DNA of 63,287 nt, counting the filler, from Gonapodya sp. JEL0774 (lineage: Eukaryota), in the NCBI GenBank assembly GCA_027604505.1. It is 34 parts of 34 records of this genome, joined end to end, with 100 filler letters (N's around TTAATTAATTAA, not from the genome) between each part and the next. Parts side by side here need not be neighbours in the genome. Positions count along the whole stretch, not along the records: positions 55,968 to 57,723 come from JADIIX010002655.1; 33 more parts are not named here. One strand, written 5' to 3'. A program made the translations under genes and the position numbers. Shown in pieces: positions 1-63,287 of the stretch (the stretch's first letter is position 1; each line of letters starts with the position of its first letter). The notes beneath the pieces are model-generated. The model saw only the letters and a list, made by a program, of their open reading frames with translations, ran no database searches and was not told the origin of the DNA.

Positions 1-1039
1 AGTCGATCTTGATATGCTTCCTTGTGAAACGACCGGACGAAGGAATGGAAGAGGTAGCTTTTGAAGAAGAAGGCGATGGAGGAGAGCATTATACCCAAGA
101 AAATGGACGTGAAAGGGTTGCGTTGGCAATCTCCGGTAGAAGGACAGACTGTGCATTTTGAGATATACGATGTTTTCGCGTTGGGACTGGTCCGACTTTC
201 AGAACTCGAAACTCGCCTTGCGAGAGCAGGATCCATATCCACCACGAGTAGTTGATAATGCTCCAAAGGGCGATCGTGATCCATCCTTGCAGACTTTCCA
301 CCAACTCCGTCTTCTCCACATTTTGAAGTCGCCTATCACTCCGCTTCCACGCGGATATGGCGATCCACACCAGGACACGACAACCCGCCATAGAGAATAC
401 AGTGATAGCAAAAAAGAGAGCCCAGAGAGACAACGCGACATTTGCAGGTTTAGCTGCGTCGTTGAATCCGAATTTGGAGACGAAGAATATGGGCAGTAGG
501 ATGAGCGCAGCACCCGAGTTCACGACCACCCAGCGGCCAACAGTAGATAGTTTGCTCCAGAAAGAGAGACATCCAGACTGCTCGGGTTCATCGTCTCCCC
601 AGACGTCGGGTTTGTGCAGCCCATTTGGTGCTGATCGCTCATTCTCCTCTGCCATCCACTCGAACGGCGCACTTTCCTTCCGAGGACCATCGTCACCTAG
701 TGATTCTTTCGGATTGTCCTTGTGTCCGTCAATGGGCTTGTTTGCAAAGTGGGGACTGTTGAACAGGTTGGAACCAACTCGTTGCAGAGTTTGCGACAGG
801 CCGCTTCCAGACGCGCGACGCGACCGCTGACTTGCTGTGCGCTTTCGCTGGTTAGAGATGGATGCTTTAAGAAGATTAGCAGAGCCATCTGCCACCGATT
901 CCTGGTTCATTTGATCCCCATCGTCTTGATCCTCCATCTGCTCATAATCGCCTATTGTTCTGGGTTTGAAAGCAGATCGACCCGGAGAATCAGTGCCACG
1001 ACCTTCGCCAGCACTCAAACGGGATCCGGGCGTGGCCAT
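1..1039 (-). CDS. MscS-like mechanosensitive channel (fungal Msy1/Msy2, plant MSL type), N-terminal part
   Basis: Disordered N-terminus, then TM helices. After a GC-AG intron (149-216) the frame reads IFLGIMLSSIAFFFKSYLFHSFVRSFHKEAYQDR, matching the eukaryotic MscS-like 'SFH..AY.DR' motif. Truncated by window start. Confidence 0.75.
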
Positions 1040-1137
1040 CACTTGTTATGGAGTGTTTGCTCCCGGGAACTTTCACAAGTGCTTAAGCCCATACAATAAA
1101 CGTGACACCTGCATGTTCATCCCGTTCCGCACTCCAA

Positions 1138-1773
1138 ATGAATTACGCATATCAGATATTGCAAGGTCTCCATGGAGCGACGCAAGTCGCTTATGAATGG
1201 CTGCCTACTTTCAAGCCTGGTTTTGATATAACGTCTGAGATTCCCCGTCAGGCTGGGCAAGTTGTTCTGGTGACTGGAGCAAACACCGGGTTGGGCGAGC
1301 GCTCAGCGTTTTATCTAGCCAAGAACGGTGCAACAGTGGTGATGGCGTGCAGATCGAAGGAGAAGGGGGAGAAGGCTGCAGCGAGAATTCGAGCAAATGG
1401 ATTCGCTGGTCCTGTTCACGTTGCAGAACTCGACTTGCAACGATTTGAGTCGGTCATTCAATTCGCTCAATGGTTTAACTCAAAGTACGAGAGGTTGGAT
1501 ATACTGGTGAGCTTAGCCAAGTGCCTTGAATCAGCGGTATCTGGTGTTATAGAATTCCAACGACCATTATTCTCCCTTCTGGAAACCTCCAGATGCTCAA
1601 TGCCGGAATTATGGCACCACCGACATTTTCTTTGACACCAGATGGTTTGGAGGCCCAGTGGCAGGTATGGATGCAAGCTCCTCGTGATCCACGTACTCTG
1701 TCTGCATCTGAGAACAAACATACACCGACAGACGAACCACTTTGCACATTTTCTTCTAACAAAATTGCTTCTC
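1138..1773 (+). CDS. Short-chain dehydrogenase/reductase (retinol dehydrogenase/WWOX-like), partial
   Basis: VVLVTGANTGLG Rossmann motif, MACRS, LDILMLNAGIM and TNHFAHFLLT across introns 1507-1592 and 1665-1731. Confidence 0.93.
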
Positions 1774-1873
1774 NNNNNNNNNNNNNNNNNNNNNNNNNNN
1801 NNNNNNNNNNNNNNNNNTTAATTAATTAANNNNNNNNNNNNNNNNNNNNNNNNNNNNNNNNNNNNNNNNNNNN
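1774..1873. other. Artificial contig-joining spacer N44-TTAATTAATTAA-N44 (first of 33 copies, about every 1.86 kb)
   Basis: Identical 100-bp block with stops in all six frames recurs throughout; intervening contigs shrink monotonically from 1773 to about 1753 bp. Confidence 0.98.
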
Positions 1874-2052
1874 CTTTCAGTGTTTCACCGACTGTTCTTC
1901 AACCCAGCAGATCCTTCTGTACGAGCTCCGACGACACGAACTTCCAGTTCATCCCATCCCTGAACCTAAGAATCCCTAGATGGTTGACAAAATTGGGCCG
2001 CTGGTATGAATAGTAAGGTGAGCTCTCATGACTGCTTGGTGATGTTTTGTGA

Positions 2053-2770
2053 TTGCCGAGTGAGAGTTCTACTTCTTCCTCCATTGGCACGCTCAAACCC
2101 CTCCCCCCTCTCACTCTCCTCCACTCCCGCCTCAGGTGGACCAGTCTTGGCCTCTACCACGATTGGATGACCAAGACGACCAAGACGTACTTGTGTATGC
2201 CCAAAGGACCACCCAACAGTGAGACGGAGACGGGCTTCACCGCTATCTTACATAAACCACCACGCACCCCCCGTTCCCGCAAAGATCACTGCAATGGCTT
2301 GCTTGGTGGTGGGCTTACCTGGAGTGCATGGCATTGCACTCGCCAGGTCCCTGTTTCGCGTGGCAGGTGGGAACGAAGGGGACTACGAAACCTACAAGCC
2401 GCAAGCGGGCATTGTGAACTCGGTCGGTCTCAGGGACATATTGATGGCACATCAGGATAGGAGCAAAGTGGAGCGGGGGAGAAGGGCGTTGGTTACTTTT
2501 AGGTGAGTGTTTTTTCGTTGTGCGAGGTGTAATTGTTCCTCCAACCTTCCTTTCCACCCTCCCCATACGCCTCCCACCTATCCTCCCTGACCAGTTTTGG
2601 CTCAGCCGGCATATTCCTCATCGGCTCCTTGACGCAGGATGCAAAGCTCGTGGCGGTGTACCTCAGGTCCGGGAATATCGTGGTTGTGGGCTGTGGCTGG
2701 AGAGAGTAGAAGGGCAATTCATGGTGGTTGGCGGGGTTTTCCGGTACAGGGAGGAATGTGAGGATTAGGG
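2053..2770 (+). pseudogene. Decayed AlkB homolog 1 (ALKBH1/Abh1-like 2OG-Fe(II) dioxygenase)
   Basis: LRWTSLGLYHDW, YKPQAGIVN, LMAHQDRS (HxD), then after intron 2503-2594 FSFGSAGIFLIG..YLRSGNIVV and, in another frame, GESRRAIHG. At least two frameshifts and a stop at 2707-2709. Confidence 0.8.
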
Positions 2771-3746
2771 GGGAAGGGACGGTGAAAGTTTGAGTCAGTG
2801 CGACATGTGCACTTGAATTCGATGCTCATCATACCGTTCTCTCTCCCATTTTCACCCCTTCCTGTCGCTCCCGGCATTCTCCGCTCCTCTCTATCCGACC
2901 ACGTTTTCCGCGACGCACCATCCGCCCGGAACACGGACTGGGTCCTTTTGGTGGACTTCATGGTCAATGAGCGGGCTGCAGAGAAGAACGGAGGAACGGG
3001 GCAGAGGTTGAATGTGAGTGTGAGGCAGGTGTGGTAGGTTGGGGTTGCAGGAGGGTTACGGTGGTGAAGGAGATGGGCGGATGGGTTAATGCATGAGTCA
3101 ATAGAATTGGTCTGCAGTACTGAACGGAACTGGAGGCTCCTGTCTGTTACGTCTTGCCATATCAGGTTAGCCAGGGCGTGTGGGTACATACAGTGCAGGA
3201 TGCGTCTTCTTGCAGATGCTTGGCGGCGGCAGGCGGTGGAGGGTGAGCCAACAGGCACACGTTCAATGGTGGGTGGAGTCCCCTGTTCCTGTTTTCCATC
3301 TTTGCGGACCAGCGCTAACCTGCCCAGCACCCTCTGCCAACCTCTTAGCTACCTGTGGAACCCGCCCCACTGACCACAGCCCACCATCTCGCCCTCACCC
3401 TCACCCTCGCGGCCCCTGCCCCCGAGTCTCAGAGAAGTGGATTAAGCAGCTGGTCAGGTGGTTGGAGAGGTTTGATAGGATGGATTGCTGTCAGCCACAC
3501 ACGGTGAGTGGAGATGAGGGGAGGGAGGGGATTCTGGGTGGTGGGTGGGCAATCAATGGGCAGACGTGGACGTGAGGTAGAGACGGTGTCCGTCATTTGT
3601 GGGGAATGGGGCGGTGTGAAAGGATGATAGTAGGTGGGAGCCACACNNNNNNNNNNNNNNNNNNNNNNNNNNNNNNNNNNNNNNNNNNNNTTAATTAATT
3701 AANNNNNNNNNNNNNNNNNNNNNNNNNNNNNNNNNNNNNNNNNNNN

Positions 3747-5058
3747 ATATGGTGAAGCTGTTGGAGTGATTGGTTTGTGGTCAGAAGGTCTGTGGAGGGC
3801 TGGAATTTGTCCCCTCCTTACCCCAAAGTGCCCCCATCACAGCCTACATGTCAGATTTGAATCTGTGAGCTTTCTCCCGATGTCTGAATAGAGAAACCAG
3901 ATATGATGAGGCTGTTGGGGTGATTGGTTTGTGCTCAGAAGGTCTGTGGAGAGCTGGAATTTGTCCCCTCCCTACCCCAAAGTGCCCCCAGCACATCCTA
4001 CATGTCAGGATTAGATGTGTGAATCTTCCCCCGATTTCTGAATACAGAAACCATACATGGTGAAGCTGTTGGAGTGATTGGTTTGTGGTCAGAAGCTCTG
4101 TGGAGGGCTGGAATTTGTCCCCTCCCAACCCCAAAGTGCCCCCATTGCAGCTTACTTGTCAGAATTGAATCTGTGAGCTTTCTCCTGATTTCTGAATAGA
4201 GAAACCATATATGGTGAAGCTCCTGGAGTGATTGGTTTGTGCTCAGAAGGTCTGTGGAGAGCTGGAATTTGTCCCCTCCCTACCCCAAAGTGCCCCCATC
4301 ACAGCCTACATGTCAGGATTGGATCTGTGAGCCTTCTCCCGATTTCTGAATACAGAAACCATATATGGTGAAGCTGTTGGAGTGATTGGTTTGTGGTCAG
4401 AAGGTCTGTGGAGGGCTGGAATTTGTCCCCTCCCTACCCCAAAGTGCCCCCATCACAGCCTACATGTCAGGATTGGATGTGTGAGCCTTCTCCCGATTTC
4501 TGAATACAGAAACCATATATGGTGAAGCTGTTGGAGTGATTGGTTTGTGGTCAGAAGGTCTGTGGAGGGCTGGAATTTGTCCCCTCCCTACCCCAAAGTG
4601 CCCCCATCACAGCTTACTTGTCAGAATTGAATCTGTGAGCTTTCTCCCGATTTCTGAATACAGAAACCATATATGGTGAAGCTGTTGGAGTGATTGGTTT
4701 GTGGTCAGAAGGTCTGTGGAGAGCTGGAATTTGTCCCCTCCCTACCCCAAAGTGCCCCCATCACATCCTACATGTCAGGATTAGATGTGTGAACCTTCTC
4801 CCGATTTCTGAATACAGAAACCATATATGGTGAAACGGTTGGAGTGATTGGTTTGTGGTCAGAAGGTCTGTGGAGGGCTGGAATTTGTCCCCTCCTTACC
4901 CCAAAGTGCCCCCATCACAGCCTACATGTCAGGATTGGGTCTGTGAGCCTTCTCCTGATTTCTGAATACAGAAACCATTTATGGGAAAGCTGTTGGAATG
5001 CTTGGTTTGTTCTCAGAGGGCCTGTGGAGGGCTGGAATCTGTCCCTTCCCTACCCACA
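3747..5058. repeat. 154-bp tandem satellite, 8 full units plus a degenerate partial ninth, running off the contig start
   Basis: Unit ATATGGTGAAGCTGTTGGAGTGATTGG... restarts at 3747, 3901, 4055, 4209, 4363, 4517, 4671, 4825 and 4979. Confidence 0.97.
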
Positions 5059-5619
5059 GTCTACAGTTGCATCCAAGATTGTAAACAGCACATGGCTACA
5101 CCCTCCACACCTCCAATATTTTTCCTATCAAAGGGGGAATTTTAAGGTATCATGATATTAATGAAGACTAAGTGAGAAAAAAATTTCATGAGATTTGAAG
5201 ATGTTTGTGGATTTTGGTGTGTGTGCCTGTGCTCCCAAAATGGCACCACCATAAAATGTGGTGTCATAAATGGTGCAGCTGGACATATAAACAGCCAAAT
5301 TTTCCCCACTCCCAAGACATTTTTTTCCATCCATCTGATAAAAGCACAAGTCATTTGCAGGCCCTAAGTAAGTTCTTCATCTTCAAATTTTCTCAAACTT
5401 TCTGAGATGCTTTTTTGGTTACTTTTGAGAAACTCACCTTCTTTCTTTTCTGCTTGGCATGAGGTGATCTGTATCAAGCAATTTTGGTGAGGAATCATGT
5501 AATGTATTTTTTGTGACAGNNNNNNNNNNNNNNNNNNNNNNNNNNNNNNNNNNNNNNNNNNNNTTAATTAATTAANNNNNNNNNNNNNNNNNNNNNNNNN
5601 NNNNNNNNNNNNNNNNNNN

Positions 5620-7337
5620 GAGTACAATCTCCGAAGCACCCTTAACATAGACACGGTAGAAGTACCGGCCCTTTCCCTTATTTTCTGGTTCCGGCGGTTG
5701 TTTTGCCTCGCGATCGATCTTTACCACGGTCGCCATGGACTTGCGTTCCGAGGCAAAGGGGTACACAGTGACGAGTGACTTCCATGAGGCATCACGATAA
5801 GCCTGCAAGGAAAAGTTGTTGGCAAATCTCCTCAAAAACGGATCAGGAGTATGAAGGTACCACCATCGTGCTCACCTTGATATCATTCGTACCACCGAGT
5901 TTCTCAAACCAATCCAACAACGCCACCTCTGTCTTACTCCCTTCAAACGTTCTCGACCCATCTTTCGCGACGCTCTCGAACGCAGAAGAGTTGAGCGCGA
6001 CGCTTTCCATGGTGATGTCGAGGAGCCGTTCTCCGGGGACAGCATGAGGACCTGGCCCGCTTGTGGGTGCGTCGGAGTTCGTTCCGATCGGACGGACGCG
6101 AGCGCGGAGACTTTTGATCTCGTTATCGCCGGAAAAGTGGGAGTGGCGGCCGAGAACTCCCTGAGGAAACACGAGTTGGTGGTTAAAACACTTTTTGGGC
6201 GGATTTCCTGCGCCTGAAGAGCAGCACGAACCTTGACGACCGTCATTTTGTTCTGAGTCAATGTACCAGTCTTGTCTGAACACACCGTGGTGGCTCCACC
6301 CATAGTCTCACAAGCGGCCAACACTCGGACGAGATTGTTATCTTTCAACATTCTCGTCGTGGCGAAAGCGAGAGCCAACGTCACAGCAAGTGGCAGCCCT
6401 TCAGGAACAGCGACGACGACACTGGAAAGGAGGTAGAGGTCAGAGATATGGGAAAATGGACAATGCGTTCGTGCACGTACATGGTGATGCTAGAAATGAC
6501 GATGTTGACGATGGTCGTCAAGACTTCAGTTGCACATTCTTGTGTGGTGCAGTTGGATCCAAAACCCTCGTGTGTGGCGACAGTAATGACGTATTTGAGA
6601 ATCAAGACGATAAGCATACTTTGATATTCCGACACAATAGGTGAGAAGTTGGTTTGGTGACTCAATCAAAAAAAAAAAGCGCTGAAGACACTTACAGGAG
6701 CGCTGCCGATGCTCCAAGCTTCGCGATACTTCCTGCGAGAGCGTCGAGCTTGATTTGAAGGGCTGGAGAAGCAAAACAAGGAAAGGATGATGGAGGTCGC
6801 TGAGTTCCCACAGAATAAAACATAAATTCTCACGTGTGTCTTCAGTTTCAGTCCGGAGACCTGCCAAACAAGGAGCAAACGTGTATCAGGACCGGCATCA
6901 ATCAGGCTGAAGCTATTGATGTGTTGACCACATACCCAACAACGTCTTGCCAAAGTACGAGTGCTCCCCCACCGCGCACACCACACATCGTCCGACCCCT
7001 TCGATAACCTTGGCGCCTGAAATGATGAACAAATCATGCGGACCCTTTTTGACCGCATCGGACTCTCCCGTGGCCGCACTCTCGTCGCACTTGAGGTTCG
7101 AGTACTCAAACAAGACACCGTCGATGGGGACGACCTCGCCAGGGTCCAGGATGTAAATGTCGCCGACGACGACGTCGTAGACAGAGACCAGTTGGGTGGT
7201 GCCGGAGCGGAGGAGCTTGACTTGGCGGTCGTCTTTTTTGGCGTTGAGGGCGCGGAACTGCTTCTCCTTTTGGTAATCGTTGATGGAGCCGGCGAGGACG
7301 ACGATGGTGACGGCTAATATGATGGCAACTCCTTCGA
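5620..7337 (-). CDS. PMC1: P2B-type Ca2+-transporting ATPase (PMC1/PMCA), internal multi-exon fragment
   Basis: [60 protein letters not shown] and VKGASEIVL motifs. Confidence 0.93.
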
Positions 7338-7492
7338 CTGCGGACGAAGTGATAATGCAGGGGTTCGTGCAGAGGTGAATACAGTTTCCTGNNNNNNNNN
7401 NNNNNNNNNNNNNNNNNNNNNNNNNNNNNNNNNNNTTAATTAATTAANNNNNNNNNNNNNNNNNNNNNNNNNNNNNNNNNNNNNNNNNNNNC

Positions 7493-7855
7493 TTGAGTGG
7501 TGTGCTACGCAACGCACCAAACAAACAAGCCCATGAAGAAGATGCACACAAGGGAAGCGAGGAAGACGCGAGGGAGCGGAAGGAGGGGAAGCCCAACAAG
7601 AGGTGGAAGGTACTTCGCAAAGGTGGGCGATTCTGGAGCGATTTCCTGGTGGAATCGGATCCCGAAAGGAAGTTTTATCCAAAACACGCGTTCAAATATC
7701 CAGAAGGGACGCAATTGAGGGAGCGCACAACAAGCTTCCTCCACGATGTGGTGTACGCTGGAGAGGAATGTCCTGAACTGGCAAATGCGTGGCTCCAGAT
7801 CCCGCTAGTGTACAAGCAAGGGTACATACAGTTCATCGGGGAGGACACTCGGTAG
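7493..7855 (+). CDS. Hypothetical protein, C-terminal fragment
   Basis: Frame open from the contig edge for 120 codons; no recognisable motif. Confidence 0.3.
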   Translation: MSGVLRNAPNKQAHEEDAHKGSEEDARERKEGKPNKRWKVLRKGGRFWSDFLVESDPERKFYPKHAFKYPEGTQLRERTTSFLHDVVYAGEECPELANAWLQIPLVYKQGYIQFIGEDTR

Positions 7856-8116
7856 CAAATCCGGTACAAGAAGAAAAGATGAAAGGTTTGATCATAATTA
7901 TGAAGTCCTGATGCTAATGGGTTTGACCAATAATATTCCTTGCGCAATATCGCCTACATTTGACCCCCTGCCGCATAGCTGGTCTTTCAAAGTACATTAG
8001 TAAATGATGCGTTGCAATGACATTTCAATCATTCATTATTCGATTGTCCAAAGTCTAAAGGGTACGGGTCCAAATGTGTCCCAGTACGTAGTAATTGCAG
8101 AAGGCCATTCTTGTAA

Positions 8117-8485
8117 CTAGGTGCGAGCACGTTGAATATCCAACCTTTTGATGATGTTGGATACTGACTGTTGTGTGAGCCGGATATCATACGTGACTTG
8201 CAGCCACTCCGCGGCGCCTGCCTGGGTTCGCGTCAGGTCCTCCCCCATCCAATCGTACATTTCTTCTGCAACTTCCTCCGGCAGGATTCGGCGTGGGCCC
8301 CGGGTTACGTCTTCCAATTGATCTGGTTGGCATTTTCTCCACTCTTTCATCGTCCTCGCAGTCCTTTGATACCGTGCGGCGAGTAGCTGCAGTCGTGCCG
8401 ACACACCAGGGACGTACGGCTGCCCATCCTCGAAGAGTCCGAGAAATTCTCGAATCTGATCCTTCCGGGCAGCGGGGACGACCAC
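8117..8485 (-). mobile_element. Tc1/IS630-like transposase N-terminal HTH remnant
   Basis: RGPRRILPEEVAEEMYDWM..D.TRTQ...AEWLQ..YDIRLTQQSVSNIIKRL resembles the winged HTH of Tc1-type transposases. No in-frame ATG nearby and no DDE domain before the stop. Confidence 0.6.
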
Positions 8486-9028
8486 GGGCCATGAGGATCG
8501 CTGACGTGAAGGAAGAGGACTCGCGTGTCAGTCGTATGACGCAAAAGCAACGTGGAACAATGTTGGTCGTACTCAAATGTCCTCCAAGGCAGGCACAGAC
8601 CGCGCGGATGTTGCTACTGGGATGCTGATTGCAAGGCTCTCGTATTCAGCTGCGGAAAGACGTCCATTTGGAGAAGAAAAACGAGTGGGGAGTGGTTCAG
8701 AAACGGGGTGGGAATCTGGTTGGGTTCGACGCCGGCAACAATTCCACCCGGATGCCACACCTCCCGCATCGGGATATCAATGCTTTCACTTACCGCTTGA
8801 CATCTCTTGATTTTGCGATGTATCCTTGGGCAAATTATCGAGTTTTGGATGTGAATGTTGGGGGTGGTTCTGGTGGAGGCGGGAAGCAGTGATCTTAGGT
8901 CTTCGCAAAAATATAACTACGACACAGTGTCATACCAACCATCGTCCCCCTCTCACAGACTGGTTTCTTGTCACTCCAATCTCCCGTGCCCAATAAGTAC
9001 AGCCGTATATTAATTTCGCCAGGCCCTG

Positions 9029-9263
9029 ATGCCGCCTAAAAGGAACACTGTATCGGCTTACGAACTCTTCGCATCGGAAAACCGGTATGTTGTCGGACTT
9101 TGCGCGGTGCAAGTTGAGCGTTACGAATACCTGATCATTGCAAACAATGCTCCCTCATTGTCAAAGTTCTGTGGTGGCCTCTTCCGTCAAGAAACCAACC
9201 TCAAGCTCCGAAGTTCGGAGCGAGCTGCTGCGACGATGGACCAAAGCGACAGCTGATGAAAAG
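9029..9263 (+). CDS. HMG-box protein, N-terminal fragment
   Basis: Removing intron 9085-9166 gives MPPKRNTVSAYELFASENRSVVASSVKKPTSSSEVRSELLRRWTKATADEK, the canonical HMG-box helix pattern. Confidence 0.8.
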
Positions 9264-10179
9264 NNNNNNNNNNNNNNNNNNNNNNNNNNNNNNNNNNNNN
9301 NNNNNNNTTAATTAATTAANNNNNNNNNNNNNNNNNNNNNNNNNNNNNNNNNNNNNNNNNNNNCTTCCTCCGATTCAGATTCGTATTCCTCTTGGAGAGC
9401 AGGTTCATCGGATTGTGCCAGGAACTGAGCCTTCTGGGCGACCATTTCCTGTTCGAGGAGCTGCTCCTTGAACGCATACGCCGCCAGAGTGGTCTCCTCC
9501 ATCTTCGAGTCCACCCGGTAGAGTGGTTCGTGATTCGCGGGCATCCTGCTGCAACGCTGGAGCCCGAAAAGTGGAATCGATTAGCCCGAATATCAGCGTT
9601 ATCATAGCTGCGCTGGTGTCTATGCACGGGACAGCCCTCGCTCAAGTTTCTGCGCCGTGACATCGGGTGGCGCTTTTACGAACCCCCAGGCTTCAATGTT
9701 TGACAGATCCCTTCTCCACGCCACCAAACCCAGCTCCTTGCAAGGACTGGCCATCGCTCGGTAAAATCGCGCAAAGTCTGCCTTCGCCATGCCCAGATGA
9801 CTCACCCGATGGTTCACCCGAGTATGGATCACGGTGTGGAGAGAAGACAAACACAAAATGGTCCACCTGAAGCAGCTGACTACGGCAAAAGCGTGTTCTG
9901 AAGCGCAGTGGTTGCCTCTGCAGAAGAACTCGCGGTCGTGTGTCGCTTTGAGCTTCAGCACTATGCAGACAAGTGGAAACGGTGACGGTGGATCAACTGG
10001 TTTGTCCGGGGGCAACTGTGGTCACACATGGTGTATTTCAGGCAACTCAGCATTCATTCAAAATGTAGCGGCCATAACTTCTGGCCAAATTCTCGTCCAG
10101 GTCAGTCACAGGAGGAATATCTGATGTGGGGTTCGACTTGTGACTTTCTCATCAGTGTATGAATTGAGGTGCATTCATT

Positions 10180-11135
10180 TTACTCACCCCACTTCAACTC
10201 CGTGCACATCATCTGCATGACCTTATCTGTTCTCGCCCAAATTCGAAGAGCCGCTACATCATCCAGTGGAGTGGGTTGTAAGTTTACAATAACTAGAGGT
10301 TTGTTCGACCGCACGACTTGAAGTGGTACGTCACATGCGGGGCTCACGGTAAGTGAGGTACCCAAGACGAGTCCAAGGTCTGCAGTCCGAGAATTGTGGG
10401 TCGCAGCTACAAGAGCACGTCTCGGCAGTTGGTCCCCTGTTGCCCATCGGGATAATGATGGCAGGTGAAACGAAAAGCCACTGTCAAAACTTAAACTATC
10501 TGAGCGCCAACGTACCGAAGTGAACTATTGAGTCCCGTACACCACCCTTTCCACATGCGGGACAGATCACGTCTCGGTAGGTCTTCTTCCCCGCCTCATT
10601 CCAATTCACTTTTGCACAGCTCCTATAAAATTCCTCCCCACATTTATCGCACTTATCAACATTCAGATTTCCATGAAGTTCTGCTAATTTTACCCGGGGA
10701 ATCCCGCTGCGAAGATGGAGACCGTCCACGTTCTGGGAGACGAGGTAGTGGAGCTTGGAGTGGGCATTCATAGCCACGAGGGCCATATGTGTTGTAGTGG
10801 GTTTTATTGAGTTTAGTGGCGGTACTGGGGGTGGTTTCTCGTGGCGGGCTTCCAGAGTCCTTGACGTGTTGAGAATAGAGAACAGATGTTCGCGTTCGAC
10901 AACACTGCTTGCCAGCTGAAGTCGCCCAAGACTCACCATACTCCCTTGGGGCCTCTGAAGTCCGGAACTCAAAGCAAAGGCCCGTGAGACGCTGACCCTC
11001 TGATTGAATACGGGTAATCTCACTCACTCCCAGCCCTACCAAATCCCACAGTGAAGTAAGAAAGCAGATAGATCACCAGTTAAATAAGGACTCACGCCGT
11101 TGATATTCCAGCCCCTGTGTAAACGACGACTTTGT
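10180..11135 (-). CDS. Class IV sirtuin (SIRT6/SIRT7-like) NAD-dependent deacylase, multi-exon fragment
   Basis: VVYTGAGIST, PTTTHMAL, VSQNVDGLHLRSG, LAELHGN, CxxC...CxxC, GTSL and VIVNLQPTP motifs. Confidence 0.92.
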
Positions 11136-11346
11136 NNNNNNNNNNNNNNNNNNNNNNNNNNNNNNNNNNNNNNNNNNNNTTAATTAATTAANNNNNNNNN
11201 NNNNNNNNNNNNNNNNNNNNNNNNNNNNNNNNNNNGTAATTTTCCTCTTGTGGTGGATGAAAATGGTTCCAGTCAGAGGGTTCTGGTGTGTTTGAACTCC
11301 AAGAAAAACTTCCAGCTTTCCGGATTTCACTTTCAAGTGCTGTGCC

Positions 11347-11621
11347 TGTTGAGATATGGGTGTTTTGACATTTCGGATGGCTCTAGCGCAACAGGGAGTG
11401 GGAATTCGGGAATAATTAATGGAGCGGAATTACTGGCCATAAAATTCTCTACAAGGTTGTCCTTTACAGATTTGTTCTAGCGTTATTGGTTAGTGAGCTA
11501 CACTAGGGAACGTGGATAACTTGGTGTGCACACTTGGGGACGGTGCTATGGTCGTCGGATAAACTAGATTAAGCTTTGTCTGTACGACATGTTCGAACAA
11601 GTGAATTGTAACCGCTCAACA
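11347..11621 (+). mobile_element. 5' LTR (275 bp) of Ty1/copia element A
   Basis: Begins TGTTGAG, ends CTCAACA (7-bp inverted termini), immediately followed by the PBS. Confidence 0.85.
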
Positions 11622-11635
11622 GGTTATGAGCCCGG
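11622..11635 (+). promoter_or_regulatory. Primer-binding site complementary to the tRNA-iMet anticodon arm (half-tRNA priming)
   Basis: GGTTATGAGCCCGG directly after the LTR; the known copia-type PBS form. Confidence 0.85.
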
Positions 11636-11753
11636 CGCCCCAACGCGTCTAGGACATTCTTGAGAAGCTGGAGAGCAAGAGATTGTGGATTTGGGCGAAA
11701 TTGGACATTTACTCTTTCACTATTGAGTTCACACCACATCCCCACACTCAATC

Positions 11754-13007
11754 ATGTCTGACACAATCCGTATAACGTCTGACGGCTTTAAAAAGGCCGT
11801 GGGTGTTCTTGAGGACGCCGCGAAGTTTCGGAAGTGGAAGAAACGGGCAGAAGTGGAGTTCCAGGCGTTGGATGTGATGGAGATTGTGGATGGGACGGAG
11901 CCATGCCCAACAGACAACGGCACCGAGAAGACGCTCTGGGAGCGCAAAAATCGCATGATCCGCGCCGCAATCTTTGCGGTAGTGTCCCCCAATCTCGACG
12001 GGCCATTAGATGCTTCGAAATCTGCTGCAGACAACTGGAAATCGCTCCAAACAGCCTACGCGCCTCGTCTAGTTGGCAAACGTCACAGTATCATGACGAT
12101 CATCCAGTCTACACGCCTCACAGGTACAATTGCCGAGCTGGAACGTACCCTTGGCGATTTGTTCGCCCAAGCCGCAGATCTCGACCCTGATCACCCAATC
12201 TCCGAGACGGATCAAATCCAGCACTTCCTCGCCGCGGTAAAGAGCGAGTACCCAATGGAGACTGCAATTCAGTTCAGCAAAGTTGACGCGAGGTACATCG
12301 AGGTGGTGCAGGCGTTTCGCGCTGCGGAAGGGCAGAAGAAGGCAGAGGCACAGGCGCAGATGGCAATGGCGGCTGCGAACAACGTAAACAGCAACGGCGA
12401 GGTGTGCTATGAGTGCGGGAGGCCTGGTCACTTCGCTCGTGAGTGCAGGTCACGTCGTTGTCACAACTGTGGCCAAGTTGGTCATCTTCAAGCGGGGTGC
12501 ACGGCGGGTAGAGGGAACGGAGCGCAGAATGCGTTCGGAGGCAGGGGAGGACCAGCGAGAGGTCGTGGGCGTGGTGGACGTGGTGGACGTTGGGGTTTTG
12601 GTCGTGGTCGCGGAAGGGGAGCAGCTAATCATGTTGAAAATGTGGACACTAGCGAGAATACATACGTGAGTGACGAGTACTTTTCGCGCGAAAAAGTGGG
12701 ATCTAAGGGCTCAGAGAAGAGCCAAAACGGGGACGTTTCGAAATTTTTGGCGCAGGGGTCCGGAAGCCCGCCCCCCCCCTCCCCCCCTGCCGAGGACTCT
12801 GGGGGGTCCCTGCCCTCCCTTTGTCTTTGGCGGGGGGAGCGGGGGGGCGGGCATGAACATGCCCATGTGAAAATGGAGAGTTTCGAAAAGTCCAGGTCTT
12901 CCTGGCCGACACCACCCACAACTCCACCTGCAGCAAATTGGGGTGCGGGGGTGTCGAAGGAAGAAGGCCTTAGTCCCCACAAGGGACCTTGCAAAGACCC
13001 CGTTGCA
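11754..13007 (+). mobile_element. gag: Ty1/copia gag (UBN2-type gag, two CCHC knuckles, RGG tract), truncated
   Basis: F.KW...E..F......IVDGTE.CP gag start; CYECGRPGHFAREC and CHNCGQVGHLQAGC; follows LTR and PBS. Confidence 0.9.
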
Positions 13008-13107
13008 NNNNNNNNNNNNNNNNNNNNNNNNNNNNNNNNNNNNNNNNNNNNTTAATTAATTAANNNNNNNNNNNNNNNNNNNNNNNNNNNNNNNNNNNNN
13101 NNNNNNN

Positions 13108-13221
13108 AGTCGCTCGAACGAGAAGCTCCTTGTCAGGCTCATCAATAATGTGTGAATGAGTGTCGAAAATCTTTTGCCAGAGTGACCAAGAGGCGTCGGG
13201 GGTGGGTGGGACGTCACTCAT
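13108..13221 (-). CDS. TatD/Scn1-like metallo-hydrolase, N-terminus
   Basis: MSDVPP...IFDTHSH, a DxHxH motif near the N-terminus; only 38 codons are visible. Confidence 0.5.
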
Positions 13222-13503
13222 GTGAGAAAATAAGAGAACAGCTGCTGCTACATTGCCGGGCAACGTGCGTCGCCAACCCGCGCAGTCCTTCGAGGAACAA
13301 TAGGAAAATTCCACCCTGTTAGCATGATATGTGAAGAATGACTGTGGAATCGAGTGATTCTGTCGACAAGAATGAATCAATATTCGGTGATCGATAACAA
13401 CCATGATCAAGGTGTGTTCCGAGAACTCTGTCTCAATTGTACATATATTATAGAATTGCGTCAACATGAGATTCCTAGTCCGGACCGTTCGCCATCTAAA
13501 ACG

Positions 13504-14832
13504 CTATGGCACCCCCCTTGAACCCTTTCGCGACCAAGTCCTCGTACTGACCCTTGCTCTTTGGGTCATAGAAGGGAACCTCGGCGTGCGGGGTAACGCG
13601 AACACCGTGTCGCCGCGCGGGGAAGTAATCGTTGATAGCGTAGTGGATGGTCTGGAGCAGCACCAGAGGGTCAATATTGCACCGCTCTCGTCTTCATCAT
13701 AAACTCACATTGCGGTTGTCCCAAACTGCGACAGTGTTGCGCTTCCAGTTGAGGCGAACCTTGAAATCCTCGCCGTTGGCGATGTGGTTGAAAAGGTACT
13801 GCAGGACGCGATCTGATTCGAGTTATTTTATGTGAGATTAAATGTTTCCAACTAAAGAGCAATACAAGCACGCGATACTTACCAGAAACGTCCTTCGGTA
13901 AGCCTACAATTCTCGTGGTGAACTGCGGGTTGACATAGAGCGCCTTCCACCCCGTGACCGGGTGAGTGCGAACGATGGGGTGCTCATGCTCGACGGGCTC
14001 GCGCTTGAGCGGGTTGCCAGCTTTGACAGCGTTCTCGGATTGTTCCTAGAAATCAATGCAGGTTGAATCTTGTGAGCCGAAACCTCGAACGCCATTTGCA
14101 AGCACTTGAATCACCACGTACCACGCCGCTGTGGATTGCCGTCCGCCCCTCGATCAGCTCTTTGTATTCTACAGGCAGCGTCTCGTACGCTTGATACGTG
14201 TTGACCCAGAGAGTGTCTCCACCGACGAGTGGCACGGTAACTTGCTTAAGAGTTGTTACGCCCGGAGGTTGTCGCTCGTACGACACGTCTGTGTGCCAAA
14301 GGCGCAGGCGGGGGTAGCCGGTGGCAAATTGATCGCGAGATCTAGAAAAAAAGTGGTAATAAAACTAAGTAGCTGAGTGAATGGAGATAAGAAGGCGGCT
14401 CACTTCTCATCGGCGTACACCACATGAACTTCTGGATACCCCTTCGGTGAGCCAGTCGTGTGGTGGGTGTGAAGAGGGCCATAATAACGGCCGAGTGCAA
14501 GTTGCTCGTCGACATTGATATCTTGATCTGCATTTAAAATCGTTGCGTTCAGAAGTTATCAGATATCAATTATTGGGGCGTGGAGAGGCTCACCCCGGAA
14601 GAACACCACACCGCGCTCAGCGGCCAGGAGAGCGAGTTCGTCTTTCTGCTTATCCGTCAGATTGTTGAGTTGAATACCATGTAGCTCGGTCCCGATGTTT
14701 GGTGTGAGGTGTATAATCTACGACGCGAACTCCGTGATGTTCAGCGACTGGAAACGACGAAGAATAATAGGATCCGTACCTTGGTGGCAGCTGAGAGTAG
14801 TGCAGTCTTCTTCGGATCGGCGTGGTGTGCAC
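13504..14832 (-). CDS. TauD/TfdA family alpha-ketoglutarate-dependent (sulfonate) dioxygenase, multi-exon
   Basis: LTPNIGTELHGIQL..L...QKDELALLAAERGVVFFR, WHTDVSYERQPPG, GGDTLW, VAVWDNR and RHGVRVTP motifs; stop at 13504. Confidence 0.93.
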
Positions 14833-14978
14833 CTGCAAGGGGGCGACAATACTGTTGCTCAGCTGACATACGAAATGCNNNNNNNNNNNNNNNNNNNNNN
14901 NNNNNNNNNNNNNNNNNNNNNNTTAATTAATTAANNNNNNNNNNNNNNNNNNNNNNNNNNNNNNNNNNNNNNNNNNNN

Positions 14979-16749
14979 TTGGTCGGACATGACGGTATTG
15001 GCGTGGTATTGTCCGTTCATGTCAGGATTCACTTGGAGGGGAACAAAGTAATGGAGAAACCAGCCCATGCCATAGCCAACAACAGATAACTTACATGATA
15101 TTCGGGCATTAATGACTTCTGTTGTAGGGTAGGCAGGGTATACAGGGTAAGCGGGGTAGCCTCCGTACCCTGGTGGACTGTACATTTGTGGAGCATAGCT
15201 TTGATAAATTGGCGCAGACACTGCACGCTGGTGAAAACCAGAATCGTATCCATCATATTCCAATAGGTGACCTGTATGGGAATTGTAGGAATGCAATTAA
15301 AGCCAAAAGTGCCATCGACATGAAAATGCGCTGCAACCATAATCGCTCACTGTTGCTTGGCTGTTGGAACCCCGATTCCTCTCTCATCGCTTGCACACGC
15401 TCCTCCTGGGCTTTGAGAGCGTCTTCCATGCCAAAGATCCGTTCTGCCAACGCGTACATCTCCTCCCGCGTTTGTTTGTGGGCGTTCCGTTCATCCTCGA
15501 GCTCGTCGGCAAGCTGCATAGTCTGTCGGCCAAGTTGAGCTTGCGCAGGAACGAGTTGACCCGATTCAGGGTCGCCAGGTGTCCAGAGTTCCAAAGCGAG
15601 AGGCTGAGCCAACGAAGGTAGGAACGGTTATGATGGAGCGACGAAACTAGCAAGAGCATGCAAAACATACTTGAGCTTGATTAACGGGCCCAGGACTCGC
15701 TGTTCTTTCGATGAGTTGCTCCTGGAATCGTTCCAGTTGCGCCCTCAATTCGCCGTTGGCCTCCTTCACGTTGTCCAGCTCCGAGTTCATCTGGTCCCAG
15801 TCTCGGATTTTGCGCGCGAGCTCAGTTTTGAGAGTTTCCAGCTGTACAAGTTTAATATATTCGTCAGGGAGGGGAAATAAAGGATGGGAGAAGAATCACC
15901 AGTATCACACGCACATCTGAAATCTCGGTCCGGAGCGTCTCGATAAGACCTGTCTGCGTTTCAATATCTTTTGCAAGACGTTCCGTATTGTCCATTGTCA
16001 TTCGTTCCGTTTCTATCGAAGTCAACATACCAAGTTGGTTGGGCGGCTGTGTGAGAATGCCGTTTGCATATCGTGGACACCCATGGGAAAAGTCACCCAC
16101 CCTCCAATTGCTGCCGCCAGTGCGTTTCCGTTTCCTTGACTGTAGCCTTCAAAGTATTCCATTGGCCGACATTCTTTTGTAGTTCTCCGGATATCTGCAA
16201 CAAAGGAGTTGGGTGAGATCACAAAGTGAAGGTTCGGATGCGGATGGAATCTTCACCTCCGAGACTTTGTGAGCAAGCATGTCTTTCTCGTCTTCCAGGG
16301 CGTGAACATATTGTTCGGATTGTGACAGTTTGGTTTGCTTCTCCTATGGACCCATCGTTATCAACTACTGTCACAAGGAGCACAGGTTTCTCGAACACGC
16401 ACACTCAACGCCTTTGAAGTCTGGGTCAGTTTTGCCGCCAGCTCTTCGGCCCTTAATCTCTCTTCTTCGATCTCCCTCTCTAATGCAGAGTTCCTCCTTT
16501 GAAGGTTTTCGAGCTTTCGCTTCACCACTTCCGCCGACGGTTTCCGAGTGCGAGAATCTTCCTCGTTTCCTTCTAAATGTGTTTCCGAAAATTGCTCCCT
16601 GGGGGGTGCAACTTGGGGGAGCGATTGAGCAATACGGTCTGGATGGTGAGGGATCAATAAAGCGAGGAGGGTCAAGAACAAGACACGACACCTCACCAGG
16701 CTCAGCATCCGAGGTATCACTGTTATCTGAATCCAGAGGAATCGGCTTT
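14979..16749 (-). CDS. Coiled-coil protein with a Pro/Tyr-rich C-terminal region, multi-exon fragment
   Basis: E/K/R/L heptad-rich exons (VKRKLENLQRRNSALERE; LADELEDERNAHKQTREE) spliced to ...YAPQMYSPPGYGGYPAY. Confidence 0.6.
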
Positions 16750-18928
16750 NNNNNNNNNNNNNNNNNNNNNNNNNNNNNNNNNNNNNNNNNNNNTTAATTA
16801 ATTAANNNNNNNNNNNNNNNNNNNNNNNNNNNNNNNNNNNNNNNNNNNNCGGCGTTTTTCTCAAGAGCCGATGTAATTAATTTGAAAAACTCCGCGATAG
16901 GGAGCATCTTGCCGGCCCCTTGGGGTCTGCCTTGGAGACACAGCGTGGAGTGGTGTGGCTTTGGAGGGAGGTGTGACTTATCCCGGCTGCTGTGGTCCTC
17001 CTCAATGGGACACACCTCCAAAGCACAACTCGATTGGCTCCCATCCACGAAATCTCTTATAGTTTATACATTCGTCGTTTGACAATTAAATGGGCATAAG
17101 AGGTTGTAGTGGCCAAATTGCAAGCATTAATGTATCCCAAGAGGATGTTCATGTGTTGTTGTGTTGCACTGTTCTGCAGTTTGAGAATGGTCCCCCGTTT
17201 CAGCTCTGTAAGGATTTTTGCGACACAGCCATCGAACTCTCGAAGGCAATCCTCGACAGTCGATCACGGGTTTAATAATTGCACTTTCGACTCGAGTGGT
17301 CCCCTGGCAAAAAAGCACGCCTCCGTGACAACAAAATGAATGGATGGATGGATGAACGAAGAAATGAATGAATGGATGAAAGAACAACGAAGACCGCCCA
17401 CAAAAAACAATCCCCATCACGACAGGGTTGACCCCAGAACCGAACAACCGAAACAACGAACTTCGGCCTTCGACCCCCGACCCTTACGCGCCTCTATGCC
17501 CCCTGCCCCCTGTCTCGCTACCCTTTGCGTCCAGCGTCTCACCCTCCTTCCGCTTCACAGTTCCTTTCCTTTCTCTCCTTTCCTTGCCGTGCCTTACTGT
17601 AACCCGTGCCGCGCCGTTCCCCGGACTCACCCCTCAGGACTGGAGGACTCGATGTGTGACAGGTCGAGTCTGGTGGTCGGGTGGTGGATCGGTGGGGCAG
17701 TCAGGTGGTGGGTCTGGATGCGATGCGGGGGATCGGGGACGGAAACACCGCGGCGGCACGGGCGGTGCTGGTCACGGTGAGGTTTGTACATTCCGGAATG
17801 TAGCATTTTCCATCCAACTCCCACCTCACCCCCACCCACCCCACCCCTGACCCCCTAGCGGACGCCAGACACCACACCCAATACGCTATACTCCCCCATT
17901 ACGCCCCTCCACCCTTCCTCCCTCCCAGCCCCCCGCATCGAATTCCATCGTCGGAGACTGGCGAAATTTCCAAGTACCTTCGACATTCGTTACGCCACGA
18001 GGTCCACGGACGCCGCGTGAGCCGTGAGCCGTGAGCCGGTAGGGCATGTGCGCACTGGTGCGCGATGCGTTGCGCGAAAGGTGAAAAATGCGAGCGGGAT
18101 TTGGGGCGGGTGAAGCGTCCAGGTCTGGGTCGGCAACGGAGTGTAAAACTGGCAGGTGGTGCAGCTCGTGAGTCGCTTGTGGATGTTCGGGAGGTGTGCC
18201 GGGATGAGCGTCAGAGTCGAAATATGGTGTCCATGGCGGGGCGGGACGACGGGCAGGTGGTGCACTCTCGTGAGTATCTCGTGGATATATGAGGAAGGGA
18301 GTGCGTGCGTGGTGAGTGGTTGTGGGTGTGAGAAAAGGAGGGCGGGGTGGTGGTGGTGGGCGGTGGGGGGGGACGGGCGGCACGACACATCACTCGCTCT
18401 GCTTTCCCCAAGCACGCCCGAGCCCGTGTCCCGTCCGAGCGCGAACACCCTGCCCGAGCCAACTCTGGGACGTGACCACCTCAACTTCCGATCCCGAGCC
18501 GACACACTGTGAGCAATTTGCAGATTCGACGGTCGAGTCAGGGAAGCAGCACGGCGCGGGAGAGGGTACTACGGAAAGGAAAGGAAAGGAACAGTGAAGA
18601 GGAAGGAAGGCGAGACAGGNNNNNNNNNNNNNNNNNNNNNNNNNNNNNNNNNNNNNNNNNNNNTTAATTAATTAANNNNNNNNNNNNNNNNNNNNNNNNN
18701 NNNNNNNNNNNNNNNNNNNAAACTTTGTCTTCTCAATCGCGGAACATTTTCAACTTTTCCGCTTTGATTCGTGGCATCTTCTGCCAATCTTCGAACTTCG
18801 TGTTCTTATTCGCATACAAGAGACGTGAAACCGTGGGTTTTATACATTTTTATCGTGCAGTGATCGCATATTCCATTCCATTCTGACAACGATGCTGCGA
18901 CATCTCGCATCAACAATCACAGCCGTCG

Positions 18929-20488
18929 ATGTCCCGCAAAAGGAAAGCTGATCGTACCGTGGACCTCGAATCGAGTGACGACGAGCTAACAAGGCCGAAT
19001 ACCCCAGCTTCGTCGGCTGCGGGGCGCTCCCGATCGTCGAAAAAGGCAGCTGCCCCAACCAAAAGAGCCCGTTCCACTCCGACGAAGACAAACATCAATG
19101 CGGGACAAAAAAGTCGCACTGCGATGCCAACACCGCCAGAAGACTCAGAAGAAGACGAATTGGAGGATGCCGAGATGGTTGTTGAGATAGACACTCGTTC
19201 CAGAACATCAAGGCAGAACGGGTCCTCAAGTTCCATGAGCACCAGTTCTGTCGTTACGGGTCCCAGTACCGCGATGAAAAGTTCTCCTCTGGCTTCTTCC
19301 TCTCGAAAGGCACCAGCTTCCAGTGCATCACGAAAAGACCCTGTGCACGAATCAGACAGCGATTTTGAATCGGATCAACCTGCGCCGCCAAAGCGAAAGG
19401 CTGCTTCGAAAGCCCGAAGCATACGCAAGAGCGTGCCCAGTGTCGCAAACTCGGACTCTGATCTCTCCAATCATTCTGATGTTGCTCTCGACTCCGATTC
19501 CGACCAAGAGCCCGCCAAAACAAAGTCATCATTGAAACGCAAGAATTCCGGGAACGCTTCAAAGTCGAATGGAAGAAATGGTGCAACCTCGACTTCTTCC
19601 TACAAGTCCTCTACGAAATCTACGAAGCCTGGATCCAAACCTCGAAACCCTTCCAAATCGTCCCTCCGCCAGCGGGGTTCTTCTTCCAAACGTAGTGACG
19701 ACAGTGACTTCTCACTTGAAAGCGAACACAAGGCGTCTAGCTCGTCTTTGAGTGATTCTGACAAGGCATCGAACTCCTCCTCGTCAAGCGAAGATGGCAC
19801 AACACAGTCTGGGGCTGCTAGTCGTCCAGCTCCACGCAGAGCCAATGGTGGAGGGAGACGCATGACTCTCGAAGAGCGTTTGCAGAGACGGAAGCAAAGG
19901 GTAAGCCCTCTCGTGCCACCTCAACCGTTCCACTGTCGGAAAATTATTGATTCACGTTGTGTATCGCAATATTCAGATGGACGCCGACTTTCAACGCACT
20001 CTCCAACATCACCCTGAACTGGCCACTACATGGAGCTCGGTAGACTTGACGGCCCCTGTCGAGCACAACACCGCTGAAGAAGCGGAAATGATCGAACAGC
20101 CCTCTCAGCTGATGATTAAACTGCTGCCGTTCCAAAGGGAGGGCGTTGGGTACGTACTTCAATCGCTTTTTTATGAAATCTCGAATTTAATGCTATCGCG
20201 AAATATGCACATTGCAGCTGGATGGTCCGACAGGAGAACGAGACGGAGTATAATGGCGGTATTCTTGCGGACGAAATGGGTACGCACCCTCGTACAATCT
20301 GTTGCGGCAACACATCAAAAGTAACCGCTGTATATTCGCTTCAGGTATGGGAAAAACCCTCCAGGCCATCTCGCTCATCCTTAGGAATCGTCCACCGAGC
20401 ACCGACTCCCTGGCACCAACGCTTGTCCTCACCCCAACTGTCGCTCTCCTGCAATGGCAAGCCGAAATTTCCAAGCACACCGCTGCCA
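18929..20488 (+). CDS. RAD16: Rad16-like SNF2 DNA repair ATPase, N-terminal part
   Basis: S/K-rich N-terminus, then LQHHPEL, KLLPFQREG.GW, GGILADEMGMGKTLQAI and TLVLTPTVALLQW..EI across introns. Confidence 0.88.
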
Positions 20489-20588
20489 NNNNNNNNNNNN
20501 NNNNNNNNNNNNNNNNNNNNNNNNNNNNNNNNTTAATTAATTAANNNNNNNNNNNNNNNNNNNNNNNNNNNNNNNNNNNNNNNNNNNN

Positions 20589-21914
20589 CGGACGTTTGTC
20601 GCGGCATCCGGGGTGGAGGCAGACACATTGTGGCCGTTCTCCCCAGCGGTTTTGTGTGCCTTCGCAGACCCGTGACCATGGCCATGACCCGTGGGTTTGG
20701 ACTCCTCGTGAGCCGGAGCGGTCGCAGCCACCGGTACGGGGCTTGGCGAGGTAGCAGGCGCGGGAGAGGGTCCTCGGCGGGAAGGAGAGGGGCCACGGGA
20801 TGGGTGCGCAGCCTGGACAGGGGCTTGGTATTCTGGGACCGGAACTGATTGCACAGGAGCCGGTTCGGGCTCAGAAGGGACTTGCTGCTCGGCGTAAGTA
20901 TCTTCGACGAGACTTGAGACTGCGCCGTCTGGTCCTCCGAGGTGAACGTCGGCTCCTTCGTAAGCGGACAAATCCTCTTGATCCGCAGTGTCAATATCCT
21001 CCTTCAAAAACCTGAAGATGTCATTGAGTACGAAGTATCCACTGGGCTGTTCAGCAAGGAAGAAGGTCTGAGCGAACTTCTGAGAGGGCCTGCCACGGTT
21101 GGAGAGTTCTCCAAGAACTTGAACGAGGATGCCACCGTTGATGGAGGCTTGGCTGTCAACATTGGACACAAGTACTTTGCAGTCTTGGAAGTCGAGCTCC
21201 GTGATGCGTTGGTGGATTTCCTGAAGAGATCCAGGAGGTGAGAAAAACAGACCAGCGCAAGATCCTTCCATTTTGACAAAATGACGCAGACAAGAGCCAC
21301 CAAAGACCGTGCAAAGTATTTACGGACTGAAGAATAATCAACGGCCACGGAGAATCAGACTTCCCAAGCACACTCTTGGGCCATTGAGGAGGTTGGTGCA
21401 AATTGCGTCCGACCGCACACCTTTCTGACATCACTCGGCCTCATACCACACTCCTATTCAATCCTTAGCGTGAGCCCTGTGCGTAATCCAACTCACCTGT
21501 GTGCCATGGCAGAGCTTAACAGTCTGGGCCTCCGTGCCATGAATGAAGTAAGACTTCTTGTTGTAAAAGTTGTGTAGCTTCTCAGGATTTTTGTTAAGGA
21601 AGGTATAGAACTCTTGGACAAAGAGCCAGCCAACGTGCTTAACGAAATTCGTAAGATGCGGTGCGTTCAAGGAAAGTACCAAGTGACGGGTCAATGTGAG
21701 CAGAGTGAGCGAAAAATGAAACTTCGCAGCAACACAGCGAGAATTGCGACAGACTCGATGTTTCCGCGGCCCGTTTGTACTCTTTTCCGACTCTGTTCGT
21801 CTCTCCGTGTCGGTTCCGCCCCTCAGGCAGGATTTTGCCTCACCGGGCACTGTTGCTTCTACACACCTCGAAGTTGACCGTTTTGACCGGCGCAGCAGCT
21901 GCAGGAGCAGTCAT
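20589..21914 (-). CDS. NTF2-domain G3BP/Bre5/Nxt3-like protein, N-terminal part
   Basis: VGWLFVQEFYTFLNK.PEKLH.FY, GILVQVLGELSN and KFAQTFFLAEQ.SGYFVLNDIFRFL, followed by an acidic/Pro-rich linker; first exon MTAPAAAAPVKTVNFE. Confidence 0.92.
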
Positions 21915-23280
21915 AGCGTCAAAGAGGCCGTTGAGGTTTGAAAAGGGAGATGAAAGCGAACGCTTTCATATCAAATCGAGGAACAATGGCGTATATCAAG
22001 TGGGTTTCCCGGAAGCCACGAGAAGAGCAGCATTTTCGGAGATAAATGTGAATGAATTGAGAATACAGATCTCGCACTCGACGAACTCGGGCGAGATTCG
22101 GGACGCAGAACTCACCAAAGAGTGTGGTTTGTGGGAGACGGTGCAGAGACAGAGAAGATGCTTGTGCACCAACGCGTTGTGCACCAACCATCAGAGTGCC
22201 GGAATACTTGTGCCCAACTATTCTATTGCTTTCATGTCTTCCGTCTGGTTGAAGGAGAAATTAACCGGCTCGTCGAATCCGAGCAAGGATATGAGAGATA
22301 AATGGTGGTGTTTGTGCCTGTGGTTTCATAAAGGTCCCAAAATATTCTGAACTATANNNNNNNNNNNNNNNNNNNNNNNNNNNNNNNNNNNNNNNNNNNN
22401 TTAATTAATTAANNNNNNNNNNNNNNNNNNNNNNNNNNNNNNNNNNNNNNNNNNNNGAAATTTGGGCCAACCAACGTCCTTACTCCTTTTCGAGCAGAAG
22501 AAGATTTGCCGGCACTCAGTCATTGCACATAAAGAACTCCAGTTCTTGGGGACAGGTGTTTGGTGGCACTGGAACCACTTATCGGGGCAAGCGACGGTTT
22601 CGTTTCTGGGTACGAACACTTTTTTAAGCCCCAAGTCAGCGAAACAATACATTCCATGTATTCCGGGGAGCTTCCGAGTGTTCAATATGATATCCGAAGC
22701 GAATCGACTGGTAGGCAGCAATTTCGACAGGCAGAAGAGAGGTTGAGCAAAGCCTCCACCGCCACCGTACCACCCTCCAAATATTGGGACCTGACCCTCA
22801 AGATGGTAGATCTTGGCGTAAATCATTGTGTATCACACAGAAGCATGATAGTGTTCCTCTGAACACTGCGATCATACGGTGGTCTAGCTGCCCCGTTCAC
22901 ATCAGCGCAATCGGCCATCCTGTGAGCGGGTCCCAGGAACAGGTATTTGCAGGTGCACCTGTCTGCCTGGCGGGACAATAATCAACGACTTTTTGCCGGT
23001 AGGATCCATCCCGTCATTGTACTGTTGCCTCTGGCGCTGATAATCACCTCGAGCGCCCTCATTCTTATCGAATCGTCCCCCAGCTCAACTCTACACGCGT
23101 CGCAACTTTCTGCTCCATCAGTCTGCAGCGCTCGTACTCAGCCCCTCACTCCTCTGTCCCGCGAACCTGAAGATCCTTGTGCAGTGAGTGCTCTGCCTGG
23201 TCGTCCCCCATTGTACCTCCCTCGATTACCTGCCATTAATCATACGCTACCTTGTTGCAGACGAGATCAAGAAGAGTGAT

Positions 23281-24224
23281 ATGAATCGAAACGTGAGCCT
23301 ATTATCGTCTTCGCAGTTGCAGCCGACGTCGTGGACGACTAACGCTGTGAACCACCACCAGCCCCTCCTGACTAAACGAGGCTTCTCGCTCTCCGAATCT
23401 CAATCGATGTTGCCTACCACTAGTGCTACTTCATGGGCGTTGGACAGGAAAGATGATGCTTCGTCTTGGGTCAGGGATGCCCCTCTGGGACAACATAACG
23501 GGCAACAGCCGCTTGCTCATTTTGCCGCCACTACCACACTTCCACCTATCCGTGATATCGCTATCCCCAACGACAACTCCAGAAGGCCCCAGTCTCACCC
23601 GATGGACAGAATTCTCCTGGAGAAACTCCCCCGGGATGGCAATTTTCTCTTCTCCAACCAATATCAAGCCGCACCAACACTCCCATCGCCTTCTGTTCTC
23701 CTCAACCAACCGGGCTTCCCCCCGTTGATGCAGCAGCCCATGCGAACAGATTATTTGCAGTACAATAGCAGCGCGAATGTCGATGGACGGCTGCCTCCGA
23801 TCTCATCTTCTGGGTCCTTTTCGTGGATATACGATCATCAGCCAACAGGAACCGCAGACTTTGACGGAGCGTCTGTCGGCAGCACAACCTCAGGAAGCCC
23901 GTCGTCTATCCCTCGGGCACTCTCCGATACAAGTGTTCCCGCATATACTGGCCCCATCACACTCGCAAATTCCTACAGCCCTGCTAGCAGATCGGGATTC
24001 GAATTACAACATGGCAGTTCCGCTTTTCCTCCACCCTCCCCGTTGTACTGGCACCGGCGCGAGAATGAGCAGCAAGTTGTAACCGACCAATTTGATTCGC
24101 ATCAGCTGAATGGCCACATCTCGAATCGCTTCGGCGTCACCCAAAAATATCCAGTTGTGCAAAGTACTCCGGTCGACCGCTATCACCCAGAATCATCCCC
24201 GATGGGATGGGTTCCATCGCAGCA
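23281..24224 (+). CDS. Low-complexity S/P/Q-rich protein, possibly a transcription-factor N-terminus
   Basis: Long open frame with TLPPIRD, TLPSPS and RLPPIS motifs common in fungal TF disordered regions; no DNA-binding domain visible. Confidence 0.5.
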
Positions 24225-25326
24225 NNNNNNNNNNNNNNNNNNNNNNNNNNNNNNNNNNNNNNNNNNNNTTAATTAATTAANNNNNNNNNNNNNNNNNNNN
24301 NNNNNNNNNNNNNNNNNNNNNNNNGGGAGGCCCGGCGCGATGGGTCGGGGGCCGGGGGGGCCGTCCACCCCTCCGCAAACCCCACGGTTACGAAGCTGGA
24401 CCTCACCAACCAGTAACCACGGTGTCGCCCCGGACTCCAGACTCCCAAGACGCCCGGCCCGCCGCCCCCCGCTGTCCTGTGCGATGGTCCTCCCCGCGCC
24501 GTGGTGGCGGTGGACTCGGGGATGTCGGGTGGGTGTCGGGCTCATGGAAAGGTCGTGCGGTGTCGGGTGTGGGTGTGGGGCGTGGGGCACTGGGTGTGTT
24601 CTCGCTCATGACGCTGTTTGGCGATATTTTTTTTTTTGGGGGGGGGGGACTTTTTTAGATAGAAGGAAGGCTTAGACTGGGTACCGCCTGGACCCGTTTG
24701 TTCCGTCTTTTTTTGGTTTCTTTAATACGTAGAGTTTTTACTCGTGATACGGTACGATGGTTACGATGGCTTCGATGGCATATGGGATACACACCTGATC
24801 CACACCTTATCCACCCCGATCCGCCGTCCCAGCTGAACCCGATGGTGGGTGGTGAGAGATNNNNNNNNNNCCCCCCCCCCCCCCCCCCCGGGGGGTGGGC
24901 ACGAGTTTCGGTGAACGGGGCTGCCTTTCTCGAGTCTCACTGGTGTCCGTCCTGTCGAACCAAATTCGTCCAGCTTACGTCGTCCTCCTCCCACACGGGT
25001 CACGGTCTGAAAACACGTTTGGCAGCACATGTGCAAATTGAATGTATACAATCCTTACAATGCGAGGTACATGCGTGTGAACACGTGACATCCAAGACGA
25101 ATCATTCCGTGTTCACTGTTGTGAGCCAACTTGGCACTAACCTCCACAAGCAAACTCGCTGCAGTAGGTTGCTGGGCTGAGTCACGGTGCAACAACCTCT
25201 TGATGAGACTCTTGAGACCACCAGACATGCAACGCGGTTCACTGATAGAAAAGGCGGAAAGGAGGCTCTCTGGAAGGTTTTCCACGCTCTGCCGCTATGA
25301 AAGCAGACTGAATTTCCTTTTACAAA

Positions 25327-25860
25327 GTGAGGGTGCAAAAGGAGTTTCGAGAATCATTTTGGTATGGCGGGACATACGTGGGCCCCAACAATGGCAATCA
25401 GATCATGTATCTCGTCAAACACAAAATTTCGTCTGTGTTTACGGATTTTGCTTCTGGTATCACTCATTTGCATGCACGAAGCGTTATTCACCGAGATCTG
25501 AAGGCGGGCAACTTGCTTCTTCAGTACAATGAGAGTGGACCGACAGCCCCATCATTACCTGCCCATGCAGAATGGCTCAGATCACCAAACTGCCTATTGG
25601 AGAGTACTACTGAGCGATTTTGGAGAGGCATTGTGTGGAACCATCGGTTCCAAAGGTTTAGTAACACATACTGGAGAGACTGGAACCCTTCACTACGCTG
25701 CACCTGAAGTTATATACGCTGGTGGAGTTGGCCCAGGATATTCTTCCAATATTTGGAGCCTCGGAGTTATCCTTTTTGCGATCTCTTAAGCACAGCTTCC
25801 TTGGAGGTCTGCCAACATGGATGGTATGCAAGGGGAGATCACCAGCTGTGACAAAGAGTG
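25327..25860 (+). pseudogene. Decayed IKS1-like Ser/Thr protein kinase
   Basis: HLHARSVIHRDLKAGNLLLQY, a frameshift, then RVLLSDFGE..TGETGTLHYAAPE..SNIWSLGVILF, and an in-frame TAA at 25787 before AQLPW. Confidence 0.8.
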
Positions 25861-26192
25861 AGTTTGTTCTGAGTATTCCATTACTGAGCATGTCTTTCTC
25901 ACCTCTTTCTCACACTCACGTTCTTTTTCCAAATACCCAATCATGTCTGTGTGGTCCTTCTCTGCTGTTGCGGACTCTCTCTTTTAGATGTTTTACAATT
26001 GTTTCGTTGAATGACATTGCCATGATCCGAACTGTGGGGCCACCCAGGCACAGGCCGTTCGTCACACACACTTGCCCCTCATAAACTGTCGCNNNNNNNN
26101 NNNNNNNNNNNNNNNNNNNNNNNNNNNNNNNNNNNNTTAATTAATTAANNNNNNNNNNNNNNNNNNNNNNNNNNNNNNNNNNNNNNNNNNNN

Positions 26193-27958
26193 GAGGGCAC
26201 CAACACAGAGGACAGCAGTGATGATGCCGACTACGTCGACGAACCTACTGACAACTCAGAGGTTGAATCTGGGGAAGAGAAGGATGACAAAAGTCACTCA
26301 AAGCGGAAGCACAGTCCCCGGTCTTCAGATGAAGATCGGCCCCCGCGAAAAAAGAAGACCTCGGCTTTTGCCAGGTTCGAAGACGCGCCTCCCAAACTCG
26401 CAGTGCACCCTGCAGTGGAAAAGTACCTGCTTGGGAAGGACAGGCTCAATCACCTCAAAGTGACATTCACCACCGATCACGCTCACAAACTCCATCGCCG
26501 GCTACGCGCATACGCTTTTCACACAGAGGTGACCACTCTCAAAACACCGCCGACACTCTTCAGTGACATGATGAAGAGCGCGTCCTCTCACTTCCGCGGC
26601 CGAGATCAACAGTCCATCATCAATGACCTAAAAGCCCAACAGAAGAATCTCGACAACGCTGATGAGTTCGCACTACTGGGACTAAAGGGGAATATTCTCA
26701 CAGCACATCTCCTTCAAACGGCTCTTGACGACATCAAAGCCGATCTTACTACTCCTGATGAGCTGATCGCAGAAATACGCAGCGCAGTGGAGCTTGTGCA
26801 CGGCATTGACATCACAAAACGGCCGGCTTCGTCTGAAGATAAACCTCCCGCACCTCCCACTGCTGCGGCAGGGCCACCTCCAGAGCAAGTTGAACCGCCC
26901 GCGGTTACGGAGGAGCCGGAGATATCACCCGAGGAGACTGCGTTGGACATGGTCCATCAACTCACCCTTGCGTTACTCAGGGTGCAGAGGAAAGTTTCTA
27001 AACATCTTCAGATGGTGGAGGAGGCTTTAGACACAGCTGTCTTGAACACTCTGCATGCTCAAGTCATCACTTCCGACTTTACAGTACAGAAGGTCCGGAA
27101 CGTCTTGAAGCTTGCCGACCCCAAAGCAAAGCTCATCTCGCAGATCAATCGCTCCGGAGGAACACCGGTCTGGTCTGGCACCCGGCCAACCCTTCCTGAC
27201 GGCACATATGACTTTAGTAAACCACTTGAGCTCATAGCAGCCAAAGATGTTCCCATGCTTGATACCGCCGGCAGGGAACTCTCATCCGCACTCACAAAGG
27301 TTCGGGCCACAAAGTCAAAGCCCTTTTCTGACAGCGCCAACCCCCATCGTGGGCGCGGGAAAAGTACACGATACAGTTACTCACGGGGCCGGTACCAGAA
27401 GTACCGTGGTGGATTCAAGTCACAAGGAGGATACAAGTTTCGTAATAGTGGATACTACGGTTCCTTGCCACACGATGGGTACCGCTCTTACAACACACCC
27501 CCCAGCAACGACAGCTCCCCCACACCAGGCACGTCCTCAGGTGGGAGTGGGCAGAGTTTTCGGGGGGGCCGCGGGCGGGGCCGCGGCCGGAATTAGAGAC
27601 ACTCCCCGCTCCGCCGACAATTGTCTACCGTCCCGCGACATTCGTCTCGTCGGCGGAGTACGGCGGAGATCTTGCAGCGACCATGCTCCAAGAGATCGAC
27701 GAATTTCGCAACGACTTCTTGAAAGCAGAGGACCCTCTGCTCAACAACCTACACCTGCCAGTCGACCACGTGGAGGGCTGGATAGAGTGGCAATCACAAG
27801 AACCCGCGACCACTCCATGGGTCCCGCTGCCACTTGCTCCACACGAGCCAGCATCACCTCGTCCACCACTCCACTCGATCAAGCCGACCACAAACCAGAT
27901 CGAGAAAATTGCATTCGAAGGAATCCCGTCAGAGAGGTGGTACGAAGAGTGGAAGCGC
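26193..27958 (+). mobile_element. Probable retroelement gag-like ORF1 (26193-27596) with overlapping -1-frame ORF2, DIRS/Ngaro-like layout
   Basis: Intronless ORF ending in an RGRG/RGG-rich tail; the -1 frame is open from about 27446 to the contig end (..EGIPSERWYEEWKR). RT motifs are not reached. Confidence 0.45.
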
Positions 27959-28222
27959 NNNNNNNNNNNNNNNNNNNNNNNNNNNNNNNNNNNNNNNNNN
28001 NNTTAATTAATTAANNNNNNNNNNNNNNNNNNNNNNNNNNNNNNNNNNNNNNNNNNNNGACAAAAGCCACTAAACGCGAACGTTCCAGGTGCGTGGGGTG
28101 CGTTGTTCTCGGCAATCCAGATGTCCACGCCCGACTGCAACTGGACCAACCGCCACCACGTCAAACGTCCAAAATCCCTCACACACGTCCTCACGAGGCC
28201 AACTCCCGTTCCGCACACCACC

Positions 28223-29824
28223 TCACGTAACCAACGGATCCTCACCATCGTCGCCGACCCCACCCGTCTCACCGTCACGGTCCCAGCTCTCATGTTCCCG
28301 TCTCCTCTTCGACCTCCTCACCGCCACCGCTCCCATAGATCCTGTCTCGGCCCCAGATTCCCACCACGCACACCTCCACGGTCCTTTCCGGCCTCCCGCC
28401 GGCGAACTCGAAACGGACGTCGTGACCGCCTGTACCCGTCCCGAACGGTCTGCGATCGCGGCAATCATCTCGTCCTCGTCCTCGTCTTCGTCTTGCAGGT
28501 AGTGGTAGGGGCATGAGTGCGAGTTTGTGGGTCGTAAGGTGGTCGCGCTCTCGCCAGGCTTGAGCGACCAGTCATATGTCACTGCCGGAGATTCCAGTAC
28601 AACAGGTTGTCCTTCCCCCCCCTCTTCCGCTCGTTTCTCAATTTCTTCCCCGCGTTCATCGTTGTCATCGTCCTCCACGAGCCTCGCCCGTCTCATCTTA
28701 CGGGCACTCCTCGCCATGGTTTTGTCAGGGTGGAGCTGGCTGATTCCCGAAGGTGCGGGACATGCGTCTCCAGATGACGGTGACGCGGTCGAGAGAGTAG
28801 ATGCTGTGAGGTGCGATGTAGGCGCGGGGCGGGTGACAGGCAAAGGGTGTGCCGAGGCGGTCAAGGTGGTGTGTTTCCGTTTGAGGGGGGACGAAGTGAC
28901 TTCCGAGTGGGAGTGGGGGGAGGAAGGTGGCGCGATCGGAGACGAAGATGTGCGTAGGAGGTGTGGCAAAGGATTGCGGTACGATGCCCATGCCCTGGAG
29001 TCCAGTGTGGTGGCGGTCCGAGTGGAGGAGGAAACAAAGTCGTCGTCCCGTGGTTCCTCCTTGACCCTGACCGCGAGCATGTCAGTGGGATGTAAGGTGC
29101 CGGCGGAGTCTGTGGGCTCGTCTTTGACGGGGACGAGATCATCGTCCGGGGAATGAGTTGTGGGGAGTGGAGGCGCGACGGGGTCTTGAGGTTCCAGTTT
29201 CACTAGCATAAGAACACCCTCGGCCGCGGATGAATGTTTATCCTCGGTTTCTTGTTTGACGGCAGGATCGGCACTCTGCGAGGCTGCGGCTGCGGCGTCT
29301 GGGTCTGGTTTGATGTCGAGGATGGGATCGACATTTGGGGGTAAGCGTTCCACTTCCGAATGCTCCTGCTCCTCTTGGAGATTTTTGCGATGATAAGAAG
29401 AGAGGAGATCGAGTGGTCTAGACGTGACGAGATCGTCTTCATCGTCTTGTTCTGCTCCTAAGTCGGATGAGAGCAACGAACAAGGAGGGTGTGAGAGCAG
29501 CTGCTGGGGTTTCCGAGTGGGCTTGACCTGTTTTCTGCGTTTGAGAGAGTCCACGGTGGGGCTCGGGGAGATGTGGACCGTGAACGAGGACTCGAAGTCG
29601 TCAGAGTCGAGTGGTTTTAGCGAGGTGTCAGAAGACGAGTGTCGTACATGTTGTCCAGGTTGTCCGGGTTGTCTACCTCCTCGAGGAGTCATGCGCGATG
29701 CCGAGGAGGCGAGTGACTTTTTGCGGAGCGAGGATGGAGTGGGAGATAAAACGGAGGAGGAGGATGCGCTAGCTTTGGCGCGTCTGCCCTGGTAAAGTCC
29801 GTGACGATCCGTATCACTTTCATC
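28223..29824 (-). CDS. Low-complexity, probably nuclear protein fragment with repeated VKxE motifs
   Basis: Frame open from the contig edge (over 500 codons); S/P/D/E-rich. Confidence 0.55.
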   Translation of the reverse strand, partial: DESDTDRHGLYQGRRAKASASSSSVLSPTPSSLRKKSLASSASRMTPRGGRQPGQPGQHVRHSSSDTSLKPLDSDDFESSFTVHISPSPTVDSLKRRKQVKPTRKPQQLLSHPPCSLLSSDLGAEQDDEDDLVTSRPLDLLSSYHRKNLQEEQEHSEVERLPPNVDPILDIKPDPDAAAAASQSADPAVKQETEDKHSSAAEGVLMLVKLEPQDPVAPPLPTTHSPDDDLVPVKDEPTDSAGTLHPTDMLAVRVKEEPRDDDFVSSSTRTATTLDSRAWASYRNPLPHLLRTSSSPIAPPSSPHSHSEVTSSPLKRKHTTLTASAHPLPVTRPAPTSHLTASTLSTASPSSGDACPAPSGISQLHPDKTMARSARKMRRARLVEDDDNDERGEEIEKRAEEGGEGQPVVLESPAVTYDWSLKPGESATTLRPTNSHSCPYHYLQDEDEDEDEMIAAIADRSGRVQAVTTSVSSSPAGGRKGPWRCAWWESGAETGSMGAVAVRRSKRRREHESWDRDGETGGVGDDGEDPLVT

Positions 29825-29935
29825 NNNNNNNNNNNNNNNNNNNNNNNNNNNNNNNNNNNNNNNNNNNNTTAATTAATTAANNNNNNNNNNNNNNNNNNNN
29901 NNNNNNNNNNNNNNNNNNNNNNNNCCTGCAAGGGA

Positions 29936-30718
29936 ATGTTTCACGACGGGGGAGGATTTGCCAATAAACGTTCATATCAGCAGCACGTTAATTGCACCGG
30001 AACGCCGCCAGATTATGCTGATCTATCAAAATCCGCATCTTTACTAAAGCCAGTGAAATTGTCGGCGCTTCTTAAGGCGCCAGCTCCGTCGCCATTCTCC
30101 ACAAGCTTCCCCATCGACGCGGCTATTGAAGCCGTCATGTTGGCCGCCATTGAACTTCGACTTTGCAGTGATGAGACCGGTGATAGCTCGGAACAGAGTG
30201 TCCAGAACTTGTGGCAACCCGGGTCGAGGATGAATGATCGAACGGGACATCCTTCAACCCAACTAATATCCCCATCGACAATACAAGCCAATTCAGTCGT
30301 AAATACGGTGTCCTCTGATCAACACTTACTGCGGCGTAGTGCCAACCGCCATTGGCCTCCTTCCTTGTCCGCCACTAGGGGCGCTGCGCTCTCTCCAGAG
30401 CCACCAACCCCAAACTCAGTATCATTTCACCGTCACCCCACGGACCCTTCTTCCCTGATTCTGTTACCTGGAGAAATTCTTACCTCTGATGCAAAGCAGC
30501 ACGCACCGTACTTTGCTTTCCCTCCCTCACGGTCTCTTTCGTGGAATCATGCTCTTTCATCCTGGAACCTTGCTCTGTCACCTCTCCCCGAGGAGATGTT
30601 ACAGGGGACTGTCCAAGCAACTAATGATTGCGGAGGAGTGTTTGAAGTGCGGTGGAAAGACGGTGCTATCGAGGTGGGTGGCTGGATTGGGAGACCGGCG
30701 CCGTCATCAGGTAGTTGA
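29936..30718 (+). CDS. Hypothetical protein, C-terminal fragment
   Basis: 260-codon ORF with a Trp-rich, apparently folded C-terminal segment; family not recognised. Confidence 0.4.
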   Translation: MFHDGGGFANKRSYQQHVNCTGTPPDYADLSKSASLLKPVKLSALLKAPAPSPFSTSFPIDAAIEAVMLAAIELRLCSDETGDSSEQSVQNLWQPGSRMNDRTGHPSTQLISPSTIQANSVVNTVSSDQHLLRRSANRHWPPSLSATRGAALSPEPPTPNSVSFHRHPTDPSSLILLPGEILTSDAKQHAPYFAFPPSRSLSWNHALSSWNLALSPLPEEMLQGTVQATNDCGGVFEVRWKDGAIEVGGWIGRPAPSSGS

Positions 30719-32684
30719 GGCGGGATCGTTTGAGCGATGTTGACAAATTACATAACTGACGCAATACTTGAGCGTTTGAACGAGTTTGAGATTTGCCTGT
30801 AGATAAAAACCTTGAACTTGTGCATGCACCTCAAAATCGAAGACACTTTCAACATTCTATTATGTTGAAGACATATGAACTATTTAGAAGAGGAGGGCAC
30901 CTTTCGCTTGTAATGTGAAGCAACGTCTAAAGCGGGTATGTTGTCCATTTCACTGCAAGGTGGTAGGTCTTTGTTCATCCGTTTGCATTTGGACGGCCCA
31001 TGAGTGCGATGTGCTTTGAGCTCACTGCACCCTACCAGATTCCTTATGATTGTCGACTCCTTGGTCGGGCGAGTATGCGTGATGCATACATTGCCATTCA
31101 TGTTGATCTTTTATGCCGTTCTTGGTCAGTATATCTGCAAGATGAGGTGTCAGTGGTGATGTCACAGATATTTTGCTTGTCACAAAAACCAATCATTCAT
31201 GCAAATCTTTCAACATTCCATTCCAAATGCATCGAGTGCAACATCATCCTGGAATTGCCGCGCATCCGATTGTGTCCGAGCTGTGGCAAGCCGGCGAACC
31301 TGATGTGAGTGTTCATAATCTGCACCCCACATAAGAGCGGAGGGACCTGTGCAACTACAATGTATTAGAATATGTGATCTTTTCACAGGTGCAAAGACGT
31401 GCGCCGGTATTTTTCATATGGGAGGCGGGTTCCTCCGTATATACACACCAAGAAACGTCCTTTGTAGAACCTCCACGTGCCATCAGCCGAGCACTGTCGT
31501 ATTTGGACTCTGGATTCTCATCGCAGTCTGAGGTACCCATTTTCATCTGTCTGTTCTCGCCATTTCTGGTGAAGTTTTGATGTCTCCTTGACCCTACTGT
31601 CGCTGGGGATCAACGCCGACACTCACTGAAAAGATGTCCTCACGACGTCGCCAAAACAAAGCCAGGGATGACCGTGAAGGCATTTCCAGANNNNNNNNNN
31701 NNNNNNNNNNNNNNNNNNNNNNNNNNNNNNNNNNTTAATTAATTAANNNNNNNNNNNNNNNNNNNNNNNNNNNNNNNNNNNNNNNNNNNNTTGTCAGAGT
31801 GGTAAACCATTGATCCCAGCTCCTCGAGGGTCTAATTCATGATTGTATATAAACCGCAGTTGGTGAACTAACTTAATACTTGCAGATTGCCACCAATACA
31901 GGCTGGGTAAACGTGATTATACCACCTAGTGTTACAGCGTGGCTAAAAACATGAGCGAATAATTCACCGATTACCTATGAGAAATACACCAAGGGGTGTT
32001 TTGGGGTGGTTTCGCAAAGGTAAACACAGATTCCCATTTCAGGTAATAGATTGCCGGAGATCTCCCCAGCTCCCTCGAATGAGAACAGAAATTCATCAGA
32101 CGCAGTTGGGTACGATTGCCTTTTCTCCAGTCATAGTCTCGTTTGGGTTATAATAGCTGAGACTTGTGAACTTTCAAAGATTCGCCGAAGTTTCCCAATC
32201 GAATACATAGTACCATCGCGGACGCAGGAAATTCGCTGAAACTTGTGCAACTAGGCTACGATGAGAATGTGACGAGAATGTGACGCAGAAACAGTAAATT
32301 GACTCGCGTTGAGGTTTGGCGAATCAATCGAGTAGCAGCATCACAATAACAGTCACATATGTATTCAAGCTCATTACAGAACCAAGAGCAAGGTGAAGAA
32401 TATACAATCGAAACTTTGTACTGCGTACAACTTAACCCTGACGACAGAGCCCGACGACAGGACTGGTACTAGGAGTGCTCTGTAATAAGGTGATCGACAA
32501 ATTTGAAGTGAGTTATTATCATGACTCATGGTTTCCACTGCGCGACTCACTTAAAAAATGATGGAGTTCACTAAAAAGGGGGCCGAGTCGGTGCAGAAAC
32601 ACCTGATGTTGTGCGGCAGCTGTGAGGGGTTGATCGTAAGCGAAATGAGATACCTTAGTGTCACGATTATAGCATAGAGTAGAC

Positions 32685-33554
32685 TCACCGTTTCAAATTA
32701 AGGAGTACATTTGCGAGTTCAGCGTCCTCTGACGTCACTCGACTGATCCTCGGCGGGTAAGGACTCATTCGACAACCAGCTTGAGCTCCAGTTCGGGACG
32801 AAAGACTCGATTCCTGAAGGTCGCAGTACGACAATTTTAGGTGACCCATCACTGCATCCAACGAATTCGCATATGGCAAACACACCTGCAGACCTCCTGT
32901 CCGCCCCTCCTTCTGCGTTTGACCTCCTGTGAACGCTGGCTGGACTTGGCGGTCAATGGTATTCCATTTCAAAGCTGATTGAGCGAGCAGGGTCCTCAAC
33001 TGCCGGAAATTTAGGTCACCTATCAGGGCATTCAACGTCCTCGCATATGCAAAACACACCTGCGCTAGATACACTTTCGGCTCCTCTTTCCGCGGTTGAT
33101 TTTCTGTGATCGCTGGCTGGATTGGGCCGTTGATGATCTTCGCTTTCAGAGCTATTTCAACGAGTTGTGCCGTCGTAATCAACTGCCGGAATTTTGAGTG
33201 ATCTATCACGGCATACAACAACCGCACATAAGTAAAACACACCTGCAGACCTCCTTTCGGCTCCTCCTTCCGCGGTTGACTTCTGGTGATCGCTTCTCGG
33301 AGCCGTTGGTATTCCCTCTGAGCTCCAGTGAGTTGCGTCCTCAACTGTTGGTTCTGCAACTCCAGCTGCTTTTTCTGCGCCTCCACACGACTCATCTGCG
33401 TCTCCATTAGCGATTTCTGCGCGGCCGCCAGCACTCTCCGGTTCTCCAACTGGAACTCCAACTCCCTCTTCCGTGACTCCAACTGGCTGCTCAGCAACTC
33501 CATTTGCGCTAGTCGGGGTGGCATGAAGGCAACAAACATTCTCCGGAGTTCTTC
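32685..33554 (-). CDS. Coiled-coil protein with three tandem exon-intron repeats
   Basis: LESRKRELEFQLENRR heptads; about 180-bp triplicated unit, each with a CAG|GTGTGT donor and a CAG acceptor. Confidence 0.6.
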   Translation of the reverse strand, partial: EELRRMFVAFMPPRLAQMELLSSQLESRKRELEFQLENRRVLAAAQKSLMETQMSRVEAQKKQLELQNQQLRTQLTGAQREYQRLREAITRSQPRKEEPKGGLQVCFTYVRLLYAVIDHSKFRQLITTAQLVEIALKAKIINGPIQPAITENQPRKEEPKVYLAQVCFAYARTLNALIGDLNFRQLRTLLAQSALKWNTIDRQVQPAFTGGQTQKEGRTGGLQVCLPYANSLDAVMGHLKLSYCDLQESSLSSRTGAQAGCRMSPYPPRISRVTSEDAELANVLLNLKR

Positions 33555-33654
33555 NNNNNNNNNNNNNNNNNNNNNNNNNNNNNNNNNNNNNNNNNNNNTT
33601 AATTAATTAANNNNNNNNNNNNNNNNNNNNNNNNNNNNNNNNNNNNNNNNNNNN

Positions 33655-33686
33655 AGCACGGCTAGTGTTGCCAGACTGAACTTCAT
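33655..33686 (-). CDS. Start of a secreted protein (signal peptide MKFSLATLAV)
   Basis: Typical signal-peptide opening at the contig edge; only 10 codons visible. Confidence 0.4.
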
Positions 33687-34271
33687 TGAGGGTATGGTTT
33701 TGAGCGGTGAGAGACCGTTTGGTAATTTTTCTGATGGACTAGTAATGAGATGAGCTCGGAAGTGCGTTAGGCACATTCCATACAAAGCGCCACAGACAGG
33801 CATACTCGCGCAATATTTTCCCTTGTTGCTTTTAGAGTTCCTGATAGCCTGTGCAATCATGATTGAAATTTCTCCACATAGTTGTTTGTGCGGTTGGCCG
33901 GCTTGAAAGTCGAGGTTACAGATGTACCTGACCTTCGCACTCCGTCATTGAAAACACCTCATGTGCACTATCATTCCAACACAAACCAAAAATTTTGTTG
34001 AGACTCAACTCCGGGAGGATTGGAGACACACCAACCCGTGTCGGCAAGATCAGAACAGATTAAAGAAACATGACATTCACACGGTACTTTTATTGTACTA
34101 TTGCCGGCGCCTGCGCCCGTATGCAACACGCATACAATGGTGCATATCTTTCCTCACTATGTACTACTCATGAAAATCCCAATTCAACAACTGTGCGAAC
34201 AGAGAACCCCAGCAATCCACGAGAAGTATAGACACCCGCTCACAAAGAACAACAAACCACCCCACCGACGC

Positions 34272-35417
34272 TCAAAGAGCCATCGCCAGTCCCATCGCCA
34301 CCGCCGCAACCGCGCCGGCCACACCGCTCCGCAGTCCCACAACCCCGCCAGTCTTGGTTCCGGTTTGCGTCGCTGCCGCCGCTGCAGCACCCGACAGTGT
34401 TGCCGTCGTTGTAGCCGCGGTGGTCGCCACGGTGGTGGAGCTCTTCAGAGCCGTAGTGCTGCTGGTCTTGGCGGTCGTTCCAACACTTGCACTCGCACTG
34501 GCAGCTGGTCCAGCCGACCCGGGTCCGCCTTGGCCGCCACCCATACCGCCGCTCGCACCGCCGTTCCCACCAGATGCAGAGTTTGCCGTGCCTCCGGTGA
34601 CCGAGTCGTAGACGTAGGCCGGGGACACTGTTGACGATGCGGATGTGTCGATGCCGACAGTGACCCATGCGAGCACGCCGTCAGCCAGGGTGCTTCCCAA
34701 GAGCACGTATGTGACGATAGGGTCAAATCCATTGGCTGTTGATTCAGAGAGGATGCTGTCGGCAGAATTGAGTGTGACTGATTGGCTGTTGCCGCTGTAT
34801 GGGGAGATAGCATCCACGGCGGTGATAAGCGACTGATCAAAGAAGAGCTGTCCGACGTGGGTGGCGTTGGCGTTGATGGTTACAGTGGTGCCGTTTTGGA
34901 AGACAGAGGACGAGGTGTGGCTGAGGAGGTGGATGTGGGTGGCACGCCTAAATGAACGAGAATCAGGATGGTCAGAGACGAAGTACAGATGACAAGGTCA
35001 GAAAGTTGCAGTACACCCCCCCACTCGAGGTGTTTTACTCACCCCGTGTAGTGGCCTGGGAAGTTGGTGTGAAACTGCACGACACCGTCGGTTCCTGTCT
35101 GAGCAATACCGCGGTTGTGGGTCTTATTCTACACGACGCAATCAAATCAGGGGAAAATAAGAAATTTCAATGGCGTTTTCTATGAGCTCTCACTACCGAA
35201 ACAGTGGCCATAGTGTACTTACAGCATTCGACAGATCGGCAGAGTTCCCGTTACCATTGGCCACGACGCCGGAGTACACGCCGGTCGCATTCGCATGCCA
35301 GAAGTCAACCCAAATGTTGGGCACCGCAGCACACGTTGATACGTCCACAAACTGTATGTCGACATAGAGTGACACGCCTTCTTCCCCGTCACGCACATCG
35401 GTGCGGAGGTATTCGCC
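34272..35417 (-). CDS. Extracellular intradiol ring-cleavage dioxygenase with S/T/A stalk and GPI-like C-terminus
   Basis: VDFWHANATGVYSG, FPGHYTG|RATHIH, HVGQLFFDQ; ends ..SGVAGAVAAVAMGLAMAL*. Confidence 0.9.
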
Positions 35418-35517
35418 NNNNNNNNNNNNNNNNNNNNNNNNNNNNNNNNNNNNNNNNNNNNTTAATTAATTAANNNNNNNNNNNNNNNNNNNNNNNNNNN
35501 NNNNNNNNNNNNNNNNN

Positions 35518-36528
35518 GCGACCGCCACACATGCCTCAGTCTTTCTGTACATCACGTGGTCACTCCTCGTTGTCGCTGCGTTGGTGAGTCCGACGGCGAC
35601 AGTATGATTGTACACGTGTGCACGCACGAAATTGAAACCCACTCCATCTGACTGTCCCTCCCACCATCCCACCACTCCCTCCGCTATCCACCCGAACCCC
35701 AACACCAACACCAACCTTGCACCATCGTCCATCGGCTATCGTACCTATCCTATCCTATCCCAGGCCGGCGCTGGCACCACCTGGCTCCTCGAGGAGCAAG
35801 AACGCCACCAGGTCCAACACGCCATGCAAGAGAAACGCCGCATCACCATAAAACGCGCCATGAGCAAGGCCGGTGGTGCGAAGACCGCCGCGTCTGCGTC
35901 TCGAGGAACCGGTGCGGGTGCGGGTGCGGACGACTCCCGGTCCACGGCCCAGCAGGATTCTAGGGGGAGGGATCTGGCCCCCGCAGCCGAGTCGGGGAAT
36001 TTGGGGAGGAAGAACAGTTACAGGACCGCTGGTGGGGACCGGGTAGACCCGTTTGCGGACCCGGCTGGAGGTGACGACTCGCGGGTCGCAGGCGGTTCCA
36101 GGGGCCCCTACCGCCTGCCCTCGCCAAACTACGACGACGGGCAGACCCAGGTGAGACGGAACCCGAGCCAGAACCAGCGGAGGACCAGTCCAGACGAGAG
36201 GGACGGTGGTGGTGCCGGTGGTGGTCGCGGGCGAGACCGAGACCGCGAAGTGGACTCGCGGCGACTCTCCCAGCCCAAATCCTCGGCCCTCTACACCGTC
36301 GAACTCCCCGCCAGCTTTTCCCCCCGTGATCGTGACGACGAGTACGAGAGCGTGCGTGGTGGGCGGCCGGGCAGGGCACGGTCTGTGCCACGATCGCAGG
36401 GCCAGGGCGGGCTGGAACGGTCGGGATCCACGGCCGGGAACCAGTCGGGACCGCTGGGGAGGGCCAAGTCTGTGTCGAGGCAGGGCGGGGGAGTGGAGAG
36501 GGGGCAGTCGAGGAGGTACTACGACTGA
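35518..36528 (+). CDS. Membrane protein C-terminus (last TM helix plus R/G/S-rich tail; SUR7/PalI-like possible)
   Basis: ASVFLYITWSLLVVAAL|AGAGTTWLL joined across a GTGAGT..CAG intron, then a long charged tail. Confidence 0.5.
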
Positions 36529-37380
36529 GCTGAGGAGCGAAGATGAACGGGGAGGGGAAGTGACGCTGCGCGCTGGGCGTGCTTGGAAACCAACAACAAT
36601 CCGGGACGGGCATACCCCAAGATGGTGGAGGAGACACGGCGTATTCCCACATCCTTTTCAAACCGTGGCACGATTATTTTTTTTCTTTTCTGCGTTCTCT
36701 GATGTCTCGAACTTCGCAAATCGCAACAAATGTATTCTCTGTAGAATTTTTGGAAATCGAACATGATTGTGGTTCGGCGCATCCGCACAAGTACTCGAGC
36801 GGGCCAACCCACGGTGATGGGAAACAAATGTACGCGTGGTGGTTGGGTTTGGGTTTGAGAGTGGGAGGTGTGATAATGTGAAAAGGTCCCCCCGGTGCGC
36901 GAGCAATTTTGGGAAGGTTGGACTGCGATTTCAAAGATTTATTCCCCGGCTAATCGATAAAGCAGATTCGATTGATAAAGTGGAATCGGAGCCGCATTTT
37001 TGAATGGTCCGACCACGACTCGATGACGTTTGTCGACCTGGCGCAGGCGGATCAAGCCGTGTCCACTAACGCATGTGTGTTGTTTATCTGCTCGATATAC
37101 TGAGACGACGCTCTTCTCCTTCCCATGGCTGCCGAGCTTCTGTCATGTCTTTTTGTTGCTGTTCTGCAGAAAAACGGGACTTGTTGTTCACTCATGTAAC
37201 GCGACAGCATACCCGTCTCAAGTTGCTCAGAGGTTGCCATCAACAAGTTTTGTTCTCCTGCTATAGTACTCGTCTTCAATNNNNNNNNNNNNNNNNNNNN
37301 NNNNNNNNNNNNNNNNNNNNNNNNTTAATTAATTAANNNNNNNNNNNNNNNNNNNNNNNNNNNNNNNNNNNNNNNNNNNN

Positions 37381-39141
37381 TTGACTTGTCCTCGAATTCC
37401 ACTGACAGTCCTCAACGCGGCTCCTTCGAATTTGGCCACTTCTAGGGCAGAGGTAAACATATCCTTCACAAATGCGGTATTCTTGAAAATCTTGTAGGGA
37501 ACACCTGGTCCCATCCGAACCGCATTGCATCAAAGAGATGGTGATAAGAGAACTACATCGCCCACTGACCGGTCAGTTTCAACTTCTTCACAATCTCGGT
37601 GCTGTGATTATTGTCGAGCACGACACCGGTCGCGCTGATTCGAAAATCCGACTGTAGGGAACAAGCGAGTTGAACACTTCCCTTAGAGGTTCGCAAGTGC
37701 GCAATTAACTTACGGTTGGGTCCGAAACGGAGCGGAAAGCACAGAACCCAGTGTTTGGGGCAACAAAGGGAGCATAAAACGTTGCGAGACAGTGCATGTG
37801 CTCGGGTGTGTATTTCAGAAGTCTATTGTGGGTACCGTCATTGATGGAGTACGTCGGAAGAGTTTGGAAGCGGCGCCATCCCATTGACAAAATAAGTGGG
37901 TCGTCTGTTTTGAGAATTCGTGGGGCCCAGCGATGCTTCTTGATTCGAACCTAATTGGGACGCCCAACGTGGTTCGGGTAAGTGTCTCTCATTGCAAACT
38001 CAACTCTGCCAGTAGCACACCTGCATTAAGCCGAAGGACTCCTCAGAAGGTAGCAATCCACCAAGAAGGACTGGGAAGCGAGGGTCGAAGTTTGCGAGAA
38101 ACTCATACGGGACATTGGACAACTTCATCCGTAGATATCTTCCCGCCCGATAACCTTCAACACGAGACCGCAAACCATCATTATCGCCCTGGAATTCGGA
38201 CAGGTTTAGTTTTCGTTGAGTCTCCATGGCATCCTTGGTGTATTCATAGAGGTTCAGATGGTCTCCTTCATCGTCACTGTCATTATCGTGAATTCGATCG
38301 AATTTCCTCTTAAGCTCTTCCTTCTTCCGTGCCCTTTCATTAATGGCGGCTTCTTCTAATGTTAAAGTCTTGCGTTCGTCGTCCGCTCCCAGTGCTTCTG
38401 CATCGTCAAGGTCCTCCATCTCCACGTCACTGTCATCACCACCTTGTCCAGGTTGTTCGGGTTCGTCGCCGGTAATAAAACGTGTCCTCAATTTAGTTTG
38501 GGCCTACAATTAAGTCAGTGATGACAATAGTACCTGTCGGTGAAGGACCGCTTTGGCAACTCACGTCTTCATCATCCCACAGAGTGAGCAGTTCCATTGC
38601 AGCCTCCAGCTTGCTCGAATCTACAACAGTAGCAACTCCAGGTATTGTCCGAGCTGAGGCCTTGACGGCGAAGAATCCGTCCACGCTCGCCTCAGCACCA
38701 CTTTTCGGCTCCCGCAAGCCTTCTTTGCCAGCCGCGAAAGAAGATTCTTCTTCCCCGTAGATAATACTTTGAAGATTACGACGGCGTGGGGCTTTTGCAG
38801 CAGCGGCCGCACGCGCGGCGAGATTCGCTTTCCACCGAGGCCCATCAACGGCTCCGTCCGGACCTGGTTCTCGGATGTATTCCTCCTCCATTTCAGAATC
38901 AGTGTCAGCGAATGCAAAATCCCCTTCAACCGAGTCATCGTTTGCATCACCGTTCATCTGCCAAGATTCGTCTAAGGGATCACCGGCCTCACTTCCCTCG
39001 TCAGGCTCGCCGCCCGAGCTACCGGAATCGCTCTCCCCAACCTCTGATCCAGCGTCTTCAGCATCCGACACATCATCGCGTTCCGACTCTTCCTCTTCAC
39101 CATTTCCTTGCTCCCTGTGTTTGAAAATCATACGCCGCCGG
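37381..39141 (-). CDS. BMS1: Ribosome biogenesis GTPase BMS1, C-terminal half
   Basis: [44 protein letters not shown] and [35 protein letters not shown]. Confidence 0.96.
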
Positions 39142-39241
39142 NNNNNNNNNNNNNNNNNNNNNNNNNNNNNNNNNNNNNNNNNNNNTTAATTAATTAANNN
39201 NNNNNNNNNNNNNNNNNNNNNNNNNNNNNNNNNNNNNNNNN

Positions 39242-40009
39242 TTGAAGGTACTCTGGTGTTGTGATTGATTCAACTGAATCCATTATGAAGTCCATTGGAA
39301 GGCCTTCGACCACGTTCACATCGTTGAAGGACACCATCTCAAATGCCCGGACCCTGTGAAGGATGACAAACTCCATCACCTCCCGCGCTAGTGCAATCGC
39401 TTGAGGACCTTGAAGCATATCGAAGCGCATCGAAACCTTTTGTACTACCAAAAGCGAGCGTTCTTTGAGGCACGCTAGTTCAGTTGCGTGAATTGGAAAG
39501 AAAAGTTCCACCATCCTTCCAGCAGACAGGATCTTAGACGGACGTACAAGGAGTTCGCTTTCAGAGGGTGCTACTCCCACCCAGATGGGCTCCCCACAAG
39601 CAGACCGTTGTGCCAAGAACATTGGCATAAACCGAGGAGTCCTATCGACACCCCGCTCGTCCGGTTCACAATACTGCATTACTGAGGATCTCGTATCACT
39701 CGAACCAACACTACTGGATTCTAGAAGCTGTTCATGTTCGCTTGAGCGTCCTATGCCCGACTCCCCATCATCCCTGTACTCTTCGTCTTCTTCCATGATA
39801 TACGCTTGGTCTGATTCAGTCGAATATAGTCCACTGTCGGTGAAAACGACCGAAATCATAATGCCGATCGCGTTTCCGGGACATCCTGGAATTGCGCCTT
39901 GGCTGGCGCGGTTGAATTCACGAGAAACAAGCGGGAGGACGGTGTAGAAAGTACGGGGAGGAAGGCAGCGGAAGATTTGTTGGACGACTTCAAGTGGCAG
40001 ATTATTCAT
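39242..40009 (-). CDS. F-box protein, N-terminal part
   Basis: MNNLPLEVVQQIFRCLP...LPLVSREF F-box consensus. Confidence 0.8.
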
Positions 40010-40645
40010 TCCAACTGGTGGTTTCGAATGCGGAAATGGGAAGTGGCAGGTGATGTTTCAAACTTGACAACGTGCCCTGTACAGATTACTATGTAGTCTA
40101 TCTGCCCTGCCGGGGCTTCATTTGGTCAACTGTAACGCAATATAATGAGGTTTGTAGAAGAAAACTAAAACAGGCAGACACGTATGATGGTATGAGATAG
40201 ACAAATAATGTCTTATACCTGAAGCATCTTGTCGGAGTTTTGTTCAAACAGGATCATGTTTGCAGTACGGCATCACTACGACAATTGTTTGAATATTTTC
40301 GATCCTCTTTTGAGGTTGTCTCTTCGTTTTCCTCTTTGATGAGAGGGTTGGTGTGGGGAGAAGGCAAGGCTGAGGCTGAAAGCCTGGATCCTCACTTGTT
40401 CCACAATCAAGAAAGAGGAAATCTTAGCGTAAGAGGCGGAAGTGGGATCGCACAAAATCCACGAAGGAGTCAAAGGTAGGCATGTTTCTCGCATTGGTAT
40501 TCCTGCTGGGCGCTCGTTCTGACGGCGCATGCTGAAACATGCATCATGGGCAGTACTTGGCCGTTCCTCCAACATACGCTCGATTCCCTGAGATAGACGC
40601 TAAGCTCGGCTCTGCTGAGACCAGGACTCTCGGTTTCTCTGTTGT

Positions 40646-41001
40646 ATGGCGCCTCTTGACATGTCGGTGAGACCGCCGTCTGGTGGAGGAATGCTTTCTG
40701 GGAACGCGGAGCCAGACGGTCCCACGATAGTCACTCACGCCCGAAGTCCTTCGGCGGGATCGACTTTCTCCTTCACGTACACGGTCCGGAGCGTAGCTGC
40801 GAGTGACACAGGGAAACGAAAGGGCTTGTTCGGAGGGATGGGAACCGTCAAGGGGGCACTCACCAAGGCTACTAGTGGCAGTGGCGGCGGCGGCGGTGCC
40901 GGTGGGGTTCTTGGTTCTATTCCAGAGTCCAACTCGGGCGACACCCGGAAGGGGCTTGGGAGCTTGTTGGGCATGTTTGGTGGCGGACGATCCACAGTAA
41001 A
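40646..41001 (+). CDS. Gly/Ser-rich hypothetical protein fragment
   Basis: Frame open to the contig end; no motif; strand uncertain. Confidence 0.3.
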
Positions 41002-41101
41002 NNNNNNNNNNNNNNNNNNNNNNNNNNNNNNNNNNNNNNNNNNNNTTAATTAATTAANNNNNNNNNNNNNNNNNNNNNNNNNNNNNNNNNNNNNNNNNNN
41101 N

Positions 41102-42118
41102 ATGCGCATTTTGCAGCAACGGATGTACAACCTGAGGCGACTGAAGATGATCCCCTCATTCGTACATTGGAGGACAATCCTCGCAAAGCTGATTCAAACG
41201 ATGCTCTACTTTTGTCAGATCTTGGAACTCTGCATTGCTACAAAAGTATGGGAGCAATTGAAACGTACCTTGTGTGGCTGATTCATGGTGGCACAGTAGG
41301 CGTTGCGCTCCTCTACATCAACAATATCGGCGCAATTCTCCTGTCTTTACAACCTTCACCAGTCGACCAGTCAAATGCGGATCTCCAGCGATTGCAGAGC
41401 CTCCACGTATCGATTATTTCAATTTTCAACTTCGCTGGTCGCATCTTGGTGGGGTTCTTGGTCGATTTATTGACATCTGGTGGACTGTTGCCAATTACAG
41501 ACCTCTTAGGCGGGTTACGCTGTCTTCCCGAAACTCTCGCCATCTTTTCTACAGGAACCATGCTGATGGGCCACATCCTGGTCTGGTTAGTGGGGAGAAA
41601 CGGAGGCAGTTCTGGCGCCGCAACATTGTGGGCTAGCTCTGTGTTGATCGGCCTCGCAAATGGTTCTGTCCATGTCACGAGTCCTCTTGTGATCGCAAAG
41701 TTTTGGGGTAAAGAGAACTTTGGCACCAATGTGTGAGTGACTCGGCTGTAACTTTGTCGCAATGGAGCAAGGCTGGCTCACCAATTTACTGAACATACAA
41801 TTCAGAGCATTCATTTATACTTCTATCACGATCGGTGGTCAGCTTCTTAACCTGGCTTTCGGGCTTATCCTTGACTCAAATCGCCCTATTGCTCATGGCC
41901 AAGTGATCGTTCGAGCTCCAGAATTAACAACGGACCCCATCTGCCGTGGCTGGCAGTGCACTCATGATGCTTTCACTCTTTCTATTTTGGTTTCTGCAAT
42001 GACTTGCTGCTTGGCGGTGTGGACAAGGTTCAGGAGTAGATCCAGAGCAATGAAGCGCAGATCGAGATACCGGACAGTTACTGTAGCACCGGAAGGCTCT
42101 CCCGCAAATGAGGATTGA
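41102..42118 (+). CDS. MFS transporter, Mch1/nodulin-like, C-terminal half
   Basis: YINNIGAI, VSIISIFNFAGRIL.G...D, FWGKENFGTN and CRGWQC..AF motifs. Confidence 0.85.
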
Positions 42119-42266
42119 ATAGATCAAGCACTTTCAACGAACTTACATCCATGGAATATTGCATTCTTAAATTTGAGGAAATGTAGCCTCCTACAGACTA
42201 TAGACCCTGCACTATAGATACTGATAGTGATAGATATCCAAACGATGTAAAATATGTGCCATTGAT

Positions 42267-42764
42267 CTATTTTCGGCTGTTGTTCGGGATTGTTTGAGTC
42301 TTGATCTTGCTATTCTTCACTGCCAAAGTTGAGTTCCAATCTCCAAGTCGGGATTCTGCGGACCGCACATCCAACCTCGAAAGAGAGCTCTTTACGCTTG
42401 CAGGTACCGAGTAGTCTGCAAGTCCAAAAGTGCTTGCATCGGGGTGACTGTCGCCAGATCTCTCCGTACGTATGATTGGTCCCCGAGAAGAGCTGGGAAC
42501 CCGACCAAGCTCAAGTTGGTGAAGAAGGCTCTCGTCAGCACGGCGTTGAGTGCTGAGAATCAAATCGAGTTGCTGCTGAAACTGTGATCTGGCGGGAAGG
42601 CCATTCTTTGCTTTGGCTCTGCGACTGACGCCGGAAAGAGCGAGGAGATCGCGTGGATCCCTGGGGGTTGCCAAAGACGAGTGGAATTGGGCATTCCATA
42701 GCTCGGGTTTGACATACCAGTGGCTGTAGCTTGCCTGCGGAGGATATAAAATAGATTTATTCAT
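42267..42764 (-). CDS. Hypothetical protein, last exon
   Basis: Open frame convergent with the MFS gene; not recognised. Confidence 0.35.
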   Translation of the reverse strand: MNKSILYPPQASYSHWYVKPELWNAQFHSSLATPRDPRDLLALSGVSRRAKAKNGLPARSQFQQQLDLILSTQRRADESLLHQLELGRVPSSSRGPIIRTERSGDSHPDASTFGLADYSVPASVKSSLSRLDVRSAESRLGDWNSTLAVKNSKIKTQTIPNNSRK

Positions 42765-43189
42765 GAGATGCTTCTATGAGTCTCCGCCGTTCCCAAAGTA
42801 CACCTTCATACCTTTGCTAGCTCAGCTCGAGACGGGAAACGCGGCGTTGGAGCTCTATGCGNNNNNNNNNNNNNNNNNNNNNNNNNNNNNNNNNNNNNNN
42901 NNNNNTTAATTAATTAANNNNNNNNNNNNNNNNNNNNNNNNNNNNNNNNNNNNNNNNNNNNTTACCCACTTCAACTCTTTTCTCGACTGCACCACCTCAG
43001 TAAGCGTAGGCCTTGCACAGAGGTACGTCGCCGGTCAACCAATTGACCGTGTGACATTCCAGTTGTCGGAACCGGAGCCAACCTCCGTTCAACCGTACAA
43101 CTTTCCGCCTCTGTCTGTCTATCACCGTGCGCAGCTCAACATTGCCGCGCTGAACGCTGGCATCACCATCACCAGCCGCATCACAACAC

Positions 43190-44721
43190 TTGCGCCGGAG
43201 TCTGCGATTGACGTCGACGCCCAAGTCGTCCACCAGTCGGCAACCGGACCAACTCCGAGTGCACCGACGCAAACAGCACCAACCCCCTCCTCAAACCTCA
43301 ACCGCAACAATGAACAGCGGCGAGCAGGACGTAAACGCAACCGGGACCCAGCAGATGCCACAAACCAGCGTGGCCCCCGACTTGGCGATTCCTACCGTCC
43401 CCCACCAAACAAGCACCCCCGCCGGAGCCCATCTTCCGACAGGCATCACCGCCGCCCCCACTCTCGCAGCCGCGATGAACGTCGGCGCAGGTCCCGTAGC
43501 GTCAGTAGCCATGAGTGATGTAAACCAAAATACATCGGGTACCACATACGGTAGTGCAGCCACTGGGCCAACCCCAATGCTTACAACTAGTCCACTACCC
43601 GCGCTCGCAGGCACCCAAGTGCGTCCTCCCCAAATACCACAAATCACAGTTCCCCCCATTCCCCTGTTTGCGGGCCAACCCGCTGCAGTGGTTCCTCAAG
43701 TTACGTTGGCAGCCAACCTGCCACCACCCCCATTCCCATCTATTCTTACACCCCTGCACGTTCCTGGCTACCAACAGCCACCCCCAATTTCACCACCTAC
43801 TGCTATGCAAATTCCCGGTGCTGCCCCACCTACACAATATGGGTACCAACCCCAATTCCCTCAGCACATTGTCCTTGGCGATCGCTTGAAATACCGAGTG
43901 CTGGCTGATGGTGAACCAATCACCGCATGGCTACAGCACGCAGATGCCATCTACCGTGCAAACGGCGAAATCCCCAGCACCGCCGCCCTTCGTGCCACCG
44001 AAGCTCTCCGTAACTCAGGGCTTCGAGGACAACAAATTGCCGCTGCTGTCGACCGTGTTGCAGCCAACCTCGCAACCTGGGACGCGTTCCGTCAAGCAGT
44101 AACCGAAGCTGCCGGTGACGACCAACAGGCACGCTCACTTGCCTGGTCCAAAATAGAAGGATTCCGAGCCTCCATTGACCGTGGAGCGCAAACCATCATT
44201 AACGAGTTCCGACAACTCGTTAACGACCTCCGCTCAGTCGACCGCACAATTGACTGGGAGCTCCAAACCGGTGGACCTGACAGTACAATCAACCGTACTT
44301 TGTACCGCTTCTGGCGTCGACCAACCGACACCACCAGCGCCAGCTCCAGCAATTGTGCCCAACCAAGTGTGCTGCAATTGCTTCGAGCGTGGACATTGGG
44401 AGCGCTCATGCGCCAAAGCTCCCCTTGCTGTACAACCCAACGTACGCCTGTTTGTCCGTTACTTCAATGATCTTCCACCAGGGTTCTTCCCTAGCACCAA
44501 TTACATCCTTCCAGAACACGCTCGCATCGCCGTCGAGGCTGACGCCCGACGACGTGCAGCGCAACCCCCTCCCCAGCGTTTTAATCGTTCTAACACACAA
44601 AGGGGGAGAGGAGGATATGCCATGAGAGGGCGTCAACACCTCCTAAATATGGCAATTGACGAAACCCTTCCAAACCAAGAGGAATTGGGTGACTATTGGT
44701 CACAGGAGGACCAGTACGAAT
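43190..44721 (+). mobile_element. gag: Ty3/gypsy-like gag, frameshifted before the CCHC knuckle
   Basis: Capsid-like ITAWL..AD..Y / TWDAFRQAV / INEFRQLV, then CCNCFERGHWERSC and RGRGG in the +1 frame. Confidence 0.65.
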
Positions 44722-44821
44722 NNNNNNNNNNNNNNNNNNNNNNNNNNNNNNNNNNNNNNNNNNNNTTAATTAATTAANNNNNNNNNNNNNNNNNNNNNNN
44801 NNNNNNNNNNNNNNNNNNNNN

Positions 44822-46114
44822 TAGGGGGGGGTGACCCCCCGTGACTTTGCGCAGTGGGGCCGGAGGGGAGGGGAGGGTGCCCCGCGCAGCGGCCGCTTGT
44901 AGCGATGCTGCGCCACAGTGCCGCAAAGACGAACGATCGCGGAAAGTGCCTCTCTTCCACTCACCCGATGGCACAGTTCGGTCCACAAATTTGGACTTTG
45001 CACTCAAGTACTCGAAAGTGTCCTCTGTATTCTCCTCCTCTTGTACATCGCCGTCTATGTCATATCCATCCTCATAATCTTCTTCTGCAAAGTACACCCT
45101 TGCGTAGAAACCGCCACGTCCACCAAGTCCACCACCTCTGTTCTGACCTCTACCCTTTCCAACACCAACTCCTCTCCGCGCTCCTCCACCCTGGTTCATT
45201 CCACCTCCACGATAGCCACCACGGTTCCCAGTACCTCTCTGGTTGTCTGGTACTCCGCGGCCACCACCATATCCACCTTCGCCGCCAAACCTTCCCCAAC
45301 TGTCACCACGAAAACTTCCAAACCTCGCCTGAATATCGCTTGCCCACTCCGCGGGTGTGGCGCAGTCACGACCAAAGTGTCCGTATCCTTGGCAACGGTT
45401 GCACTTGTCGAATTTCTGAGCGACTCGTCGAAACCCATCCGGAACTGCCTTTCCACGCTCCACGGCATTCACTTCATGACCCTCGAGTCGACCCTGAATC
45501 TCAGCGTTCCGAAGCGCATTGGTAATGTCAGCGACGGTTGCAGGGGTGGAATCGGGGGAAAGTGTGAATCGATCGTAGATGTAGGCAGACCTGTGCTTTG
45601 CACCCTCCAAAAAAATCCTTTGCTCGTCTGACAGTGATAAAGATCCGCCGGTTGCTTTGTACTCGTTCTTGAGTTTGCTGAAAGTTGCGAGATAGTCCGT
45701 CACAGACCCATCCATCCGCACATCCTCAAGTGCCCGCCTCTTAATGAACTCCTCTGCCTTCCGATTTCCATGATATGTCGCTCGGAGTTGTTCCCAGAGT
45801 TCTGCTGACGTGTTGCAATCTTCGACCGTCAGGAAAAGATCCTCAGCAATGATCGAAATCAAAGCTGCTTTCAATCCCCGATCGGCATCATCCCATTCCT
45901 CCTGTTTCGCTTCGATTTCCGCTTTTTCGTCCCTACTTGCTATTGCTGGTGGGTCTTCTGGACGTTTCGTGACCCCAATGGCCATGTTCCACGCCCCCGG
46001 GATCGCCTGCATCTGGACCCTCGCACTCCCCATCCATACCAGGTAATTGTCCATTCCAGTGAGCTTCCTCGTCACTCTTTTAGCCAATGCATCGTACTTT
46101 CGTGTGTCGCTCAT
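44822..46114 (-). mobile_element. gag: Ty1/copia gag (element B), truncated
   Basis: KLTG.DNY.VW, ELWEQL..TY, GSVTDYLA.F, CNRCQGYGHFGRDC and an RGG tract. Confidence 0.9.
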
Positions 46115-46209
46115 GGTTGATTTGACGTGGCGTGAATGGGAGTCCCCGATTCAGTGTCCAAATCCGTCGAAATTTCCACCAGTTTCAATCTGTTTCCACC
46201 TTCAGAGCT

Positions 46210-46223
46210 CCGGGCTCATAACC
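46210..46223 (-). promoter_or_regulatory. Primer-binding site (tRNA-iMet half type) of copia element B
   Basis: Minus strand GGTTATGAGCCCGG, identical to the PBS at 11622. Confidence 0.85.
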
Positions 46224-46503
46224 TAATGAGCGTTCGTGGGTTTAGGGGCGGTTGCGACGTATCAATCTTATTATCAATCGCTCTGTCACTGTGCACTACT
46301 GTGGTCACTACTACTGTACTCTCGGCCCACACTCCAAGTCCAATTGCTCCCTACATAACTCCACAACCAGGAACGCTAGAGAGATCGTTCAAGTACCAAA
46401 ACGCATCTACTCTTCAAGGCGGTTTCAATGCGCCTAGTGGCGTCCTTAAATCACTGTCCGTTGTTGAGCTATTTGACATCCAAACTCCACCCATACTTCA
46501 ATA
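46224..46503 (-). mobile_element. Probable 5' LTR (280 bp) of copia element B, with TA...TA ends
   Basis: Starts TATTGAAGTATGGGTG (element A: TGTTGAGATATGGGTG) and ends CGCTCATTA (A: CGCTCAACA), abutting the PBS. Confidence 0.7.
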
Positions 46504-46679
46504 CTGACAGATCATCAATTTGATCCACCAGCTTATATCAATGTTGCTGATAATCATGAATGGATATTACTACAGACCCNNNNNNNNNNNNNNNNNNNNN
46601 NNNNNNNNNNNNNNNNNNNNNNNTTAATTAATTAANNNNNNNNNNNNNNNNNNNNNNNNNNNNNNNNNNNNNNNNNNNN

Positions 46680-47770
46680 AAACTGTAAACAGTACCTCCA
46701 AAGTATACCTTGTTCGAGATTCAAGTGCAAGATATTTTTTGTACAGTCCCTGAGTAGTGGCCTTCAGTAGAAGATTGGGAAGCGGTGGTTAACAATGAGT
46801 GCGAAGTGAATTGATAGTGCATTCTCACAGTGGAGCTCAGTAGGTCATGATAACTGCCAAGACCGAATAATTTTGATACTTTTGATGGATCTTGCAGGTG
46901 TATTGTAAGCCGCAAAGCACAAGAGTAACCCATGAATAGGGCTTCGATGGCAGTGTGCAAAGAATGGTTCTTCCTCGAAAAAGAACTCCCGCTTGCTGGT
47001 GTGTGAACAGAGTGGGATTTCTCAATAACCAAGCACGGATGTGGATCAACTTGTAAAAGAAGTCGCATTATTCTAGTGTCAATGGAGTGTGCAAGAGCCG
47101 CAATGTCCTTCTCGCCATCAGTAACCAAACGCAAACACTCGGAGAAAACTATAGTTGGTTGATCTGAGGACGATGTTGGTAGGCGCACCATCACCACAGC
47201 ACAGTTTGATAGACCAGGATCAACAAGTATAAGGTGTTTTGAAGACAAAACTTCTGAATAGAAGAGCATTGCCTTGTCAAAAGCAAGCTGAAGTGATTCC
47301 AGACGACCAGATGCCGGAGAGTTTGTTTTCTGAGAAGTCCATCCCAGCTTTGACAAATTAGACTGTAGAGCCACTGCTGGTGAGGAGTTAATTCTGCTGC
47401 TTTGGCTCTGGATTTTGACTGCAGGTCACCAGACACGCCGCGTCATAGAATAAAATGTCAGATACAACACGTTCGCAAATGAATATCACTATCAAACCTT
47501 CTTTCAAAAGTGCAATAGAGCCAGAGCTATCCGATGAAGTAATTGTACTCTCTTCCTCTGCATCTACAATGATCACATCTGGAGTTCCTGCATCCTCCAA
47601 CCGTTCCAATCCAGTATGGCCTGTTACTCAAATATGTGAGCAATTTGACAACAGAACAAAGAGTGCATGAATGGATGGCTGCTATAGCTACCTGCGTGAT
47701 CATCATCGTCGCTGTCATCCACAAGGAAAGAGCTGTCGGGGCATTTAAAGACCTTGTAAGAATCGCTCAT
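46680..47770 (-). CDS. Intron-containing RuvC-fold (Holliday-junction resolvase, A22/Ydc2-like) nuclease, 3'-truncated
   Basis: LILVDPGLSNCAV, CLVIEKS, AIEALF, DPSKV and LYKK; frame-consistent exons 47770-47692, 47620-47498, 47418-46829 and, tentatively, one starting at 46761. Confidence 0.65.
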
Positions 47771-48649
47771 GTCCTTCCACCAGAAGTTTTGAGAACTTTG
47801 AGGGAAAATTTCAATCAGTATGCTATTTGAAGCTCATTCACTCTCAGATCAGTAGATTGAAGCTCACCAGGTACCATCCGATCTGATCTGATCATCGCAT
47901 GTGATCACTCACCCCCTGACGAATCGAATGCGAACAGAATATCAATGTAATCTTAATTGCCATTTCGAACAAAGCGAACAAGCTTTTGAAGCTCAAATCG
48001 AATTTCGAATAATGAAAATGCTATTCGACTCAAATAGTAATGAACTTGTACAATTAATCACGAATAATTCGAATACTTAGCAAAAACTTGGCTACGCTAC
48101 TCCTCATCACTTTCCACTTCCTCAGCTTCATTATGTGAGTTGTGTTCCCACTCTGCTCCATCCATACTCCTCTTCTTTGGGCAGGAATACTCATTCCACG
48201 ACGCTGTGACTGCCCCACTCCACTGAGATCCACTGGCAGCATTCCACAGCTAAAAGTAGCACCCCCTCCTCCCCACCATGACTGCGCCTGTCTCAGGCAA
48301 GGACGTGGGGCGGGCGTACCGGTGGGAGTTCCGGGGACGATGGAGAAGTGCGCCTGAGACAGAGTCAGAGGGGGAGCGGGAGCAGTGGAGGGACATGGTG
48401 GAGGCGGAAGTGGGTTGGGGAGTTTGGCCAAGGGAGANNNNNNNNNNNNNNNNNNNNNNNNNNNNNNNNNNNNNNNNNNNNTTAATTAATTAANNNNNNN
48501 NNNNNNNNNNNNNNNNNNNNNNNNNNNNNNNNNNNNNGTCGCCAAAGCCGTTCTCCCTGACAACCCCCCTAGCACCAACCCCCGTCTCGAATTCCTCGCC
48601 GGAGATTTCCACCGCCCCTTTCACCCGAAACTTTGTGGCGACAACATAG

Positions 48650-48981
48650 TTTTCTTTTTGAAACACGTCCTCCATGACCATTCTGATGCCGGGGCCGTAA
48701 GGGTTCTACACAACATCCGTCACGCTCTGACGTATTCGACCTCCACCTCCACCGCTGCTACAGCTACTACACCCACACTACTCATCGTTGACGCCATTGT
48801 GGACCCTCTTAACCCGGGAATCAATGTATCCCAGGTTGACTTATGGACAATGGCACAGTTTGGCGGAAAAGAACGGACGCGGCAGCAGTGGGAGGCTTTG
48901 CTGGATAAGGGAGGGTTTAAAGTGGAAGACGTGAAAGACGTTGGAGCCATGGCGGGGTTGGTGGTGGCAAGGTTGAAATGA
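48650..48981 (+). CDS. O-methyltransferase (COMT/Methyltransf_2 type), last exon
   Basis: LKHVLHD.SD...VLHNI, LLIVDAIV and DL.TMA.FGGKERT..QW..LL..GGF. Confidence 0.9.
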
Positions 48982-51359
48982 AAGATTTTGGAACACGTCC
49001 AGAGAGACTGCCTGACAGCGTCGGGACCTACACAACAGACGTTCACAGGACCGTGAGCTTAATGCAAACTACCGACGCTTTGTAAATGCCCGAGCAAAGA
49101 TCAACAGGACAAACGGGGAATCTCTGTTGACTTGTAAATGCAATCAATGGAACAATATTGATGTTATGTAACCCAAGTTCATTCTCATTGATACGAAACA
49201 AAAAGCAACTATTGTGAAGGGTTTGATACCCAAAGTTCCGTGATGGCGTCCTGCGGAGCACATTCATTCGCTCAATGCACGTGGATCGAGAGGATCGGAG
49301 GATGGTATTGCGGACGTAGAGTAAGAGAACGTACATTTTAAATATTGTTATATCACCAGCCTGCTGGTATCATGCGCTATTCCTCAGTTTCCACTTGTGG
49401 AGTCCCTCGCACTGGATTTCTGTTCGGCAGTCCCGCTGGTGCATTCAAAACTTCATCCGGCGGCACCCAGCTCGAAAAGCTCCGCAGTTCAACGACGTCC
49501 GAAGGAATGAGCGGCACCGCAGTCGATTTGAATTGCGACACCCCGGATGATGGCCGCGCCATACCGGTACTCGTGATCCCTGGACCTCGCACGTCGTCAC
49601 CATCAAAGGTGTGATTCGAGCTCCCACTTGACGTGCTAAATGATCCCGTCCAGCGCGAAGAGAGTGATCGCATACCGTTGACGCTTGTTGACCGTGGGAA
49701 CAGAGTCCTTTGGCCGTGGGACTCCAAGCGGTTTACCTGCAGGGAGGCGCCGTTGAGAATGTAGTTGAGTGGTCCAAGATCGAGGCAATCGCTGTAATTT
49801 TTTTTTTTTTTTTTNNNNNNNNNNNNNNNCCTCACTCTGTGTCTTTTCTTTTCTTTTTTTGTGGGGGGGGGGGTGGGGGGCCCCGCGAGAGATGAATCAC
49901 ATTAAAGCGGTCGCAAAGTTTTTGCAAATAAAGAGCGCACTCACACCGGGCTAGCCATGAATGGATCGGATCATGCATGATAATGGAAAGCTGAATTCAG
50001 GCCGACTGAGAAGGTTTCATTCTCTAAAACTTACAATGCTCCAATAGCACCCGTGTTGACCTGCAAGTAAGCGTCACGGACAGTCGTGAGTATCCGAAAG
50101 GTTGTGGGAACTCTTCACAATAGCAACTCACATTCGTTCCCATGGACCACCCATCTTGGAACACGAGATGAACGATGACCATGTCGCCATGTGCCAGCTG
50201 AATTTCGTCATCCCGAAGGGCAGTGTACTGTGGGATAGCAGCGTACTGAGTGTCATTCGAATGTCACATCAACAAAATAAAGACGTCACCTCTCCNNNNN
50301 NNNNNNNNNNNNNNNNNNNNNNNNNNNNNNNNNNNNNNNTTAATTAATTAANNNNNNNNNNNNNNNNNNNNNNNNNNNNNNNNNNNNNNNNNNNNAGGGC
50401 AAGCTCCAGCTCAATCGATCGACGAGTCCGCCGTCCCGCAGATCGTGAAAGAGATGCTCAAGGTATTCCGACCTGATGCAGTTCGGAGCTCGGACCAGAT
50501 CGCCGCGGTGAGTTAGACTTACAACCCGGTGTTGCATATGTCGATCGTTTACGAAGATGGCAACCTCTCTCTGTGCAGACCATTCTCGACCAGCTACGAC
50601 AAGGGTCCAAAATCGATTTGAAGGCGTTTAAATTCGCTTGATTCCCGTGACCGGCCCGGGTGACGAGGGACTGAGTTTTCCGGGCTTATATCATACTCGC
50701 CACGTATACAATGCTTTTTTCTTGGACGGATTGTGAGGTGTTTTGTTATGAAATGTTGAGAGTGGTATGTACACCGCTCCAAGGCACAGCGAAAGCCTGT
50801 GTGTCGAAGATGTACAGAGTCAAAAATCTGAAAAGGGGACGCGTTGGAGTGTCGATGCCAACACCTTTCATACCCGTCATATCTTGTCAAGATTAGGATG
50901 GCTGGTTTGAGTGTGTTGTGGTTGTGATTTCTTGTGGATTTTAATATGCTGTCCCAAACCAGCTGAGTGGGATCCACCGTGATCAGTTGCATACACCAGG
51001 CCGGGAAATGCAAGGGACGGGCGCTGACCATTCTTATTCGCAGAGATTAAATATTTGTTTGGACTGTTATGTTTAAGCCGGTCCCGTGTATTGAGTCTTG
51101 GGTGATCATACGTACTCTGTATATCATAAACATGATCCCCTCAGGGGATGTCCAAACAGCGGCAGATAGTGAACCCAAATACACAAATCTTCTCTTTTAC
51201 GCCATTACTTGGATCGCCCGATCTCCGCGCCGGGTGAAGTTGGTGGGATGCTTGGCGGGAACAGGCCCAAGTAAGAACAGCTGGCCGGTGGAGGGGTCTC
51301 ACTATAAAGGAGCCCACGTTCCAGACCTCGTTCATTCCCCAATCGCAGCTCAAAGCATC

Positions 51360-52121
51360 ATGAACACGTTCAAAACATCCCAAAGCGTCGTGAACACTCT
51401 CAAAGCGAAGGCTCCCAAGGTCGTCTTTCTCATGGCCGACCACGGACATGATCCAACAGGTGAGAATGGAACCTCCAAAGTAGTCAGTCGTGACAGCTGC
51501 CGTATGTGACATGTCGACCTTCTTAGAAACGTCCATTCCTTGGAAAGCATTCCACTCTGCCAATCTCGATATCTCTTTCGCCACCGAAACTGGAAAGCAA
51601 CCCGAATGCGACCAACGGATGCTCTCGGGCCCGCTCGCAGCCCTCTTTGGTGCCGCGGAGCCAGCTAAAACCGCGTATGCATCTTTATGCGAGTTCCCAG
51701 CGTTCCAGAAACCGCGGTCTTGGAGCGATCCATCCTTCAATCTGGAGGAATTCGACATGGTGTTCTTACCGGGCGGTCACGAAAAATCGATCCGCCAAAT
51801 CCTCGACTCAGACCGAGTGCACAAACTTCTCGCGGCGTACTTCCCACTCACCAAAAAGCCGTCCTCCAAGAGTTTGGTTGCCATTTGTCACGGGGTGCAG
51901 TTGCTCGCTGCCTCCACATACGAGAACGGGAAGAGCGTGCTCGCAGATGTCACCACGACTTCGCTCCAAGACTTTCAAGAGCAGAGCATCTACCAAGTTA
52001 CGCGGCTCTTTGTTGGGGATTACTACCGGACACATGGAGCCGACGCACCAACTGTGGAGAAGTTTGTCACGGATAGGCTCGACAGCCCCACTCAGTTTCA
52101 AAAGAGCTTGAGTTTTGCACC
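51360..52121 (+). CDS. DJ-1/PfpI family (class I glutamine-amidotransferase-like) protein
   Basis: MADHGHDPT|E (intron 51460-51526), FLPGGH and the VAICHG nucleophile elbow. Confidence 0.9.
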
Positions 52122-52349
52122 GTGAGTTGATGATCCGTGGGCCACACTGAGTGNNNNNNNNNNNNNNNNNNNNNNNNNNNNNNNNNNNNNNNNNNNNTTA
52201 ATTAATTAANNNNNNNNNNNNNNNNNNNNNNNNNNNNNNNNNNNNNNNNNNNNTCGATTCAACTTACAATATGACACGAGGTACCAAATTACGTATTCGA
52301 CAGAAATCTCGTTTATCAACTGTTCTCATTTGAAATTCCCAATCATGCG

Positions 52350-53061
52350 TCACACGTGAAGTTGGTCCGTATTTCTGTTCACGCGCTCACTCCTATTATG
52401 TACTACTTCCTGTCCAATCCCAGTTTTCTCCGATGTTTCTCCACGATGCTCACTCCCTCCTGATGCATCTCCGAGTCCCTGAAGCTCCACAGGAGCTTGG
52501 GTCAACGTGGCCCCTGCCACGTACAGCCCCTTTCGCAAGAGCAGTCGGATCACGTGGTACCAACCCATCTCCAGCGCCACTTGGAGGAGCACGTCCTGGT
52601 TCCCACCGTTCAGCTCGGCTCCGTGGTCCAAGAGCGATGTGATCATGCGCGAACGACCTGCCCACACCGCAGCGGTGACCGCACTGCGCATGGCGAAGTC
52701 GTCGTGTTCGGGGGCAGTTCTAAAGATCCGGAGGGAACAGAGACGACAAGTCATTTCCCGTCGAGGCAATTACACCGGCTCCTCCTCCTCGGACCTTCCC
52801 TGCCGCCGTCCGTTCCACGCGCTGTACAATATGCTCCACAACCCGCGTCACCCCAGGCTCCACCCTCCACCCTTCCACCACGACCGCCTTGGTCGGACTC
52901 TTGTACCACGAGAGTGACCTGGCGGCGATGTTTGACGGAGTGCGGAAAATGCGGGCGAGCGTGCAGTTCAGGCAGGGACGAGGCGGTGCGGGAGATGCTC
53001 GCCGAGGGAGAGAAGGACCTCGGGGGGTAAGAAGTCGAGGGAAGGGGTTGTGAAGGACATG
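52350..53061 (-). pseudogene. Decayed F-box-like/ankyrin-repeat gene
   Basis: LDFLPPEVLLSLGEHL, IFRTPSNIAAR..WY and ankyrin segments (LLDHGAELN; LLQVALEMG..VIRLLL.KG) lie in different frames, separated by stops. Confidence 0.7.
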
Positions 53062-54394
53062 GGGACAGGCGGTTGGAGAATGCGGGTTGATGGTGATGCG
53101 TGCAGATGGCTTTGGTCTGTCATGGTGGGATTTGTCCCGGGATGTTCGCGATAAGTATGGGCGGTCGCGTTTCTATTCGCAAAGTCGCACGCCCGCTCTT
53201 TTGGCTCTTTGCTTCCTGAGTCAGCAGAAAACGGGATGATGCCCTGAAGATGGAATATTTACCACTGACAGGGAGTACACAAACTCCAACAGACTAATAA
53301 AAATGCGAAATCACCTTTCCAACTCGCAATCCATCGCACGCTATGCTGCTTTTCTTGGTACCCCTACCCTCTCCCCTTCCTCGGGGACCCATCACGCAAC
53401 AGTCAGTCTTGATATGGACGTACCTACACGTTCGTCACAAATGGACACCGCGGGCCAGCGACCATGGATGGACTGGAGATCGTGGGAAACTTCGGGCACA
53501 ATAGAATGAAGGGTTGATTTAGAGAAAGGATCATGGTGTCGTTCGCACCATCCTCTCCCTCGAGTGGTGTCCCCCCCATCTGCACCGCGATGTACTCAAA
53601 TCAATGAAAAGCCTGCACCCGATTCTGACCACATAATTTGTACCAAAAGTAAAGATGTGCACACACGTCGTGTCCTACCACCTCCAGACCTTTGCATATT
53701 GCGATCTGTGGCGAGCATGAAAGCCCCGACGAGCCGCAGCCTAGTCCGAAAGATGCGACTGAGGTTTCTGGAGTTCCTTCTGTCCCACCCCCAACACCAC
53801 ACGGTACGCTGTCACTTCCTCTGTCCTGTACACCTCGTGTAGCCAACAGACCACCCAGGAGAGCTCGAGGTGTTTGTCTCCTATCCACTGAACCTGACCG
53901 TTGCGGCCACCACGTCGCTTGATGGCGCTTCGACGCTCTCTATTGATGTGCTTACGGGACTTGTGTGCGGTTCGTCCAGTAAAGCTTTCCTGGTTCGACA
54001 CCCCACGCCGANNNNNNNNNNNNNNNNNNNNNNNNNNNNNNNNNNNNNNNNNNNNTTAATTAATTAANNNNNNNNNNNNNNNNNNNNNNNNNNNNNNNNN
54101 NNNNNNNNNNNAGTTTCATCCGTAAATGTGTAAGTTGTGATTGACGGCGAATGTGGCCTCCAGTCAAACTCACAATACAGTCTACATTTGCATTGAATTG
54201 TGAAGAGAAAGTGTAAATAAAGAAATAAAGAAATCCATTGTGAAGACCAGAAGCAGCTACGATCACCAGTGAGGACGGTTGTGCCTGCAGGGATCATTCC
54301 CTGGCACGAAGCGGGCGCTTCGGTGCAGTCAACCATCACTCTCCGTTTTCCCTTTCCAGCTCGTGAAGTGCCGGGGAAAATGTTCAGAAAAGCG

Positions 54395-55867
54395 ATGCCG
54401 TCAAGCGGCCTTGGCTTCTTGACGTTCGTGGTGCTCGTACTTTCTGTGACCGCCCAAACTACTCTTCTACCGAAGGGCTCTCTCTGCAAGGCGGATTCGG
54501 ACTGCAGAAACGGCAACTGTAAGTCATCGCTCCTTAGTACTGGGTGAATGCGCCTTGCCTGAGTGCTGATGGGGTGTCTATCTGAACGTTTTCGCGAAAT
54601 GCCCCCTGACGCTTTTGCCGAACCGCTCTCCAGGCCAATCGAGTCCAGATATCAATGGACAGGGTATTTGCTTCTGCAACGCCAATGGCCAGTGGACGTG
54701 GGGCACAAGTTGGTGCCGTTTCGTTCCACCACCTTTGATTGTTCTGATTGCTGAGGGAGGACATTCGCAACATTTCTCGCAGATTTAAAATGTGGCGCTA
54801 GTGGAGTTGAATTCCGTTGCGGGACCGCTGGTTGGTCTCCGATACCCGCCCCTGGTTTGCCCTGCCCGACCACAACTACAGTCATGACGTGAGAACTGCA
54901 ACTGCGCCAAATGGGAGTGAATAGCATCAGATTTAATGCATCCTCAAATTTCTCCAAAATCAGGACTGTCAAGACTACCGATTTACCAATGTGAGCCTCA
55001 GGATATGCTCCCGTCCCCTAATGCACAAATTGCCAACTCTCTTTCGGAAATGTCTCACAGGTCCTCGCAGTCACTCTTAACCACCACACAGACTACAACA
55101 AGTGATAAGCCAACTACAACGGCTGAAGTACCGATGTGAGTTTGTCTTGAATACACTGCACCGTCAGCTCATTCAACGAAAGTTTGCACGTCGATCTTGT
55201 TGGACAACAGATCCACCACATTAGACAGCTCGACCAGTGAAACACCTTCTTCCACTACTGAAAAGACGATGTGAGTTCACAAAAGGATGTTGCCTCATTG
55301 CTTCGACTCACTGTAGTTCCTCCCACCAACAGATCCATTACCGAGACTCCGATTTCCACCACTGAGAGCACGGCGAGTAAGACCCCTTCGTCCACCACCG
55401 AAGTAACGACGTAAGTTGATTTGAGGTATAGCGAGTCAGCGGCTCAAGCTGAAAGACTGATTCTCACTTGGCTCAGCGACAGTTCTACCACAACAGAGAG
55501 CACGACCAGTGAGACACCTTCTTCCACCACTAAAGAGGCGACGTGAGTTTCCAACGGGATGGTGTCTTGTTGCTTCAGCTCAATATAGGTCCTCCCACCA
55601 ACAGATCCACTACTGAGACTCCCTCTTCCACCAAGGAGAGTACGACAAGTGACACTCCTTCCTCCACAACTGAGGCAACGACGTAAGTTGATTTGATGCA
55701 TAGCGAATCAGCGCCTCAAGCCCTAAATCTGATTCTCACTTTGCTCGGCAACAGATCTACCACTTCAGAAAACACACCCAGTGAGATACCTTCTTCCACC
55801 ACTGAAGAGACGACGTGAGTTCCACAAAGGGATGTTGTCTAGTTGCTTCAGCTCAATATAGGTCCTC
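54395..55867 (+). CDS. Secreted Cys-rich protein with a Ser/Thr/Glu/Pro mucin-like stalk encoded by micro-exons
   Basis: Signal peptide (FLTFVVLVLSVTA), CKADSDCRNGNC.. Cys domain, then 27-, 75-, 60-, 78-, 60-, 78- and 60-nt exons. Confidence 0.8.
55211..55867 (+). repeat. 272-bp tandem repeat (two exons plus two introns per unit), about 2.4 copies
   Basis: Exon A starts at 55211, 55483 and 55755; exon B at 55333 and 55605. Confidence 0.9.
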
Positions 55868-56111
55868 NNNNNNNNNNNNNNNNNNNNNNNNNNNNNNNNN
55901 NNNNNNNNNNNTTAATTAATTAANNNNNNNNNNNNNNNNNNNNNNNNNNNNNNNNNNNNNNNNNNNNTTTTGAATACTATACTGCGTAAATATACAGCTC
56001 CGTCTCTCTCTAACTTCTGCATCGTGTGAGAGAGTGCGGGAGGAGGTGCGTGCACGACCTCAGCCGTTCTGGTTTCAGTCCCGCGATCTCTTTCTGCATC
56101 CATCCAAATCC

Positions 56112-57723
56112 ATGCAGCATTCTAGCGTGCTCGCCTCCTCTGGCCTCGACACCAATGAATCTTCTTATACACGGAATCCTTTACTTGCCCGTCCCCGAAG
56201 CTTCATTGCCGACGAGAAGCCTCCTGTCATTCGTGAATCACTCCCTCAATCCCCAGGCAGAGACCCAACGACAACCGAGCGACCAATGATGGAATCGCAC
56301 TCTCCTCCCAGCGATCGTGGATCGAAATTTGATATCGTTCAGGAGCTGTTCCAGATCGGGGATTCGTCAACAGGTGTGTCCGAGGGGACAACGCACGCAT
56401 CCGCGCCAGCAGCCTGACCGTACTCGGTGGGAAATTCACGACTTGAGGCCACGATATGGATAAACCTTGGGATCGGGATCTCCCTCTTATCAAGCGAGTG
56501 GTGAGTTGGGTATGAACAAACATATGTTGTTCCGCGAAAGACGATCTCCTTTGGCTTCTCCAGATATGGGCGATTCTGTGGCTTTGTGCGGCTGGCTTCT
56601 TGGCGTACTAGTAAGTGACGATCCCCGATGCATCTCGCCCGTGCTCCACTTTTCACTTGCACGCGCACTTCTGTGGTCAACTCCGCCCCCGCCACCCCGT
56701 AGCTTGCGAAATCAATATAACGTATGTGCTCAACTTTAATAGGTCTCGGCCTGTCGCCCTCAATTCTCTCCGACTCTCAATCTGTTCCGTAATTGTCAAC
56801 ATTACCCGTTGCAGTATATGATGACAAATCCCACCTCCACCTCCGTTTCATACTCATGTGGGCCCTTTCTTGTACTTCACGAGCGGTTTTATTGAGCGCT
56901 GTCGCAACTTTATCTCCTGTGCCACAGACACAAATCCCTTCCCTTTCCCGACTCTCACCATTTGTCTCCGATACGATTTTGATCCCAGTGCAATCGAGCG
57001 TCTACTGACCCGGGATAATTCCTCCATGGGTGTTCAATGCACCTTCGGTACGAGTTCCATCAAATCTTCTCGATCCAGCACTGAAGACTGTCGAGGGGAC
57101 TTCGGTGTCGAGTTTGTAGACTGGCCGTTTGGTGTAGCGTCCTCTGTGTGCCTTAGCTTCAACCCAGGATCTACCACTACCAACCGGACCGCCACTACGC
57201 GAGGAACCGTAATGAAAATCGAAGGGTCTGGCTTTCACACTAACGACGATTTACGATTCATGGTCCACAGTAAGAACTCGAGCTACTATCCTTTACAAGG
57301 ACAGCGTATCGAGATCGGATCCATCGTCACGAATACGTTTTCCCGCTCCTCCGTTTCTCTGATCAAGAACTGCAACTCCGACTCCAACTACGACCAACTC
57401 GCATGCTACAGACAATACGAGCAGTCTTGCATCACCCGCGTGTGTAACTGCTCCTACATATCTCTCGAAACGATCAGATACTCCACCGCAACCGGTGGCG
57501 ACACGTGCCAGGATCGGTATTGGGACTCCACCCTCTACTCCAGCAGTTGCTTCGCCTCGAATACACTACCGTGCAATTCAGATGGATCTAACAAAACTTG
57601 CTCGCTGGCGGATGTGTGTTCCGAGAGCATGATGAACAAGCTGTGTCCCGACGTCAGCTGTGGGTGGGACGAGTGGAATTTGAGGACCAGTACTGTAACG
57701 GCAGCTGCGACAGATCCTACGCA
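56112..57723 (+). CDS. Deg/ENaC/ASIC-superfamily ion channel subunit, 3'-truncated
   Basis: Exons 56112-56373, 56448-56500, 56564-56610, 56703-56721, 56815-56857 and 56928-57723 splice in frame to give STGHD..KRVIWAILWLCAAGFLAYY..NPTSTSV..FPFPTLTIC, then CTFG, CLSFN, RFMVH and a Cys-rich thumb. Confidence 0.82.
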
Positions 57724-57839
57724 NNNNNNNNNNNNNNNNNNNNNNNNNNNNNNNNNNNNNNNNNNNNTTAATTAATTAANNNNNNNNNNNNNNNNNNNNN
57801 NNNNNNNNNNNNNNNNNNNNNNNCTCTTTTCGTTCATAG

Positions 57840-58490
57840 GCCGCGGTCAAGCTACAGTCCCTTCTTCGCCCTGGAGGTATTCTCCTGGCCGACGAATTCT
57901 CTCGTGACGAGGTCACCGAAGCCGCTGCGAAGTTCCTCTTTGACCGTATCGATCTGTTCCGCGCAATGGGGCTTATGGAGGACAGTTCTGGCCATTCTCA
58001 CAGCAACGCCCACGATCATGGTGGAGAGAAGACACACGACCACGGGCATGGAGGTGAGAGTCGTGCGACTCGACACGACCACAGCCACCGTCATGGAAGC
58101 GAATCGAATCACGACGCATCTGGACCCCGGTCTAATCTGACATATGTCCACGGTCACGGATCTGTTGGCTCATCGTCTGATGGGGGCCCCCGCGAGGGGC
58201 TACGTGGTATGCCACCTTTGGATAGATGGAAACGCATGACATCCCACAACCCTCCACTTCCCGGAGGAGCGGAGATGCTCGCCGCGCTCAAGGCAGGATT
58301 TGGGGAAGAAAATGTTGTTGTCATCAAAGGGGATCCTTCTCTGTACCTTATGGGGACGCTGCGTGTGAAGATATCCGAGGAGCACCGAACAACGTTTGAA
58401 GAGGTTTTCAAGGCTCAAGAGGAAGAGAGTATTCAGAACAAGCTATTTCCTGGGATCGGAGCTTTGTACAAATGCCGAAGGTCGCAATAG
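57840..58490 (+). CDS. Class I SAM-dependent methyltransferase, last exon, with His-rich insert
   Basis: After a TAG acceptor: SLLRPGGILLADEF (post-motif II), then an HDH/HSH/HGH-rich loop. Confidence 0.7.
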   Translation, partial: AAVKLQSLLRPGGILLADEFSRDEVTEAAAKFLFDRIDLFRAMGLMEDSSGHSHSNAHDHGGEKTHDHGHGGESRATRHDHSHRHGSESNHDASGPRSNLTYVHGHGSVGSSSDGGPREGLRGMPPLDRWKRMTSHNPPLPGGAEMLAALKAGFGEENVVVIKGDPSLYLMGTLRVKISEEHRTTFEEVFKAQEEESIQNKLFPGIGALYKCRRSQ

Positions 58491-58664
58491 ATATCAGTTT
58501 CTGACTTGAGCAGTGTGTATTCTTCCGTGTGGTCATCACCAGTCGTGATCAGTAGACGACAGTGGAGCAAGGATAGATGCACATCTAACCTTACAGCAAG
58601 TTACAACTATTCTCCGCTACTCCGTGAGTATATGCAAAAAGCGCGGAGATCCTCGAATTGTTCT

Positions 58665-59452
58665 TCATTTCTTCACATCCGAATTATCGCGACCCTGGCC
58701 AAGATCAGCAGTCGACATCATAACCTTCGGTTGTGCCGGCTCTTGAGCGGTGGAGCTCTTCGCCTTCATTTGATCATCGCCTAGACGGTTGATAGTATGT
58801 GGAATTTCTAATGTTGTGCCTGATCTCTTCACGGCTCCGTTTCCTGTAGCAAGAGCCCTCCAAGCTTTCGCAGTTTCCGCGTTTTCAAACCGCATGACTT
58901 TCACAGTGCGACTTTGCTTTTCATTTTTCGGGAACGTGAGGGAAAATGCTGGGAGCTTGGACTTGCGATCAACACTTCCAGTCCCCGTAGAAATCTCAAC
59001 GAGATCTACTGTGCCGCCTGGAGCCAGATGGAAGGTTTCAGGGGGCATCTTACTTTCCGAGTTCCCTTCAAAGACGATCAAGCCCAATGATGGGAAGTAG
59101 CAGATGGTTTGACGGACCCAGTTTTTGCGGAAGAATGATGTGGACAGCACCCGGCATTTGCCTCTGATCATCTAGGCGAAACAAGGCATTTTTCAACGAC
59201 CTGTATGTGCGAGTTTTCCTTTGAGATATGTACCTGCACGGATACTGCTTGTCCGTCCAGCGTCTTTGCGATACCGTAGAGCTCATTGTCATTGCAGCCA
59301 TTCATGGACAACACCTGACCATCGTTCACAACATGCGATCCAAGGTCCATCGAATGTGGAAGACCACTCGAGGGCTTGGAGTAACTCAGTTCATCGTCAG
59401 TTTGAGCCTTCTTCAAGTTCCGCCTTGCGGAGAGAAGCCGTGGGATAAACAA
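58665..59452 (-). CDS. PH-like domain protein fragment
   Basis: KNWVRQTICY...LIVFEG, AFSLTF and MRFENAETAKAWRAL follow the PH-fold pattern. Confidence 0.5.
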
Positions 59453-59679
59453 TAGCCAAACAAAAACTCTTCAGAAGATTTGTGGAATCGATTTGAGTTA
59501 GGATCCTCAATTGCAAAGGATTTCGAGGAAGTAAAAACTTACAGGATGGTGATGATTGAGGATATCGAAACAAAAACGANNNNNNNNNNNNNNNNNNNNN
59601 NNNNNNNNNNNNNNNNNNNNNNNTTAATTAATTAANNNNNNNNNNNNNNNNNNNNNNNNNNNNNNNNNNNNNNNNNNNN

Positions 59680-61434
59680 ACAACGACCGCGAAGTCCACG
59701 TCGCTTCCCACTCCCACAACCTCTCTTCCTCTCCGCACGCCGGCGCCTCCTCCACCACCAGTCGCACCCATCCGCGCTCCACCCCCACGTGCGTTTACCG
59801 CGTCGACTCGGGCAAAGCTGGGTCTTTTGGAGGCTGAGATTGCGGCCGCGGTAATTCCGCCTGTTGGTTCGAGTGGGACTCCGGCCGCGAAGCATATGCC
59901 TTCGCCTCCGTTGACGCCAGTGCCGGCTGGGAGGAGTGTGGGGAGCACCGTAGACGGTTCGGTAGTATCGACATATTCGTCTATCAAGTCGTCGCAATCC
60001 CTGGTATCGTCTCAGACTTCGGTTGGCGTGAGCAAGGAGGTGCAATCTAGCAGCCCGGTCGTACTAGATGTCGCGGCCCTCGTTCACGCTCCGCCGAAAC
60101 CTCCGCCATCACCAGTTTCCCTGGCATTATCTGCAACCAGACCACTGTCGACGGCTGTATCCGCGGACATGGCGCCGCCTCCGTCGCCGTCGTTGGTGTC
60201 GCAGGTCTTGCCCACTGCGAAGACTGCACCTCCCACGGATCAGACACTTTCTCTCCAGCCCACGGCAACACCGTCTCCTCTCTCCCAGGCCGGTGCGGCC
60301 ATGTCTGCGCAGGCTGCTCCTCCGCCAACGTTCTCCGCTCAGGGTCTCAGTACCGCGGGACGTTCACCCACTCCGACCGCCTCATCGTTCGCCAGCGTCG
60401 ACGCCCTCAAAGCACACTTATCATCAACCCATGACCCACTCACTCGTTTCCACCTGGTCAGGTCCTACTCCGTATCCAACCCCAATCTCCATCCTCGAGA
60501 TCACGCTCAGATTTGGGGTCTGGTTCCCTTCGCCCGTCTCAGCGTAGGGGTCCTCACCACCGCGCTCGCCGATCATGCGGTACCTCTCGAGCTCCTCCTC
60601 GACGGCGCAGCGTTCAAAATCTCACCGGGAAGTGGCGCAACCGACGACTTGATTGTGAGCTATTCGTCGGATCTGTTCCATGCGGTGGTGGAACATGCCA
60701 TCGATGTGGGGTTGTGGACGCATGCTCAGACATTCAAAATCGTCAGGACGTATATCTTGGCACATCCAAACGAGGAACAGGGACCCGGTTTGTTTGGGAA
60801 GGGCATTGGCAGCATGATTCCGTCTTCGGCAGGCCTCTCTCCCGCTTCTCCGGTGAAGACAACTAGTTTCTTCAATTCCCTATTGGGAAGTGGGTCCAGC
60901 AAGACCAACGGAAAGCAATCCCCCATACCCAGCGCACCGGGAAAGCAGTCACCTGTCCCGAGCATGCAGGGAAAGCAGTCGCCGGTCCCGAGCACTTCTG
61001 GGAAACACTCTCCGCTTCCCACTTCCCTCTCTACTGGAAAACTGTCACCTGCGCCAAGCAACTACGGTACATTGACTCCTCCCCCAGGTACTAGTCCTGG
61101 GATGCTCTCTCCGGTTCCGAGCTCTCCAGTGCAGCCCGCACCGTCTCCAAGTCCCACCCCGCCATCAGGTGGACTCAACGGTGAATACCCCGATGAGATG
61201 GATGAAGAGGAAGATGAAGATGATGGTGAGGTCGAATGGGAGGTGAAGGAGGTGCATCCGATTGGCAAAGAGGAAAGGGAAGGTGCGGCCCTTTCCCCGA
61301 ATTGGAAGTGAGTAGCTCGAACCATCTGGGCATGTTGGACTGCTTCGAGTTTGTTTTAGTCGCTAACCATGCTCTCCTGTGTATTTGATTATTATCTAGG
61401 AACCCGTTCCATCCTGAAGATGAGTCACAAATCG
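59680..61434 (+). CDS. Pro/Ser-rich hypothetical protein with GKQSPxPS repeats
   Basis: Frame open from the contig edge for over 540 codons, followed by a GTGAGT..TAG intron. Confidence 0.6.
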
Positions 61435-62525
61435 NNNNNNNNNNNNNNNNNNNNNNNNNNNNNNNNNNNNNNNNNNNNTTAATTAATTAANNNNNNNNNN
61501 NNNNNNNNNNNNNNNNNNNNNNNNNNNNNNNNNNAGAGTTGACGAATGATGTGATGCTGTGAGATTTCGGGACGAGAGTTGAGGTGAAGCGAGCGGAGGT
61601 TTGAGCGTGGCTGCAGAAGAGTGAGGGGTAGGAAAGAGGGGAGGCGACGAAGAGAAGGACGACGGGAACACTGAGGTGTTGGAAAGTGGCTGAGTTGCGG
61701 GTGCAGGTGAATATGCGAGATGTTGGGCAGAGTGTCGGTGTGGTGAGGACGGGGTGAGCGGTGCCGATGGCGTGGACGGCTGCCGTGTGATTTGTGAGCG
61801 CTGCAGAGCATGAATTATGGAGGAAATTTCGATGTACAAGTGTGCGACGTGAGGAAGCGATGTGTTACACATTGGTGAAGTGATCACACTGATCCCTCAT
61901 CGTGTACCCCCCGATTCCCCACTGAGACAAACCTTGCTCGAATCTGTTTTTGCTTTGTTCCCTTTATCCGTTCCCGAATCGCCTGCCGCCGCCGCCGGGG
62001 ATGTTCTACGGGTGGCCAAGGTGTTGACGGTGTGGTTGCTCGTTTTCAAGATGCCGCGGGGCGATTGTGACGCCAGAGCGGGCGGGGTGTGGGGATCGCG
62101 ACCCATCGGAGACATATCGGGTGGAATCTCTGTAGAAAGTGTTGAGATTGGGAGTGGGGTTGAGGCTGAGGTGGAAGGTGCGTGCGTTGCACAGCAACGG
62201 CCGCCAGAGACGGGGAAATGCGGGCAAAGAGGGGGAAGGGGAGGAAGGATGACGTGTTCGTAGTGACGTCACCGTAGATGTCTCCCGCGGGGGCGTGGGA
62301 ATCGGGGGCGATGGAGGAGCGATTGCGTCTTTTTTCAGTGTGAGTGAGTGGCGGGAGCGGACTCAGCTGGGTCCCTTCTGTGGTCAGGGCAGGTGCACGG
62401 GCCACACCGCTCCCCCTCCCCAAAATAGCTCCCCCCACCAACTCGCAACCCCACTCGCACTCCAAGACTCATCGCTCTCGCTTTCTTCCACCCCCCCTCC
62501 GATTCAATCCCGACACTTCACCCCC

Positions 62526-63287
62526 ATGCGTCCTCCCCTTCCCGATGCCTCCTCCAAAATACCTCGTGCCATCCCCGGCTCAAACTTCTCCTATTCCCCA
62601 CGTTTCAGCCTCGGCCGTGTATTCAAGCCAATCGCACCACCATCCGGTGCCTTTGCCCTTTTCCCAACTGAAATCATCCTCCACATCGGCAAATATCTTC
62701 CCTTCCGCCTCGGATTGCCGACGGGGGCTCTGGACTGTGGCCTGGCCTGCAGCACATTCCGGTCACCGGACAATATCGCAGCGAGGGCTGTCGTTCACTA
62801 CAAAAGATTGCGTCGTGCACTCATGTATGAGATCTCTCGACCGCGCGATTATGGATTCAAACGCTCAGATGTGCCGTCGGACGGGGCGGTGGTCAAAGTG
62901 CTCTTACAGCGAGCTACAACCATCCAGGACTTTAATGTGAACGAACTATGCCGGGGACCAGTAAAAGGATTGAACACTTTGCTCCAAGCTGCAGTCGTAG
63001 CTAACAAAGCGGACATTGTCCGGATTCTTCTCAGTCTGGGTGCTGATCCTTTTCCCCGCCACGTGCACGTGGGTGTGTACCAACACCGGTACCAAGTGCT
63101 GCCCATCTATCTCGCATGTAAAATGGGGAATCTTGAAGTGGCAAACTTATTGGTGGAGCATGGCGCCACAATGAAGGAAGTGGGAGCGAGGTTATTGTAT
63201 TCTGCTGCCGGTGGCGGTTTCTCTTCGGAAATCATACGATGGATGCTCAACCTTATCGATGACATCAGTGTACGTCAGATGGAGAAT
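62526..63287 (+). CDS. F-box-like plus ankyrin-repeat protein (absent from the ORF track; no stop in window)
   Basis: LFPTEIILHIGKYLP, TFRSPDNIAARAVVHY, TLLQAAV..NKADIVRILLSLGAD and PIYLACKMGNLEVANLLVEHGA. Confidence 0.88.
   Translation, partial: MRPPLPDASSKIPRAIPGSNFSYSPRFSLGRVFKPIAPPSGAFALFPTEIILHIGKYLPFRLGLPTGALDCGLACSTFRSPDNIAARAVVHYKRLRRALMYEISRPRDYGFKRSDVPSDGAVVKVLLQRATTIQDFNVNELCRGPVKGLNTLLQAAVVANKADIVRILLSLGADPFPRHVHVGVYQHRYQVLPIYLACKMGNLEVANLLVEHGATMKEVGARLLYSAAGGGFSSEIIRWMLNLIDDISVRQMEN

What the first reader, a model, noticed from the sequence alone, without database searches (positions are those of the whole stretch)
56112..57723. Intron-rich Deg/ENaC/ASIC-family channel in an apparently fungal genome
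Seen: five short introns splice in frame to give ...ELFQIGDSSTGHDMDKPWDRDLPLIKRVIWAILWLCAAGFLAYYLRNQYNYMMTNPTSTSVSYSYTNPFPFPTLTIC. The ectodomain then reads QCTFG, CLSFN, LRFMVH...P and a Cys-rich block (C..Y...AC...Y...C....CNC...C...C...C...CP..SC). Established: this order (pre-TM1 ST.HG, RxxW-TM1, P..T.V, FP.vTIC, C.tFN, thumb cysteines) is the Deg/ENaC signature. The family is classically regarded as metazoan, with sporadic protist members, and is not known from model yeasts and moulds. Inference: a native channel (intron style matches host genes in this window) retained in a zoosporic fungus, possibly for Na+/H+ sensing. The ORF track misses the TM1 exons. I cannot confirm whether such fungal members are already described. 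The true start may lie upstream.
Basis: partly seen in the sequence, partly recalled or inferred. Interest (0 to 1): 0.88.

Follow-up and report, generated by a model that had tools for sequence, protein, structure and literature searches.

The report
Animal-type sodium channel family in fungi
This is a real, spliced but cut-off gene of the animal ENaC/ASIC ion-channel family; close relatives occur in two genera of aquatic early-branching fungi, so it is likely a native fungal branch of a family that channel studies reported as missing from fungi, and it is predicted to form a three-subunit cation channel.

Summary
Confirmed, with corrections. Five introns splice to a 406-residue open frame: cytosolic N-terminus, TM1 and a 16-cysteine ectodomain. 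The window is 34 glued contigs, and this 1,756-bp contig ends before TM2. The closest relative is Gonapodya prolifera KXS08836 (63% identical; PF00858 75.7 bits against a cut-off of 23.6; TM2 present). Six more relatives were found, two of them Hyaloraphidium curvatum paralogues on a 573-kb scaffold. Together they form one group (100/99 support) on a long stem, apart from all 16 other sequences tested, so contamination is very unlikely. Exon 1 and its odd GAG acceptor are supported by homology. The group has a short finger (25-36 residues). The window protein lacks the ASIC proton residues H73 and E79 and has HD instead of HG; the Gonapodya orthologue has a GFG filter. Canonical proton gating is therefore unlikely. 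Gating stimulus, selectivity and expression are untested. A 2023 channel study searched Fungi and found none; a 2023 fungal-genomics supplement lists one unnamed chytrid member without comment. Ancestral retention versus ancient transfer is unresolved. Verdict: new variant of a known family, interest 0.74.

The parts
55968..57723 (.). the whole contig (1,756 bp) between two N/TTAATTAATTAA spacers; holds only this gene
   Evidence: GC 0.518, trinucleotide distance ranks 17th of 34 contigs
56112..56373 (+). exon 1: cytosolic N-terminus to the start of the re-entrant loop (aa 1-88); start ATG inferred, frame open 46 codons further up with no other Met
56374..56447 (+). intron 1, 74 nt, GT donor, GAG acceptor, CTGAC branch-like site 35 nt upstream
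   Evidence: GAG precedent
56448..56500 (+). exon 2: His89 (HG position, followed by Asp) and pre-TM1 segment
56501..56563 (+). intron 2, 63 nt, GT-AG
56564..56610 (+). exon 3: TM1 with the conserved Trp (W107 = ASIC1a W46)
   Evidence: (10 of 16 identical to P0001)
56611..56702 (+). intron 3, 92 nt, GT-AG
56703..56721 (+). exon 4, 19 nt: end of TM1
   Evidence: 4 of 7 identical
56722..56814 (+). intron 4, 93 nt, GT-AG
56815..56857 (+). exon 5: wrist and first palm strand; Thr at the ASIC H73 position
   Evidence: (11 of 15 identical)
56858..56927 (+). intron 5, 70 nt, GT-AG
56928..57723 (+). exon 6: ectodomain (FP motif, short finger, beta-ball, Cys-rich thumb), cut by the contig end about 30 residues before TM2
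   Evidence: all 16 ectodomain cysteines shared with P0001

Best explanation
The contig carries the first six exons of a Deg/ENaC-family gene that is likely native to a Gonapodya-like monoblepharid fungus; its product is predicted to be one subunit of a trimeric, two-helix, non-voltage-gated cation channel that would let Na+ in and depolarise the membrane, and it is likely not opened by protons in the ASIC way. Shown: gene structure, family membership through the orthologue, and one group with Gonapodya and Hyaloraphidium proteins. Predicted: fold and trimer, TM2 taken from the orthologue. Inferred: ion conduction, amiloride block, weaker Na+ selectivity (HD loop here, GFG belt in the orthologue), and opening as a basal leak tuned by external cations or force rather than by a large finger ligand site. 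Likely role: sensing or scavenging salts in fresh water. Odds: native Deg/ENaC gene about 0.95; conducts cations, alone or with a paralogue, about 0.85; not canonical proton gating about 0.75. On origin I lean to ancestral retention (0.5) over ancient transfer (0.4).
For: Orthologue P0001: 63% over 307 aa; PF00858 75.7 bits, cut-off 23.6. In PDB its top 15 sequence hits are ASIC1/2/5, matching at TM1 and TM2. The Atlas model of P0001 matches PF00858 clusters at TM 0.60-0.71 by target, 0.48 by query, over 320-327 residues. The window exon's top Atlas hit is an ASC cluster at 0.94. The spliced protein scores 49.4 bits on a profile of 11 non-fungal-group hits, best of 500 shuffles 6.1 (those hits were picked by an A1 search, so not fully independent). 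Six relatives at E 5e-34 to 1e-11, all above the Pfam cut-off, two named H. curvatum. Group support 100/99, stem 1.48. Trimer model of P0001 residues 30-362: score 0.45, best of 3 controls 0.00, runs agree in at least 52% of contacts, pLDDT at least 56; the mark was reached by 21 of 30 solved homodimers and 0 of 23 monomers, but ASIC trimers are solved, so the pass may be from memory. Register with ASIC1a holds at T26, H28, W46, F87, P88 here and at G444, T449, E452 in P0001. H73 position is Thr or Ser in 7 of 7 group members aligned. ContScout flagged 4 G. prolifera proteins, not 39900. Intron sizes and GC3 resemble sibling-contig genes.
Against: This gene's own TM2 and stop are missing; the pore is read from a 63% relative. 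Both AlphaFold2 runs failed (pLDDT 31 and 33). No RNA evidence. HG is HD here and the orthologue's belt lacks the Ser; in human ASIC1a S446 is called essential and bonds H28, so a homomer may not conduct. Absence of H73 does not exclude proton gating: TadNaC2 and others are proton-activated without it. Four of the six relatives are unnamed, so the group is shown fungal only at its named members. The host of this assembly was not tested on other contigs. Only 1 of 8 Chytridiomycota genomes and none of the other fungal or protist groups have the family in a 123-genome table, which retention must explain by many losses.
Confidence: 0.75

Rival explanations
1. Same gene and function, but acquired by ancient horizontal transfer from an animal or protist into the monoblepharid ancestor rather than retained from the opisthokont ancestor. 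This rivals only the origin clause.
For: Family present in Metazoa (1.0) and 1 of 8 Chytridiomycota, zero in the other 20 groups including choanoflagellates, Filasterea, nucleariids and aphelids as sampled; by my count retention needs roughly eight or more losses. All six named non-fungal hits looked up were animals. Elkhatib 2023 itself raises lateral transfer for the patchy range.
Against: The group sits on a long stem and is not nested in any supported animal subgroup; it had split into at least three subtypes. G. prolifera keeps other ancient traits such as vertically inherited selenocysteine machinery, and non-Dikarya fungi keep 540 protist-shared families. The tree has no root, weak deep nodes and no named protist.
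Confidence: 0.4
2. The subunit is proton-activated through non-canonical residues, a convergent acid sensor like placozoan TadNaC2.
For: Several non-ASIC members are proton-activated without H73 or K211. Best solved sequence matches are ASICs and BASIC.
Against: H73 and E79 positions are Thr and Tyr; the finger that borders the acidic pocket is cut to 25 residues; the PDB match reflects which members are solved.
Confidence: 0.2
3. It is a non-conducting or accessory subunit that works only in a heterotrimer with another paralogue.
For: HD here and GFG in the orthologue alter both lower-pore motifs. The group has HG, HD and Pro-Pro subtypes, and H. curvatum has an HG-type and a Pro-Pro-type gene on scaffold records of the same length.
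Against: Only one member was found for G. prolifera. GFG or GVG belts and missing HG also occur in non-fungal-group hits P0020 and P0016. Rat alpha-ENaC S589G still conducts with PK/PNa 0.04, though with wild-type partners. The homotrimer model passed.
Confidence: 0.2
4. The contig comes from an animal or protist contaminant.
For: It is a 1.76-kb contig with no neighbour; the G. prolifera copy is on a small 9,585-bp scaffold; one sibling contig (3747-5519) has CpG o/e 0.07 and may be foreign.
Against: Members occur in three separate assemblies, including a 572,809-bp H. curvatum scaffold; they group together away from animals; composition is mid-pack; ContScout did not flag the orthologue.
Confidence: 0.03

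Closest known systems
Gonapodya prolifera KXS08836.1 (M427DRAFT_39900, UniProt A0A138ZWG9), hypothetical protein
   Same: 63% identity, all 16 ectodomain cysteines, sister in the tree at 100/100
   Different: Its model starts at the equivalent of residue 101, so it lacks the re-entrant loop, and carries an MFS-transporter fragment at 488-569, probably a gene-model fusion (inference). Uncharacterised.
Hyaloraphidium curvatum KAI9009062.1 and KAI9009182.1, hypothetical proteins
   Same: Same group, short finger, PF00858 above cut-off
   Different: 23-25% identity; one has an intact HG but a model that derails before TM2, the other has Pro-Pro in place of HG and a GFS belt.
Vertebrate ASIC1/ASIC2/BASIC (ASIC5)
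   Same: TM1-ectodomain-TM2 order, FP motif, thumb cysteines, hydrophobic hub F87/F174/F197, TM2 Asp and Gly pattern in the orthologue
   Different: No H73 or E79; F87-to-F174 spacing 33 residues against 87; HG is HD; orthologue belt GFG against GAS; 16 ectodomain cysteines.
Unicellular Deg/ENaC homologues of Tunicaraptor, Cafeteria and dinoflagellates (Elkhatib 2023, PMC10507113)
   Same: Non-animal members with a patchy range
   Different: That study's BLASTp of Fungi found none. I could not obtain these sequences, so their relation to the fungal group is untested.

Membership tests
Deg/ENaC (PF00858) | Profile match above the curated cut-off | tested here: met
   Met through the orthologue (75.7 bits) and 6 of 6 relatives (36.7-93.9 bits). 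The window's long exon alone gave no hit; the spliced protein was scored only on my own profiles.
Deg/ENaC (PF00858) | TM1, large ectodomain, TM2 | tested here: inconclusive
   TM1 and ectodomain present; contig ends before TM2. TM2 present in P0001 and 5 of 6 relatives.
Deg/ENaC (PF00858) | Post-TM1 FP motif and Cys-rich thumb | tested here: met
   F148, P149, C154 in register; 16 of 16 cysteines conserved with P0001.
Deg/ENaC (PF00858) | Pre-TM1 HG motif | tested here: not met
   T87 and H89 in register, Gly is Asp. Two group members have intact HG, one has HD, two have Pro-Pro. The motif is near-universal, not absolute: C. elegans DEGT-1d lacks it.
Deg/ENaC (PF00858) | G/S-x-S selectivity belt in TM2 | tested here: inconclusive
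   Not on the contig. Orthologue has GFG (not met); P0003, P0004, P0006, P0039 have GFS (met).
Deg/ENaC (PF00858) | Hand-shaped fold and trimer | tested here: inconclusive
   Atlas model TM 0.60-0.71 to ASC clusters; trimer model 0.45 against 0.00 controls, possibly from memory; AlphaFold2 failed twice. All on the orthologue except.
Deg/ENaC (PF00858) | Amiloride-sensitive, non-voltage-gated cation current | not testable with these tools
   Needs electrophysiology.
ASIC subfamily | H73 (with K211) proton determinants | tested here: not met
   H73 position is T134. K211 not located.
ASIC subfamily | Groups with bilaterian ASICs | tested here: inconclusive
   Separate group from the ASIC-like-labelled animal hits, but no validated ASIC was in the tree.

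The most novel reading that the evidence does not exclude
Monoblepharid fungi keep a third, ancient Deg/ENaC lineage inherited from the common ancestor of animals and fungi: a minimal-finger channel with its own HG, HD and Pro-Pro subunit types. It would date the family to the opisthokont ancestor, give an outgroup to root the animal clades, and offer a working model of the channel before peptide, proton and protease gating were added.
Probability: 0.45. Interest if true: 0.88.

Novelty: new variant of a known kind. Interest (0 to 1): 0.74.

Why it matters
Whether Deg/ENaC channels arose in animals and leaked out, or are older and were widely lost, is stated as open in Elkhatib 2023, whose search of Fungi came up empty. 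A multi-species fungal group gives the first holomycotan data point and a candidate outgroup. Its short finger and natural HG, HD and Pro-Pro and GFS/GFG variants can be tested directly in oocytes, bearing on the ancestral gating mode and on how the re-entrant loop and belt set selectivity. It also adds an animal-type sensory channel to the toolkit of aquatic fungi. The surprise is reduced by an automatic Pfam label on the G. prolifera record and one unremarked row in a 2023 supplement.

Tried and rejected
No whole genome is held, so linkage, paralogues and the 3' half could not be sought. No sequencing run was listed, so no RNA holder listed; this is no evidence either way. Pfam, NCBIfam and PDB searches with the long exon alone gave no channel hit; weak norovirus VP1 matches (E 0.02 or worse) were treated as chance. 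Word-index homolog searches found only P0001 and the contig's own 150-aa public model and missed the relatives later found by full HMMER. DNA scans found no relative in metagenome contigs, viral contigs or prokaryote genomes; these reach close relatives only. AlphaFold2 gave unusable models, so no fold search was run. Atlas feature search with P0001 gave no usable hit. Earlier-findings look-ups were empty. Rejected: a start at Met91 without exon 1 (scores 162.5 against 188.1); other intron chains; the MFS tail as part of the channel (absent from relatives); the GFG belt or the short finger as unique to fungi (GFG in P0020, 20-residue finger in P0023). P0014 was dropped as a pentapeptide-repeat false hit.

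Full report
Setting. The window is not one locus. It is 34 contigs of 1,753-1,773 bp joined by N-spacers. The finding fills one contig, 55968-57723, so there are no true neighbours. No whole genome is held and no sequencing run was listed.

Gene structure. Five introns (56374-56447, 56501-56563, 56611-56702, 56722-56814, 56858-56927) splice to 406 codons with no stop (my first two attempts had off-by-one errors). The protein has one hydrophobic helix near residues 99-123, six N-glycosylation sequons and 16 ectodomain cysteines, and runs off the contig. Intron 1 has a GAG acceptor, which I doubted. Three results support it: it is the only acceptor joining exon 1 in frame; a profile of five relatives built without this protein or P0001 aligns across the junction without a gap and scores 188.1 bits, with 0 of 300 exon-1 shuffles reaching that; and a sirtuin on a sibling contig needs a GAG acceptor too. 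Ten introns read from two host genes are 59-79 nt, against 63-93 nt here. GC3 is 0.58 against 0.46-0.64 in six other frames.

Family. The long exon alone hit nothing in Pfam or among PDB channels, but its top Atlas hit was an ASC cluster (0.94, 190 of 256 features). The homolog search returned 1 of 2,090 candidates: Gonapodya prolifera KXS08836.1, P0001, 63% identical over 307 residues. P0001 passes PF00858 at 75.7 bits, its top 15 PDB hits are ASIC1, 2 and 5, and its Atlas model matches ASC clusters over 320-327 residues (TM 0.60 and 0.71 by target, 0.48 by query, model pLDDT 0.56). It has TM2 about 30 residues past the point where the contig ends. A trimer model of P0001 residues 30-362 scored 0.45 against 0.00 for the best of three controls, contact agreement at least 52%, pLDDT at least 56; the mark was reached by 21 of 30 solved homodimers and 0 of 23 monomers, the calibration held two copies only, and the pass may be from memory of solved ASICs. 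AlphaFold2 failed with one and two sequences.

Native or contaminant. A full HMMER search of 1.84 billion representatives gave 36 hits: the contig's own 150-aa model, six relatives at E 5e-34 to 1e-11, and 29 weak hits. I looked up 20 of the 36. Two of the six are Hyaloraphidium curvatum proteins on a 572,809-bp scaffold; Amses 2022 places that genus in Monoblepharidomycota (passages), the phylum of Gonapodya. The other four are unnamed environmental or read-assembly proteins. Of 14 weak hits looked up, six are named and all are animals. 22 of 23 hits scanned pass PF00858. In a 24-row tree (LG+C20, careful run) the window protein, P0001 and six relatives are one side of a branch with support 100/99 and a stem of 1.48; window plus P0001 are sisters at 100/100. 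Left out: P0014 (false hit), P0031, twelve short fragments and the own model P0002; P0039 stood in for P0005; P0054 was added. Deep nodes are weak and there is no root. ContScout's table flags 4 G. prolifera proteins and not 39900 (supplement rows; file cut when stored; id match inferred). The contig ranks 17th of 34 in trinucleotide distance. Contamination of three assemblies by related organisms is very unlikely. That the window's organism is Gonapodya-like is inferred from this gene only.

Mechanism. ASIC numbering is from papers (T26, H28, W46, G444-S446, T449, E452: PMC8594623 passages; H73, E79, F87, F174, F197: PMC10507113 passages); the cysteine labels C93, C172, C194 are recalled. The window protein keeps T26, H28, W46, F87 and P88 in exact register but has Asp for the HG glycine, Thr for H73 and Tyr for E79. 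The finger span is 25 residues here and 25-36 in 7 of 7 group members aligned, against 56-228 in 13 of 14 others; P0023 has 20. P0001's TM2 keeps the gate Asp, the two upper glycines, the belt Gly, Thr and Glu, but the belt is GFG; four relatives have GFS, and GFG or GVG also occurs in two hits outside the group. In human ASIC1a the belt Ser bonds the HG His and is called essential, while rat alpha-ENaC S589G conducts with PK/PNa 0.04 and C. elegans DEGT-1d lacks both HG and the Ser (PMC8536179 passages). I infer a trimeric, non-voltage-gated cation channel with a loosened lower pore, probably amiloride-sensitive, not gated by the ASIC proton mechanism, and most simply a basal Na+-permeant conductance tuned by external cations or force. 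Proton gating by other residues and an accessory-subunit role stay open. Hyaloraphidium is recalled, not checked, as lacking a known flagellate stage; if so, a zoospore-only role is unlikely.

What is in print. Ten full-text searches listed no paper on a fungal Deg/ENaC; the library lacks most subscription journals. Elkhatib 2023 (PMC10507113; passages, methods section, first third of references, 11 of 15 supplements) ran BLASTp on Fungi and found candidates only in holozoans, one alveolate and one stramenopile; four unseen supplements could bear on this. Aguilar-Camacho 2023 (passage) names only Heterokonta and Filasterea as exceptions. Merenyi 2023 (PMC10406608) never mentions ENaC in its main text, but Supplementary Data 2a lists cluster mcl_2848 with Metazoa 1.0, Chytridiomycota 0.125 and zero in 20 other groups; one member carries an MFS domain, so it is almost surely P0001 (inference). 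The fact is thus tabulated but unnamed. The Hyaloraphidium members, the distinct group, its subtypes and its short finger were not found in any paper I saw.

Origin. Retention from the opisthokont ancestor fits the long stem, the internal subtypes and G. prolifera's other ancient holdings (bioRxiv 10.1101/314781 passages), but needs roughly eight or more losses by my count. Ancient transfer fits the narrow range. My data cannot choose: 0.5 against 0.4.

Verdict. A real, very likely native fungal Deg/ENaC gene; a new variant of a known family that contradicts the range given in recent channel papers and makes an open question testable. Interest 0.74.

Noticed in passing
window 9364-11135 (-): Sirtuin gene with four introns of 60-79 nt, one needing a GAG acceptor inside a conserved motif and one an AAG acceptor; the P-type ATPase at 5620-7391 (-) has six introns of 59-77 nt with one AAG. 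Non-YAG acceptors may be common in this genome (3 of 10 host introns read).
   Followed up: partly
window 3747-5519: 154-bp satellite, 8.5 copies at 90% match, with CpG o/e 0.07; the strongest composition outlier of 34 contigs. Methylation-eroded repeat or foreign DNA.
   Followed up: no
window 54112-55867: Secreted-looking gene with a Cys-rich start and Thr/Ser-rich mini-exons repeated with their introns in a 272-bp tandem unit, mucin-like.
   Followed up: no
window 57840-58487 (+): 216-aa frame with a His-rich insert; only a weak ZIP match (E 0.12). On a different contig, unrelated to the channel.
   Followed up: no
P0002 (window 56990-57439 approx.): The public gene model of this contig is only 150 aa with no Pfam label, which hides the channel from annotation-based surveys.
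   Followed up: yes
P0006, P0005/P0039: A subtype with Pro-Pro in place of HG and a divergent TM2 start; possible accessory subunit.
   Followed up: partly
P0023/P0054: Unnamed metagenome Deg/ENaCs with intact HG and a 20-residue finger on a very long branch, on contigs up to 425 kb; outside the fungal group.
   Followed up: no
window 11727-13007 (+), 44822-46150 (-): Copia-type gag frames.
   Followed up: no
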